DNA from: Eledone cirrhosa
Lineage: Eukaryota
Direction of reading: 5' to 3'
NCBI GenBank assembly: GCA_964016885.1
Contig: OZ024745.1
Span: 125,178,001-125,242,000 of the forward strand
DNA length: 64,000 nt
Part shown: positions 1-64,000 of the stretch, one piece after another
How the letters are laid out: each line of letters starts with the position of its first letter
Numbering within the stretch: the stretch's first letter is position 1
The notes under the pieces: model-generated
What the model saw: the letters and a program-made list of their open reading frames with translations, nothing else
Database searches by the model: none
What the model was told of the DNA's origin: nothing
Program-made: the position numbers and the translations under genes

Positions 1-112
1 TTTCAGGGTCAGCGTCCTTTCAAAGTATTTCCCCATTATGCGACCTTTTGACTGTATTACATTACAGACACGCAAGCAAGCAAGCAATCACAGAGTTTTA
101 GTAGTATATAGA
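1..112 (-). mobile_element. Probable 5' terminus of a non-autonomous Helitron (continues left of the window)
   Basis: Minus strand reads A|TCTATATACTACTAAAACTCTGTGATTGCTTGCTTGCTTGCGTGTCTG: a TC start, then TATA..TAAAA and a tetranucleotide repeat, as in metazoan non-autonomous Helitrons. 3' end not visible. Confidence 0.4.
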
Positions 113-856
113 TTAACTCACTAATATTCTCTAGAATAAATAATACTACAAAGTGCGTCAACAGTCCCTTATTACCCTATCTCTCCACGTATCTCCTTTG
201 TTTCGCTTCATTTTCTATTCATCTTTTAGACAAACAAGATAACTCTTCTCTATATTCAAAAATCGCAGACGATTGGAAAGTGCTTGGAATAGTAGCTTTG
301 TGTGACGTCATCTTGTACAGCAAATTTTAATAACTTACTGTTTTTCTAACTCTAACATAGATTAATTTAGGCTGAAACAGGGCAGCACCAGTTTCTTTAG
401 ATTTCGAATTTTACTTTACATATGCCTGGAACTATATGATCATGGTGACACAATCTATTAAAATGTCAAACATACATAATTGTATGTAAAATTCAGGAAC
501 AATCATCCTCAACCAGTAACCTCAAATTATCTGAAAGCTACATAAGCGCACTTAATTTCGGACATTTACAAAACTAGATTTTCAGTCAGCAGCGATTTTA
601 TGTTGAATTAGCTGCTTTGAAACCGGATGTTCTTGGTGAAATCTACATTTTGTTTTAAATTAGCATTATACGAAGGTAATGACAATCTTTATTATATGCA
701 ATAATAAGTTGAATTAATTTCCCAAGTTTAATAGTTTCGTGTCCAAGGAGAGTAAAATGTCTCATATTTTGAGCAGTGAATTCCTTTAGAATTGCCCTCA
801 GAGTGGCTGAAAAGGATTGTCTATTTGTCCAATGGATACACATAGATTTTCATTAG

Positions 857-1020
857 CTCACTTGAGCAGAGAGCAGAGTAACATATTCCGATGTTCCATT
901 GAACGGAAATATGTAAGAAGACTTCAAAATATATTCCCCAAATTCACTATACATTCCAGTGAAATATTTTATGCCGCGCGCATATTTTATTTGTATTTTT
1001 CCCCCGATAAACTTAAAACC
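857..1020 (+). CDS. Possible isolated internal exon of an unknown host gene
   Basis: Acceptor gattttcattag| at 856, donor |GTAAGT at 1021, one frame open throughout (HLSREQSNIFRCSIERKYVRRLQNIFPKF...DKLKT). No recognisable homology. Confidence 0.2.
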
Positions 1021-2589
1021 GTAAGTGTTACTGTTTGATGTATGGAAAAAATAGATATCAGTAACGAAATGGGTATACATTATGTGATGTTCTTTTAGCA
1101 CAAATCATAATTTCAAGCATAGTTTGTCCACAAATAGATGAAATAGTTTTAACATCAATCAGAAATACATTTTAATTATTTATTAAATGCTTCCAACTCA
1201 AGAACAGTTATACATGCCATAAATAATATATCTCCTGTATATAAAGTTGATAGCATACTGTCGTAGAAGTAATATTTTCTGAATATGACAGCGTTGATAA
1301 CATTTATAAAGAAGTGGTGAAGTTAATGAATTTAGTAAAATTATTCCTTCAGCTCATCAATCAAATACAATACATTCTAGTGCCTTAGACATTTCAGGAC
1401 AGATGTCCGTTGTACTACTGCAAGACTTTCTGTTCATGAAACAATTCTGTCTAATTTGATTAATAAATTTATTTCTTGCAGCTAACTGATCGCTTTCCTG
1501 ATTTTGTTAGAGAGGCAGCTACGTTTATGACTGATGCCAACAAAAATTCATATTAACCCAATAAAATAGAAATAGTAACATACCATTTCATTGCAAATAA
1601 TTAGTAACTAAGGATGTATGTGAATGCATGTCCGTGATTTGTATATGTGCTTAATACAGAATTGATAAATGAAAGTTTTCTATACAGAAGCATGCTGCAT
1701 GTTCAAGTAAATTTCATTACATTAATAGGTTTGTATATAAAAGTATTTAATTCTTCCAAGGTAAAAACAAAGTATTTTTTCAATTGTCAGTATGCCAACA
1801 GTTTCTGATAACATAGCTGAAGCATTATAGTGACAATATATGTATAATGAATATGCTGAGTATGTAAATGTGGGGGAGGGGCCTAAGGTTATAGATGATG
1901 TGTTGATCTTGAGTTCTAACCTCATTTAACTTCACCAGGGAAAAAAAAACATTCATTAATGTAAAATCAATTCCTTGAAGAGTTAACATTGGGAATAAAT
2001 AAAAAGTAATTGTTTCTTACATCTGAAGATGTCTCTTTACTTCAGTACAGAAATCAATATGATAACACTTGCAAGAAATGTAACAGTCAATGGTATGCAC
2101 ACGTATATAATCAAACATACGTGCATATATATATATTATATAGAATAGAAACACTCGATAGAAATGTTAAATGAAAAGAAAATGATATAACAAAATGCTG
2201 GTTAATTAAAATGACAAACTCGGAGACGAGGTCAAACTTTATCCAATTAATTGTGCTTTAAAAAAAGCACTGGGGAGAGAACACTTGATATTTTACTTAA
2301 TCACAATTGATTACACATAGAATGAAATAGCAATGGACCTGATACATACTAGTTATATGAGAATGTTGGACATTTTTCTATATTAATGCTCCCTATTAGA
2401 AAGCTGTGTTCTTTCCGATACATAACATTTTAAAATGAATTGTGCCATGTCATTGTTGAACACAGCGTAAAGTGAGAATCATTATATCGAATGAATAGAG
2501 GTAAACATACACATAAAAGTGTACCAGGTCCGAACACAGAAGAGCCGAACTCTCACTGTCATCGCCTCCATCTCTCTCACCCTCTCCAT

Positions 2590-2945
2590 CTCTCATAATA
2601 GGGAGCAAATTGGTCCCACGCAGTGGCCACCCCATGGCACACAGAATAGAGAAGGCGTTTCCCCGAAAGAGCCATTCCACCTCGTGAGGCTCACACCTGC
2701 GGATAGCCATCTCAGCGCCTATGCAGGTGAGTATGGTCGTAGCTCTAGGGCCAAGGACTTCATAAGTCTCCACTGCTAGGGGCTCGACTGCAAATATGTC
2801 GGCGAGTGAAGATACTTGGAGAATTTACCCTCCTCAGTCGCAAGTGCAGCAAAGATATGGTTAGTCGCAGACTGCATCAGATTGGTGCTGGAGAATGTGT
2901 CGCTGCATGTGGCATCGCAGATGAGGTGCGTGACGTACTGTCCGA
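2590..2945 (-). mobile_element. Decayed C-terminal restriction-like endonuclease of a CRE-clade non-LTR retrotransposon
   Basis: Frameshifted peptide LICDATCSDTFSSTNL...AALATEEGKFSKY...AVETYEVLG...EPHEVEWLFRGNAFSI matches the CRE pattern WDATCxDT...AExxKxxKY...AVETxG...RGNA. Confidence 0.7.
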
Positions 2946-3404
2946 GAAAAATTACGTGGAAAATATAACCAGGAAAGTGTAATTCAGAAGATCTTTCATT
3001 ATTTAAATTAATAATTCTAGGAACAATATTTCCCTGATATATAAAGTTACATAGTTGTTTCTTCATTACTAATGGGGGACGTATTCATTTCTGTAAATCT
3101 ATTGGATTACCGCCTGAAGTATGATAGCACCAGAGTTGTACACCCATACATACACACATAGACGTACACACTCAATCACGCGCATACATACACATACAGA
3201 TACAGACCTACTTATATATTCAATAAGATTCAATAAAATTCAAAGAAAATAATATGTAAGATTCATGGTTGTGTACTTCAGATAATCCTATTCAGAGGTC
3301 CGACGGGCTAGATCGATACAGATCGAACCCTGAGCTGACCAGCAGTGAATTGTGCGTCGTCAACCAATAAACTTAATGAAGGAGTAGCCATTCGTCCTTG
3401 TATT

Positions 3405-3640
3405 ATCGTATATATATATAAGGAACGATCGACTTTCGTCAAATCGCACCGAGGGAACATGTTTCCGTTGGTCTTTCCAATTGCTAATACTATCTATCGG
3501 TCGCAACTCCAGGTAGAAGGAGCAACGTGAAATAAAGTGTCTTGCTCAAGGACATAACGCATCACCTGGTCCAGGAATCGAACTCACAACCTTACGATTG
3601 CGAATCCAATTCCCTAACCACTTAGCCACACGCCTTCACC
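3405..3640 (-). mobile_element. tRNA-derived SINE (CORE-like body)
   Basis: Minus strand GGCGTGTGGCTAAGTGGTTAGG (A box) ... GAGTTCGATTCC (B box) ... TGTCCTTGAGCAAGACACTT. Related copy at 18562. Confidence 0.7.
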
Positions 3641-3737
3641 ATATATATATATATATATTAAAGAGTTAAACAAGATTCAATGAGTATATCAAAGAATGAG
3701 TTTTACAGTAGATTGAAAGCGCTCTACGGTAAAATAA

Positions 3738-3801
<64 letters not shown>

Positions 3802-3804
<3 letters not shown>

Positions 3805-3992
3805 ACGAAGGAAATGTGGTAAGGAACCAGGTGGACCATAACGCACCAAAGTACTCAATACTTAGGGTAGTAGAGTGGGTAATAGGAACAAGTAATACCC
3901 CGACGGCTGAGCTCAACCCGTTTCGACGGCTAATTCTGTACTGAATTAGCCGTCGAAACGGCTTGAGCTCAGCCGTCGGGGTCTTACTTGTT

Positions 3993-3997
<5 letters not shown>
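3802..3997. mobile_element. Fold-back Penelope-like terminal repeat fragment (55-bp arm hairpin with the 3' half of an HHR)
   Basis: Arms 3882-3936 and 3943-3997 are near-perfect reverse complements, each containing GTC-GAAA-CGGN-TT-GAGCTC. Flanked by (TA)n. Homologous to 41572-41765 and 6921-7000. Confidence 0.6.
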
Positions 3998-4051
<54 letters not shown>

Positions 4052-4261
4052 AGGATAACAATAAATTGTTAAAGGTAACCCCATAAGAGTCTGTGAAAAC
4101 AATTTATCATGGACAGTTTAAGCATACGGTATACTCAACAAGATGTTTACGTTGGTGACGATTTTATGAGTTCGCTTGTATTCCTATGTAAATATATCTT
4201 GGAGTAATAAAAAAGTTAAGAATAACATGGTTGATAGTACAAACAAAGGAATTTTTTACAG

Positions 4262-4363
4262 TCTTACAATTGTTTCCATGATAGAAATGTCTATAAATTG
4301 CTAGATACTTGATAAGTACAACTCAATTTACAATACATTTAAGTTCGACCATTTCATCAGAGA
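4262..4363 (-). ncRNA. Type I hammerhead ribozyme candidate with long stem II insert
   Basis: Minus: TCT CTGATGA a-ATGGTCGAA...TTCTATCAT-g GAAA CAATTG TA AGA. Palindromic stem III; stem I only 3 bp. Confidence 0.45.
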
Positions 4364-5072
4364 ACATTAAGAAAAAAAAATATATGCGTAACGGTAAATT
4401 TAAAGATTCAAAGATTCAAATTACTATATCAATAATATTATTAATGTTAAATAAATAAATAAATATATAAAGGAAGGGAGATAGATGGAAATGAGAGAGA
4501 AAGAAAGAAAGAAGGAAGGAAGATATAGTTAAATGTATAACCGGCAAAATTACGAAATCAACCTATCATATTAAAATAAATATAACATTAATAATAATAA
4601 AGATATATATAGAGAGAAAGAGAGAAGGGGGGAATATAGCACAGGCAAAGAGGAAGGATAAGTGAAGAAGATGAGAAAGAAATAGAGGAAGATTAAGAAG
4701 GATGAGGGAGTAAAAATTAATCATGAGGAAGAGAGAGAAAAAATAAACATACTGATATGAAGAAGATACATATACGGACAAGAAAATAAATATACGGACG
4801 AATATAGATTACTATGTAAAATAGCTAATTTGAGATGTATTATATTATCATAAGATAAAATGAACGAGATGAAATCTGTTTAAGCGGAAAAATATAAAGA
4901 TAAATGGTGAAAGATGTATATATATAAGATAATAAATAATGCAAATACAAATAAAAATAAAAATAAAAATAATTATGTTAATACAAATGTGTTTAGGTTA
5001 TTCCTACGTAATTATGAAGTTTGTGATCATTTTATATCGTAATAAGTGCTAAAAAGGAATATATATATATAT

Positions 5073-5410
5073 AAAATAAAATAAATAAGTCAAATATTTA
5101 AAATCTGGCTTCGTTTATTACTGCTATATATATTTCGGTGACATGTATCTTTGGCTGTGACCTCTTCAGGCAGTCCGAGTGGTGTGGTAGAGACGTGTAC
5201 ACATGTTGTTGAGGTGTTTAACTTCGTCAATAGATGGCTGTCACCAAAATATATATAGCAGTAATAAACGAAGTGAAATTTTAAATATTTGACTTATTTA
5301 TTTTATTTTACATTACTCCGGAATAACCAAACCAACCTGCGCACTTCGTCGAGTCCTCTTTTTTGCATACTGAGGTGTCGGTAAACAACCAACATATACT
5401 CAAAATTTAT
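5073..5410. mobile_element. Inverted Penelope-like terminal repeat pair between (TA)n tracts
   Basis: 5073-5143 is the reverse complement of about 5238-5310; the left arm carries the HHR at 5120-5174. Confidence 0.6.
5120..5174 (-). ncRNA. Type I hammerhead ribozyme
   Basis: Minus: ACTGC CTGAAGA GGTCACA-12nt-TGTCACC GAAA TATATA TA GCAGT. 5-bp stem I, CUGANGA/GAAA/UA core, palindromic stem III. Confidence 0.75.
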
Positions 5411-5432
5411 ATATATATATATGTATAGATAT

Positions 5433-6428
<996 letters not shown>

Positions 6429-6873
6429 TACAGAATAATCAAAACTATGTTCAAAAGATAATATTGCTGACAATGGTTTCTTCCAGACTTTCGTATGGAA
6501 TCATCGAAGCACTAGGACAGTTTAGACATATAATTAACTCCTATTCTACAGAACAATCGTAAATATACGTAGTTGTTAGTGTTGTCATTAACAATGTGAT
6601 ATTTAAAGAGTGAAGATGATGGGGTCAGTATCAGTGGATACGACAAAGATTATAAAAGAATAATACAACAATTATAGAGGAATTCAAGAAGAAAGTTACT
6701 CGCAAAACAAGAACATTAGCGGTACATATACAAACGTATAGAAAGAGTGTAGAGGTATTAGGCATGTACAGAATAACCAGGTAAGAAACAAGCAATGGTA
6801 CTAAGCATATTAAGCAGACAGAGAAGCGTGGGTATGAAAAGCAGTTTCTATGAAGTTTAGGGTGGATGCAATG

Positions 6874-6923
<50 letters not shown>

Positions 6924-7029
6924 TTGGGGTAGTAGAGACGGTAATATGAAAAGATCCAGGACACAGACGACTGAGCTCCGGCCGTTTCGACAGCTAGATC
7001 CGAGCAAAAATATAGGCTTGTTGGTTACG

Positions 7030-7770
7030 GATCTGAACAGCTCGTCTCACTGCCTGCATATCAAATGATTTCTACATCTCCAGTACATTTCATCTGAAGA
7101 GAACATGTTCCTTGAAAGCTCCCTAGTCACAGATTGCTCTCCGGGGCTGAGCCTTGCTCTTTCTTAAGCTCACCCGGACCGCACTCATAACAACCCAGTC
7201 ACAGCCCAGTGTACTGAAATAGTTGTATGGTTCTGTGTTCAGAACACTATTCCGCCACTTTTTCCTCACCAGAAAGAACTCAATCTGGGACTAGGGCAGG
7301 TGCATATCTGAGATGTAGGTCCACATCTTCCCCGGATTCTTCCTAAAGCTTAGGTTGGTTGCCATCGAATTCGCTTCCAGCAGTGTGTCTCTCAGTAATC
7401 TTCCGTTTCGGTTGGTGTTGTTATGGAAGTTCCAGCAAAGATCTTCACTGCTCTCCTTACTCAGATGTGCATTGAAGTCACCCAGAACAAGCAGGATGTT
7501 GTGAGCTTGTGTAGTGTTGGCAGCTCTAGACACCTCCTCATGGAACTCACATCACTGTCTCCTTCCGTTGGACTATAGACTGAGATGACTGTCAGTCTTG
7601 GGTGTCCATGGAAGGGCACCCTCAACACTCGCGCGGAGGCAGGTATGATTTCCCTCACCAATAGATTGGTCCATGCATTGAAAACAAAATCCACTCCGCC
7701 CATTGCAGCATTCGTCGTGCTCTCCACTGCTGATGTGGTGATGAGCTGGCTCCTCTTCCCAATAATAATT
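7030..7770 (-). mobile_element. Decayed AP-endonuclease region of an RTE-like LINE
   Basis: Frameshifted GGVDFVFN...LTVISVYSPTE...LLVLGDFNAHL...NRNGRLL...MATNLSFRKNPGKMWTY, the typical APE motifs. Confidence 0.8.
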
Positions 7771-7898
7771 ATTATTGATTTTAATAACCTGTCATTTTCG
7801 TTCTACTAAATTATTTACATTATTCTTAATTCTGAAGCGGAGAATCATTCGGTTTCCTAAATAGATTATTGGTCTAGGTCTCCATATATATATATATA

Positions 7899-7977
<79 letters not shown>

Positions 7978-8704
7978 AGAGCGAAAGAGATAGTTAAGGA
8001 TATATATATATAAACACTCCCTACACTAACTTATATCTGTCTTTATGGCTTCATCGGGCCTTCATCTTGGGCGCCGCTAGATCAATAACTTGGGAAAATA
8101 ATTTGTATAAATTCTTCACCTCTCCTCAATGTCAATAAAACATATTTGATAGTTATGTAGTCTGGAGTTTTTTTGTTTTTTTCCTTCGTTGGAAATCGAA
8201 GAAGAATATATATATTACGATACATCAAGGCTGACTGACAAATCAACAATGTAGTTAATACTTTAAGAGGTTTGGAAGGAGAATTATAAATGATCTAAAA
8301 TATTGCTACGCTACCCTATACTAACAAACATCTGTGTACATATAGTCCTGCACATAAAACCTAACATCTATGAATGGTATTTGTTTACATAGATTTATTA
8401 CGATTTATAACATTTTGAATATTCTTGAGTATGTCTGTGTTTGTTTTATTCAGAGTGCCCTCTATTTATATGAAAAATTCCTGAATAATTTATTGATAAA
8501 ATCTGGCTCTAAACTGAAATATTTACGCAAAATAATGTCTGGTTAATTTATATATAATAATATCCTGATGTAAAAATCTATCAAAATCAAAAACTGTTAT
8601 TTCTACCAATATTTTCTGACATCATATAAGCATGTTCCGTGTAAAATAAATACGTTTATTGTTGATATATTTTTTATAAATAATATTCTGTCTTGTTATA
8701 GTAA

Positions 8705-8740
<36 letters not shown>

Positions 8741-8744
<4 letters not shown>

Positions 8745-9390
8745 AAATATTTCGTATCTCCAAAGAAATACCGTTTTAGGAAGCGGTAGCTATGCAAACA
8801 CCGGGGGGCTAACGCCCTCTGGTGATGTCCAGCAAAAGCAAGGGGGTTCAACCGTCTATGCATTTCAGGCTTATCTGGCCATCGTCAGGACGGTCCCTCC
8901 CATCGCTTGCGACTGCTGGACTAGAAGACAAGCTTTATACAATTTGTATAAATGTTTCGTATTTCCAAAGAAATACGGTTTTAGGAAGCTGTAGATATGC
9001 AAACACCGGGGGGCTAACGCCCTCTGGTAATGTCCAGCAGAAGCAATATTTATACAAATTGTATAGAGCTATGCTTGAAGCGAAATACTATTTCTTTTTT
9101 ATTATAAGTTATGCAGCTTCATATACAAATGAGATTAATCACCGCATTTACGCAGACGAGAAAACTATATATTCTCGCCTGTCTTCTAGTTCAGCAGTGG
9201 CAAGCGGTGGGAGGGACCGTCTAGATGATGGCCAGTTAAGCCTGAAATAAATAGACGGTTGTCCTCCTTGCTTCTGCTAGACATCACCAGAGGGCGTTAG
9301 CATAGCTACGGCTTCCTAAAACCGTATTTCTTTGGAGATACGAAATAGTTATACAAATTGTATGCTTGAAGCGAAATCCTATTTCTTTTA
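8741..9390. mobile_element. Retrozyme-like element: 205-bp HHR monomer, about 1.5 tandem copies followed by an inverted copy
   Basis: GTATAAAT.TTTCGTAT repeats at 8741 and 8946 (period 205); 9177-9360 is a diverged reverse complement of the monomer. (TA)n flanks. Confidence 0.7.
8851..8894 (-). ncRNA. Minimal type I hammerhead ribozyme
   Basis: Minus: ACCGTC CTGACGA tGGC-CAGATAA-GCCt GAAA TGCA TA GACGGT. A mutated copy lies on + at about 9217-9260. Confidence 0.8.
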
Positions 9391-9762
9391 TATATATATA
9401 GTTCAACATATATTATTCGTAATCATGTGTTACACAAATGACCACCTCGGAACCTTAATCCATTACAATCATGAGTTAATTTATTTTAATGTCGGACTTA
9501 TTGTAACTGATTAAGTTTCCAGGTGGGTAATTTACGGAATACATATTTCGCGTGATTACGACCAAAGTATGTTGAAATGGTACTTCGATATCATTTAATA
9601 TAGAAACACTGTACATACTACGGTAACACCAAACTGATGACGGTGATAATCCACACATATAAACACTGAGTATCCAATTCATCTAAAAGCATTGAGTACC
9701 GAAACAATCACCGCCAGTAGTAATTCATATTTCTCAGCAAGTGGCAATAATATATATATAAT

Positions 9763-9860
<98 letters not shown>

Positions 9861-9912
9861 TTTCTGAATTTGTTTAGCAAGATTCTTTATCTGAAATCGT
9901 GTGTTGAAACCG

Positions 9913-10037
9913 ATATTGTTATACTTTGGGAGGGTCATGTTGCCAATAAGGAACACACGCACCAGTTGCTTGAAGTGAAAGCAACTGGTGCGTGTGTTCC
10001 TTATTGGCAACATGACCCTCCCAAAGTATAACAATAT
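9913..10037. repeat. Perfect 59-bp inverted repeat (fold-back) of a dispersed element end
   Basis: 9913-9971 is the exact reverse complement of 9979-10037 (7-nt loop). Single arms recur at 12891-12950 and 56368-56402. Confidence 0.9.
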
Positions 10038-10189
10038 ATATATATATATATACAAATAATAATAGGTGTTGGATGCTTAAAGCGTCCATATGCGGTAGAC
10101 CGTTTGAGCACACGATGCTCTTACAGAGTACAGTATGATATCACAAAATAAAGAGATACTCAGTGTTGCGACGAATGGAATTTATTGGC

Positions 10190-10280
10190 CATATTACAAT
10201 CGTTTCTCTGGCGGCCAGCTCGAGGTACGATCGATGTGATGATCGAACCTGACTCTGAAAACGCAAGGTCCTCAGATACG
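10190..10280 (-). ncRNA. Type I hammerhead ribozyme candidate with extended stem II, downstream of a Penelope endonuclease remnant
   Basis: Minus: CGTAT CTGAGGA [about 60-nt hairpin with CAG/CTG, AGGT/ACCT, CGATC/GATCG] GAAA CGATTG TA ATATG. Confidence 0.6.
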
Positions 10281-10590
10281 TCTTGATTCTACGAAGCAGA
10301 TTTTCCTAATGTCCTTTTACATCGATATCCTTCGCTTGTCGGCTTAGATCCTGATGTTGTCATTCCATGAGTAGTCAGGAATTGTACACGTCATCGATAT
10401 TTCTAGCCACTATTGGGTTTTTTTCATTCTCCACCTGTCAATCAAAGTTGTTTCTTAGATCGGAATTACTACTGTAGTAGGTAAGGGGTTGTATGATTGA
10501 ACTGCTGTTGGCCCTTCGGCATCTTTTCTATCTTTCTGCGCCCTCGCACAAACCGATCACGTACACACTCGCAACTGTATTATATGCGAC
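10281..10590 (-). pseudogene. Highly decayed Penelope-like GIY-YIG endonuclease remnant
   Basis: Minus translation YVIGLCEG...ANSSS resembles the PLE YIGLxEGxxKxRxxxHxSSF motif; multiple stops. Confidence 0.4.
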
Positions 10591-10771
10591 AATCACCGTA
10601 AATAATACTTGGAGGGAATTTTTGAAACAAATTAGAAAAATATTAAGCCTAATGTTTAATTATATATTATATATTATATTATATTATATAATAATATATA
10701 TACATACATAATATATATATAAATATATACATAATATATATATATATATAAATATATACAGAATCTATATA

Positions 10772-11474
10772 ATATAAGATGAAAAGATGGTTAAAAGAGT
10801 TCCAAGTATTTTATTATGCGCATTTGATAAACAAATATCATCATGGCATGATATCTGCGTTCTCATCAGATAAAACAGGGATACATGATATGAAGATTAA
10901 AAAACACTTGTGAATAGTGAAATTTTAAATCAACATATGAAACATAATTTAAGATTGATGTATGAGATTAGGAAAAAGTGGGGGGTGGGGGTGGAAAGGG
11001 TAAGGAAGAGGAGGAGATGAGAGTAAATAATGGTGGGGGAGGAGTATAAGAAGGGAGGATGAGAGAGGAGGAGAGATGAGTGATAGAGAGAGAGTGATAG
11101 CCTTTATAACTGAGAAAAAAATATATATTGTCTCACAGAGAGAAGTTAAAAAGCTGTTGGAAGATAATAGATAATTTAAAAGAATTTGAAATTAAAAGTT
11201 AATGAGCTTTATGCATGAAGAGAAAAAGGAATTAAGAATAATATTAAATTAAAGTTTGTATATTGAAGGGTTCAATAATATGTGCGAGGAAAAGAAATTA
11301 TTAATATGTATTATTAAAATAAAAATATCATCCCATGATGATATTTGTTTTTGAAATGCGCATAATAAAATACTTAGAACTCTTTTAACCATCTTTTGAT
11401 CTTATTTTATTTATACTCCAGTCCTACAAACTTTGCATTGCTTTATTGTGCTACAATAAAATTCACCTTCCTAC

Positions 11475-11475
<1 letters not shown>
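10772..11475. mobile_element. Inverted Penelope-like terminal repeat pair with a mutated HHR (10809-10875, minus)
   Basis: 10772-10850 is reverse-complemented at about 11325-11410. Minus: TTTTAT CTGATGA...CAAA TGCGCA TA ATAAAA; the inverted partial copy retains GAAA TGCGCA TA. Confidence 0.55.
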
Positions 11476-11509
<34 letters not shown>

Positions 11510-11706
11510 GATAACAAGTTATCGTTATAGGAAATCCAGTTAGAGGTTGTGAGTACACTGTGTCGTGGCTAGTTTTAACGTACGGTTTAACTGAACAAGA
11601 TGCTTCTATAGTTAGGCAGCGAGTTCGCGATAATTCCTATGTAGATTATACTTGGAGTAATAATAGTGAAAGAATGAAGAGTAACATAGTGTGTGTGTGT
11701 GTGTGC

Positions 11707-11791
<85 letters not shown>

Positions 11792-11794
11792 TGT

Positions 11795-11826
<32 letters not shown>

Positions 11827-12520
11827 ATTAGTCCTGGGTATGACATTAAAGTGCATCACGAGCTGTGGGGAATGTGGAGTTACCCCTTTGTTCTTATCTG
11901 TTGTTATCTGCTCTGGCCCGGAGGAGCAGTACCTGTTAGGGCTACATTTATGCGTTAAATAATTAATGTATTCGAGTGGCGCCGGTAAGGTATTATCAGC
12001 CATTGAAAAGAAATCTCGGGAATTTTACCCGCCCTAGATCGATAGATAAATAAATATATATCAAATACGCCCCTTTAAACTCTTGCTTTCCTTAACAGAA
12101 CTGAGCAAAATATTTTATGAAACATATTTAGTCACCCATGCATGCAAATCTCTCATCCCCATCATGTCAGCGAAGTTGATCAAGGCCATTACAGCTTCAG
12201 AGGTAAGATCCTGATCAAATATCTTCGAGAATTATAAACCGACTCTCTACGTAGTCAACAGAACCACTAAATACTGAATTTAGATTGTGGAGAAACGATG
12301 CAGTTTCTTCTTAATAAGCTGCAAATGGTCAAGTTATCTGATACCTTCATAATCAATGAAATATTGTTGCAATTCAAACGAAGAACGGTTTCACGAGGGA
12401 CGACGGATATTTTCGTTAATTAGCAACCATGCTAGCTGTTTGGTGACCTATCAAGTATGAACTCAAATTAACGGCAACACATTCATAGGTACATTCGCAG
12501 CTGTATGCATATATATATAT

Positions 12521-12690
12521 ATTTATTAAAATAACAGATTAAAGTTTAAGCAAAGAATCGCTGCATTCACCCTTAACGGAATCTTCTGAAACTAAATATT
12601 TGCTCTACGGTTCTTATATATCTGATATATATTTATCCTTATCGATCCCTCTTTGGATTATAGTCTTCAAATGTATTATTATTACTATTA
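12521..12690. mobile_element. Miniature Penelope-like insertion sharing both ends with 61481-63150
   Basis: 12521-12596 matches 61481-61555, and 12609-12690 matches 63074-63150. Confidence 0.65.
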
Positions 12691-12691
12691 T

Positions 12692-12771
<80 letters not shown>

Positions 12772-12812
12772 TATACATCTATATATATATTCATATGCAT
12801 ATATATATATTC

Positions 12813-12893
<81 letters not shown>

Positions 12894-13048
12894 TGTTATA
12901 CTTTGGGAGGGTCATGTTGCCAATAAGAAACACACGCACCAATTGTTTCACTTCAATTTATTATTATAATAAATTCATAATAAATTTATAAATTTATAAA
13001 TTTCTGGTTAGTTGGTTGGTTCCACAACCAGATAGTTGTTTATATATT

Positions 13049-13091
13049 GTCATAGTTCTTTCGTCACACACTCTGTGACCTCTTCAGTGAC
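13049..13091 (-). ncRNA. Type I hammerhead ribozyme (slightly degenerate)
   Basis: Minus: GTCA CTGAAGA gGTCACA-GAGTG-TGTGAC GAAA GAAC TA TGAC. Shares CTGAAGAGGTCACAG with the 5120 HHR. Confidence 0.6.
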
Positions 13092-13256
13092 TGGGGATTC
13101 CTTTCTTTGTTTCTGTGCCTCTCCTTTGTTCTGTCCTACGCCATTTTGTTTCTTGCTAAACAAATTCAGAAACGAAATATATATATATAAATATATATAT
13201 ATAAATATATATATATAAATATATATATATATACATATATATATATATTCATATAC

Positions 13257-13288
<32 letters not shown>

Positions 13289-13404
13289 TAATATACATAT
13301 ATGAATATATACATATATATATATATATTTATATATTCATATACACATATATATATATGTATATGTATATATATATGTATATATATATTTTTGTATATAT
13401 ATAT

Positions 13405-13481
<77 letters not shown>

Positions 13482-13574
13482 TATACATAAATATATATAT
13501 GTATGTATGTATTTATGTATATACATATATAGCAGACGAAGCAAGTCGAAAGTCGAATACATCAGATATAACTT

Positions 13575-13790
13575 CGGTCGCTTTGGCGATCATCAGAGCT
13601 ACGTACCCCGAAAAGAGCACCAATCCTAATACCTAATTTTTGCTGGACCGCCAATCGCTCTGTATAATCAGCTCCTGATTATTACTAGAATTCTATAAGA
13701 ATCCTGCTTCTATAATTTTCGGCGAAGGCGGGGGACTACGTAGCTCTGATGATCGCCAACAGCGGAAAACAGACTGTTAGCTTCTCTACC
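13575..13790. repeat. Short element with a 23-bp inverted repeat carrying a degenerate HHR-like motif
   Basis: TTGGCGATCATCAGAGCTACGTA (13583) / TACGTAGCTCTGATGATCGCCAA (13737). The + copy reads AGCT CTGATGA TCGC-CAACA-GCGG AAAA CAGACTG TT AGCT. Confidence 0.45.
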
Positions 13791-13905
13791 TTCGTTCGCC
13801 GAAAAGAATTAAGTGACATAGTCACTACTTTAAAACTGATAGAGTATTGTCTTCAAAATGTTTTTGATTAAACATGCGGTATATTGCCAAATATACTAAA
13901 CATAC

Positions 13906-13939
<34 letters not shown>

Positions 13940-13943
<4 letters not shown>

Positions 13944-14560
13944 AAAAAATTGAGTAGAAATATCAAAGGGTAAGATCTCTCAGTCCCTTGGACGAGTTTA
14001 GTATATATAGTTACAACAGTGATATAAGGCACTTATGTTTCGTTGGGTTCTCCGCCTCGACTCATTCAGTCTGTTATAAAATTAATATAAGAAGATGAGT
14101 AATATTTCTGGTAGGAGAAGGCCAAATCAAGTACTTAAGTTGTATATATTTACTCGAAACCGGAAGGATGTACGTTAAAGTTGATATTGGTGATATATGA
14201 AGGCAAAATCTTCCGGACTGGAAACCTATCCGCTCTACCGATTCTGCAAACCTGACACCCTTACAATTTTTAATTCCGACACAATGCCAGCAATTTTCGA
14301 GAAATAATGCTCTGTGTATCGGTCCCAAATTGCTAAAAGTCATATTTAATGTCAGAGACAGATCCGTAACGTTGTCAAAAGCAGGAATATTTTAACAAAA
14401 TTCTGTCAAATGCACAATATACCGGCAATGAAGAACAATTCTGACCATTATTAAAAATATGTCTATACTGATGGCTAGATTGCATCTAGCAGCCGCCCGC
14501 TTCTTGTTATTATGATTGTATATTATTTGTATACAACATATGATATTAGGGCCGTAAATA
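13940..14560 (-). mobile_element. Decayed Penelope-like endonuclease 3' end with a degenerate HHR at 14015-14075
   Basis: Minus peptides SKIAGIVSELK and GFQSGRFCL resemble the PLE EN C-terminus. Downstream: AACAGa CTGAATGA GTCG..CAAC GAAA CATAAG-TGC-CTTATA TC aCTGTT. Begins at a (TA)n tract. Confidence 0.4.
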
Positions 14561-14779
14561 GTTTTAAACACTTCAGTAGACACAAAATATTTTAACAGTT
14601 AGTATGTAGACTATGTTTTATAGCTAATAATTAAATAAATCAGTGGTAAGTTTCACGAGTACAGGATGCCAGGCAATTAGAAATAACTTTCCTGTGTCAT
14701 TTAATATTCCCAGCACCTAAAGGAACAAAGTCCATATAGATTGAGTAGCAAATAAAATAGTATCATATTATCTGACTGA

Positions 14780-14941
14780 GGGCGGTGGATTGCCTTGCAG
14801 CATACAGTTACGGCCCTTTATGGTCAGTTCAAATCCCGCCGAAGTTAACTTTGCCTTTCATCCTTACGAGGTCGATAAAATAAAGAACCAGTAACGCACT
14901 GGGATAATTGCTGGCCTTGTGCCAATAATAGAAACAATTAT
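14780..14941 (+). mobile_element. tRNA-derived SINE, major family of this window
   Basis: GTTCAAATCCCGCCGAGGTTAACTTTGCCTTTCATCC...GTCGATAAAATAAAGTACCAG...GGCCTTGTGCCAAAAGTAGAAACAATTA consensus, at least 11 copies in the window. Confidence 0.85.
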
Positions 14942-17069
14942 CTACATGATCCCTCAATCTGGTAGAAATAGCATCCATATCTATTTTAAATCACATTCTA
15001 TTTTTATTCATACACCAATCAAAACACAGTTTCTATAATCATGACAGATGCCATTAATCATATGTCTAAATTGATGTGACAGTAACAGCATCAACAACTA
15101 CAAAAGCCACAAGGAAAAATAATCTAAATCTTGGTAAATTTTCAACTAGTAATGTCGCCTTATTTTGTCTCAAATGAGTTCATTTCTCTCTATACATAAA
15201 TATTACATAAACATAAATAATTTTTGTCATTATTAATATTACATTTTTTTAAATTATGTTACTGTTTTAACTATTCAACTGCCATTCTCTATTATATAAA
15301 TTATTAGAAAAAGCTTTTTGAATAAGACTTTCTATATATTTTCGAAAGCCTACTCAAACCAATTAAAACGTATAAGAATTGATTGTTGGAAAGTTGTTTT
15401 CCCTATTGTGATACGCATATATATATATATATGGGCTTCTCAAGTATATCAAAATATTTCTAGAGCATGTGAAATTAACCATCGAAAAGGAAATTATTGT
15501 CATCTTAAAAGTATTCTTGTAAAATTAAAAAGAATTTAGTGAATTCCGTCTCAACAAGATATATAATAATAAAGAAAATTAAATATACATTGCACGATTG
15601 CAAATACACATTTTCGAGAGTGAATTTTCTTTTGAAATTTCTAAATGAAATTTAAACCCATCAACAAACAAGAAATAATTAATATTGTAAAACTAGAAAC
15701 AAAAATTGTTATATAATACGCGTAGAATACTATCTGTATTCGACAAATGTTTTTCTTTTAATTTCAGTATGTTCGTGTAATGGCTAACAGAATAGTAATC
15801 TTTTGCATCATAGTTAAAGACAGTTACTGTACCAAATTTATCCGAATTTATTGTTATCTCAACGTGGAAAATGTATGAATATGTAAAATATAAAAAGAAG
15901 GCAACATTAACCGAAAATAGGAAAACAGAACAAGTAGGAAAAGGATAAACATTACTAACGGAAACATAGACGTAACAACAACAACAGCAAAAAAAGAGGG
16001 TTTTACAATTTTATTTAATCGATGACACAGATATATATAAGCTAATGTTTTGTGTCTCCTTTTATAATTATATAGGGATATTTCACATTGTAATAAATAG
16101 ACATATATACGTGTGTGTGTGTATGTGTGTGCGTGCGTATGTGTGTATGTGTGTGTGTGTTTGTGTGTGTGTGTGTGCATGACAGAATGTTGCAGACACT
16201 CACACAAAAAAAATTACATATCTCTATCCCTATCTACAACTGAATGCTTATTTAGCATAACATGCCGATCTGATCTAACGTTTAGACTTATTTCTTCATC
16301 TTAACTTAAATGTATTTTATCTGTAGACAAAATAACTTTCTTATTCACTATTCAATTCTCAATTCTTATCTAACCTAATTCGAATTTCAAATTTACTGCA
16401 ATTATATTTGGTTCATTTTGCTCTAAATATTTCTAGGAAGACTAAATTGTTTTGTAACATTTCAAGTTTAGAATATATAGAAGTGATTAATACGATTGCT
16501 GAAGTGTAGAAGTAGTAAACATTTAATCAATGATGTTGATGTGAGGAATCTTAGCCTAAACTTATTTAATTGATTAGCATATGATATTCTAGATGTTTAA
16601 TAAAAGTTTAACCACCTTCTTTGCATCAGCTACTTAACGTTTTCAGATTTTAAGTTGACTGAAGCATAATAATCACACCGCACTTTTAATGCTTGTCTTT
16701 TGGATGTGGGAGCACAATTTACACTGTGGAGGAGAGTTATGATATCTATATGAACCATTAAGGAAAGAAATGTTCTATATGTATGATATACATATGTATA
16801 AACGATGTATACGTACACACCCATGCATATATATACATATAAAATATATATTAGTTAAAACCAGAAAGACCATTGCTGTTTTGGCAGCTAATAACAGAGT
16901 CTGGAATCAGTTGTCGAAATGACAAGAACTTCACTGTCTGGCCTCAACTCTTTCTAATATAGTCACACTCTACTATCCTGAGTATCGCATAATCTGCTGA
17001 ATGATCGTCTTACTAGTTTAAAACTGGTAAAATCCTGATCCCAAGACTACCAAATCATGTCCAGGCTTC

Positions 17070-17232
17070 GCAGAAGTGATAAGACAGGCGGCCCCTCACT
17101 CCCCGGACAATAGAAAATGCCTACTATGTTTAGCGGAAGCAGTGGAAATCACAAACTTAAAAAAGAACCCAATAAACATCAAATCTGCAATCATACTAAG
17201 ATATAGGCTCTCTCGACAATTACTATTTTGGT
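17070..17232 (+). pseudogene. Penelope-like endonuclease C-terminal remnant
   Basis: VIRQAAPHSPDNRKCLLCLAEAVEI...INIKSAIILRYR matches the PLE IxxxAxPYxxxxxxCxLCLxE...LNxRSE...CRH pattern. Confidence 0.6.
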
Positions 17233-18561
17233 TGTATGTTTCACGCATAGTTGTAGTTAATGTTGTTGTTGTTCTTATTGCGGATATGACTGCTGCTGGA
17301 CCGTTGTAGTTCCTACCGCTGCACTACTTCAACTTCAACTGCTGCTGTTGTTGCTTCTGCTGTCGCCACTGGGGTTGGTGGTGATGATGTTTAGGCTCCA
17401 TGTCAAAAAATAGTCGTGTCCCGTCACCTCGATATCAAAACAATTGTAATATGCAAATAAAATGTGTACATATGCAGCAATACTAACTCCGACTCTTTTA
17501 AATTTATTTAGGCTCTTCACATTACATCCACATCATTGGAATACAACCCAGACGGAACGGACCTAGTAACAGCATTGAGTGCTTCGAACGGCGCACCTCT
17601 TGTGACTGTTCTATACATGCGTTGTATTTCAAATATATAAGAATTATGCAGGTATCTAGAAAAATGTTTGCAGACAGGAGTATATTAAATACGAGCTCCT
17701 GCTGAATTGTATAACTTTAAGTGCAACAATTATTTATTCAATCTCGTCTCTTAGAAGTTGAGGCTATTACCATTCCATATAGATGTAAAGATGATTTATT
17801 ATACAAGAACAAATAATTTTATCTTTTATCTGTGTTTGTTTTCTTCACATCGCTGTGTCTTATGCGGGATTGTATTTATGAATACGATTATGATGATGAT
17901 AATATAAGTTCATGAATAATATAATTAAAAAAGTGATGAAAATGAAGTCTGATATAACTTGATGTAACCTGAGCTTTAATGAGAATTATTCATTTCGCAA
18001 CATGAAATTGCAACGTAAGCCATAATGCAAAATAGATTATATTACTAAGGTACTAAACTATAATAATTAAACTAACAGGCAAATACATATGTAATATAGC
18101 GTAAATTTCACAATACTTCTAACATAGATTATTAACTAAGAATATCAAACATTCAATATACTGTAGCTAAACTATACTTACCTTCAAAGTCCTGACGTAA
18201 TTATTTAATGATTTAATCAATAAATTATAGATTTGAAATTTTATAAATGCTCTCCCATAAAAGTTTTAGTTTATAACATCTACTCAACCATCATAAATAA
18301 TATTTTATCTCTTTTATATGAGGGAATAATAATGGAACTGCCATAAAAGACACATGATGCCTCGAAAGTGAACCTGATGTATTTATGCTAGAGGAACCTA
18401 GGAGGAATCCGAGTAAACACCAAACCTATATGCTAGAAGCAGCAGACAAATCTCCCCTGACTTCCCTCCCTATTACTTAAAATAGGAAAGACACTGGATA
18501 TTATAGTCCACTATATAATATTCCTGAGAAAAGCTAATAATGATCCTATCTCTATCTTACG

Positions 18562-18830
18562 TGGAGGCACGTGGCCTAGTGGTAAGGGTGTTGGACTTAT
18601 GATCATAATGTCCTGGTTTCGATTCCTAGTTTGCGTGTTGTGTTCTTGAGCAAAACACTTCATTTCAAGTTTCTCTAGGCTGAAAATGAGCAGAAGCAAT
18701 AGCTGGGAGTTTAACCCTGCGATGGACTGGCCTCCTGTCCAGGAGGAAGTCTTGTACTCTCAGTCACTTCACGCTATGAAATCGGGATAAGCAGCGACCA
18801 AATGAGCCTTCTGGCTTAATACAGACTTTA
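18562..18830 (+). mobile_element. tRNA-derived SINE (CORE-like body)
   Basis: GGCACGTGGCCTAGTGGTAAGG (A box), GTTTCGATTCC (B box), GTGTTCTTGAGCAAAACACTT. Related to 3405-3640. Confidence 0.7.
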
Positions 18831-20023
18831 GACTTTAGACTCTATCGTACATCATCACAAGTAAGGTGAATTGCGGATGAGTTATCATTGAATAAAATCA
18901 AAGTGTAAGTGCATAAGGCATAATACAGTATTGCATGTACAACGCAAGAATGACGAATGAGATAGACACAGCTAGACGACCTTTGAACAAGGTTCTACTC
19001 AGTTATGGTTTATCTGAAGACAAAAACCAATAAAAGCAACAGGAATTCAATCTGCAAGATCAATAACGAATTAACAGATTTGTTGTAACAATGCATCTGT
19101 GAATGTATTAACATACATTTGCATATATTTTCTAATTAATTACATTTATCTTCCAAATTTCACATAAAATATTTTAGGTAACATTTAGAAATATTACATC
19201 CTGTCAATTAAAGTTTTATTTGCTTTATAATATGTCCTACAAATTCACCTTTAACAATTTTCTACGTATTGAGCCTTGGTTTATACGGAAAATCTTATCG
19301 ATATAAAGGTAAAATGTAAAAGAGGTGACTCGTTTTGAAGCAATGACTTGTGTAATTGTTTAAGTAAATTGAAAGATAATAATACAAAATTATAATAATA
19401 TAGAGGACAGTTGGACGTTTTTGTTGTCGAGAACTTTACGTATAGGAAAGAACAAATCATCTTGAAATAGTAGATAGAAATAAACGATATGCTTAACTGG
19501 TATGTGAAAAAGAAAGGAATGATAAAATGGAACATACCTAAGCAGTAGTGGAAGAAATATTTACGAGGTTTCTTCACTAACAGATGGAATTTAAAGAAGT
19601 ATGAATCAATCTGTCAAAAAACGTCTGTGTCATTGGAAAGTGTTAACATTTAGGGGTATTAGTCCTCTTCCATTCTGTTACGATGGAAAGATGACACAAA
19701 CATATGGCATAAAAAATGGGGTTAGCAAGCTAGCTGTCAGTCTAGCTGTCAATCTAGACAGAGTAAATCAATTTAAGAAATGAAGACAGGTACCTTGAAG
19801 GATAAATGCCGAGCTACGGAAAGTATACGTGTGCCTTGGTGTGGTATGTATCACTTGCTAAGTCTCATTAGTTCTTATAATGAAAATATATAGTGAAAGA
19901 CGGATATGGGATGTGTGAACAGGAAAATGATATTTATTGTAAATGTATAATTATAAATGTATCAACGAATTTTATGAACAAATTAGAAATCATCTACCAC
20001 AATATACGTTAACTTTGATTTAA

Positions 20024-20428
20024 CCTTTTAGCATTGAAACCAGCCATATCCGGTCAGATTTCTCCCACCCCCTTCTGCTCAAACCGGTTGTAACCGGGCA
20101 CTCATGATTATGTTAATGTATTGTTCTCAAAATATATAATATCAAAATCTCATAGATTCGATGTAATGGAAGATGATTATGTGAGATAAAGCCTTTACAG
20201 TGAAAATACAATAGTTAGTATAAAATAATTGTTTATACTTTCGGCACAAGGCCAGCAATTACCCAGTACATTATCGGTACTTTATTTTATCGACCTCGTA
20301 AGGATGAATGGCAAAGTTAACCTTGGCGGGATTTGAACTCAGATCGTAAAGGGACGTAACTATGCTGGAAAGCATGTCCAACCCTCTACCAATTCTGCCA
20401 ATCCAAAAATAATGAAAATGCTAAAGGG
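20024..20428. mobile_element. piggyBac-like MITE with a nested SINE (20228-20405, minus)
   Basis: TTAA|CCTTTTAGCATT ... AATGCTAAAGGG|TTGA terminal inverted repeats with TTAA-like flanks. Confidence 0.55.
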
Positions 20429-22599
20429 TTGAACACTGCATGATACAGAAATATAGCTTATTCTACACATTATTGTTGTTTTTATGCGTATGATCCCTGA
20501 AGTCTTTGGATTCTAGATTCTTTTTCTGTGGCAAGATGCATTATATATCACTTGTATATTTGCACCACATTTGCACCAGTTATGAGAAGATGTAAATTAA
20601 TCAGATTTGCTTCGGAAATAAGACTATTTTTTTAATAGAATTTACTCAAGCATGTAATATGACACAATGAGTTATATCCAGTTTTCAGGCAAACATTGCA
20701 TTTCGTTTTAGGCTCTCAACCAGATTAAAAACACAAAGTAGCTAGTTATAAACATTTTTGACATACTGCCTAAAAATTCATATAAAACATATTCATAGAA
20801 ATAAATTCAAATACAAATACCACTTGTACCAGTAACGTTAAAAATAAGACAGCACAATATCAAAGGATAATCAAACTTAAATAGCAACAGAAATAAGAGC
20901 CTGTTTAGAAATTGGATGGTATCTTAAAACTGATATCAGTGGATGTTTGATTTCCTATTATGATTTGAAAGAAATGAAACTCAGGTACTGAATCTTTAGT
21001 TTGTGCATTCCCCATATTATCTGTGGAATTATCCATCTCTTATTCCTATTCCCTTTCCATTTCAAAATATATACGCACTTCGGGTGCTTTCGATTAAACA
21101 CTATATCTAATTCAATACACTGTATTATAATTAATTAAGACGCGCAATTATTTCGTTCCAATATTAAATATTTTATTACTAAGACGTTAATTTTTACATA
21201 GAATACTTAGAGTTATTAAATAAAATAGTGTGTTAATTCATAAAATAATAAACAATTATATTTCTTAGTAGAGTCATATAAACATGCAGAAAAAGTGAGC
21301 AATATTGGAAAGGACTATAAATGCCATAAATTAGAGGCGAAATGGGGGAAGAAAAGGAGCTACTAGACAAAGGAAGAATGAAAGGGTGAATGAGAAAGGG
21401 TGACAGAATCTACACCTAGGTCAGAGAGCTGTTTTGGCTGCACCTCACTAACAAATAGGATAACGTATTATGAACAGGAGCATGTAGAACGAATGTGCTG
21501 ATATATCAAATACGAGTTACAAAGAATAACAACATATATGTTTTTAAATATATAAGATATGTAAGATTGTTTACAGTCGTATCACTAAGAATAATATCTG
21601 TTCAGTAAGTGTTTTATTTATTGGAACATCCTAGATACTTATCAGTGAGACATCAAACTATCTTATTGACTAAAAAGGATAGATCTCAATTCATCAGAAC
21701 GATTTAGAGGATATTACTGCATTCTCAATGAAAGGCAGTATTATTCCGTCTTGAACATTATCGCACAGAAGCCAAACCTATATTATATATATATAATGTT
21801 AAGCATTTCAATACATTTTCCTGGATATATATATAGAGAGAGAGTGATTTTGTTCAAAGGAATAGAATTTTGTGATACAAATAGCGAGAAACGCTAATGA
21901 AAACTTTTCCGCTAGCTTTATTATGCACTTATGTTTTTTTTTTTTCGAATTATACAGAAATGTACTAAAGTATAAATATGGTTCTGTAGTAATCTTTGTA
22001 AAGCACTCGATGTCCTAAATTTCTTTCCAAATTTTGTAAACCTATTTACTTTGTATTTTAAATCATATTCTCTAATTCTTATACTCTACTCGAAGTCTAT
22101 TCAATCCAATCTAGATATCACAGGAATTACATTTTTTGCGATGTTCCAAAAATCATCACTTTCATTGTCAGGGATATAAAAAAACATAGAAATTCACAAA
22201 TAAAGACAGCCCTGTCATAAAATATATTCACTATAATATCCTTTGAATTTGTTTCCTGAAAAACATCATGCAGGACATTGATGGACATATTTCAATAGAT
22301 GTCGATATGCTTGAAATATAGAGACTTCGAATAAACTTTATGTCCTTATAGAATAGAAAAGAAGAATTTTACATCGAATCACCTAGCAAGGTCGCTTTCA
22401 TATATATTTGATACAACGACATAATTGTATTCACATTTTCAGTTTACCAAAAAGCATTCTCCACAGAATTTACGTTATTATCCAACATTTTACACTTACA
22501 TAGTCAAAGAAAATTCAAGATGTCTTTTTCATATATATTGTTTCATCATTTTAAATAAAACATAAGAAGTAATTTACTCATTTATAATCTCTGTTAAGA

Positions 22600-24080
22600 C
22601 AAATCTTTTCGCTCTAGAAGTCAAAGTGTACGTTTGTTTTATTCGTTATTCTAGACTCTAGATCGACTGTTGAGTATCGTTGAATAGATACAGCAAAAGC
22701 ATCATACGCTTGCAGATCTGGAGGTAGTGGAAAACAATATGTATGGTGACAGAAAACAAGTACATCTGCCACCACAGTGGTAACAAACGGGTCGTCTCCC
22801 CTCCACTGTGATGTGTAAGTAGGCAAGCCCATCCAGCAATATGCGGTCGGGGATCCTAGCAATTCGTTCTGGCTGCACTTACACCAGAATTTGCAGGCTA
22901 GTTCCACCGAACACGTTGCTGGAAGACTTACCTACCGAAATTACTGCATCCTCTTTCAAGTCGAAGAAGCCACACAGTACCGACCAGAAATCAATATCTG
23001 GATCGACACTGTGCATGGTCAATCTTTGCGTTCTTCTTCCCAAATAAATGGGGAAGAAGGTAAATAAGGGGGACACAATTGGGGCCCAGGGAATGTTTTT
23101 GGGCCGTAAATTTATCATTCATTCGAATGGATAGACTACCGTAGAGTCTATCGTTCCGAATGAATACAATGTTTTTCAGATGATCTTTTAAAGCCAGTTC
23201 AATCTCTGTCTGTGTGAGTTGTACTGGCTTACGGGTTTTATATTTTTAAGCTATTTTCCTTTTTTAGCTCTGGAGAAGAATTTAAAGAAAATAGACCATT
23301 CTCCTCCAAAGTTATATACTTCCGTGCATTTTCCATTTGCTGGGCCATGTTCGAAATGTCAATAGGTTCATACACAATGGTTGTGTTGGTAGTTTGAGCG
23401 AACGTCATTTTGTTCGCCCCCTCTTTGTTTACATTTGTAGAAATGTGGTTGTTTTCTTGTTTTTTGTTGTTACAATTTTCATTTTTTGTTGGATTTATGT
23501 TATGTATGTTAGTGTAAATGTTCAAATTCTTTTTCCCGTTGGGATTAGACTCCATTTTTTCAAAATGTTCACTTATATGTTCAATATCCGAGAGACTTGT
23601 AGTCACAGCTACTACGTCTCTTTCACCTTTTCTAGTGGACGTGGCACCGTGAAAAATCGAAACGGCATCCATTACTGTTGGCAATTTCTCCGAGTCAATT
23701 TATTTCACATTTTTTTCATTAGAGTTAGGCTCCATTTTTTCAATGTTTCTAATAATCATTATTCTTTCAGTGGGGAGGCTTGTTGCCTCAGCTACCCGCT
23801 CTTCTTCAGTTTGTTTAGTGGGCGTGTCATCGTTACCTGTGGCAATGGCTTCCATTACCACTAGCGTAGAGACAATCTCAAGATTTTTAGGATGAAAACT
23901 TTCACCCCAAAAGGGGTGAAATAAATTAACCCTAATGTCCGAACACCCAGGCGAGGGGGTTAATTAACACAATAACGCAAGAATACAGACAAACACTTAC
24001 TGATAACACGTAATATATCCAATACTCGAGGAGCCGATGTGACGAACGTCTATACCATCCGGAGATAGATAGATAGATTG
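22600..24080 (-). mobile_element. Decayed ORF1 (gag-like) and 5' region of an L1/Tx1-like LINE
   Basis: Consecutive frameshifted minus ORFs (23238-23684, 22879-23118) leading to HITVEGRRPVCYHCG near 22780-22820, a zinc-knuckle entry motif of LINE ORF1 proteins. Confidence 0.55.
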
Positions 24081-24280
24081 ATTGATTCTCAGTGTATATA
24101 TATATATATATATCGGTAAAAGTTGACCAATAACTCATCAATGTAAAAGTGCTAAAGTTTCCGAACCAAGCGAACTCACAAGATACTGTTATTGATACAG
24201 AAATGTATATATCCCGTACAAAAACATATAGAACATATAATTGGTTACAACAATGAAATATTACTTACTTTATACAGTTC

Positions 24281-24374
<94 letters not shown>

Positions 24375-26285
24375 CAGCAGCACTAAAATTAACAATATCA
24401 TTGATGGTTCTCCTTTTCTTAGACTTTGTTGTTAACGTTGGCAGGAAATATACAAAGCATTGTAGTAAATCTCATTACAATCATGAAATTATATTTATTG
24501 AAGGTATTGGAAAAGTATAATAGTCTGTTACGATGTGTTCAACCTTTGTTTCTTTTCTAAGTGAGACATATTTGCAATGGAGCCGATATTATAAAATAGA
24601 CGACACAATGCTAATTGAAAATGTATAGGGGTTTAAAAAATACCAGTGGAATGGTAATAAAATTTTATAATTCCAGACATATCATTAGGTACCATGAAAT
24701 GTATAGGAGAGTAATATATGTGTAATGTTTGTATGGTTTTAGAACTCCAATTGGGTACTGACAATAAGTATATTTCTTATATGTATCTATTGTAACATAA
24801 TAGGGAAGCTACATTTTGTGACTTATTCCTTTATTGGTATCATATGGAACATTTGTGAAGAGTAATACTTAAATGTTTATAATCAAGAAGTAACAATTCG
24901 ATTCAGACTGCTTTTAAAAGGCTAAACTGAGATATATAGTGTTAAAAAAAAAATATTTTTCTTCAATTGGAAAAAGAGCTAAAATTTTGTTGGTAGAAAA
25001 TTGTGTTACGATGTTCATGCCTTCTTCTAATGATATAAAAATAATGTTTGGAAGTAAATGAATTCAGATCGAAATGCCATCTGAGTTGTTCGTTAAGATA
25101 CTGAAATTGAGCCAATAACGAAGTCATGCCATATACACTTCTCCAGAGCCTAAAACTTGGTGGTTTATTAACACACATCCGATCGAGCCTAGATTGCATC
25201 ATCTTTTACTACCTTACAAATCACCATCCTATTTCTCTTCGAAGTAAATATCCGTCACTTGTACGCCATGCCAGAAAATCAGCTGTCCAAGCTATATTTT
25301 ATCCTAAAATTTGAATTCGAAAATCTTGTCTTTCTAATTATGTATGTCAAGGTGCATATTGAATGTAGATTGCACTTCTACGCCACCATATCTCTTATCT
25401 GACATCTAAATATAAGACATTTTGTCGTCGGTGAAATGTTAATATGCGCTTTCTGTAATATTAAGTTGGTAAGAGCTAAATATATCTCGGGAATGAGTTC
25501 CAATTCCTCATGAGTAAATATCACATGAGATTTATTAGCTATTTTTTTAGACAGCCAAATGAAGTGAAACATTTAAATAAAAGGCATTGCTCAGCGCCAA
25601 AATGAAATCCTCGAGAGCTATAAGATAATTGTGCGAAATAAGATACTTGACGTTAGTTTGTATTAAGTAACTCTGTTTTCTTAACTTTTGAATCATGCAT
25701 ATAAACTAGATAATTAACAGTAGTACTATCGTGTATTTTCACCTAAGAATTGGTTATATTTTAAACTAAGAATTGGTTAATACAAACATTTAAATACCAT
25801 CAGAAAAAATGAAAGACCTATGCTTTCACATTAAGCATTACACTACAATTGTATATATGAGTAACGTTTCTAACTAGAACCCTCTTCTATAAACATTTTA
25901 TAGATTAAGAAGTATTGCATTACGATTCTTAAACTGTTGCAGTGGCTTTTCTCTTAGACAAAGTGAAGCTAGTTACCAGATTGGTTGCTCAGATAATGTA
26001 ATTGTATAATATAAATGAGCTTTACTTCACTAATGATATAACGCCTATACATTTATGTTGGATTTTCGTTTATGAATAAATGAAAACCTGTTAATGTGCA
26101 ACTAATTAAATAGTTATCTAATAACATTTTTTTATGTTTGACAGCAAAGAAATATTTCACTTTTCTCTCTTGAACACGAGAAACCATTTCCATAGTCCTA
26201 AGTCAATGTTAATACACATTTCATCAAAAAAGAAGTATCGTACATTTTATAATTAGAAATCCTATACCTGCTATAATGTATGTAT

Positions 26286-26340
<55 letters not shown>

Positions 26341-26341
<1 letters not shown>

Positions 26342-26928
26342 CTGGAGTGAAAATTTTAGTAAGTAAGTTAATTTTTTAAAATTTTCTTATTTTACGTCTT
26401 TTATATTATTGTTCTGCATCCTTTTGCATTGAACCACCTAGGTACTATGACATAACCTGTGTATTTGCTAGCATTAGCGTACATCTGTACGCATATGTTA
26501 GTAGATATACTAAATTCTCTATATTTATCTCCAAATTACTTATTTGTCGAGCAAACCTGCCAAAACCAACACTAATTTATTGGTGTGTTACTAGGCTTCT
26601 GTCATCTTACCATCCCACTCCTACCGACTAGCCTCTGTGTCACGTGATTGATTCTTTAGAATCTGCCATTTGACCAGCGACAGCGAGATTTTCAGTGCAT
26701 GGAATTCAGTCCCCGCTAGCTGCTCCATTTACCGAATTATTATTATTTTTATATGAGTCCCAGTGTCCGCGCATTGCCTGGAGACTTAGCTGAGAATAGA
26801 CTCCCTGATGACGCAATGAATTCTCGACAGTTTATTACGTAACTGTCTTTATCCCATTGCAGAAACTAATTAGTTGGAGTGAAAATTTTAGTAAGTAAGT
26901 TAATTTTTTTAAATTTTCTTATTTTACG

Positions 26929-26935
<7 letters not shown>
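26341..26935 (+). mobile_element. Retrozyme-like element: about 1.1 copies of a 532-bp HHR monomer
   Basis: About 60-bp direct repeat GGAGTGAAAATTTTAGTAAGTAAG... at 26344 and 26876 (period 532). (TA)n on both sides; no ORF. Confidence 0.7.
26800..26880 (+). ncRNA. Type I hammerhead ribozyme with extended stem II
   Basis: ACTCC CTGATGA cGCAATG...GACAGTT/AACTGTC...CATTGCa GAAA CTAATTAG TT GGAGT. Confidence 0.75.
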
Positions 26936-26992
<57 letters not shown>

Positions 26993-27131
26993 ATGCATAT
27001 ATTGTAGCAGTAGCAGGTATAGGATTTCTAACTTTAAAATATAGAAAGTACGCTAGAGCCGAAGTGTACGATAAAGTTATATCTACGTATATACAAATAG
27101 ATTGTGGAACCGAAACTATACCAGTGGGGTC

Positions 27132-27188
27132 TAGTACGAACATCGATTATAGTACGAACATCGATTATAGTACGAACGTCGATTATAG
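27132..27188. repeat. 18-bp minisatellite, 3 copies (TAGTACGAACATCGATTA)
   Basis: Direct inspection. Confidence 0.9.
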
Positions 27189-27759
27189 GCGTTTATCATT
27201 TATTTTCAATTTACAAAGAAATTCGTATTTTTTGTTATATCTACATACTTACATATTCAAAATAGGTAACTTTATATACACATAGATGCAGTCACACTTA
27301 GGCACTCGGTATATATATATATATACAGATATGACTTACATTTTCTTACATTTCGAATGCTTGGGTACACTTTAATGCATATCTTAACTACAAACAAGAA
27401 CGCTATTTATATGTAAGTTAGTACATTCATTTTAGAATACAACTAAGAGTTAATGGCTATATAAATTTATTAAATGCGTGTTTCATTGTGATTGTTTGGA
27501 TGGTAAATACGACATTTGATGTGAATCCATCTAGGCCCCAAAATCGATAAAAGCGTGTTATCATCTTTTCTGGCATGTTTACATACTTATTAACAATGCA
27601 ATTATTTATATACACATTGTGATAATTTCGCTTACGCATTCTATATACATTTCTCAAATTATATAATACACACTGTTATGGAAAATAAGACATACAGTCA
27701 AAACTAATGAGATTTCTATTGTTATATTTCTATTATGAATAATCGTTTGATGGATAATT

Positions 27760-28560
27760 TCCCCAAATCCCTCGCTTGGCAGTGCTACCGGGGGAGCACT
27801 GCCGGTTCGAGATAAACTCTACAGGCACGGAAGTACTGTCAGACGGACCTGCCCAAGATGCGCACAGAGCGACGAAACCGTTCTGCACGCACTCGTCCAG
27901 TGTCCGTGCATTACTGACTTGTGGAGTTATGTCGAACCGCTGTGGTCGCGTGTAGAACGGATCCGGCTATCGGCCGAGTCCATAGTGAAGATCGACCCGC
28001 CGCCTTCTTTTGGCTAGGAAGGGCAGGCAATTTTCCTCTGTCTGGTGGCAGTAGCGAAAGAGGTTGTATGGTGGACGAGGTTGAAAGGACTGAAGACAGA
28101 CACTTTTCTCTTCGGCCAATCCCTCATCAACTTTTTCAAGTTTCACTTGGAAAGGAGGGTGAGGGTTGAGAGAGAAGTGCTTCCCCCCAGTACATTTGCT
28201 GAAAGGTGGGTGAATGTGGCGTGAATGGCCCGTGTGAGTGGGCCTACTCTGGTCATGCGGCTGTAGGTAGGTAAATTTGAGGAGCAGAGGGGTGCCCTTC
28301 CAGGGTGCTCTCGAAGCGTCGGGTCGTTAAGGATTGGTGGGCTACCTGAGCGAACCCTGGGTGGTCATCCCCCCTATTGGGGAATTTTTTCTTGTAATGT
28401 TATTGTTACTTTATTGTTACTTTGTTATTGTTACTTTGTTATTGTTACTTTGTTATTGTTATTCATATTATTTACTCGATTTTTCTGTAAAACCCCACTG
28501 TTCCAGTCTTTTGTATTGTCCCCTATATTCGGCCCTTGTGGCCAATAAATTAAATCATTA
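27760..28560 (+). mobile_element. 3' end of a Tx1/L1-like LINE (zf-RVT domain and 3' UTR)
   Basis: SLAWQCYR/GALPVRDKLYRHGSTVRRTCPRCAQSDETVLHALVQCP (CCHC zf-RVT), frameshifted; ends at AATAAATTAAATC. Confidence 0.8.
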
Positions 28561-28594
28561 TTAATTATCGTTTTGTCATTTAATTATTAGTATT

Positions 28595-28627
28595 AGTAGT
28601 AGCAATAGAAGTAGTAGTAGAAGTAGT

Positions 28628-28718
<91 letters not shown>
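28595..28718. repeat. Compound (AGT)n/(AGC)n microsatellite
   Basis: Direct inspection. Confidence 0.9.
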
Positions 28719-31028
28719 ACATTATCACTAATATTGCCACTGTCTCACGCTAAATTCTGTACCTACAAAGACAGCAATATGGCTGAAACGTTAGTGTCTG
28801 GAACGATATGCTTTGCAGTACTTAGTTTGGCCTCTTACATTTTTTAAGATCAGATCAAGCTGAGGTCAACTTCGAATTTCAGTATTCAAGAATCTAATTC
28901 GACGGATGTTTGAATCAGATAAGAAGCTTTACGATATTTGTTTTAACTTTTTGTGCTTTTTGGGTGGTAGATTTAATAAGACACACAGTTTAATAACACA
29001 ATCTAGAATTGCTTATTTTGGTAGCACATTCAGATCAGGTTTGAGTAATACTTTCATTCCATTCTCTATCCTGGTAAGATTCATATTACTGCCCCTTTCC
29101 CGTGAATACCCCATACAAAAGCTCCGTGTTACTGAGGTGGGTATAACAATGAATTGATTTGTATGCTATACTATGTTGTTTGCTTTTGTCTCTGATATTC
29201 TGTTAATGATCCACATGTTTGCTATATGGAAAATGTTCTATGATATTTGTGTGAATTGTTGATTTTATTATAATGTTAGCAGCTGTCATCCAATAGTTTG
29301 TTTTCTGTTATATTACTGGTTAGCGATTTCTAATGTGTTAGTTTTCTTCTTTATGATACATATTGATGCAATTTGTCTTGATATTGTTTTAAAATTCATA
29401 CCTCAATCTTTTATTTCCGATTCAAGACGATTTTCTCTATTTCTGTCCATTTTATATCTTTGCATTTCACAAAGTATTACAATGCCTGTTATATTTCAAA
29501 CTTCTTTTCAATGAGATTGATAATTATATCTGGACGGTTCCCTTTGTCTAGTCGTCAGTCTGATCAAACCTCGTTGAAATTATCTTATCCAGAATGTTGT
29601 CAAATACTCTATACTACACTTGATTATAGCACTTCTCTAAATGATAGTGAGTATTATATGTATTAGCATAAAGATGCTCCATTTTATATGTATGCTTTTA
29701 ATTACATGCCAACATATACATTGTCTTGGGACTTGAATGTGGCGAATAGCCAGTGCACAATGACAATGCATTTTGGATTAATTCAGCATAGATATCTAGA
29801 GTCTTTGAAGTGTCATTCACATTTCTAACGCTGATACTAATATATTATTACAAAAATACATGGCTATTTTCTCTGTTATAAATGACAATATCCGACCAGT
29901 TTCATGTGCATCAAATAAAATATTTTATGGGAATTTTCCATCAATATTTGCTATTTCATGTCTAAAAAGTTTTTCGCCTGTAGAAAAGTTGTTAATTGGT
30001 TTTGCTTTTTTTGTGAGAAACTACATCAAATGGAACTAATGGAGAGGTTAGCCATTGTGATTATTTATTGTTAGGAAGAGCCAGTCATAGCAAGAAAACA
30101 ACTAGTCCACAGAGAGAGTTTGTGGGGGTGCAGAAAACATCAGAATAAGTAGATATGACTAGAGCTATTCATCCAGTACATGCTTAATGACGTAACATTT
30201 CATTACCAATGACTGACATATTATCCAAGGAGCTATTGCAGGGATATCAAACTACGGAAACATTTCTTAAGCGTATATAAGAAAATGTTATTCTGGTGCA
30301 CAGGACGTGAAACGACAAATGTTATGCGTCTGATCATATTATCAAATTTTTGTTCTTAAAAATGTAAATGAATACTTATTTGCCTTTGGCGACCAGAAAT
30401 ATATTCCCCTCTGGTCTACCACATTTTTCTGTTGTAGTCATTGTGGAAACTGTGTACATGAGTAGCTCGAACGAGAAATTGAAGTCTCTTTATCAAGACA
30501 AGAATCGTTAGTGATTTCAGTGAAAGAATGTGTGTGTTGGTATGTTATCAACAGACGTTACATTTGTTCTCATTTCCAAATGCGGGAAAGCTTTAAACAA
30601 GCTGTTGTTTTTTTCAGATCTATAAAGGTAGTAATATCTAAGAAGGAGAATCTTTAAATTCGAAAGTATATGTTCATCGTACGAATTAGTATGAAGTTGT
30701 TAATTTATGTTTATATTTTAAATAAATCACTGTCTTCTTACACATGTAACTATTTCATGATTACATATACACACACATATTTATATAAGTATCTATCTAT
30801 CTCTATATATATTTAAAAAAAGGAAAAGTATGACTTCACTTGTAATTCTAAACAATTTGATTTAATTTAATAATATGATTTTACTATTTGGTTTTGTAGA
30901 CCTACAAACCAAATTGTAAAATCATAACATTATAAAATAAAATAAAATTGTTTAGAACTACAAGTGAATTCATTCTTTTCCTTTCTTTAAATATATCTAA
31001 CTGTACTAAGGATTTCACACATTCTCCA

Positions 31029-31064
<36 letters not shown>

Positions 31065-32533
31065 CTGTGTGTGTGTGTGTGTGTTCACGCGTGTGTGTGT
31101 GTGCACGCGTGCGTGTGTGTGTGTGTTTGTTTGTTTGTTTGTCTCTATATATATCATTAAGTGCAAGCGAGAATCCCTGAGAAGGTCAGATGAAAATAAA
31201 TGTATAGTCAATTGAAATAGCAATCCTAACGAGAATACATGTCATCAGAATTAATGAAAATCAGACGGGCTATAGATATATCACCCAAATTTCAATCAAC
31301 CATAGTTATATACATGAAGCCTTAGTGGCAACACTGGTAGGGATTCGGTTATACTGAAACGTCTCAGTATATCCTGCGCCATTCAATACCTATCTACGTG
31401 TCAGAGGGAATTATAGAAATATGTTGTACGAATTTGCACTAATTATGTAGATTGACATATCCATAGTGAAACATATCTCAAAGCTTCCTTCTACATAAAG
31501 AACATATAGTTATATCCATGCTGCCATTTTGTGGGGCTGAGCCACATTCCTTAAGTAGTTGAAATTATGAAATAATGAGAAACACTTTGTTGCAGTTAAT
31601 AAACATGTAGCGGAACTACTTCATACCTTGCAACAACTATGTCTTATATGTGATTAGGTTAAACAAACCAATCGTAATAGATCGCGTATGAATACATTGT
31701 TGCCGCCTCCTTATAAAACATTCTGGTTCACCAGAGAGATGATTCTCTTGGACAGCAAGCTGCTAAGACATTCTATGAAGTAGCTCCTTCATATTCCCCG
31801 TATTTTCCTGTAAAGAGGAAGTAAATATTTATCAACTAGACATTCTACATCTCGGGAATTATTCAAGAGTGAGTTGTCTCTAAAATTTAGTCGCCATGCT
31901 GACATCATTTCTTTTTATTCGACTTTCTCAGCTAATCATAATCCACTAAATGGCCGTCAATATTTCAGAGAAACAAGTAGATTCTTCTGAGAATATGTCA
32001 TTCACCCTCTACGTTATTTACTTTTTCTCAAGAGACTTATGATTGCAATTAATTGAAGAAAACATCCGTTTTACCTCTTTACTTATAGTAGCCTAAAATT
32101 AACAATGCTTTCTTTACAGAGAAAATTAACAAGGCGATCTTTTCAATGTATTTTAGTTTTAGTACTTTAGTTTACCATTTCATTGCATGTTCTTCATTCC
32201 AATTTCTATATTTATATCTTATTGAAAAGGTGGTGGTCATTGGATGGATTATGACAGAAATATGCTTTACACACCACAGTACTCCATGTCCTAAATAAAA
32301 TTCAATTTCTTTCTTTAACGGCAATGGCGATTTATCTAATTACGATTAGAAAATCAAATAATTAAAATAATGTTTCTGTCACCCACCCTAAGTTATTGTA
32401 GCTTCCATACATCGATGAGAATAGATATAGTTGAGGAATCCTTTACTGGTATAGGTGCATCGACTTCAAAAAAAATCTGCGAATTTCTGTGTATGATTCT
32501 CTATTCATTGTCTATATAATACTTATTTTTTTG

Positions 32534-32689
<156 letters not shown>

Positions 32690-33406
32690 AGTGTGTTAAT
32701 TCCCGTGTTTTTATGTATATGTGCGTCCTTGCGTATATATACTCATATTTGTGTGTGCTAAGTTACACTTGCGTGAGGCACATAGAAATTTAATTAAGAA
32801 TAAATTAAATTAATAAACCGATACCCCATTGTAACAAAAATAAATTTAATATTTAGCGAAATCTTTTCATTTGCCCACAACTACAGCAAAGTAATTGCCA
32901 TAGATTTAATTAACTTTAGGCAATATCTAACCAAATGTTTGCACCGATTAGCTTTAACAAATATACTTCTTTAATTAATATTCTCTGTTGTATTATTTGT
33001 ATATCTGTATACCATAATTTTATTGTAATTATTGCCGCATGTATTGTTTTGTTTCGTTGTTGCTGTTGTTTGACTAAAAATAAACATAATCCTGAATGGG
33101 TCGGCGTACCATAGCAGGACATAGAAAAGATACTTTGCAATATATGTAATGTTACTTAGTGCAATAAATTAGTACAGTGTAATGAAGTGTAAATTTATGT
33201 TGCAAGATATAATACATTTTAATTGTTTAGAAGTGAAATCAGGTGCAATATAAAGATGTGAGGTTGTTGACATAATTTCCGATATGAATATGAACGATAC
33301 ATAATCTAGTTATCTTTTATTGCCCTATTAAAAATTTGATCTGTTGATTTCGGTGATATTTACTTCATCCCAGAACTGAATGCACGTAGGAACATTCCGA
33401 TTAATG

Positions 33407-33476
<70 letters not shown>

Positions 33477-33730
33477 GGAAAAAATGAAATTTAATTTCTC
33501 ACTCATAGTACGGCTGATACTTAAATGTAAGTATGTATACGTACATACATATATGTATACAGACGTACAGTAATATGTATAATTATACATACATGCACAC
33601 ATATATATGTACGTATGGGTTTACCGAACATTTATTATAATGTTCAGTTAGTTTGTAAACAAACAGCCCGATTTAAGCCGTACAGTGTTCGGCAACCATC
33701 GTTGCCCTTTTGTTCAACAATGACAAAGGA

Positions 33731-33773
33731 ACGATATACTAGTTTCAAGCTTATTAGCTATCGTCAGCATCGT
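33731..33773 (-). ncRNA. Minimal type I hammerhead ribozyme
   Basis: Minus: ACGATG CTGACGA tAGC-TAATAA-GCTt GAAA CTAG TA TATCGT. Confidence 0.8.
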
Positions 33774-34412
33774 ATACCTTCCTGTCAGATGATTGAACGT
33801 TTGAAAGTATATACTTTCCATATGCATATTAACGGTTGAGCAGCCTAATTTGCATATCGAGTGAGTTAGTCAGCCGGGCGTACCGAAAACGATAAATGGA
33901 AAAAAATGAAATTTCATTTCTCATTTATAGTACGGCTGATACTTAAATATAAGTATATATACGTACATACATATATGTATAAAGACGTACAGTAGTATGT
34001 ATATACTAATAAGCTTGAAACTAGTACATCGTTCCTTTGTCAGTGTTGAACAAAGGGGTAACGATGGTTGCCGAACACTGTACGGCTTAATTCGGGCTGT
34101 TTGTTTACAAACAAACCGAACATTATAATAAATGTTCGGTAAACCCATACGTGCATATATATATGTGTGCATGTATGTATGTATATACATACTACTGTAC
34201 GTCTGTATACATACATGTATGTACGTATACATACTTATATTTAAATATCAGCCGTACTATGAGAGAGAAATGAAACTTCATTTTTTTCATTTATCGTTTT
34301 CGGTACGCCCGGCCAACTAACTCACTCGATATGCAAATTAGGCTGCTCAGCCGTTACTATACATAAGGAAAGTATATACTTTCAAACGTTCAATCATTTG
34401 ACAGGAAGGAAT

Positions 34413-34455
34413 ACGTTGCTGACGATAGCTAATAGCATTGAAACTAGTCCATCGG
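34413..34455 (+). ncRNA. Minimal type I hammerhead ribozyme (diverged second copy)
   Basis: ACGTTG CTGACGA TAGCTAATAGCATT GAAA CTAG TC CATCGG. Confidence 0.6.
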
Positions 34456-34914
34456 TCATGTGTCAGTGTTGAACAAAAGGGCAACGATGGTTGCCTAACA
34501 CTGTACGGCTTAATTCGTGCTGTTTGTTTACAAACAAACCGAACATTATAATAAATGTTCGTTAAGTTAAACCCATACGTACATATATATATATATGTGT
34601 GCATGTATGTATATACATACTACTGTACGTCTGTATACATATATGTATGTACGTATACATACCTATATATATATATATATAATATGTATATATATATATA
34701 AGTATGTATATATATGTATATATATATGTATATATATATATGTATATATATATGTATATATATATATGTATAAATATATGTATGTATATATATATATGAA
34801 TATATGTATATATATATGTATATATATATGTATGTATTTGTGTATATGCATATGTATATATATATGTATATATATATATATGTATATGTATATATATATA
34901 TGTATATATAGATG

Positions 34915-34973
<59 letters not shown>

Positions 34974-35004
34974 GTATATGTATATATATATTTATATGTA
35001 TATG

Positions 35005-35035
<31 letters not shown>

Positions 35036-35059
35036 GTATATATATATGTATATATATGT

Positions 35060-35566
35060 ATATGTGTATTTGGTGTACACGTTCGTATGTGTGCGGGTAC
35101 AGGTGTTGCGCGGGTCTTTGTATGTGTGCGCGTGTTTTAGTGTACGTGCTTGTATTTGCATACCATGGATGCTGTTTTCGCTTATGCATGTGTATGGATG
35201 TGTGTATGTATATTTTTAATTATTGTTGATTTCAATAACCTCTGTAATTTATTTACATTGTTCTTAACCCTGAAGCCGAGAATCATTCGGTCTCCTGAAT
35301 AGGATATTAGTCTACGACTTCATCGATACCATAAATGTGGTTTTGTCTTTGCGTGTAATTGTTCTCCGCGTCCAAATAATGACGTATCATCTTCGCTTTT
35401 TTTCCGTTCATTGCCAGAGAACGTCTCCACGAACCAAAGTATCGTCTTCCTGTTTTCCTTCGGTTGCAACGTTTTTCGAAATATTTACTTCTGTGTTCAC
35501 AGATTGATTTTTTTAGTTTCAGAAAATCCCGTTAATGGTGAAAGCAGCGATTCTTTGCTTAAACTT
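35060..35566 (+). mobile_element. Penelope-like 3' UTR/pseudo-LTR
   Basis: Reverse complement of about 61500-62010, which lies downstream of a PLE endonuclease. Partial copy at 7765-7885. Confidence 0.7.
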
Positions 35567-36750
35567 TGACGATATATTACTTCTAATTGACAACCATAGC
35601 AATAGTGAAATTAATAAGAAAAGGAAATCCATTATACAATTTTTCAATAACTATAACCTTAAGTTAGAAATAGAGAATAACTACAAAATCGTTAACTTCT
35701 TAGTTGTAACCTTAAACCTTAGCACAGGTCTTTACTATCCTTTCCATAAAATTAACGAAAATCTAAATTACGTAAGTTTCAATTCTAATCATCGTAGATG
35801 TTTGAAAACACTATTGTCAATAGCGTCCAACAACGGATTTCACCCATCTTTGCTAATAAAAAATATTTTTGATAATAAGGTAGAATATTACAATGAAGCT
35901 TTACATAGAGCAGGATTCTCGAACAAAATTAAATAAATAGATAACAATAACATGACAAATCATCCTAGAATTAATCATAATAATAATAAACAATTTAACT
36001 TAAACACTAAACTAAACGAAAAAACTAGAACTAGAAATATTATTTGGTACTCTACCCCATTCTCATTAAGCGTTAAAACACCTTTATCAAAGCCATTCTT
36101 TAAAGCCCTAGATAAATGTTTTCCTAAAATCCACAGATACCACTCTATTTTTAACAGACACTATTAAACTATCCTACTCTACTACTATGAACATAGCACA
36201 AAATATAAATAGAATTAATAATAGAAACTTACATTTAAACCCTATCCAAACAAACCAAAATAGCAATAATAACATTTTTAACAACAATATTCAGAATAAT
36301 AGTACCGTTCCGAACAACAACTCCAGAAAATGTAACTGTAGAATCAAATCAAACTGCCCTTTAAAAGATAATTGTTTAGTCAAAAACGTAGTTTATAAAT
36401 GCACAGTTAAAACTAGAGACAAAGTATTTAACTAAATTGGTGCCACTTCAACAAAATTCAAATAACGCAGTAATAACCATAAACACACATTTAAGAGATC
36501 TGACAAAACATCTTCTACTTCACTTTCACATTTAATTTGGAACTTAAAAGACATCAATATAGACTATTCAATATCTTGGAGAACGATTTCGAAAGCACCT
36601 GCATACCGAAATAGCTTTCTGAAGATTCTGTAACTTGTGTATCGAAGAAAGTTTTTATATAATTAATTATCAAAACTCTATTAATCTCAAAACAGAATTA
36701 TTTTCTTCTTGCAGACATCGCCAAAATTCCACGTTCAGAAGTATTTTTAA
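35567..36750 (+). pseudogene. 5'-truncated Penelope-like element: RT C-terminal half, linker and GIY-YIG endonuclease
   Basis: Starts at DDILLL (RT motif C), then VNFLVVTLNL, YVSFNSNH, YNEALHRAGF, RNIIWYSTPFS, CNCRIKSNCPLKDNCLVKNVVYKC...IGATS, ..CNLCIEE..NLKTELFSSCRH. Several frameshifts and stops. Confidence 0.9.
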
Positions 36751-37534
36751 TTCATAATATTCCTACACACTTTCAAAATGATCCTATTTTCTTTAAAACA
36801 ATTTAAATGACATTTATTTTAATTTTTTAATATTTTTTTTATATTTCTAATATTGTTTTAATAATTCTAATATTTTCACCTTATATAAGACTGATAAATA
36901 GAGTCTTAAGAACAGCATGGGCTGATACAATATACCACATTCTTACTTTAAAAGAAATCAACCGTGTGTTTACCTGAGTAATCAATATTTTCGCAGGAGA
37001 ATTAACAGATAAATATATTTTATTTACGCAGTTTTATTTACTCATCAACACACCACTGACATTCTTTACAATGTAGGATATTTTCCCCTCGTAGTAAAAT
37101 ATAATAATGGTAAGGACTTGTTTCATAAAATATATTTACCCTTAACTACATTTCCCAAATCACCATTTATATATATTTTTTTTATTTTTCCTTTCCTTAT
37201 TCTATTCAATTCTTTCAGTTAACTAAATCTTTTTGCCTAGGACCTTTCCTACTCAACGATGAAACAATTCAGTAATGTGTGTTTACATGAGATGAAGATT
37301 TACAGTAGGAATCCTGAAAAGCTATGCTATTTAGACAGTAAAGTGATAACTGTTGCTTCATTATCTAATGTAATTTAACAACAGAGAAAGTGTTTATTCC
37401 AAAATGAAATATATTCTGATACACTATTTATCTTTCTTTCAGTTCTTCGAAATCTACTCGTTCATCATACAGAAGCCATACACCAGCTTCTCGATGAACA
37501 TTTCACTGACAATTATCATACATTATATGGTGCT

Positions 37535-37920
37535 TTGGAGCAAAGAGTAACGGCCCTTTGTCGTCTGAGTTCAAATGCCGCCGAGGTTAACTTTGCCTTT
37601 CAACCTTACGAGGTCGATAGAATAAAGTACCAGTAATACACTAGGATAATTGCTGGCATTGTGCCAAAAGTAGAAACAATTATATTACCTAAATAGTGAG
37701 GGCAAAGGGATTGGCAGTATCGGTAGAGGGTCTGACGTCATGCTTTGCAGCATAGAGTTACGGTCATTTACGGTTTGAGTTCAAATCCCGCCGAGGTTAA
37801 TTTTACCTTTCATCCTACGGGGTCGATAAAATAAAGCACAAGTAGCGTACTAGGTTCGATTTAATCGACTTTCCCCTCCTTCAAATCACTGGCCTTGTGC
37901 CTATAATAGAAATCATTTTA
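37535..37920 (+). mobile_element. Two tandem copies of the major SINE (37535-37682, 37699-37920)
   Basis: Consensus match; TATTACCT(A/G)AATAGT target-site duplication around the second copy. Confidence 0.8.
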
Positions 37921-39366
37921 TTACCTGAATAGTCATACATTCGTTTTGTCGCATTTCTATATCAACTCTCTTCAACTTGATAGATAGGATAGCTTCAATT
38001 AGAAAATGGAGTGCATTTTATTCTTAACTCAGACATAGGAATAATTATCATAGAAACAGTAATAGTGATACATATTTCAATTTTTAGGTATAACTCACCC
38101 TATAGGTAAAACGTAGAATTCTTTGATACCAGTATTTGAATTTCAACATGACACATTTGACTTGCCACACTATAAAACCTAAGAATTATAACTTCGAATT
38201 TCATACATTTATTGTTATTTTCCTTGTTTTTCATTAATTTGCTCTAGTTACCAGAGGAGTAGAATCCACCTGCAATATATATTATTTATTAATATACAAA
38301 TGTCTAATTCTACATAATAATATCACCCAGAGTGTATTCAAAGGATAAAGAGAAAAATTGTTATTATTTAACTAAGCATGATTCCTGATCTAAGCATTCC
38401 ATTTATAATCATAATACATCTAGAAATCCATTATCCAATATATATCTCATATTTAAAGTCGTTAAGGTGATATTTGAGGGAGATTTTAGTGTTATTTCAA
38501 GAAGCTCCCTTCATTGAATTTAAGAATAATGTATTAATATGGAGTCGAACAGATGGAATAATAATTAGATAATGTTCGTATTTCTGAGTGCAGAAGGTTA
38601 TTAGAACTACATGAATTGCGAGACAGGAAACTATATCAAATTATAATGGTGATAGGTTGATAGATTTTAATTCGTGTCTTCCTACTGACAATTATGAGCA
38701 ATAAAATAACAGTTGAATGCTTTCCTGTAGAGATATACCTTCCCTGAAATAGCATTTAATCAACAATTGTCAAAGTTATGTGTATGGGGTGGGGATGCGC
38801 GTAAAGGGAAAATGCAGCAGACACAACAGTCACTAATAAATACTGCATTATTTAATAATATTATTATTGTCAAATTAATAAATTATTTGTGCATCTGTCA
38901 TATGAATCTTGTGATAAAAATTGCTGATATAAACGCTGGAGTGATGATACATCTTTTCTTAAAATTGTTTATTCATGCACTTTCTATCATAAATACTGCA
39001 ATTTGCAAATTCTCCACCTTTATTAACACCATCACCATTAATAAAAAGACTTGTTGTTAATGGTGATGGTGGTAATAATGATTATAATATGGTTCCAAAC
39101 ATGGGTCTTGCATATTTCAAGCAACACTGAAACAAATTCACTGCACCATGAAATATTTCACCGTACAAATCAATCAGAGTAATTGTAAACATAATTCACA
39201 CTCACCGCAATGAACATCAGTACTACTGCTTTCTCGTCTATTAATCATCATCTTATTTCACTAATCTCATGTCATAATAGGCCTTGTTTCAACATAATTT
39301 CATTAACTCTGCCGTTGCAGCCAACTGCATCCTACAAGCAACACGCTATCATTATTAGCATCTTCA

Positions 39367-39470
39367 GCCGAGGTTAACTTTGCCTTTCATCCTTCCGGGG
39401 TCGATAGAATAAAGTACCAGTAATGCATTCGGTAATTGCTGGCCTTGTGCCAAAAGTAGAAACAATTATT
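39367..39470 (+). mobile_element. 5'-truncated major SINE with 18-bp TSD
   Basis: ATTATTAGCATCTTCAGC at 39351 and 39465. Confidence 0.85.
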
Positions 39471-39857
39471 AGCATCTTCAGCGAATATGAACACACTTTG
39501 ACCTATATACTTCAAAATAATCATCATAAAGCTTGAATCCTACGTTTTCATTCGCTTACATGGTTTGGATAACATGCCCAGACAGGACACTTCCAGGCAA
39601 TTTTGTCTGGACGCATAAACCCTAAGGACTGCAGCACCCAGCGATCTAACCTCATGATGCCGCAACTTTTTATTACATTATTTTCGGCTTTTCTGGCCAG
39701 AATTATTATACCCCGATAGTAAGTAGTAAGTTTTGGTTGCCTCGTTAAACCCATTCACATCACAGGCTCACATAAAATTCATACCTCCATATATTGACTG
39801 ATGCCCTTTATGTTTATCTACTCTCTTATTTGAAAAGATTCTTCACAGCAAAATAAC

Positions 39858-40046
39858 TGTTTCTACTTTTGGCACAAGGCCAGCAATTATCCCAGTGTAT
39901 TACTGGTACTTTATTTTATCGAACCCGTATGGATGAAAGGCAAAGTTAACCTCGGCGAGATTTGAACTCAGACCGTAAAGCGCCGTAACTCTATGCTGCT
40001 AAGGAAGGCATCCGACCCTTTACCGATAATGCCAATCCACTGCCCT
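39858..40046 (-). mobile_element. Full-length major SINE with 17-bp TSD
   Basis: CTTCACAGCAAAATAAC at 39841 and 40045. Confidence 0.9.
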
Positions 40047-40529
40047 TCACAGCAAAATAACGACGAAAGATCAATGCTGCTTCTCAACCTGTAGTAAATT
40101 CTCTATCAAATCTCATCATACTCTATTAACTAATAATACATTAGACAATATAGTATTTGCTGTAAAGCACTGATTCCATTGTGATGCCTGTAACGCTTAC
40201 TTAGGTCTGCTTGGTAAGGAATGACCTAGAAAAAACAGCAACAGCCCTATCAATATCTAATACCAATTAGCAAATCATTGTTCACTCTCTAATCTTCCTA
40301 CAATACACATTTAATTTCCATATCTTTGTACATACCATATCCAGTCTTTTGTACATGCTTATTTAATGCTTTTGTATGAACAGGAATACTCTTAGTAGGT
40401 AACTTAGGTAGCTCCTGTTTGAATCCCTACACCTCGTTTTGCATATTTTAAGTACACTGCAGAGATATATGTCCTTCTCAGCCAACTCCTCCGATGTCCA
40501 TCGGAAACATGTATTGCTACATTATAACT

Positions 40530-40800
40530 CATGATCTACATCGTCTCTACGGAAGCACCGAGGGATGTGTTCCCTTCAGAATCATACAAAATAAAGTATA
40601 ATTCTTGGAAACATGTTCCAATTTGATAATGTGTTCCTTCCTCCAACTCTGAACGGATTGAATCCCAATGAGCCTTTCTGAAGTCCCACCGTGGTAGTAG
40701 CATGGATTGTACTATAGGAATCTCTATACCGATATCTATCACAGCTGGTCTATGTTTTCTGTTTGGGAAGTGAGAGGGTATTTTCAGAGAAATTTGAACG
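40530..40800 (-). mobile_element. LINE remnant (end of APE domain and linker)
   Basis: PNRKHRPAVIDIGIEIPIVQSMLLPRWDFRKAHW resembles the SxHRP...RWNFxKANW motif of I/Jockey-group ORF2. Confidence 0.6.
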
Positions 40801-41451
40801 GGATTGAATGATTTGAACTTTCAGTCTCTAAAACAAAACACTTCCAGCGTAGAATACCAATGAATCATCATATAATGCAGCTTAGATAAACTTGGTTAAA
40901 TTGAAACAAAACAACTCACCCGGCTGTGGGCCGAATGGTTTTGATCATGGATTATCTGCCCACTCAAACTCTATAGATAAAAACATAATAGTTCATACTA
41001 AAGAAAATACGTGATATGGTGGTAGATTAATAAACATTTTGCGAATTAAATATGTCTATTGAAGATCTATGTAGCGAATTAGTTTTACGGGGTCGATAAA
41101 ATAAAATACCAGTAATACACTGGGTTAATTGCTGGCAGTGTGCCAAAAAGTAAAAACAATTAAGTTATGATAATTGAATTATTTACATATTTCAAATAGC
41201 TGCTCAACAGGAAATGTCGTTGAACCAAAGATAATACGTCGAATGGTAAATATCAAATATTCAAATATGGATTAAAATAAGGCAAATATTTACAGTCATA
41301 TTCACTTGTATTTTTCAACTAACCACATTAAACCTTACAAAGTATCACAATCGCAGGAGGTATAGTACTTCACCAAAAGTATTTAATTTATTTAAAAACA
41401 AAACATTGTGAGTTAATAGAGTTAAACACACACACGCACCCACACGCACAT

Positions 41452-41765
<314 letters not shown>

Positions 41766-41812
41766 ATATATATATGATAACAACGTATCCAGTCGACCAT
41801 GTTCTTCATTCT

Positions 41813-41901
<89 letters not shown>

Positions 41902-41903
<2 letters not shown>

Positions 41904-42525
41904 TGCTTCGTTCTCTCAACCTTTTCACCTTCATTTCCCACTGGCTCGTTTGTCTGGAATACTCCACTCTCCATTTCTAACCTAATCTCTCTGCTCAGTT
42001 CCTCCAGTTCCAACTCGCTTATCCATCCATTAGTTCTTATTACCCGAGCCTGCCTGGCCAATTTTTGTTCATCTAATTTAAATAGACCAATCTCGTTCCA
42101 GATGTTATGCATACGTTTCCTATAGCCTTTTCCCTTGGGGTTACTCTTCAGGTAACATTGCATAACAGTTCTATTCACTTCTTTCGTCCAGTTGGTTCTT
42201 GCCCCTTTCCTTCTTCTACTTACTCCAACACCAGCAGTATTTGGATGACAGCCAGGTCCCTGCTGCTGGGCCAGGGGGCACTTACTGGGTGAGAGTCAGT
42301 CACATGGCGTTCCAGTCTCCTCTTCACCGTTATTTGAACTGTTTAAGTTCGACATTTAAACACTCGTATCGAGGATTGGTGAATATATGGTTACATAATC
42401 ACCGGTGATTTCACCACTCCCAGTGATTTCATCACCCCCGGTGATTTTAGCGTGGCACCATCACGCTGAAGACGAACATAAATAAATAAACAAATAAATA
42501 GATAAAAACTTTAAAAAATAAACAT
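41902..42525 (-). mobile_element. 5' fragment of an R4/Dong-clade non-LTR retrotransposon
   Basis: WTKEVNRTVMQCYLKSNPKGKGYRKRMHNIW...EQKLARQARVIRTNGWISELELEEL is the R4/Dong N-terminal motif. The 5' end abuts a (TAA)n tract at 42526-42575. Confidence 0.75.
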
Positions 42526-42526
42526 A

Positions 42527-42612
<86 letters not shown>

Positions 42613-42679
42613 GTATATATATATATATATTGATATATATATATGTATATATATATATATACCGTATACATATATATTG

Positions 42680-42757
<78 letters not shown>

Positions 42758-42775
42758 ATATATATTTGTCTATAC

Positions 42776-42838
<63 letters not shown>

Positions 42839-42997
42839 AATTATGTCTCATAAAATAATACAACTGGCTATCCGCAAAATACATATAGTTAGCACCCCAA
42901 ACGTATAATTGGGATTATACTAACGTATATCCTAATGTTTGTTGAGTGAGACGGAAGCCGGTCGGAGTATTGCTTAAAGCTTTCTCTGTTAATGTAT

Positions 42998-43035
<38 letters not shown>

Positions 43036-43045
43036 CGTGTGTGTG

Positions 43046-43151
<106 letters not shown>

Positions 43152-43161
43152 TATATATATG

Positions 43162-43208
<47 letters not shown>

Positions 43209-43209
43209 G

Positions 43210-43256
<47 letters not shown>

Positions 43257-43313
43257 GTATATATATATATGTATATATATATATGTATATATATATGTAT
43301 ATATATATGTATA

Positions 43314-43466
<153 letters not shown>

Positions 43467-45067
43467 GAGGTATAATTGTTATGTGGCCCTCCGGCGCATT
43501 GAACGTGGTTTGGTTGTAGAAAAAATTATATAAACAAATATACTAACAACAAAATAATAATCGTAATCATGATGACGACGACAATGAAGTAGATAAAGAC
43601 GCCAATGATAATGACGGTGATGATGATGATAAACAGCTTAGTAACAAACTACAATGAAGCACTTAAATTTATTACATAGCCACAGGTTAGTCGTCACAGA
43701 ATGTATGTACTGCTATTTCTTGCTGAAAATTGCAATTAAATTTTCGTACAATATTGCGACAAAATTATAATGGAAAGCATTTTCAGACATGTTAGCACAC
43801 TTCATTTCACAAGAAGTGTATTGAAAAAGAATAGAAATAAAATTGTCGACAAGGTTTGCTAATCAAAAGAAATATTTAAGTACAATTTTTAAAACGAAGT
43901 TTTATGTTACACAGTCTGGTTTTCATTTCTTGTTGAATGTTTTTTTTTTTACCTTACTTTATCTAAAAAATAAAAACTTAATTTTCTTCGGCATAAAATG
44001 TACTTTGAAATATATTTTCTATCAAGTGCAGCTTCTGATTTTGAAATAATGATGCAAGTTTCTGAAGAAAACGAAGTATTAAATATATTTTTATAGTCGC
44101 GTATGCACATGTTTTCTTTGTAAAAAGTAAAAAGTAGTATAATAATAATATAAATATGTAAATTTTTCTTTTTCGGCAACAAAACAATTAAAAATAATAT
44201 TGATCGAAGTAAACTTTTACTGTTTCTTCACAAATGAAAATATAAGTGAACGTAGTACATTTTTTTTTTTTTTTAAAGGAAGAATGGTTTAAACTTTTTT
44301 TATGAATGTCCGACGATATAAATACAAACATTTACAAGATATGTTATTAACATACTGACACATAGATCAGTAAACTATTGCAAATAATATAATAGCAACT
44401 ACAAAATGTCGAAATTCGAGCAATTGTATTTTGCTCTATAATGGTTGTAATATTTTGAAAAAAACGCGTTGAATTTTTTATAAGGCTAAAAAACTATTCA
44501 GTTGTGTTAGTTTATATCTTAAGTTCAGAATCATAACAAAACTAACCTTACTATTTGTCTGCCCTGTGTTGATTAAATAAATTTATCTAATGTGCCTTCT
44601 CACAAAATTTATGGTTTTGTGGCAATGACTGAAATTTACATTAGCTCTTTCATGTGAAACCCTGTCCCGTTTTAAAGAAAATATATTAAATGTGAACACA
44701 TATGCAAGTATGTACAGATGTATAGATATATTTTCTTTCACTTCTGTCGATGTTTTATGTTATAGATAGATATATAGATAGAGATAGATAGATAGATAAA
44801 TAGATAGATAGATAGATAAAAATGATTAAAATGCTGATCAACGCTAGATGTTTGGTTTAAATACTATTCTGTATATATCTTTCTTTCGGTGGTTAATTTT
44901 TATGTTTGATGTATTACACATACAGATCCTACAAACAATGTTCATGACACTCCCTTCTAAGTTGTCATTATACCTCTAGTTCTTCCATCATTCAGATTTT
45001 TACTACTTATATTTTTCAACGATACACTTAAATACACTTATCTCATTAACATTATTTCCGACGTTTA

Positions 45068-45742
45068 GGGCGGTGAATTGGCAGTATCGGTAGAGGGTTG
45101 GACGCCATGCTTTGACGCATAGAGTTACGGCCCTTGCCATTCTGAGTTCAAATCCCGTCGAGGTTAACTTTCCCTTTCATCCTTACGGGGTCGATAAAAT
45201 AAAGTACCAGTAATGTACTGGGTAATTGCTGACCTTGTGCCAAAAGTAGAAACAATTATTTCCGACGTTTATCCACCAAAATAAGGTGCCATTATTTGGC
45301 AGTATCGGTAGAGGGTCGGATACCATGCTTTGAAGCATAGAGTTACCTCCCTGTATGATCTGAGTTCAAATCCCGCCGAGGTTAACTTTGCCTTTCATCC
45401 TTCCGGGGTCGATAGAATAAAGTACCAGTAATGCATTGGGTAAGTGCTGGCCTTGTGCCAAAAGTAGAAACAATTATTTAACCACCTTCTCCTATCATAA
45501 AACACTCTAAGTTGTCAAATAAATCAAAATTTCATTACTTTTCTGACTTTATTATTTTAATGGCAGTATCGGTAGAAGGTCGGACGCCATGCTTTCCAGC
45601 ATAGTTACGTCCCTTAACGATCTGATTTCAAATCCCACCGAGGTTGACTTTGCCTTTCATTCTTACGGGGTCGATAAAATAAAGTACCAGTAATGCACTG
45701 GGTAATTTGCTGGCATTGTGCCTAAAGTAGAAGCAATTATTT
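45068..45742 (+). mobile_element. Cluster of three same-orientation major SINEs (45068-45260, 45297-45480, 45561-45742)
   Basis: Consensus match; the first has TSD ATTATTTCCGACGTTTA at 45051 and 45255. Confidence 0.9.
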
Positions 45743-46773
45743 TAATTATACTTCGTTCCTTCGCCATTGTCATCTAGGTCAGGCATGTCTTACCATCACA
45801 AAACAATCCCCAATATCATTCTCACTCCATCACCGATCTCAGTTTCATTAAAAAATGACATGTACCCTATTTTGATTTACACTTCTTGATTTATAACATA
45901 CACTCTTACCCTCTGTATATAGATCATCAACATACCACAACAGTTCAGGTTTGCCATCGTCACCGAATAGAGCAACTTCCCCAAACATGGGCTTAATGTT
46001 CTCCACAGAAGTTGACAGTGCCTTACCAGGAAAAATATCAATATCGAAGACATTGACATGATTTGAAACTGGGGCTATCCCTCAGCAATCATAAAAATAT
46101 AGTGAACAACGTCAGTGAAAAGTACAGAATCTATACTCTTGACGTCAGACATACTTATTTGCACTTGACTAAAATATAATACAATTGTGCATTGTAAAGA
46201 AACCGTTACAATTAAAAGCAGAATATGTGCTGGAAGCCCCGGTAAATAGATTGAATGGAATGATCCTCTGTCAGTTTTGACGTTTAGTGCTCCATTTGTA
46301 GCATCAACGAAACAATCTGGTTTAAAAATGTCACATGTAAGTGACCGAGCGTTTCATATAAACGTGTACTCGTAACGTAATCCTCAGAGTGATTCAGAGT
46401 GTCACCATGTGTGATAGAGTATGCTCTGTCACACACACGTACAGTCCTTCAGCTAGTCTACCAATCAGTTTCCATCTATCCAGTTTCATTCACAAAATCT
46501 TGAATATTATAGGAGTGTATATGAAAGTATATACTGTATATTTACATATATTAATCATATGATATCTTGTAACGTAATCCTTGTTGCATATATGGACTAT
46601 TTACCTTCATCTATTAGTTCTTTAATTCTTTTCACGTTTTCGTTTTATTTTATTTTACTCTCATTCTATTTTCAACTGAAGTAGACTGTCTGAAATGTCA
46701 TTAAAATTATTCTTACTTCTCCTGGGTTTCAAAATAATGATTTCAATTTTTGTTGTTTTCCATCCGTTATACA

Positions 46774-46951
<178 letters not shown>

Positions 46952-47670
46952 CTCGTATTTCTGGTATATAGGGCTAAATATATGTGAAGTGTTGAGGAGT
47001 TCTGTTAAATTGGATCTTAATGATTTCATTTATGCATTTTTCAAAGATTTTTATTACCATCTGCAGGCAGGGATTAAAATTGAAAATTTAATGTGAAAAC
47101 TATTTAGATATTTCATATGTTTAAAGTGATTTAAAATGCGTTTTCCCATTGATAAATTTCTTTTCATTTATCTCTCATTTAATTTTAAATTTTATTCTTG
47201 TACATACCTTAGTAAATGGGTTTTGCAGTAAGTGCTTGAAGCAATAAATTATGGTAAGTTATGATAATTAATATCTACAATTGCTACATAAAAGCAACGT
47301 AGCCCAAATTTATGTAGCAGCATTTTAATTGTTTTTAATTTTTTATTTAGTAATGAATATACTTTTATAAAATAAATAATTTTTCATTATGCTAAGGTTT
47401 TGATCAATTTAGTATTCTTTTTATTTGTGTTAACAGTATGCTCTCAACATGTAAACAACCTTTGGAAATTATGAATAAATAAAAGATAACGAAATAAAGA
47501 GAGACACAGCTAGATGCGCAAATAAATGTAGAAGCAAAAAGCAAATATATATGAAATATAATGGAAGTGAGAGGAAACAAAATAATTTTGTCAATAAGTG
47601 AAGATAAAAGTAGATTTTAGGAATACACAGACACGCTCATACATACACGCATATATCCAATATATATATT

Positions 47671-48410
47671 TTATCAAATGATTCTATGGACATACTTTAT
47701 TGTATATTGCTTTGATTGTTGATTATTTAATTAATTAATTCGTCATTGAACCATATCGTGAATAGTTGCCAAAAACATATATATATATATATATATATAT
47801 GACTTTGTATAGTTTATGTATATGTAAAACTTTATATTTGATAATCTCCCATATGGTTGAGATGCAATTTAGGCAATATTAGGCTGCGCTTTCTAGCAAT
47901 CAGCCCTCTCGCCGTAAGGCACCAATCACATTCTTTCTGACTTGACCACTGCCACGTCACAGTTCTTAGCCATTTTGAATTGGTTTCTGACGGGGATCAT
48001 TTAAGAAAAATCTTCGTCCAAGTGAGTTTGTTTCCTGATGATTTCGAAGCTCGTGAATTTATCCTTGATCGGATATGTCCAAAGGCGAATGAAATCCCGT
48101 GGGGTAGAAACGTAATCTTGGTATGTTTATATACATCTTTTCTTCTAACTTTGATTTTATACCTAATTGTGTATGGTTGACGATATATTTAATCGATTTC
48201 CACGTGCTATTGAAATGCTGGGTAAATATTCTATAGCTGTTGATCGCGAATAGATGGCTGTCGTTTATTTATCTATTATTTCTTCATAGGTGTCTTTTAA
48301 TCTTGTAGCCTGGTTTAATTAGTTTTTTGTGTGGTTGATTATGCTGATTGAGAGAGGAGATGGTGTATATATTCTATCAAATGATTCTATGGACATACTT
48401 TATAGTATAT
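47671..48410 (-). mobile_element. Decayed Penelope-like fragment bounded by an about 35-bp direct repeat
   Basis: TATCAAATGATTCTATGGACATACTTTAT at about 47674 and 48375. Minus peptide KECDWCLTARGLIA resembles the EN CxLCLxE motif. Confidence 0.4.
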
Positions 48411-48740
48411 ATATATATATATACATATATATTTATATATATGGGCGGGGCTTGTGTATAAATATATACATACGCATGTATGTATATAGTGGTGTGAAGT
48501 GAATGTTGTTTTTGTAGGATCTCAATAATGAATCACAATGTCCAATTGCATTCTGTGATTATGATATATTTAATCTAAAGGGAAATTTGACCTCAAGCTT
48601 GAAAATTCAAGAGAAAATTATAAGATTTAGATTTCTTGACCAGGTAATGAATGGTGTGATAAGAGGGGGAAAGAGATAAGTCATGATGAAAGTGATACTC
48701 TTCTATATTGGAATCAGGGAAAATATAGACGTGCAACACC

Positions 48741-48903
48741 TATGGGAATAGTCTGAAATGTTCATAGGCTGACTATGAAGAAGTGATGCTAGAGCTGTGA
48801 AATCTTGCATACATTAATTCCATCTCTTCTTAATAATTACTTCATTTGGTCATTCCAGGAGCGTATCTTTGTCAGCTTATGAACCTTTCCACCGAACCAC
48901 GTA
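48741..48903. mobile_element. mariner-like MITE
   Basis: Imperfect TIRs GAAATGTTCATAGGCTGAC / GTCAGCTTATGAACCTTTC with TA at the outer ends. Confidence 0.6.
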
Positions 48904-50430
48904 CATGTCTAGATCATGTGTTTAAAGATATATTGTGAATATGTTTCAGAAACGTTTGAAACGATTAAAGATGGTGGATGTAATATCTGCGTTGAGTGTG
49001 TATAATGCTGTCTATTGAATGATTAAAATACAATATAGTTTAGATGAACACCTCTTTATGATATTGACCCATTAATCATTTTTTACCGTCATCAATTTGT
49101 CCCTGGTGAGGCTGCATGGCGTGAACGTACGGTCAAAATAATTCCAGGCGTAACTATCCGATTTTTTTAAATCGGAAACAGAGTATATATACTTTATCTA
49201 ATGTGTCCTTTACTCTTTTATAGATGGTATTACGTGGTATTTGTCGACGATTTGCTATTTCTGGTAAGCTTAGCACACTAGTAAAAGGTTCCTTCATTTG
49301 TAGGTACATAGTTACTGGAAATTAATTTAAAAGATTTCTAATTTTTTCTGTTACAGTCGATGCTCTCAGTGATTCATTTGGAACTAAATTTATTAGAAGA
49401 ACAATATGTATTAAGCATGTTAAATCAGAAATTAACAGCCATGTGTATTTCGTGTTTTTTTATCTTGTTCATTGTTAGCTATTGCAACAAGGATTTCCAT
49501 CAAAGCTGAGATCATTTTACAACTGAAATATTCCATGAATTTATTATTTATTCATTTACTTTCATGTTTCTTTCCAGCATGGCATTGTTAAGTGGTTTTA
49601 ATTACCCTCTATATTGAGCTATTTATATTTTAAGTGAATTGAAAGATCTTAATTAATCCCTTATCATATTAAATTGCTTCGTTTAATTGCAAAATAGAAA
49701 CATATTCCTACATTCATGTCAGAACAACATTTTAGTTGAGATCTTGATTTATACATATCCACTTTAACCTATGCAGCTATGAGGTGGTTGTTAATAATTG
49801 ACCAGATTTCAGAAAATCGATATCCCAATGTGCTTCAAACTAAAACCAAACATATATTGGTAATGCAAAAGTGTAGCATAGATACATCTATACAGTATAA
49901 CAAGAGAAAAACGATTTGGATTTTTAATATGAAAAATATATGAACGTTAGATTATTTTAGATAATGCGTAGAGAGGTATTATTTCTAATCAGGAATTTGA
50001 AATCAGAATCCAGAAGAATATCACCAATTGTTTGAAGGATTATTTCCGCTTTATTTAAGCTTTTAAATTTGTCCTGGCGAATATTTAAAACATCTATCTG
50101 AATTATAGCCCCTATCAAAGATGTAATTCGAAATAAACATAATACAAATGAGGTATGTACATGGTTGCTCGAACAGCTGGAAACAGCAACTAAATGTCAT
50201 CAAATTAGACCATGATTTTTCTTTAAATAAGGAAGAACATATTAGAAAATATAAACGTAGATTCAGAGAAAGACGAATAGTCATAGCTGCATTTTGTCTC
50301 AGATCTGTTTAAGAAGATCTGATCTGGAACTAAATAACACTACATCATCAGTGAATATTATCATTGACTATTTTATTGCTTCATGTGGACTTCATGTTTC
50401 CACTTTTGGTGCCAAAAGTACAAATATATA

Positions 50431-50610
50431 ATTATTTCTACTTTTGGCACCAGGCCAGCAATTATCCCAGTGCATTACTGGTACTTTATTTTATCGACCC
50501 CGTAAAGATGAAAGGCAAAGTTAACCTCGGCGGGGTTTGAACTCAGATCATAAAGGAAGGTAACTCTATGCTTCAAAGCATGGTGCTCGACCCTCTACCG
50601 ACACTGCCAA
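50431..50610 (-). mobile_element. Major SINE with TSD
   Basis: Consensus match; ACAAATATATAAT duplicated on both sides. Confidence 0.85.
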
Positions 50611-50949
50611 AACAAATATATAATGGAATGTAAGTAGCTACGATGAGGAGAATTATGAGTAAATGAAAGATACAAAAAGAGATAAAAGATAGTATAATGA
50701 TAACTATGGTATTACACGTAACTTTATATCTCTTTTTATGCGACAGATATTCATCATTGTAATTTGTTCTATTTTCAAAATTTTAATGTTACTTTTTTCT
50801 TTAGAAAATTCTGAAAATAACAATTATTAATGATCTTTTAAATGAAATATGTTCAGCAAAATCTATACATTTGGAACTACATTTCTTTTGAATATGTGTG
50901 CATTCATCTCGGCACTGTGCTTTTCTATTTCTTAATTTTATTCATACAG

Positions 50950-51010
50950 GTATACAAAACAGATTCGAGGACATTTCAACAGATTATCTGATGAGGATTT
51001 AAATAGAAAG
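50950..51010 (+). CDS. Possible small internal exon
   Basis: Pyrimidine-rich acceptor ...ttcatacag|G, open frame YTKQIRGHFNRLSDEDLNRK, weak donor AAG|GTTAAT. Confidence 0.15.
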
Positions 51011-52285
51011 GTTAATATGAAAATTACTTTTTCCATTTCCGTTCATTATTTGTATATTTATTTGCTTTACTGTGTTGTTGAAAATGAAATGTGCCTTGTA
51101 TTTAAATACTTGATGAAATTGGGTGTTAACATGCCATCCCTCCAGTAAAAGGTCGAGCAATTAATTCAGACATGACAGTCTTAGTACTATTTGAACTATT
51201 TGTATTTATATAGTTGCTTACTGATTTATCATTTATTTTTCAGTTTTAGAAATTTTGAAATGAATATTAATGTATATAGCATTCAATATTTTATTTTATT
51301 ATCAAATATATTTTAGTTTTTAATGTTTATTTCTCTTCTCATATTTATGTGCATTCTGATAAACGTTTGTTATTTTCCCGTATTTCACTTAGTCAGAATT
51401 GTATGAATCATGTTGATATGCCATATTTATATTATTCAATATTTGACAGACAGCATGTACTTGCAGATTACTCCTATTGTTAAACATCGACTGGAGTTTA
51501 CATTGAATTAGGGAACTTCCAAATGTATCATTCTCTCCAATGGCGTCAAGCAGCATTAGTGTTACCATATAGTATCCGTTTATTTTCTTACAACAACGTT
51601 CATTCTGCATTACCCATTCCTTTTACCATACAAGGTGGATGCTACTGCAATCGCTCCATCTATATAACACCCATCTTGTATTACAACTAACTAAGGAATT
51701 ATTTTTTGGTCTTCACTTTTGTCCTTCTCCCTTATACATCTGTCATATTCAGGATAATGACATTTCTGATTCACTTTCAAATTTATAACCAAACTATTCT
51801 ACTATCATACCTATTACCTATGACAACCAGGTACGATATTGTAGATATAGCTACACATTTTGAAAATACACCTCTACTGGAAGAATTGTACAATATCTTT
51901 CTCGTTATTCCTTAATTCCCTAAGTTTTCACTCCGTTCATTTCATGTCTACGCTATATTACATTCTTATGTATAATCAGTGGGCTTGTTTTTATATTACA
52001 CGTTGTTTTGTAATTGCAATATGAGTTGGATGTATTTGTGATTTTTACAAATCCTCCACACGTTTCTGTCATTACCCTCGGTATGTGCTGTATGTATCGG
52101 CTTTATTTGTGTCTGCTGCTAATTTGTTTCTGTCTAACTCACCTGATGAAAGAAATAAGATGCAAATTAGTGTTGTGTTTGTATGGACGGTAGTACGATG
52201 TTTAGGCTTTAAAGATACATACTAAAGACTGTGTTACATTATCAGGCATCTTATGCTTTCATACTGAAATTGAATGCCCCGAATT

Positions 52286-53034
52286 TATATTAAAATAAGA
52301 GCCCTGTCATTCTGTTCGTCCTTGCGCGCCTCACGTTCACTTTCTTTATAGAGGACACACCATGCGAAATATATGCTCATAGATAGAGAGAGAGAAATGA
52401 GCACCGTGTGGCAAAAAGGGGTAGATAGACAGAAAGTTATGACGTCGCCCTCACCCATAGAGAGAGGGGAAGCACCAGACGGAAGATATATACAGAGATA
52501 GAGAGAGAAAATGGAACGCCGTGTGTTTTTGAGGTGGCAAAAAGGGGTGGGTAGACAGAAAGTTATGACGTCGCGCTCACCTATAGGAAGAGGGGAAGCA
52601 CCAGACGAAAGATATGTACATAGATAGAGAGAGAAAAGGGAACGCCGTATGTTTCGAGGTGGCAAAAAGGGGTGGATAGACAGAAAGTTATGACGTCGCC
52701 CTCATCTATATAGGGAGAGGGGAGCCCCAAGCGATAGATACACATAAATAGAGAGAACACAAGGGAATACCGTGTGTTTTCGAGATGACAGAAAGAGGTA
52801 GATAGATAGATTGTTACGACGTCACCCCATCTATATAGAGAGAAGGGGATGTACATGAATAGAGAGAGAAAAGCAACTTCGTTTGTTTAGAGAGAGAGTG
52901 TGTGTGTGTGTGTGTTTTTGTTTGTATGTGCGTGTGTGTGTTTGTATGTGCATGTGTGTGTTAGTGTGTGTTTGAATTTGTGTGTGTGTATGTGTGTGTG
53001 ACCGAAAGCGGGAGATGACGTCGCCCTCATCTAG
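52286..53034 (+). mobile_element. Helitron-like non-autonomous element with about 4 internal ~125-bp tandem repeats
   Basis: Starts TATATTAAAATAAGAG...CTGTTCGTCC. The unit GGCAAAAAGGGG...GTTATGACGTCGCCCTCA recurs at about 52410, 52536, 52661 and 52786. Ends with a small hairpin and CTAG|T at 53031-53035. Confidence 0.45.
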
Positions 53035-53302
53035 TGTTCATAAATTAGGCAGCAATGATAATGAGCATTTCACTAAAGTAGTACATATTAGCTGGCGCTA
53101 GAGGCATACAAGACATCTCTCTTAGTTTCAATGGCTCTACATTTCACACCTTTCATATGATACATTTTACATTGAATTATATATTCTATATGGTTTATTT
53201 GAGGAGTTAGGGTTAGGGTTTGTTTGTTTTATTCATTTGTTTTTCTTCTCTTTATTTCGTTGTTGTCTGTTTTACAAATTCTATTTCTATTCCCTTTAAT
53301 AA

Positions 53303-55282
53303 CACTGGTCAACAGCCAAAATGGTTCTTACATCGGAATATTTTCCTCTTACTAATTTCATAGCACTAAATTCAGTTTTGATATTCAATTTTTGCTATCG
53401 GACCAGAATGCCTTAATATGAGATCGAAAATATGTTCCTCGTATTGCATTATTTATCCATTGTGTAACATATGATGACTTAGATATAAACATATTAACTT
53501 ATTAATAAAAAATATATAAACATATTTTTATTTATTTTTTTAAACACTTAGTATATTAACAAAACATTTCTGAACAACATTCTGAACATAACAAAATATT
53601 TCAAAACATTTCTAAAAAAATTTCTGGATTTTCCTTTTACGCTTGTTTTGCTGGCACTCCTCACGTTACAGTGTCCAGCAGTAGTCACCCATCATGTTGG
53701 GATTGAACTGACCCTGATACCTACTCTCCATTATGACAATGTCCTGGTGAAACCTCTCTCCATATTCATCACTGATGTCTCCTAGATTACTTCGGAAGAA
53801 ATCCAGATGAGAATGGAAGAAATGAAGCTTCAACATCATTCGTGAACCCAGAGCGCGATAATTGTGTATCATGGTTTCAACAATTTCTTTATAGTTGTGT
53901 GCACGGTGGTTTCCAAGAAAGTTCTGTGTCACATCTACAAATGATTTCCATGCATTAGTCTCCAAAGGGTTTAGTGTTTTCGTAAACTCACTATCATTAA
54001 CCAGCATACGAATCTGAGGATCATTCAAAACCCTTGCTTTTAACTTTGCTTCAGATACCACTCTACCCAATTTCTTACACAAGTACTGAAACCCATTACC
54101 TGTATGATCCATGTTTTTAATAAAGTTTTTGGTCAAGCCTAGTTTGAGACGTAATGGAGGGAGGAATACTTTTTCTGGATCCACGAGAGGTTTGTACAGA
54201 CAATTGAATCTACCGGGTGCATCCTTTGGTCTTGTTGGCCAATCCTTCTTCATGTAGTGCTCTGCATCTGCTCTACTATTCCACAAACATAGAAAACACA
54301 TATGCTTTGTGTAACCAGTCTGAAGACCTAGAAGTAGACTAATTAAGTGGTTTATGACGATGACGAGCGGTTGTAATGCGGACGCCAGGTTCCAGCAGGT
54401 TGCGTTGCTTCAGTCTTGTTCCCAGGATCTCTGCCTTTTCTTTAGACAAATGTAGGTCTCTAATGAGATCGTGAAGAGCTTCCTGGTTAAATGGTATGGG
54501 TTCACTTGTCTCATGTTCGTCTTGATAGTCATCATCAATAGGGGTTCTACAGGAATCAGAGATTAGCTCGTGTTCAGCAGGTGGAACTGGAACAGGTAAT
54601 TCGTCAATGTGAGGTACTGATCGGATTGCTGACGAGATATCGGGGTATTGAAGTATAGTTCGTGTCTTCACAGTTATTCCTTGGATGTTTATATAGCAGA
54701 AGTAGCAATCGTTATTGTGGTCTTTTGGTTCTCGCCATACCATTGGTACGGCAAATGGCAAACCAGAGCTTCGTTTCCCATTCTTCCATTCACTTAGGTG
54801 ATTAACACTAGACCTACACGCTATATGAGGCGCCCATTTCTTGTCCTGGTCTCCTAATGGACATTTGAAGTAACATTTGTAGTTTACTCGAACTGCTTTT
54901 GTGATTGGTTTCTTTATGCTTTCCGGGATAAAGAGTCCACAAATATAGCAAAATCGGTCCGGGTCATTTACACTTTTCCGGCGTTCCACTAGTCAAAGTT
55001 GGTGTGAATTATCCAAGAATAGCCGAGGATAGTTACAATTCTGTGATCTGAAACAAAAGCAGTAAATATAAATTAGTTAACAACTAAATATAGTGGATAC
55101 AATTGGAAGAGGTAATATGAGCCACATAGCTATGGGTAATGAACATGGATATGCTGGTTCTCAAAAACTAGACCCGATACAGCTTAACCATTGTCATATT
55201 CACATTCTGCACACTTGATTACCCTAGAATCATACTAAAATATACCAGAACCATGAAATGAATATTTCTTTGTTGACCAGTG
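53303..55282 (-). mobile_element. Chapaev3-type DNA transposon, internally deleted
   Basis: TIRs CACTGGTCAACA / TGTTGACCAGTG, 3-bp TAA TSD (53300-53302, 55283-55285), transposase remnants inside. Confidence 0.8.
53640..54989 (-). pseudogene. Chapaev3 transposase pseudogene
   Basis: FCYICG...GDQDKKWAPH...VWREPKDHNNDCYFC, then a frameshift/deletion at about 54340, then ISLLLGLQTGYTKHMCFLC...HSHLDFF..NLGDISDEYGERFHQDI..MESRYQG..MMGDYCW. Confidence 0.85.
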
Positions 55283-56163
55283 TAATTTTACTACTAATAC
55301 CAAAATAATTCCCTTTCTTTCAGTTTAAATATATATATATTATTTATTTAATGATGAAGGCTAATCCGAAACTTAACAAGAATCAGTAATGGTTAAGCGT
55401 ATTATGTTGATTCGGGGGGATTAATGTAAGATTAAAATTATATTAAGGACGGCTGAAACGCAATCTGTGTTATATATTTTTAAAACAAAATAAAATAGGA
55501 ATATATATATTTATTCCTCGCAAAACAATGAATCGATATAGGGAGGATATGTTTTAGATAGTTATATTTCGTATTTTTCATTGTTATCGTTATTAAGTTC
55601 AATTATACGAATTCATATGGTGAAACATATTGTATACGATAGACAAGATGTACCAAACCCTGATCTCTTCCACGCTGTTTCGATTATATAAATTATCCAT
55701 GACAATTGCAGAATATTATAAACTTATACTTATACTCCTACACACATTCTGTTTACTAGTCTCCCCAGCTAGTTATAAGAAGTTCAAAAGTGGAAAATAT
55801 TGGTTTCCTGCAAGGAAGTAATTTCAAACGCTTCGAGCAGAATACATCGACGAAGACGACAAATCAATTATTTATTACACTATTGAATAGTTTGCAAAAC
55901 AATAACTTAGCATCCAAGTGTATGTACCATGTCTGTCTTGCTAATATAGAAAGCTAAAATATTTTGCCAATTTTCCTTTCAGTCCATTAGAATCAGTACG
56001 TGACACTTGATATTGGTCGATAAAGGAACTTGTAGTTCCTTCATCGACCAACATCTTAATTATGTCTAGTACTTAGATGGTTCTTTCATTAATCATGACA
56101 GAGACAGTGAAGAAAATTCGGATGTTATTGTTAGTATATATACACACACATATATAGACACAC

Positions 56164-56211
<48 letters not shown>

Positions 56212-56246
56212 TATATATGTGTGTGTATATATATATGTGTGTGTAT

Positions 56247-56346
<100 letters not shown>

Positions 56347-56419
56347 GTATATATATGTATTTATGTGTATTGGCAACATGACCCTCCCAAAGTATAACAA
56401 TATATATATATATATATAT

Positions 56420-58581
56420 ATTGGAATAAATGCTCTGAAATAGCGATATATATGTGAATATAGACATAGAATATTCGAAAATATTCTGTATGTTTATAAT
56501 AAACATTTTGAAGACCTAATCGCTATAGAATAGAATACGTCACGTATTACAATTAGATTCTCGATAAAAGCAAGGGAAGTAAGTCTACGCGTTTCATTCT
56601 TGTTAGAATTCATCAGGACTACATATCCAGTGCTTTTATCGAGAATGACACAGCTAGAGACTTATAGAATACTTAGCTGTGTACAGGAACTGGTTTGAAA
56701 GAGCGGTTGCCGGTCCGGCAGAAATTAGAAATTGGAATAAATGCTCTGAAATAGCGATATATATGTGAATATAGACATAGAATATTCGAAAATATTCTGT
56801 ATGTTTATAATAAACATTTTGAAGACCTAATCGCTATAGAATAGAATACGTCACGTATTACAATTAGATTCTCGATAAAAGCAAGGGAAGTAAGTCTACG
56901 CGTTTCATTCTTGTTAGAATTCATCAGGACTACATATCCAGTGCTTTTATCGAGAATGACACAGCTAGAGACTTATAGAATACTTAGCTGTGTACAGGAA
57001 CTGGTTTGAAAGAGCGGTTGCCGGTCCGGCAGAAATTAGAAATTGGAATAAATGCTCTGAAATAGCGATATATATGTGAATATAGACATAGAATATTCGA
57101 AAATATTCTGTATGTTTATAATAAACATTTTGAAGACCTAATCGCTATAGAATAGAATACGTCACGTATTACAATTAGATTCTCGATAAAAGCAAGGGAA
57201 GTAAGTCTACGCGTTTCATTCTTGTTAGAATTCATCAGGACTACATATCCAGTGCTTTTATCGAGAATGACACAGCTAGAGACTTATAGAATACTTAGCT
57301 GTGTACAGGAACTGGTTTGAAAGAGCGGTTGCCGGTCCGGCAGAAATTAGAAATTGGAATAAATGCTCTGAAATAGCGATATATATGTGAATATAGACAT
57401 AGAATATTCGAAAATATTCTGTATGTTTATAATAAACATTTTGAAGACCTAATCGCTATAGAATAGAATACGTCACGTATTACAATTAGATTCTCGATAA
57501 AAGCAAGGGAAGTAAGTCTACGCGTTTCATTCTTGTTAGTATTCATCAGGACTACATATCCAGTGCTTTTATCGAGAATGACACAGCTAGAGACTTATAG
57601 AATACTTAGCTGTGTACAGGAACTGGTTTGAAAGAGCGGTTGCCGGTCCGGCAGAAATTAGAAATTGGAATAAATGCTCTGAAATAACGATATATATGTG
57701 AATATAGACATAGAATATTCGAAAATATTCTGTATGTTTATAATAAACATTTTGAAGACCTAATCGCTATAGAATAGAATACGTCACGTATTACAATTAG
57801 ATTCTCGATAAAAGCAAGGGAAGTAAGTCTACGCGTTTCATTCTTGTTAGAATTCATCAGGACTACATATCCAGTGCTTTTATCGAGAATGACACAGCTA
57901 GAGACTTATAGAATACTTAGCTGTGTACAGGAACTGGTTTGAAAGAGCGGTTGCCGGTCCGGCAGAAATTAGAAATTGGAATAAATGCTCTGAAATAGCG
58001 ATATATATGTGAATATAGACATAGAATATTCGAAAATATTCTGTATGTTTATAATAAACATTTTGAAGACCTAATCGCTATAGAATAGAATACGTCACGT
58101 ATTACAATTAGATTCTCGATAAAAGCAAGGGAAGTAAGTCTACGCGTTTCATTCTTGTTAGAATTCATCAGGACTACATATCCAGTGCTTTTATCGAGAA
58201 TGACACAGCTAGAGACTTATAGAATACTTAGCTGTGTACAGGAACTGGTTTGAAAGAGCGGTTGCCGGTCCGGCAGAAATTAGAAATTGGAATAAATGCT
58301 CTGAAATAGCGATATATATGTGAATATAGACATAGAATATTCGAAAATATTCTGTATGTTTATAATAAACATTTTGAAGACCTAATCGCTATAGAATAGA
58401 ATACGTCACGTATTACAATTAGATTCTCGATAAAAGCAAGGGAAGTAAGTCTACGCGTTTCATTCTTGTTAGAATTCATCAGGACTACATATCCAGTGCT
58501 TTTATCGAGAATGACACAGCTAGAGACTTATAGAATACTTAGCTGTGTACAGGAACTGGTTTGAAAGAGCGGTTGCCGGTC
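56420..58581 (-). repeat. Retrozyme array, left arm: about 6.95 tandem 311-bp monomers, 7 HHRs on the minus strand (56582+311n)
   Basis: TTGGAATAAATGC at 56421, 56732, 57043, 57354, 57665, 57976 and 58287. Confidence 0.95.
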
Positions 58582-58589
58582 TTCAAAAT

Positions 58590-61457
58590 GCGATTAGGTC
58601 TTCAAAATGTTTATTATAAACATACAGAATATTTTCGAATATTCTATGTCTATATTCACATATATATCGCTATTTCAGAGCATTTATTCCAATTTCTAAT
58701 TTCTGCCGGACCGGCAACCGCTCTTTCAAACCAGTTCCTGTACACAGCTAAGTATTCTATAAGTCTCTAGCTGTGTCATTCTCGATAAAAGCACTGGATA
58801 TGTAGTCCTGATGAATTCTAACAAGAATGAAACGCGTAGACTTACTTCCCTTGCTTTTATCGAGAATCTAATTGTAATACGTGACGTATTCTATTCTATA
58901 GCGATTAGGTCTTCAAAATGTTTATTATAAACATACAGAATATTTTCGAATATTCTATGTCTATATTCACATATATATCGCTATTTCAGAGCATTTATTC
59001 CAATTTCTAATTTCTGCCGGACCGGCAACCGCTCTTTCAAACCAGTTCCTGTACACAGCTAAGTATTCTATAAGTCTCTAGCTGTGTCATTCTCGATAAA
59101 AGCACTGGATATGTAGTCCTGATGAATTCTAACAAGAATGAAACGCGTAGACTTACTTCCCTTGCTTTTATCGAGAATCTAATTGTAATACGTGACGTAT
59201 TCTATTCTATAGCGATTAGGTCTTCAAAATGTTTATTATAAACATACAGAATATTTTCGAATATTCTATGTCTATATTCACATATATATCGCTATTTCAG
59301 AGCATTTATTCCAATTTCTAATTTCTGCCGGACCGGCAACCGCTCTTTCAAACCAGTTCCTGTACACAGCTAAGTATTCTATAAGTCTCTAGCTGTGTCA
59401 TTCTCGATAAAAGCACTGGATATGTAGTCCTGATGAATTCTAACAAGAATGAAACGCGTAGACTTACTTCCCTTGCTTTTATCGAGAATCTAATTGTAAT
59501 ACGTGACGTATTCTATTCTATAGCGATTAGGTCTTCAAAATGTTTATTATAAACATACAGAATATTTTCGAATATTCTATGTCTATATTCACATATATAT
59601 CGCTATTTCAGAGCATTTATTCCAATTTCTAATTTCTGCCGGACCGGCAACCGCTCTTTCAAACCAGTTCCTGTACACAGCTAAGTATTCTATAAGTCTC
59701 TAGCTGTGTCATTCTCGATAAAAGCACTGGATATGTAGTCCTGATGAATTCTAACAAGAATGAAACGCGTAGACTTACTTCCCTTGCTTTTATCGAGAAT
59801 CTAATTGTAATACGTGACGTATTCTATTCTATAGCGATTAGGTCTTCAAAATGTTTATTATAAACATACAGAATATTTTCGAATATTCTATGTCTATATT
59901 CACATATATATCGCTATTTCAGAGCATTTATTCCAATTTCTAATTTCTGCCGGACCGGCAACCGCTCTTTCAAACCAGTTCCTGTACACAGCTAAGTATT
60001 CTATAAGTCTCTAGCTGTGTCATTCTCGATAAAAGCACTGGATATGTAGTCCTGATGAATTCTAACAAGAATGAAACGCGTAGACTTACTTCCCTTGCTT
60101 TTATCGAGAATCTAATTGTAATACGTGACGTATTCTATTCTATAGCGATTAGGTCTTCAAAATGTTTATTATAAACATACAGAATATTTTCGAATATTCT
60201 ATGTCTATATTCACATATATATCGCTATTTCAGAGCATTTATTCCAATTTCTAATTTCTGCCGGACCGGCAACCGCTCTTTCAAACCAGTTCCTGTACAC
60301 AGCTAAGTATTCTATAAGTCTCTAGCTGTGTCATTCTCGATAAAAGCACTGGATATGTAGTCCTGATGAATTCTAACAAGAATGAAACGCGTAGACTTAC
60401 TTCCCTTGCTTTTATCGAGAATCTAATTGTAATACGTGACGTATTCTATTCTATAGCGATTAGGTCTTCAAAATGTTTATTATAAACATACAGAATATTT
60501 TCGAATATTCTATGTCTATATTCACATATATATCGCTATTTCAGAGCATTTATTCCAATTTCTAATTTCTGCCGGACCGGCAACCGCTCTTTCAAACCAG
60601 TTCCTGTACACAGCTAAGTATTCTATAAGTCTCTAGCTGTGTCATTCTCGATAAAAGCACTGGATATGTAGTCCTGATGAATTCTAACAAGAATGAAACG
60701 CGTAGACTTACTTCCCTTGCTTTTATCGAGAATCTAATTGTAATACGTGACGTATTCTATTCTATAGCGATTAGGTCTTCAAAATGTTTATTATAAACAT
60801 ACAGAATATTTTCGAATATTCTATGTCTATATTCACATATATATCGCTATTTCAGAGCATTTATTCCAATTTCTAATTTCTGCCGGACCGGCAACCGCTC
60901 TTTCAAACCAGTTCCTGTACACAGCTAAGTATTCTATAAGTCTCTAGCTGTGTCATTCTCGATAAAAGCACTGGATATGTAGTCCTGATGAATTCTAACA
61001 AGAATGAAACGCGTAGACTTACTTCCCTTGCTTTTATCGAGAATCTAATTGTAATACGTGACGTATTCTATTCTATAGCGATTAGGTCTTCAAAATGTTT
61101 ATTATAAACATACAGAATATTTTCGAATATTCTATGTCTATATTCACATATATATCGCTATTTCAGAGCATTTATTCCAATTTCTAATTTCTGCCGGACC
61201 GGCAACCGCTCTTTCAAACCAGTTCCTGTACACAGCTAAGTATTCTATAAGTCTCTAGCTGTGTCATTCTCGATAAAAGCACTGGATATGTAGTCCTGAT
61301 GAATTCTAACAAGAATGAAACGCGTAGACTTACTTCCCTTGCTTTTATCGAGAATCTAATTGTAATACGTGACGTATTCTATTCTATAGCGATTAGGTCT
61401 TCAAAATGTTTATTATAAACATACAGAATATTTTCGAATATTCTATGTCTATATTCA
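58590..61457 (+). repeat. Retrozyme array, right arm: about 9.2 tandem 311-bp monomers, 9 HHRs on the plus strand (58804+311n)
   Basis: GCGATTAGGTC at 58590, 58901 ... 61389; reverse complement of the left-arm monomer. Confidence 0.95.
58804..58842 (+). ncRNA. Minimal type I hammerhead ribozyme of the 311-bp monomer (representative of 16 copies)
   Basis: AGTC CTGATGA ATTCT-AACA-AGAAT GAAA CGCG TA GACT; predicted cleavage after A58838. Enclosed by a 16-bp stem ATTCTCGATAAAAGCA/TGCTTTTATCGAGAAT. Confidence 0.9.
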
Positions 61458-61480
61458 TATATATATATATATATATTTAT

Positions 61481-63150
61481 TTATTAAAATAATAGATTAA
61501 ATTTTAAGCAAAGATACGCTGCTTTCACCTTTAACGGGATCTTCTGAAACTAAAAAAAGTCAATCTGAAAGCAGAAGTAAATATTTCGAAAAACGTTGCA
61601 ACCGAAGGAAGACAGGAAGACGATACTTGGTTCGTGGAAACGTTCCCTGGCAAAGAACGTAAAAAAACGAAGATAATACCTCATTATTTGGAACGTTGAA
61701 AACAATTACACGCAAAGACAAAACCACGTTTATGGTATAACTGAAGTCTTAGCCTAAAATTCTATTTAGGAAACCGAATGATTCTCGGCTTCAGAGTTTA
61801 GAATAATGTAAATAAATTACAGAGGTAATTGAAATCAACAAAAATTAAATATATACCTACACGTATCCATATACGTACATACATATTCATACGCGAAAAC
61901 ACCCGCCATGGGTATGCAAATATAAGCACGTACACAAAAGAACGCACACACATACAGAACCCACGCAACGCCTGAACCCGCACACATACGAATGTATACA
62001 CCAAATAGACATAAAAATATATATTAAAAATATGTGTGTGTGTATACATATAATTATATAAACGTATATAAATATACACACATAAATACGTATAAAACGC
62101 GCCCACACACATACCTACATGTAAATACACATATGTTCGCTAAACTACATCAACCAAAACACAAAGTACACATATACACACACCCTACATACGTATGAGC
62201 CCGCATACTCACATAGACGCAAACCTCACGTATACACATAATCATATGCACATGTACCAGTATATATAATAATATATACGCCTATAACATATACAAGCAA
62301 ATATACGTACGAGAAAGTATACGTACTTTCACAAAACATACAGGTAATATATACTTACCTATACAAATAAGTAATGGTATAAACATAAAATATACTTAGC
62401 TACCACATCAAGACGTAATATATCCGCGTATAGTTCGTACTATCCGTTAGGGTATAATGTGGGGCTGTAATACAGGAAAGTTTTGTGCAATTTATGTTTA
62501 CAAGCCGAAATCGCCTCAGATATTTTGTTTAAGATGTGGTCTTTGGCGTAGAGTATTTTACAGGGCCTCAGCGGCGCAGAGGTCACATGGTCTTTTATTT
62601 CCGTTATACGATCTAGCCTTAGCTACGATCTCCCAGTGTAACTTATATTGGGTGCGGTTGTCTTTTAGACTCCAGATATAAGCTGAAAGTGACGTCATAT
62701 TCCTTCTTAAAGTGTTAAGAAAAGAATAGGTATGCATGTAAAGACTCTGCTTGAATCTATTGGCGGTTAACCCTATGTAGGCCCTACGTGACATGGGTGT
62801 TTCAACCTTACATTTGTAGACAATGTTACTAGAGAGGCATTTCCCGGATGGGGGTCAGTCAACCTGATTCCTACAATTACAGTTAGTACTAGCTACAAGG
62901 TTGCACATGTTCCTACGGCTAGGTAATTTAGCTAAATTTTAAGCTGTGATGTTATGTGCAAGGTTTAGGAGTCGTAGAGTAAGAAATTTTAATGGTATTT
63001 CTATTAAAAATGTTAGTATATTTATGTGCTGGGGCGAAATGCTTCATAATAAGGGAGAAAGATCTTAGTTAATGGTTTTATATATTTGATATATATTTAT
63101 CCTTATCGAGCCCTCTTTGGATTTTTGTCTTCAAATTTATTATTATTACT
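61481..63150 (-). mobile_element. 5'-truncated Penelope-like element: GIY-YIG endonuclease remnant (about 62480-63055) plus 3' UTR/pseudo-LTR
   Basis: Minus: CNCRNQ...GKCLSSNIVYKCKVETPMSRRAYIGLTANRFKQ...TSLSAYIWSLKD...WEIVAKARSYNGNKRPCDLCAAE...LNKISEAISACKHK. Confidence 0.9.
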
Positions 63151-63171
63151 ATATATATATATATAGGTATG

Positions 63172-63289
<118 letters not shown>

Positions 63290-64000
63290 AGAGAGAGAGG
63301 GTGAGATGTATATATGTCTCTCTGTATGTGTGTGAGCGCGCGTGTGTGTGTATGCATGTATGTGTGATTGTCTGTATGTGAACAAGGAAACATTTGTGTT
63401 AAGAAGCGTTAAGCGTATTTGAATTTCAAAAAGTCGTTAGTTTATTGTACGCTACTAAAATACACGATTACATATAATGTAGCCGAATAATTTTGGCATA
63501 GAAAACTATTAAGTGAATATGCATATGAAGTATCAAGGAGTTGCTACTAATAAAACAGCTAAAATCATCCATTAATAATAGACCAATAGAATAGACAGCA
63601 TATCTAAGAACGTGTGGTTGTGATATTTTATAAAACGGCAACTGTGTTTTTTTTTTTTTAGATAAGATCTAATATGTTTGGTTGTTTTTCAGCAAATGCA
63701 CTACGGGTGTGAGTGCAGTACTCTAACATATAAATTGCCGAAGATTTGTAGTAGCATCGTTGCATATGAAATGTAATGTTGCATTGAATGTTTTGTTTTC
63801 TTATACACCTTAGGAAAGAGAGATTTTTTCAACTAACTAATAATATTAATAAACACCAACTTTTGTGATGTCGATAGTAAAATTTGTAGAGAATGGGTAA
63901 AGTGAACTGCACTACATTGTTGTTTCCATTAACACTCTGAATTCAAATTCTGCTTTGGTCTTCTTCCCCTTAGATACTTCAATAATTGTTAAAATAAATA

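Follow-up and report, generated by a model that had tools for sequence, protein, structure and literature searches.

Non-LTR retrozymes are a known class of mobile element (Cervera and de la Pena 2020, PMC7229834) and have been described, in the accessible text of a recent preprint, as non-autonomous derivatives of Penelope-like elements (PLEs) (Li et al. 2026, bioRxiv 10.64898/2026.07.22.740005). PLE insertions are 5′-truncated, include inverted copies, carry a tail at one of their ends and favour microsatellites (PMC8557442, text available), and the tail has been traced in vitro to two reverse-transcription start sites (PMC11167929, main text). The hammerhead ribozymes of PLEs combine a short helix I with a long helix II, carry one additional base following position 9 and have a helix III that is palindromic; they are described in the accessible text as cleaving weakly, as dimers (PMC4209133). 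Their role has been called unclear (PMC8557442). According to the main text of PMC11167929, cleavage is unnecessary for a PLE in vitro, uncut RNA is the main template, and no RNA-seq reads end at the ribozyme cut of the anole element. The class of element described below is already known, as are ribozyme-set 5′ ends, in the case of R2 (PMC3774820, text available). Within the main texts of the open literature, including PMC6431247, we found no mapping of insertion 5′ ends to the hammerhead cut of a PLE or retrozyme and no count of PLE tail pairing; genomic ends are mapped in Fig. S2 of PMC11167929, which may affect the novelty of end mapping.

Layout of the insertion

We analysed a 64,000-nt stretch of the Eledone cirrhosa genome (hereafter the window), in which an earlier note had described a 532-bp insertion beginning almost exactly at the cleavage site of its own predicted ribozyme. 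Unit positions are numbered q1–q532, with q1 the first base 3′ of the predicted cut. The insertion proved to be longer than one unit: it comprises q1–q532 followed by q1–q60 between two (TA)n tracts, 1.1 units in total (26344–26935). Its features are as follows.

26288–26340, no strand assigned: left (TA)n target tract, 26.5 copies
26341–26343, + strand: junction bases GCT, which are either filler added to a cut-site end or the GTT of uncut template altered by T>C
26344–26875, + strand: one complete 532-nt non-coding unit, cut site to cut site (q1–q532), with only short chance frames
26349–26386, + strand: predicted AU-rich hairpin q6–q43, beneath a broad 5′-end peak
26402–26406, + strand: internal copy of fixed 3′ end A (q59–63)
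26459–26510, + strand: predicted strong hairpin q116–q167, just 5′ of 3′ end B (z −6.5 for q1–192)
26518–26528, + strand: internal copy of fixed 3′ end B (q175–185), a site used by other insertions; the stretch from A to B is the 122-nt tail
26800–26880, + strand: type I hammerhead with stem I ACTCC/GGAGT and predicted cut at 26875/26876
26805–26811, 26813–26860, 26862–26865 and 26865–26874, + strand: hammerhead core, extended stem II, GAAA box and palindromic stem III, respectively
26876–26935, + strand: partial second unit q1–q60, stopping at fixed 3′ end A and merging into (TA)n
26934–26990, no strand assigned: right (TA)n target tract, 28.5 copies

The two unit copies appear as a direct repeat of 68 nt with a spacing of 532 and 97% identity. 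Its two mismatches fall at 26342 and 26378, the former at U16.1 of the cleavage triplet (TAGCT in the left copy versus TAGTT). Inspection of the reading frames across the insertion yielded short chance frames and no meaningful ORF. The sequences outside both (TA)n tracts (26241–26290 and about 26986–27045) are mutual inverted copies over about 50–60 nt, and the insertion likely sits between the two ends of another TA-associated element. Farther along the window lie an 18-nt minisatellite (3.2 copies, 27132–27188) and, at 27.7–28.3 kb, a frame (27751–28017) that by eye resembles the C-terminal region of a LINE protein.

A type I hammerhead ribozyme

The cut predicted in the earlier note, TAGTT^GGAGT at 26875/26876, is borne out by the core boxes, with CTGATGA at 26805 and GAAA at 26862; the final T of TAGTT lies at 26875 and GGAGT runs from 26876, giving predicted cleavage as GUU^GGAGU. 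The CUGANGA and GAAA boxes surround three helices with helix I open, the arrangement of a type I hammerhead. Stem III is the palindrome ACTAATTAGT, and stem II is long with an internal loop. A search of Rfam at gathering thresholds returned no match. Across 19 hand-picked, related variants, stem pairing is kept in 90.7% of cells. Four stem II pairs are changed on both sides and are thus compensatory, with a score reached by 0/500 shuffles, a result that the kinship of the 19 variants inflates. The G10.1–C11.1 pair is G–C in 18/19 sequences, but is set off by a C.A mismatch.

Hammerhead cleavage triplets follow the rule NUH, as does GUU in the window copy. Among 230 motifs, a set that includes loci chosen for variants, the triplet was GTT in 204, GTA in 11 and GTC in 2. 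In 97 copies the cleavage base is not T; the first 30 of these included 15 ribozymes classed as intact, in which H17 was A (13) or C (2) and never G. A GUU triplet and a C.A mismatch where stem II begins would be expected to reduce hammerhead activity, and the ribozyme is predicted to be weak or dimer-dependent. Two subfamilies, both found among loci L121–L148, L036, L059, L063, L064, L079, L108 and L109, offer a natural comparison for cleavage rate: one has a GUA triplet and a compensated stem II, and the other, divergent at 74% identity, has a rebuilt stem II with core and stem III unchanged.

The window as a whole holds 31 matches to CTGANGA...GAAA cores against 2.85 expected. Sixteen of them lie in a second hammerhead tandem element (56.6–61.3 kb), which has a 311-bp unit; its 7 minus-strand and 9 plus-strand copies meet head to head near 58.6 kb, a PLE-type inverted anatomy in an unrelated family. 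Lone cores occur at 5748, 8863, 13746, 33743, 34419 and elsewhere; those outside the 311-bp array are likely the ends of other PLE families.

A Penelope-like family with two fixed 3′ ends

Genome-wide counts over 3.0 Gb gave 6,174 occurrences of the first 20 nt after the cut and 936 of the exact 26-nt pattern for the right end of the window copy. Relatives were taken from a DNA similarity search (40 of 2,127 candidates scored), and arms from the first 94 of the 936 right-end places, all on one contig (90 loci). Arrays hold 1–3+ units, and 46 full units span 508–571 nt. The unit is non-coding, with a GC content of about 37%.

The 3′ ends are fixed at two sites, A (q59–63) and B (q175–185), which lie 122 nt apart and each run into (TA)n or (TC)n. 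Many insertions consist of two arms joined 5′ to 5′, that is, head to head. Such joints, where not cut by the edge of a locus (n = 110), were A+B in 100 cases, A–A in 2, B–B in none and other in 8, and A+B pairing accounted for 55/62 joints in the three locus sets chosen without A as anchor; certain loci appear in more than one set, and the distinct A–B pairs number 94. The two arms of one insertion overlap in sequence, and an arm's own partner was its best or second-best match in 33/37 testable pairs, each compared with about 36 others. At the level of sequence similarity, this comparison shows that paired arms derive from one source.

The family displays PLE anatomy, with copies that are truncated at the 5′ end, form partial tandems or include inverted 5′ copies, a tail at one end, and insertion into microsatellites. 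We read it as a Penelope-like retrozyme of the non-autonomous kind, present in about 6,200 cut-site copies and with (TA)n as its target. Simple blocked twin priming was rejected, as the 5′ ends of B arms are not clustered at q55–70 and the arms overlap.

The genome also harbours an abundant PLE family encoding a reverse transcriptase (RT) with a C-terminal GIY-YIG domain (loci L211–L240), many of its open frames reaching up to about 775 aa. It carries its own minimal hammerhead with a palindromic stem III, about 400 nt past the matched region, and has two 3′ ends about 55 nt apart that run into (TA)n or (TC)n. This family, the only PLE family compared (30 loci), shows no similarity to the 532-nt unit in its body and shares no detectable DNA with it; it is a candidate only for the mobilizing partner.

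5′ ends at the predicted cut site

The earlier note had proposed that self-cleavage defined the 5′ end of the copied RNA, and had named scattered 5′ ends in other copies as the outcome that would count against this. Scattered ends are largely what we observed. In 178 distinct arms from loci chosen regardless of the cut (L031–L120 and L181–L210), starts are spread across the whole unit at a background of 0.16% per nt, and 4 fall within q530–q4 versus 2.9 expected, no significant excess. Genome-wide, TT is retained upstream of q1 in 5,955/6,174 copies, so the 5′ end of the family is not defined by self-cleavage: about 97% of copies with the first 20 nt after the cut extend upstream through an intact ribozyme. 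What stands of the proposal is a small, local peak of starts at the cut.

To estimate starts, copies breaking from the template were counted per position, the first 30 loci of each list were classified, and the result was scaled up; the background of 0.16% per nt predicts about 10 starts per position. Position by position, the estimates were as follows.

+2: junctions in 6/30 of 102 copies, about 20 starts
+1: junctions in 16/30 of 97 copies (15/30 in a second classification), about 52 (33–70) starts
−1: junctions in 18/30 of 122 copies, about 73 (50–94) starts
−2: junctions in 12/30 of 78 copies, about 31 (18–46) starts; by eye, locus L271 is a mutant with its junction farther upstream
−3: junctions in 6/30 of 47 copies, about 9 (4–18) starts, equal to background

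A few of the sampled loci are duplicated. Together, +1, −1 and −2 hold about 150 starts versus 30 expected, an approximately fivefold excess with a sharp upstream edge. Genome-wide, about 2.5% of passes end at these three positions, versus about 0.5% from background. At q89, which served as a control and is standard in 4,359 copies and variant in 319, junctions were found by eye in 0/30 loci, all 30 being intact subfamily variants at that position. The similarity-ranked set L001–L030 was excluded from these rates, as it favours copies covering q1; among these 30 closest relatives, an arm starts at or beside the cut in L003, L004, L005, L016, L017 and L030.

Both arms start within 2 nt of the cut in 14 head-to-head insertions. 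Five of these are sampled loci (L123, L137, L138, L142 and L291), and the others are 9 of 10 regions picked for suggestive coordinates, the tenth having filler between its cut-site arms. Nine of the 14 consist solely of a cut-to-A and a cut-to-B stretch; the other 5 have an A arm of roughly 600 nt, like that of the window copy. The template has no palindrome at the cut where these symmetric joints meet. Fillers are present in 14/38 cut-site joints, and microhomology of at least 4 nt in 0/38, versus 8/29 other joints, a contrast given no weight because the reference pool of the script inflates overlaps. Near-symmetric joints also occur at other positions (13/94).

Proposed mechanism and alternatives

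We consider it probable, with reasonable confidence, that the element is a non-coding type I hammerhead tandem repeat in (TA)n, likely moved by a Penelope-like RT/GIY-YIG protein from mostly uncut multi-unit RNA, and that a small share of templates likely cleaved themselves, leading to run-off at the cut. On this model, arrays would be transcribed by read-through into multi-unit RNA, and the PLE protein would nick both strands of (TA)n and prime on a single RNA at both A and B. Each cDNA would stop randomly or at a real RNA 5′ end, and the pair would then be end-joined, a direct insertion like the window copy representing the survival of one arm only. The weak ribozyme would cut a minority of junctions, giving rise to arms that start at +1, often with an untemplated A that would read as T at −1. 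The window copy itself would have been primed at A, extended through one uncut ribozyme and terminated at the next cut site.

The model as a whole is supported by the compensation in stem II, the absence of G at H17 in intact variants, the pairing of A and B from one source, and the two start sites and mainly uncut template reported in PMC11167929. Cleaved templates are indicated by the peak at +1/−1/−2, the drop at −3, the symmetric cut-site insertions and the lack of a peak at the stronger hairpin. Against them, the height of the peak is extrapolated from samples of 30 loci to the whole genome, and starts at −1/−2 outnumber those at +1, which calls for an untemplated A or a chance T, or else an uncut template. 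The 178 arms taken alone show no significant excess at the cut, near-symmetric joints are common at other positions too, the anole RNA-seq data of PMC11167929 have no reads ending at the cut, and no partner sharing sequence was found in the one PLE family compared. The ribozyme likely cuts some of the copied RNAs in vivo, and cleavage is likely not needed for spread. The earlier note had read the locus as an indirect sign of ribozyme activity in vivo; this is supported for the family, where the peak and the 14 symmetric insertions point to occasional cleavage, while for the window copy the chances are about even.

More tentatively, and with slightly less than even confidence, we propose that the insertions keep a direct in vivo footprint of cleavage by PLE-type hammerheads, visible at the exact site in a few percent of them and in as many as about a fifth when ends trimmed into q5–45 are counted, together with obligate two-site priming. 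A single RNA would serve both target strands, being copied onto one from A and onto its counterpart from B; the cDNAs would each run off where the ribozyme had created a 5′ end, leaving the new copy without the upstream ribozyme. Thousands of recent copies make insertion ends countable as a cleavage readout, and the near-strict A+B pairing lets the two-start-site model of the PLE tail be tested on genomic copies. Cleavage appears to occur in the germ line at low frequency, to be dispensable and to shorten the new copy when it occurs. This is a modest and testable in vivo signal on what hammerheads do in PLEs.

The alternative that survives best, although unlikely, dispenses with cleavage: RT of uncut RNA would stall at the folded ribozyme, or end-joining would prefer the AT-rich hairpin just 3′ of it, and starts would accumulate near the cut merely through their position. 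Most of the excess ends do lie at q5–45, in a broad zone that overlies the predicted self-complementary hairpin q6–43. Starts per nt amount to 0.97% at q1–22 and 0.44% at q23–45, versus 0.08% at q46–67 and 0.22% at q507–532, and 73% of arms entering q45 read through q1, versus 93% expected. The excess persists in arms >200 nt and is 7.5-fold in unpaired arms; both arms end in the zone in 14/63 pairs, and the excess shrinks to 1.9-fold (P 0.07) in arms whose partner ends elsewhere. Starts at −1/−2 moreover include a template-matching T, and the TAGCT of the window copy fits the uncut template. However, the stronger predicted hairpin q116–167 shows no start peak (0.08–0.12% per nt at q155–198), making plain stalling at structure less likely, and q45–66, at 86% AT, has only 0.10% starts per nt. 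The peak also includes the G-rich +1 with a non-T upstream (about 52 starts) and falls at −3, and the symmetric cut-site joints arise where the template has no palindrome. If some templates were cleaved, as we favour, the broad excess may represent cut ends trimmed back to AT microhomology; the exact-site peak weighs more than the broad one.

Marginally less probable still are ligated circles copied by rolling reverse transcription, with read-through representing re-ligated junctions, cut-site starts coming from unligated or re-nicked molecules, and a highly active ribozyme. Animal retrozymes do form circles (PMC7229834, accessible text), and some adjacent units within one arm are nearly identical, with 0–3 differences in about 467 nt. 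Others, by contrast, differ at 7–14 sites, as much as separate insertions do, and the two overlapping unit copies in the window differ at 26378. In a shared-allele test of circle versus linear templates, 48/118 differences were shared (misaligned pair L088 dropped) against 26% at random, a comparison confounded by CpG hot spots. The circle junction that the earlier note had offered as a source of the 5′ end is not upheld, as a ligated junction predicts no end there.

It is highly improbable that the copied RNA owes its 5′ end as a rule to self-cleavage or a circle junction, in the manner of R2: the window copy and the six loci named above among the 30 closest relatives start at or beside the cut, but the genome census of q1–20 copies largely refutes it, most arms that reach q45 continue past q1, 5′ ends are spread over the entire unit, and a closed circle has no end at which to stop.

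The left boundary of the window copy

GGAGT starts at 26344, after (TA)n-GCT and one 532-bp unit upstream of the predicted cut, in agreement with the earlier note, which placed the left boundary within a few nt of the equivalent cut site. The TAGCT that precedes it matches the uncut template TAGTT at 4/5 bases, so the boundary can be placed anywhere from −5 to +1. Intact AGCT variants occurred in 8/30 sampled loci, corresponding to about 0.5% of copies. By a rough estimate, run-off at a cleaved end with added filler and an uncut template with T>C at U16.1 are about equally probable, and the odds that the window copy is a run-off product are accordingly balanced; on the uncut reading, the template would have been joined through TA microhomology. 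As a single copy, its boundary matches the cut only weakly beyond chance. On either reading, the RNA behind the window copy crossed one uncut (or re-ligated) ribozyme at 26875.

Comparison with known systems

With the metazoan non-LTR retrozymes, as described in the accessible texts of PMC7229834 and bioRxiv 10.64898/2026.07.22.740005, the Eledone element shares a non-coding, tandem organization with a single type I hammerhead per unit (GC about 37% here) and a weak palindromic helix III; a mismatch at the base of helix II is shared with axolotl HHR_Amex2. Its unit of 532–571 nt is above the 150–450 bp given in PMC7229834 and within the 51–972 bp of the preprint. Expression as linear and circular monomers and in vitro self-cleavage are features of the known class. 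In the available text of these two sources, insertion ends are not mapped against the cut.

The family resembles PLEs with pLTR hammerheads and a tail in its 5′-truncated copies and partial tandems, in the inversion of 5′ copies, in its (TA)n targets and in having two 3′ ends, and their hammerheads share the extra nucleotide after core position 9, the long helix II and the short helix I (accessible texts of PMC4209133, PMC8557442 and PMC11167929). Compared with the PLEs of these texts, the unit here has no ORF and a tail of about 122 nt instead of 30–40. A+B pairing is nearly strict here, and a minority of ends lie at the cut, unlike in the anole RNA-seq data (PMC11167929, main text).

The R2 retrotransposon, with its 5′ HDV-like ribozyme, shares the principle that self-cleavage can set the 5′ end of a reverse-transcribed RNA (PMC3774820, text available). 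In Drosophila, R2 copies normally have their 5′ junction at the cut, whereas in Eledone the ribozyme is a hammerhead, and full-length copies mostly do not begin at its cut, where about 2.5% of passes end.

Follow-up and report, generated by a model that had tools for sequence, protein, structure and literature searches.

Two opposed arrays of a young hammerhead retrozyme in Eledone cirrhosa suggest paired priming on one RNA by Penelope-like machinery

The window, a 64,000-nt stretch of Eledone cirrhosa DNA, carries at 56420-61457 an insertion built of two outward-pointing arms on opposite strands rather than one tandem array (Table 1). The first-pass annotation had described a single array of about 16 monomers with an exact 311-bp period, two substitutions and no ORF; the period is exact, the unit count is right (7.0 plus 9.3), there are exactly two substitutions, 57540 and 57687, which fall within a single unit of the L arm, and the longest stop-free run is 59 codons, but the array inverts at 58578-58590, and this inversion and the unequal outer ends were absent from that description. 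The outer ends of the window copy lie at different fixed monomer positions, both within (AT)n, and the S-arm match extends to 61466 across an internal (AT)4 with one C-to-T change. The 8-nt insert at the central junction matches the start of the right arm, and the junction sequence occurs once genome-wide. The 'tail' of this copy would be the segment bounded by two reverse transcriptase (RT) start sites, for which the work on Anolis Poseidon (PMC11167929) provides a comparison.

Table 1. Coordinates of the insertion and of one example ribozyme unit, in positions of the window.
Feature	Position	Strand	Detail
Left (AT)n target half	56400..56421	.	Last AT common to the long (L) end of the element
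L arm	56420..58581	-	7.0 tandem 311-nt units; outer end is the 3' end, at monomer position 166
'Tail'	56420..56454	-	Monomer positions 132-166; at L end only, absent from S end
Central head-to-head junction	58578..58590	.	4-nt microhomology and 8-nt insert
S arm	58590..61457	+	9.3 identical 311-nt units; outer end is the 3' end, at monomer position 131
Right (AT)n target half	61457..61476	.	At the short (S) end
16-bp outer stem carrying ribozyme, example	58778..58867	+	58778-58793 with 58852-58867
Minimal type I hammerhead, example	58804..58842	+	Predicted cut after 58838
Stem I of example	58804-58807 with 58839-58842	+	
Core of example	58808-58814	+	
Stem II of example	58815-58828	+	Stem III palindromic

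The motif previously reported for each unit, AGTC-CTGATGA-ATTCT/AGAAT-GAAA-CGCG-TA-GACT atop a 16-bp stem, was found as described, there being 16 ribozyme motifs in the window (seven on the minus strand and nine on the plus strand). Predicted pair probabilities are 0.76-0.99 for stem I and 0.84-0.93 for stem II, the palindromic stem III duplex has a predicted energy of -9.5 kcal/mol, and the hammerhead descriptor was matched by 2 of 20,000 shuffled monomers. The proposed Rfam comparison returned no match at the gathering score, and Hammerhead_HH9 appeared only as a weak hit (17.8 bits against a cut-off of 52, E-value 0.16). The first stem II pair is A-U in the window copy and U-U in the main 310-nt subfamily; as stem II thus lacks the canonical G10.1-C11.1, called highly conserved in PMC4209133, ribozyme activity may be weak. 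In 10.64898/2026.07.22.740005, eight of nine Xenopus dimers showed no cleavage. Older sister families carry compensatory ribozyme changes, among them C3-G8 to U3-A8: across 15 sequences both sides had changed at 14 of 24 pairs, although the shuffle control overstates the significance because these sequences are related, and position 3:8 is C-G in seven and U-A in eight, never broken. The 16-bp outer stem covaries likewise. As judged from this covariation, the ribozyme is under selection.

Sequence-pattern counts gave at least 16,447 units of the family genome-wide, with end junctions of two fixed types, 1,083 L-ends and 1,311 S-ends, whose positions are separated by ~26-35 nt of the monomer; this interval is the Penelope-like 'tail'. 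The dispersed copies anticipated in the first-pass annotation are present in abundance (>1,000 insertions), and we place the insertion count on the order of 1,700-2,000, near-unmutated. Loose (AT)n ends at the L and S sites alike appear in short-read contigs from run X1, and one closed 340-bp contig occurred in each of three runs of unknown kind, fitting a circle and tandem DNA equally. No RNA run was among those listed as containing the repeat, which counts neither for nor against expression. Telomerase-like addition of (AT)n at the S site was considered and rejected, the AT runs being alike (medians L 20 and S 23 nt, p 0.77). Some long arms (L054+L055, L040 and L041) contain recurrent variants, so some expansion came after insertion.

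All family loci that we examined, apart from the window, are from contig C1. Over 1-201.7 Mb of this contig, tail-out end pairs comprised one L and one S end in 52 of 52 cases; there were also 77 unpaired ends, and the 44 of these that we inspected gave, on our reading, 32 two-armed, 10 one-armed and two unresolved loci. Among two-armed insertions with both ends classified, the pairing was L with S in 80 of 80 (79 independent). Single-arm loci amount to ~1 in 7, and of the one-armed loci seven were S and three L. Median arm lengths were 974 and 1,167 bp with no overall L/S difference (p 0.36), the S arm exceeding the L arm at many loci. The two arms carried an identical haplotype at 57 of 62 loci, with 24 haplotypes in all, compared to a permutation mean of 7.1 and a maximum of 17 in 20,000; at nine loci a variant fixed in both arms was absent from every other sampled locus. 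Haplotypes differed between arms at the other five of the 62 loci, and at locus L170 the arms begin with different haplotypes. Locus L064 has the mosaic order A,A,B in both arms, counted from the outer end; this mirroring rules out a template switch in one arm only, and points to a multimeric or jointly switched template there. Taken together, the mirror-image arms suggest that a single RNA molecule serves as template for both ends of a DNA cut.

Central junctions differ from locus to locus save for one local duplication. Inner ends fell within 5 nt of the predicted cut in 4 of 160 cases (5.7 expected), and their uniformity along the monomer was not rejected (p 0.12). Microhomology of ≥2 nt was present at 41 of 61 insert-free junctions, versus 0.19 for random joins, and 28 of 89 junctions had inserts, often short and templated.

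The family combines a short non-coding tandem unit, a type I hammerhead in each unit and dispersed copies, as in non-LTR retrozymes, with the one-end tail, inverted arm and (TA)n target of a derivative of Penelope-like elements (PLEs). Autonomous EN+ PLEs occur in the same genome: 10,595 GIY-YIG candidates were identified, of which 150 were scored, RT and GIY-YIG ORFs are present at L121, L124 and L127, and in three autonomous RT+GIY-YIG PLEs (L128, L106 and L134) a short and a long end likewise point outward within (AT)n. Among 44 GIY-YIG loci (the 30 top-ranked plus 14 chosen mostly for long open frames, a small sample of PLEs) and 30 of 5,681 tail-motif matches we identified no partner PLE whose tail is homologous, and among the 44 none with homology in the pLTR; these searches yielded only sister retrozymes or other short ribozyme repeats nearby. 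The earlier suggestion of a young non-LTR retrozyme moved by a Penelope-like RT finds good support in the dispersal, the covariation and the PLE hallmarks; its single rolling-circle cDNA gives way to two oppositely oriented cDNAs per insertion.

We consider the element almost certainly a retrozyme, and the explanation that we favor as probable is that of a non-autonomous, very young, dispersed Penelope-like retrozyme, inserted when the two ends of a DNA cut are both primed on a single RNA, in most cases circular, and copy it repeatedly. By analogy with the known retrozyme class, the ribozyme strand of tandem units would be transcribed and cut after GUA, probably as dimers via the ACGCGU palindrome; ligation would then give 310/311-nt circles. 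A PLE RT/GIY-YIG protein acting in trans would then cut both strands of the target, which is an (AT)n tract, and both new 3' ends would prime on the same RNA molecule, perhaps simultaneously, the first using the short site (the internal AUAUAUAU at 132-139), the second the long site (near position 166, with a 2-nt match). The polarity, the sites, the one-of-each rule and the shared haplotype are observed in the genomic data, and coupling of the two primings on one template appears highly probable. Each RT would lap the template a variable number of times; the cut position is read through without a halt, and on balance we expect a monomer circle to be the usual template and multimers an occasional one. 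Microhomology-mediated end joining accounts for the head-to-head joint between the two cDNAs. Standing against this reading are L064, which would not arise from one monomer circle unless both RTs switched jointly, the starting haplotypes at L170 and the five loci with unlike arms, the preference for uncleaved RNA in vitro (PMC11167929), the lack of G10.1-C11.1 in stem II, the mostly uncleaved Xenopus dimers, the later growth of some long arms, and the partner PLE not being found in the loci sampled.

The two primings might be coupled with no monomer circle at all, the template being a long uncleaved multimer derived from arm read-through or a rolling-circle transcript, which we regard as unlikely. 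Such a template fits the mirrored mosaic at L064, likewise predicts the absence of a stop at the cut site, and agrees with uncleaved RNA being the main substrate of the anole PLE in vitro (PMC11167929); however, a mosaic of common haplotypes was present in only one of 76 stretches with ≥4 ribozyme units, minority states were mirrored between arms in 0 of 75 cases once L064 and a tie at L051 are set aside, and a parental junction was never copied to another locus, save in one local duplication. Moreover, each of the 24 haplotypes is homogeneous over whole arrays, and therefore a one-unit bottleneck followed by amplification is needed. A second mosaic flag, at L065, proved to be two separate elements.

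Less probable still is a single RNA-templated priming, with the second arm copied from the DNA of the first once the other (AT)n end invades at the internal AT tract. While the shared haplotypes, the mirrored L064 and the pairing of one L with one S end would all follow from this, and the S site matches (AT)n over 8-9 nt, it sits poorly with S arms that are often the longer and lengths alike overall, with one-armed loci that are mostly S, with the unmirrored L170, and with the extension of both strands on RNA by a purified PLE (PMC11167929). Inversion through fold-back self-priming on an antisense template is the published account of the same head-to-head arrangement (PMC3846280), and a few junctions are near-palindromic; yet the two joined positions lie within 15 nt of each other at just 7 of 87 junctions, below the 8.7 expected by chance, and the fixed L/S pair of outer ends is left unexplained, so that for the 310/311-nt family this is largely refuted by junction positions and very improbable. 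We give an equally small chance to a DNA-level element, be it a fold-back transposon whose inverted arms are filled with repeats or a solo repeat expanded locally into a satellite through unequal crossing-over. Like fold-back elements, the insertions have long arms in inverted orientation and lie in TA-rich targets, but the termini differ by the tail, the ribozyme strand polarity is fixed, and the central junction is private to each locus rather than inherited. Local amplification, which 10.64898/2026.07.22.740005 proposes, is evident at a small number of long arms. An assembly or long-read artefact is scarcely credible across ~90 loci of one geometry with distinct junctions, non-palindromic centres, private haplotypes and both end types in short-read contigs. 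Inverted duplications are a known long-read artefact, and the window junction is not among the joints listed for four runs, which is no sign of absence.

The retrozyme class is already known, and we found no description of the two-armed architecture for retrozymes in the literature. PMC8557442 calls the way in which tandem and inverted PLE insertions and the one-sided tail form undefined, and PMC7229834 still treats retrotransposition of retrozyme circles as hypothetical; both questions are constrained by the paired arms, the fixed start sites and the private haplotypes of these near-unmutated insertions. The two-armed copies suggest a missing step in Penelope-type movement, the use of one RNA as template by both ends of a cut. 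A bolder reading, to which we give somewhat less than an even chance, is that PLEs integrate as an asymmetric dimer, with two RTs, each primed by one end of a double-strand cut, loading ~30 nt apart on the same RNA. If so, both RTs circling a small ribozyme-made RNA would give two opposed satellite arrays per event, a single reaction would account for the tail, the inverted 5' copy and the tandem pLTRs of PLEs alike, and the family would document, for the first time at population scale, the copying of circular RNA into the genome of an animal. The 310-nt unit is a substrate for a direct in vitro test. The family adds ~5 Mb of young palindromic DNA to host microsatellites, a route by which satellite-like arrays may be born full length.

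Metazoan non-LTR retrozymes, as presented in the available text of PMC7229834 and 10.64898/2026.07.22.740005, have 170-400-nt non-coding tandem units in head-to-tail arrays with a type I hammerhead per unit, and share with the 310/311-nt family dispersed loci, co-occurrence with PLEs and a proposed multimeric cDNA from circles; the integration step is a hypothesis there, and the inverted second arm, fixed start sites and microsatellite target of the 310/311-nt family are not given in that text. EN+ PLEs of the Neptune/Poseidon type (PMC8557442, PMC3846280, PMC4209133) also have an inverted 5'-truncated copy, a 30-40-bp one-end tail, (TA)n targeting and a minimal hammerhead with palindromic stem III and the U3-A8 core variant, whereas the 310/311-nt family is without an ORF, both arms are multi-lap arrays of the 310-nt unit, and its junctions do not fit the antisense self-priming to which PLE head-to-head inversions are ascribed. 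In vitro, purified Anolis Poseidon (PAc) cuts and extends both target strands at AT-rich sites, two adjacent internal start sites bound the tail downstream of the ribozyme, and uncleaved RNA is the dominant substrate, ribozyme cleavage not being required; the PAc start sites had no strand preference, and later steps were left open (PMC11167929). In the 310/311-nt family, unlike PAc, each start site is used strictly once per insertion, on one haplotype. L1 twin priming uses two target-derived primers on one RNA to give an inverted 5' part and a microhomology join; only a minority of L1 insertions arise in this way, the position of the second site varies, and the two halves do not overlap. Compared with L1 twin priming, which is named in 10.1101/2021.12.20.472354, two primings are the rule in the 310/311-nt family, the second start is always at one position, and each arm holds many copies of a sequence common to both.

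Tandem Repeats Finder resolved the window insertion into two reverse-complement arrays, and not the single tandem array read in the first-pass annotation; the 311-bp period, the array of units, the two substitutions and the ribozyme motif that this had noted were all recovered from the window sequence. Seven ribozyme cut sites are predicted on the minus strand of the left arm (L arm) and nine on the plus strand of the right arm (S arm). Numbering the monomer from the base just 3' of the GUA cut, the outer terminus of the left arm (L end) falls at position 166 and that of the right arm (S end) at positions 131–140; both run into (AT)n. The central junction between the arms combines 4-nt microhomology with an 8-nt insert that matches the right arm's beginning, and this junction sequence occurs only once in the 3.0-Gb genome. 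Several families have inserted in succession into the target (AT)n tract. The solo 35-bp piece, which looks like a lone tail, had 19 matches in the examined loci, and the older repeat on the right had matches of 81–91% identity among the best of 21 there. The two overlapping frames resemble a decayed DNA transposase; a Pfam search with them gave no match.

Features of the window and of individual loci elsewhere in the genome
Feature	Position	Description	Method
Left array	window 56420-58581	minus-strand ribozymes, 7.0 copies	Tandem Repeats Finder
Right array	window 58590-61466	plus-strand ribozymes, 9.3 copies	Tandem Repeats Finder
Solo 3' end, different repeat family	window 56368-56402	35 bp, between microsatellite tracts, adjoins target on left	
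Older repeat family, 3' part	window 61478-61800	minus strand; degenerate hammerhead-like motif; terminates in target (AT)n tract	
Older sister retrozyme	window 13613-13919	one-armed; core intact-looking; short-site end in (AT)n	
Further hammerhead-like motif	window 5772	minus strand	
Further hammerhead-like motif	window 33767	minus strand; similar to unit of 490-510-bp tandem repeat in locus L131	
Two overlapping frames	window 53669-54992	minus strand; 217 and 247 aa; Cys/His motifs	
Neptune-like PLE	L121:2200-8400	938-codon open frame; flanking direct repeats with minimal hammerhead, U3-A8, ACCGGT palindrome	
Foreign central insert	L184:2850-2903	54 bp, from another repeat family	
Foreign central insert	L190:1269-1540	272 bp, GC-rich	
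Duplicated central junction	L031:1905-2244	173-bp period	

This pairing of ends recurred at other loci. On one contig, up to 201.7 Mb, the matches listed included 81 L and 100 S ends; among these, all 52 of 52 outward-pointing pairs within 20 kb joined one L to one S end, and 77 ends had no partner within that distance. We examined the 52 pairs, four loci from matches to the window's 34-nt ribozyme variant, and 44 of the 77 unpaired ends; by inspection these 44 comprised 32 two-armed loci with a variant partner end, 10 one-armed loci (seven S, three L) and two ambiguous cases; we estimate that about 85% of loci are two-armed. Eighty-nine central junctions were scored, and the L plus S combination was found in 80/80 loci with both outer ends classified (79 independent, two having a common junction through local duplication); in the remaining nine, one end was unclassified or lay beyond the examined stretch. 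Median arm length was 974 bp for S and 1,167 bp for L, and both arms exceeded one unit in 64 of the 80 loci. On each side of an insertion, the strand that continues from flanking DNA into the arm is antisense to the ribozyme strand. This is the polarity predicted for priming by the two genomic 3' ends on ribozyme-strand RNA; the two primings would have been simultaneous. In L075 and L079 both outward flanks start with the same sequence, inverted (48 bp and about 12 bp, respectively), perhaps through templated repair at the cut.

Both arms had the same haplotype in 57 of 62 fully covered loci (random pairing: mean 7.1, maximum 17 in 20,000), and nine loci were fixed in both arms for a variant absent from all other sampled loci, e.g., across 22 full units in L069. 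One locus, L170, has arms beginning with different haplotypes and counts against a single shared template per insertion. In L064 the haplotype order from the outer end is A,A,B in both arms, which supports in-register copying from one molecule; its template was a mosaic multimer, unless both reverse transcriptases switched together. Of 76 stretches, L064 alone was a genuine mosaic of common haplotypes. Testable minority states were unmirrored between arms in 75/89 cases, the 14 mirrored ones being 12 in L064 and a tie at L051 (two); inner ends showed no excess near the ribozyme cut site (4/160 vs 5.7 expected), and central junctions were not inherited between loci. These observations support a monomeric RNA circle as the usual template, albeit indirectly because the unmirrored variants may have arisen after insertion. 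Recurrent variants in a few long arms point to later expansion.

End joining links the two arms, with at least 2 nt of microhomology at 41 of 61 insert-free central junctions (random, 0.19); inserts occurred at 28/89 junctions, and those inspected were mostly local copies. A self-priming fold-back, as modeled in the available text of PMC3846280, is argued against by the number of fold-back junctions (7/87 vs 8.7 expected). The duplicated junction of L031 suggests back-and-forth template switching during joining.

In the predicted ensemble of the monomer, stem I, stem II and the outer stem all form; stem III is too short for the monomer, and its palindrome is predicted to pair in trans (-9.5 kcal/mol). 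Cleavage would probably occur in dimers. Only 2/20,000 shuffled sequences matched the ribozyme descriptor, and comparison of the window ribozyme with Rfam scored under the cut-off. The PLE-like tail motif between the two outer-end types had 5,681 genome matches with a different continuation; the 30 loci listed among them almost all held fragments of older sister families, whose full units, where seen, measured 317–322 nt. An alignment of 14 sister pieces to the unit of the window (two further rows were left out) revealed covariation: 95% of cells pair, 14 of 24 pairs changed on both sides, and at the catalytic 3:8 position seven sequences have C-G and eight U-A, the pair being never broken, though these sequences are kin and the shuffle control is hence generous. 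U3-A8 is a variant already known from PLEs (PMC4209133, in part). In the young family the usual G10.1-C11.1 pair is missing, so its activity may be low. Another short family, small palindromic insertions in (AT)n (L127, L130, L132, L183, L186, L198), has a closely similar ribozyme core and stem II.

Dispersed copies of the monomer, proposed earlier as a check, were found by pattern matching: 16,447 exact matches to a conserved 30-mer (about 5 Mb of units), 1,148 to the window's exact 34-nt variant, and 1,083 L-end and 1,311 S-end junctions. Scaling from the sampled contig, total loci would be roughly 1,700–2,000. The main subfamily has a 310-nt unit, and the window subfamily differs at three positions. 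Only 85 of 134,850 bases deviate within arms, which makes this real family very young by sequence divergence. In contigs of sequencing run X1, (AT)n ends hang loose at 58667 and 58698, which match the S and L sites; X4, X5 and X6, which carry the labels of three other organisms, each gave a single closed contig of 340 bp in the 310-nt version of the unit, as compatible with tandem DNA as with a circle.

Retrozymes as a class are already known, including non-LTR forms, the circle-to-multimer model (PMC7229834, PMC7761336, PMC4209133) and a PLE origin (10.64898/2026.07.22.740005), so far as the accessible parts of these sources go; the worth of the present family lies in its architecture. Opposite-strand motifs 100–700 bp apart in the accessible part of PMC4209133 imply that inverted pairs were glimpsed before. 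The words 'orientation', 'twin' and 'target site' are absent from the accessible part of 10.64898/2026.07.22.740005. In literature comprising few subscription journals and main texts apart from supplements (e.g., Supplementary Figure S9 of PMC7229834, the PMC8557442 PLE consensus file, the 10.64898/2026.07.22.740005 tables), we found no description of this family, of two-armed retrozyme arrays or of the one-of-each rule.

The putative enzyme would come from a PLE, and GIY-YIG frames abound in the genome (10,595 candidates, 150 scored). L121, L124 and L127 carry RT and GIY-YIG, and L121 and L123 have a CxxC finger ahead of the nuclease, a feature of Neptune and Nematis in the portion of PMC8557442 available; atlas neighbours of L121 carried HTH_animal and GIY-YIG. 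No partner PLE with a homologous tail was found among the GIY-YIG and tail-motif loci examined. The two-armed architecture makes an open step of PLE transposition specifically testable. PLEs often have a tail at one end, an inverted copy and a (TA)n target (PMC8557442, in part), and in vitro both strands are extended and two start sites are used (PMC11167929, in part). Two-armed copies of RT/GIY-YIG PLE families (L128, L106, L134) have one short and one long end, like the retrozyme.
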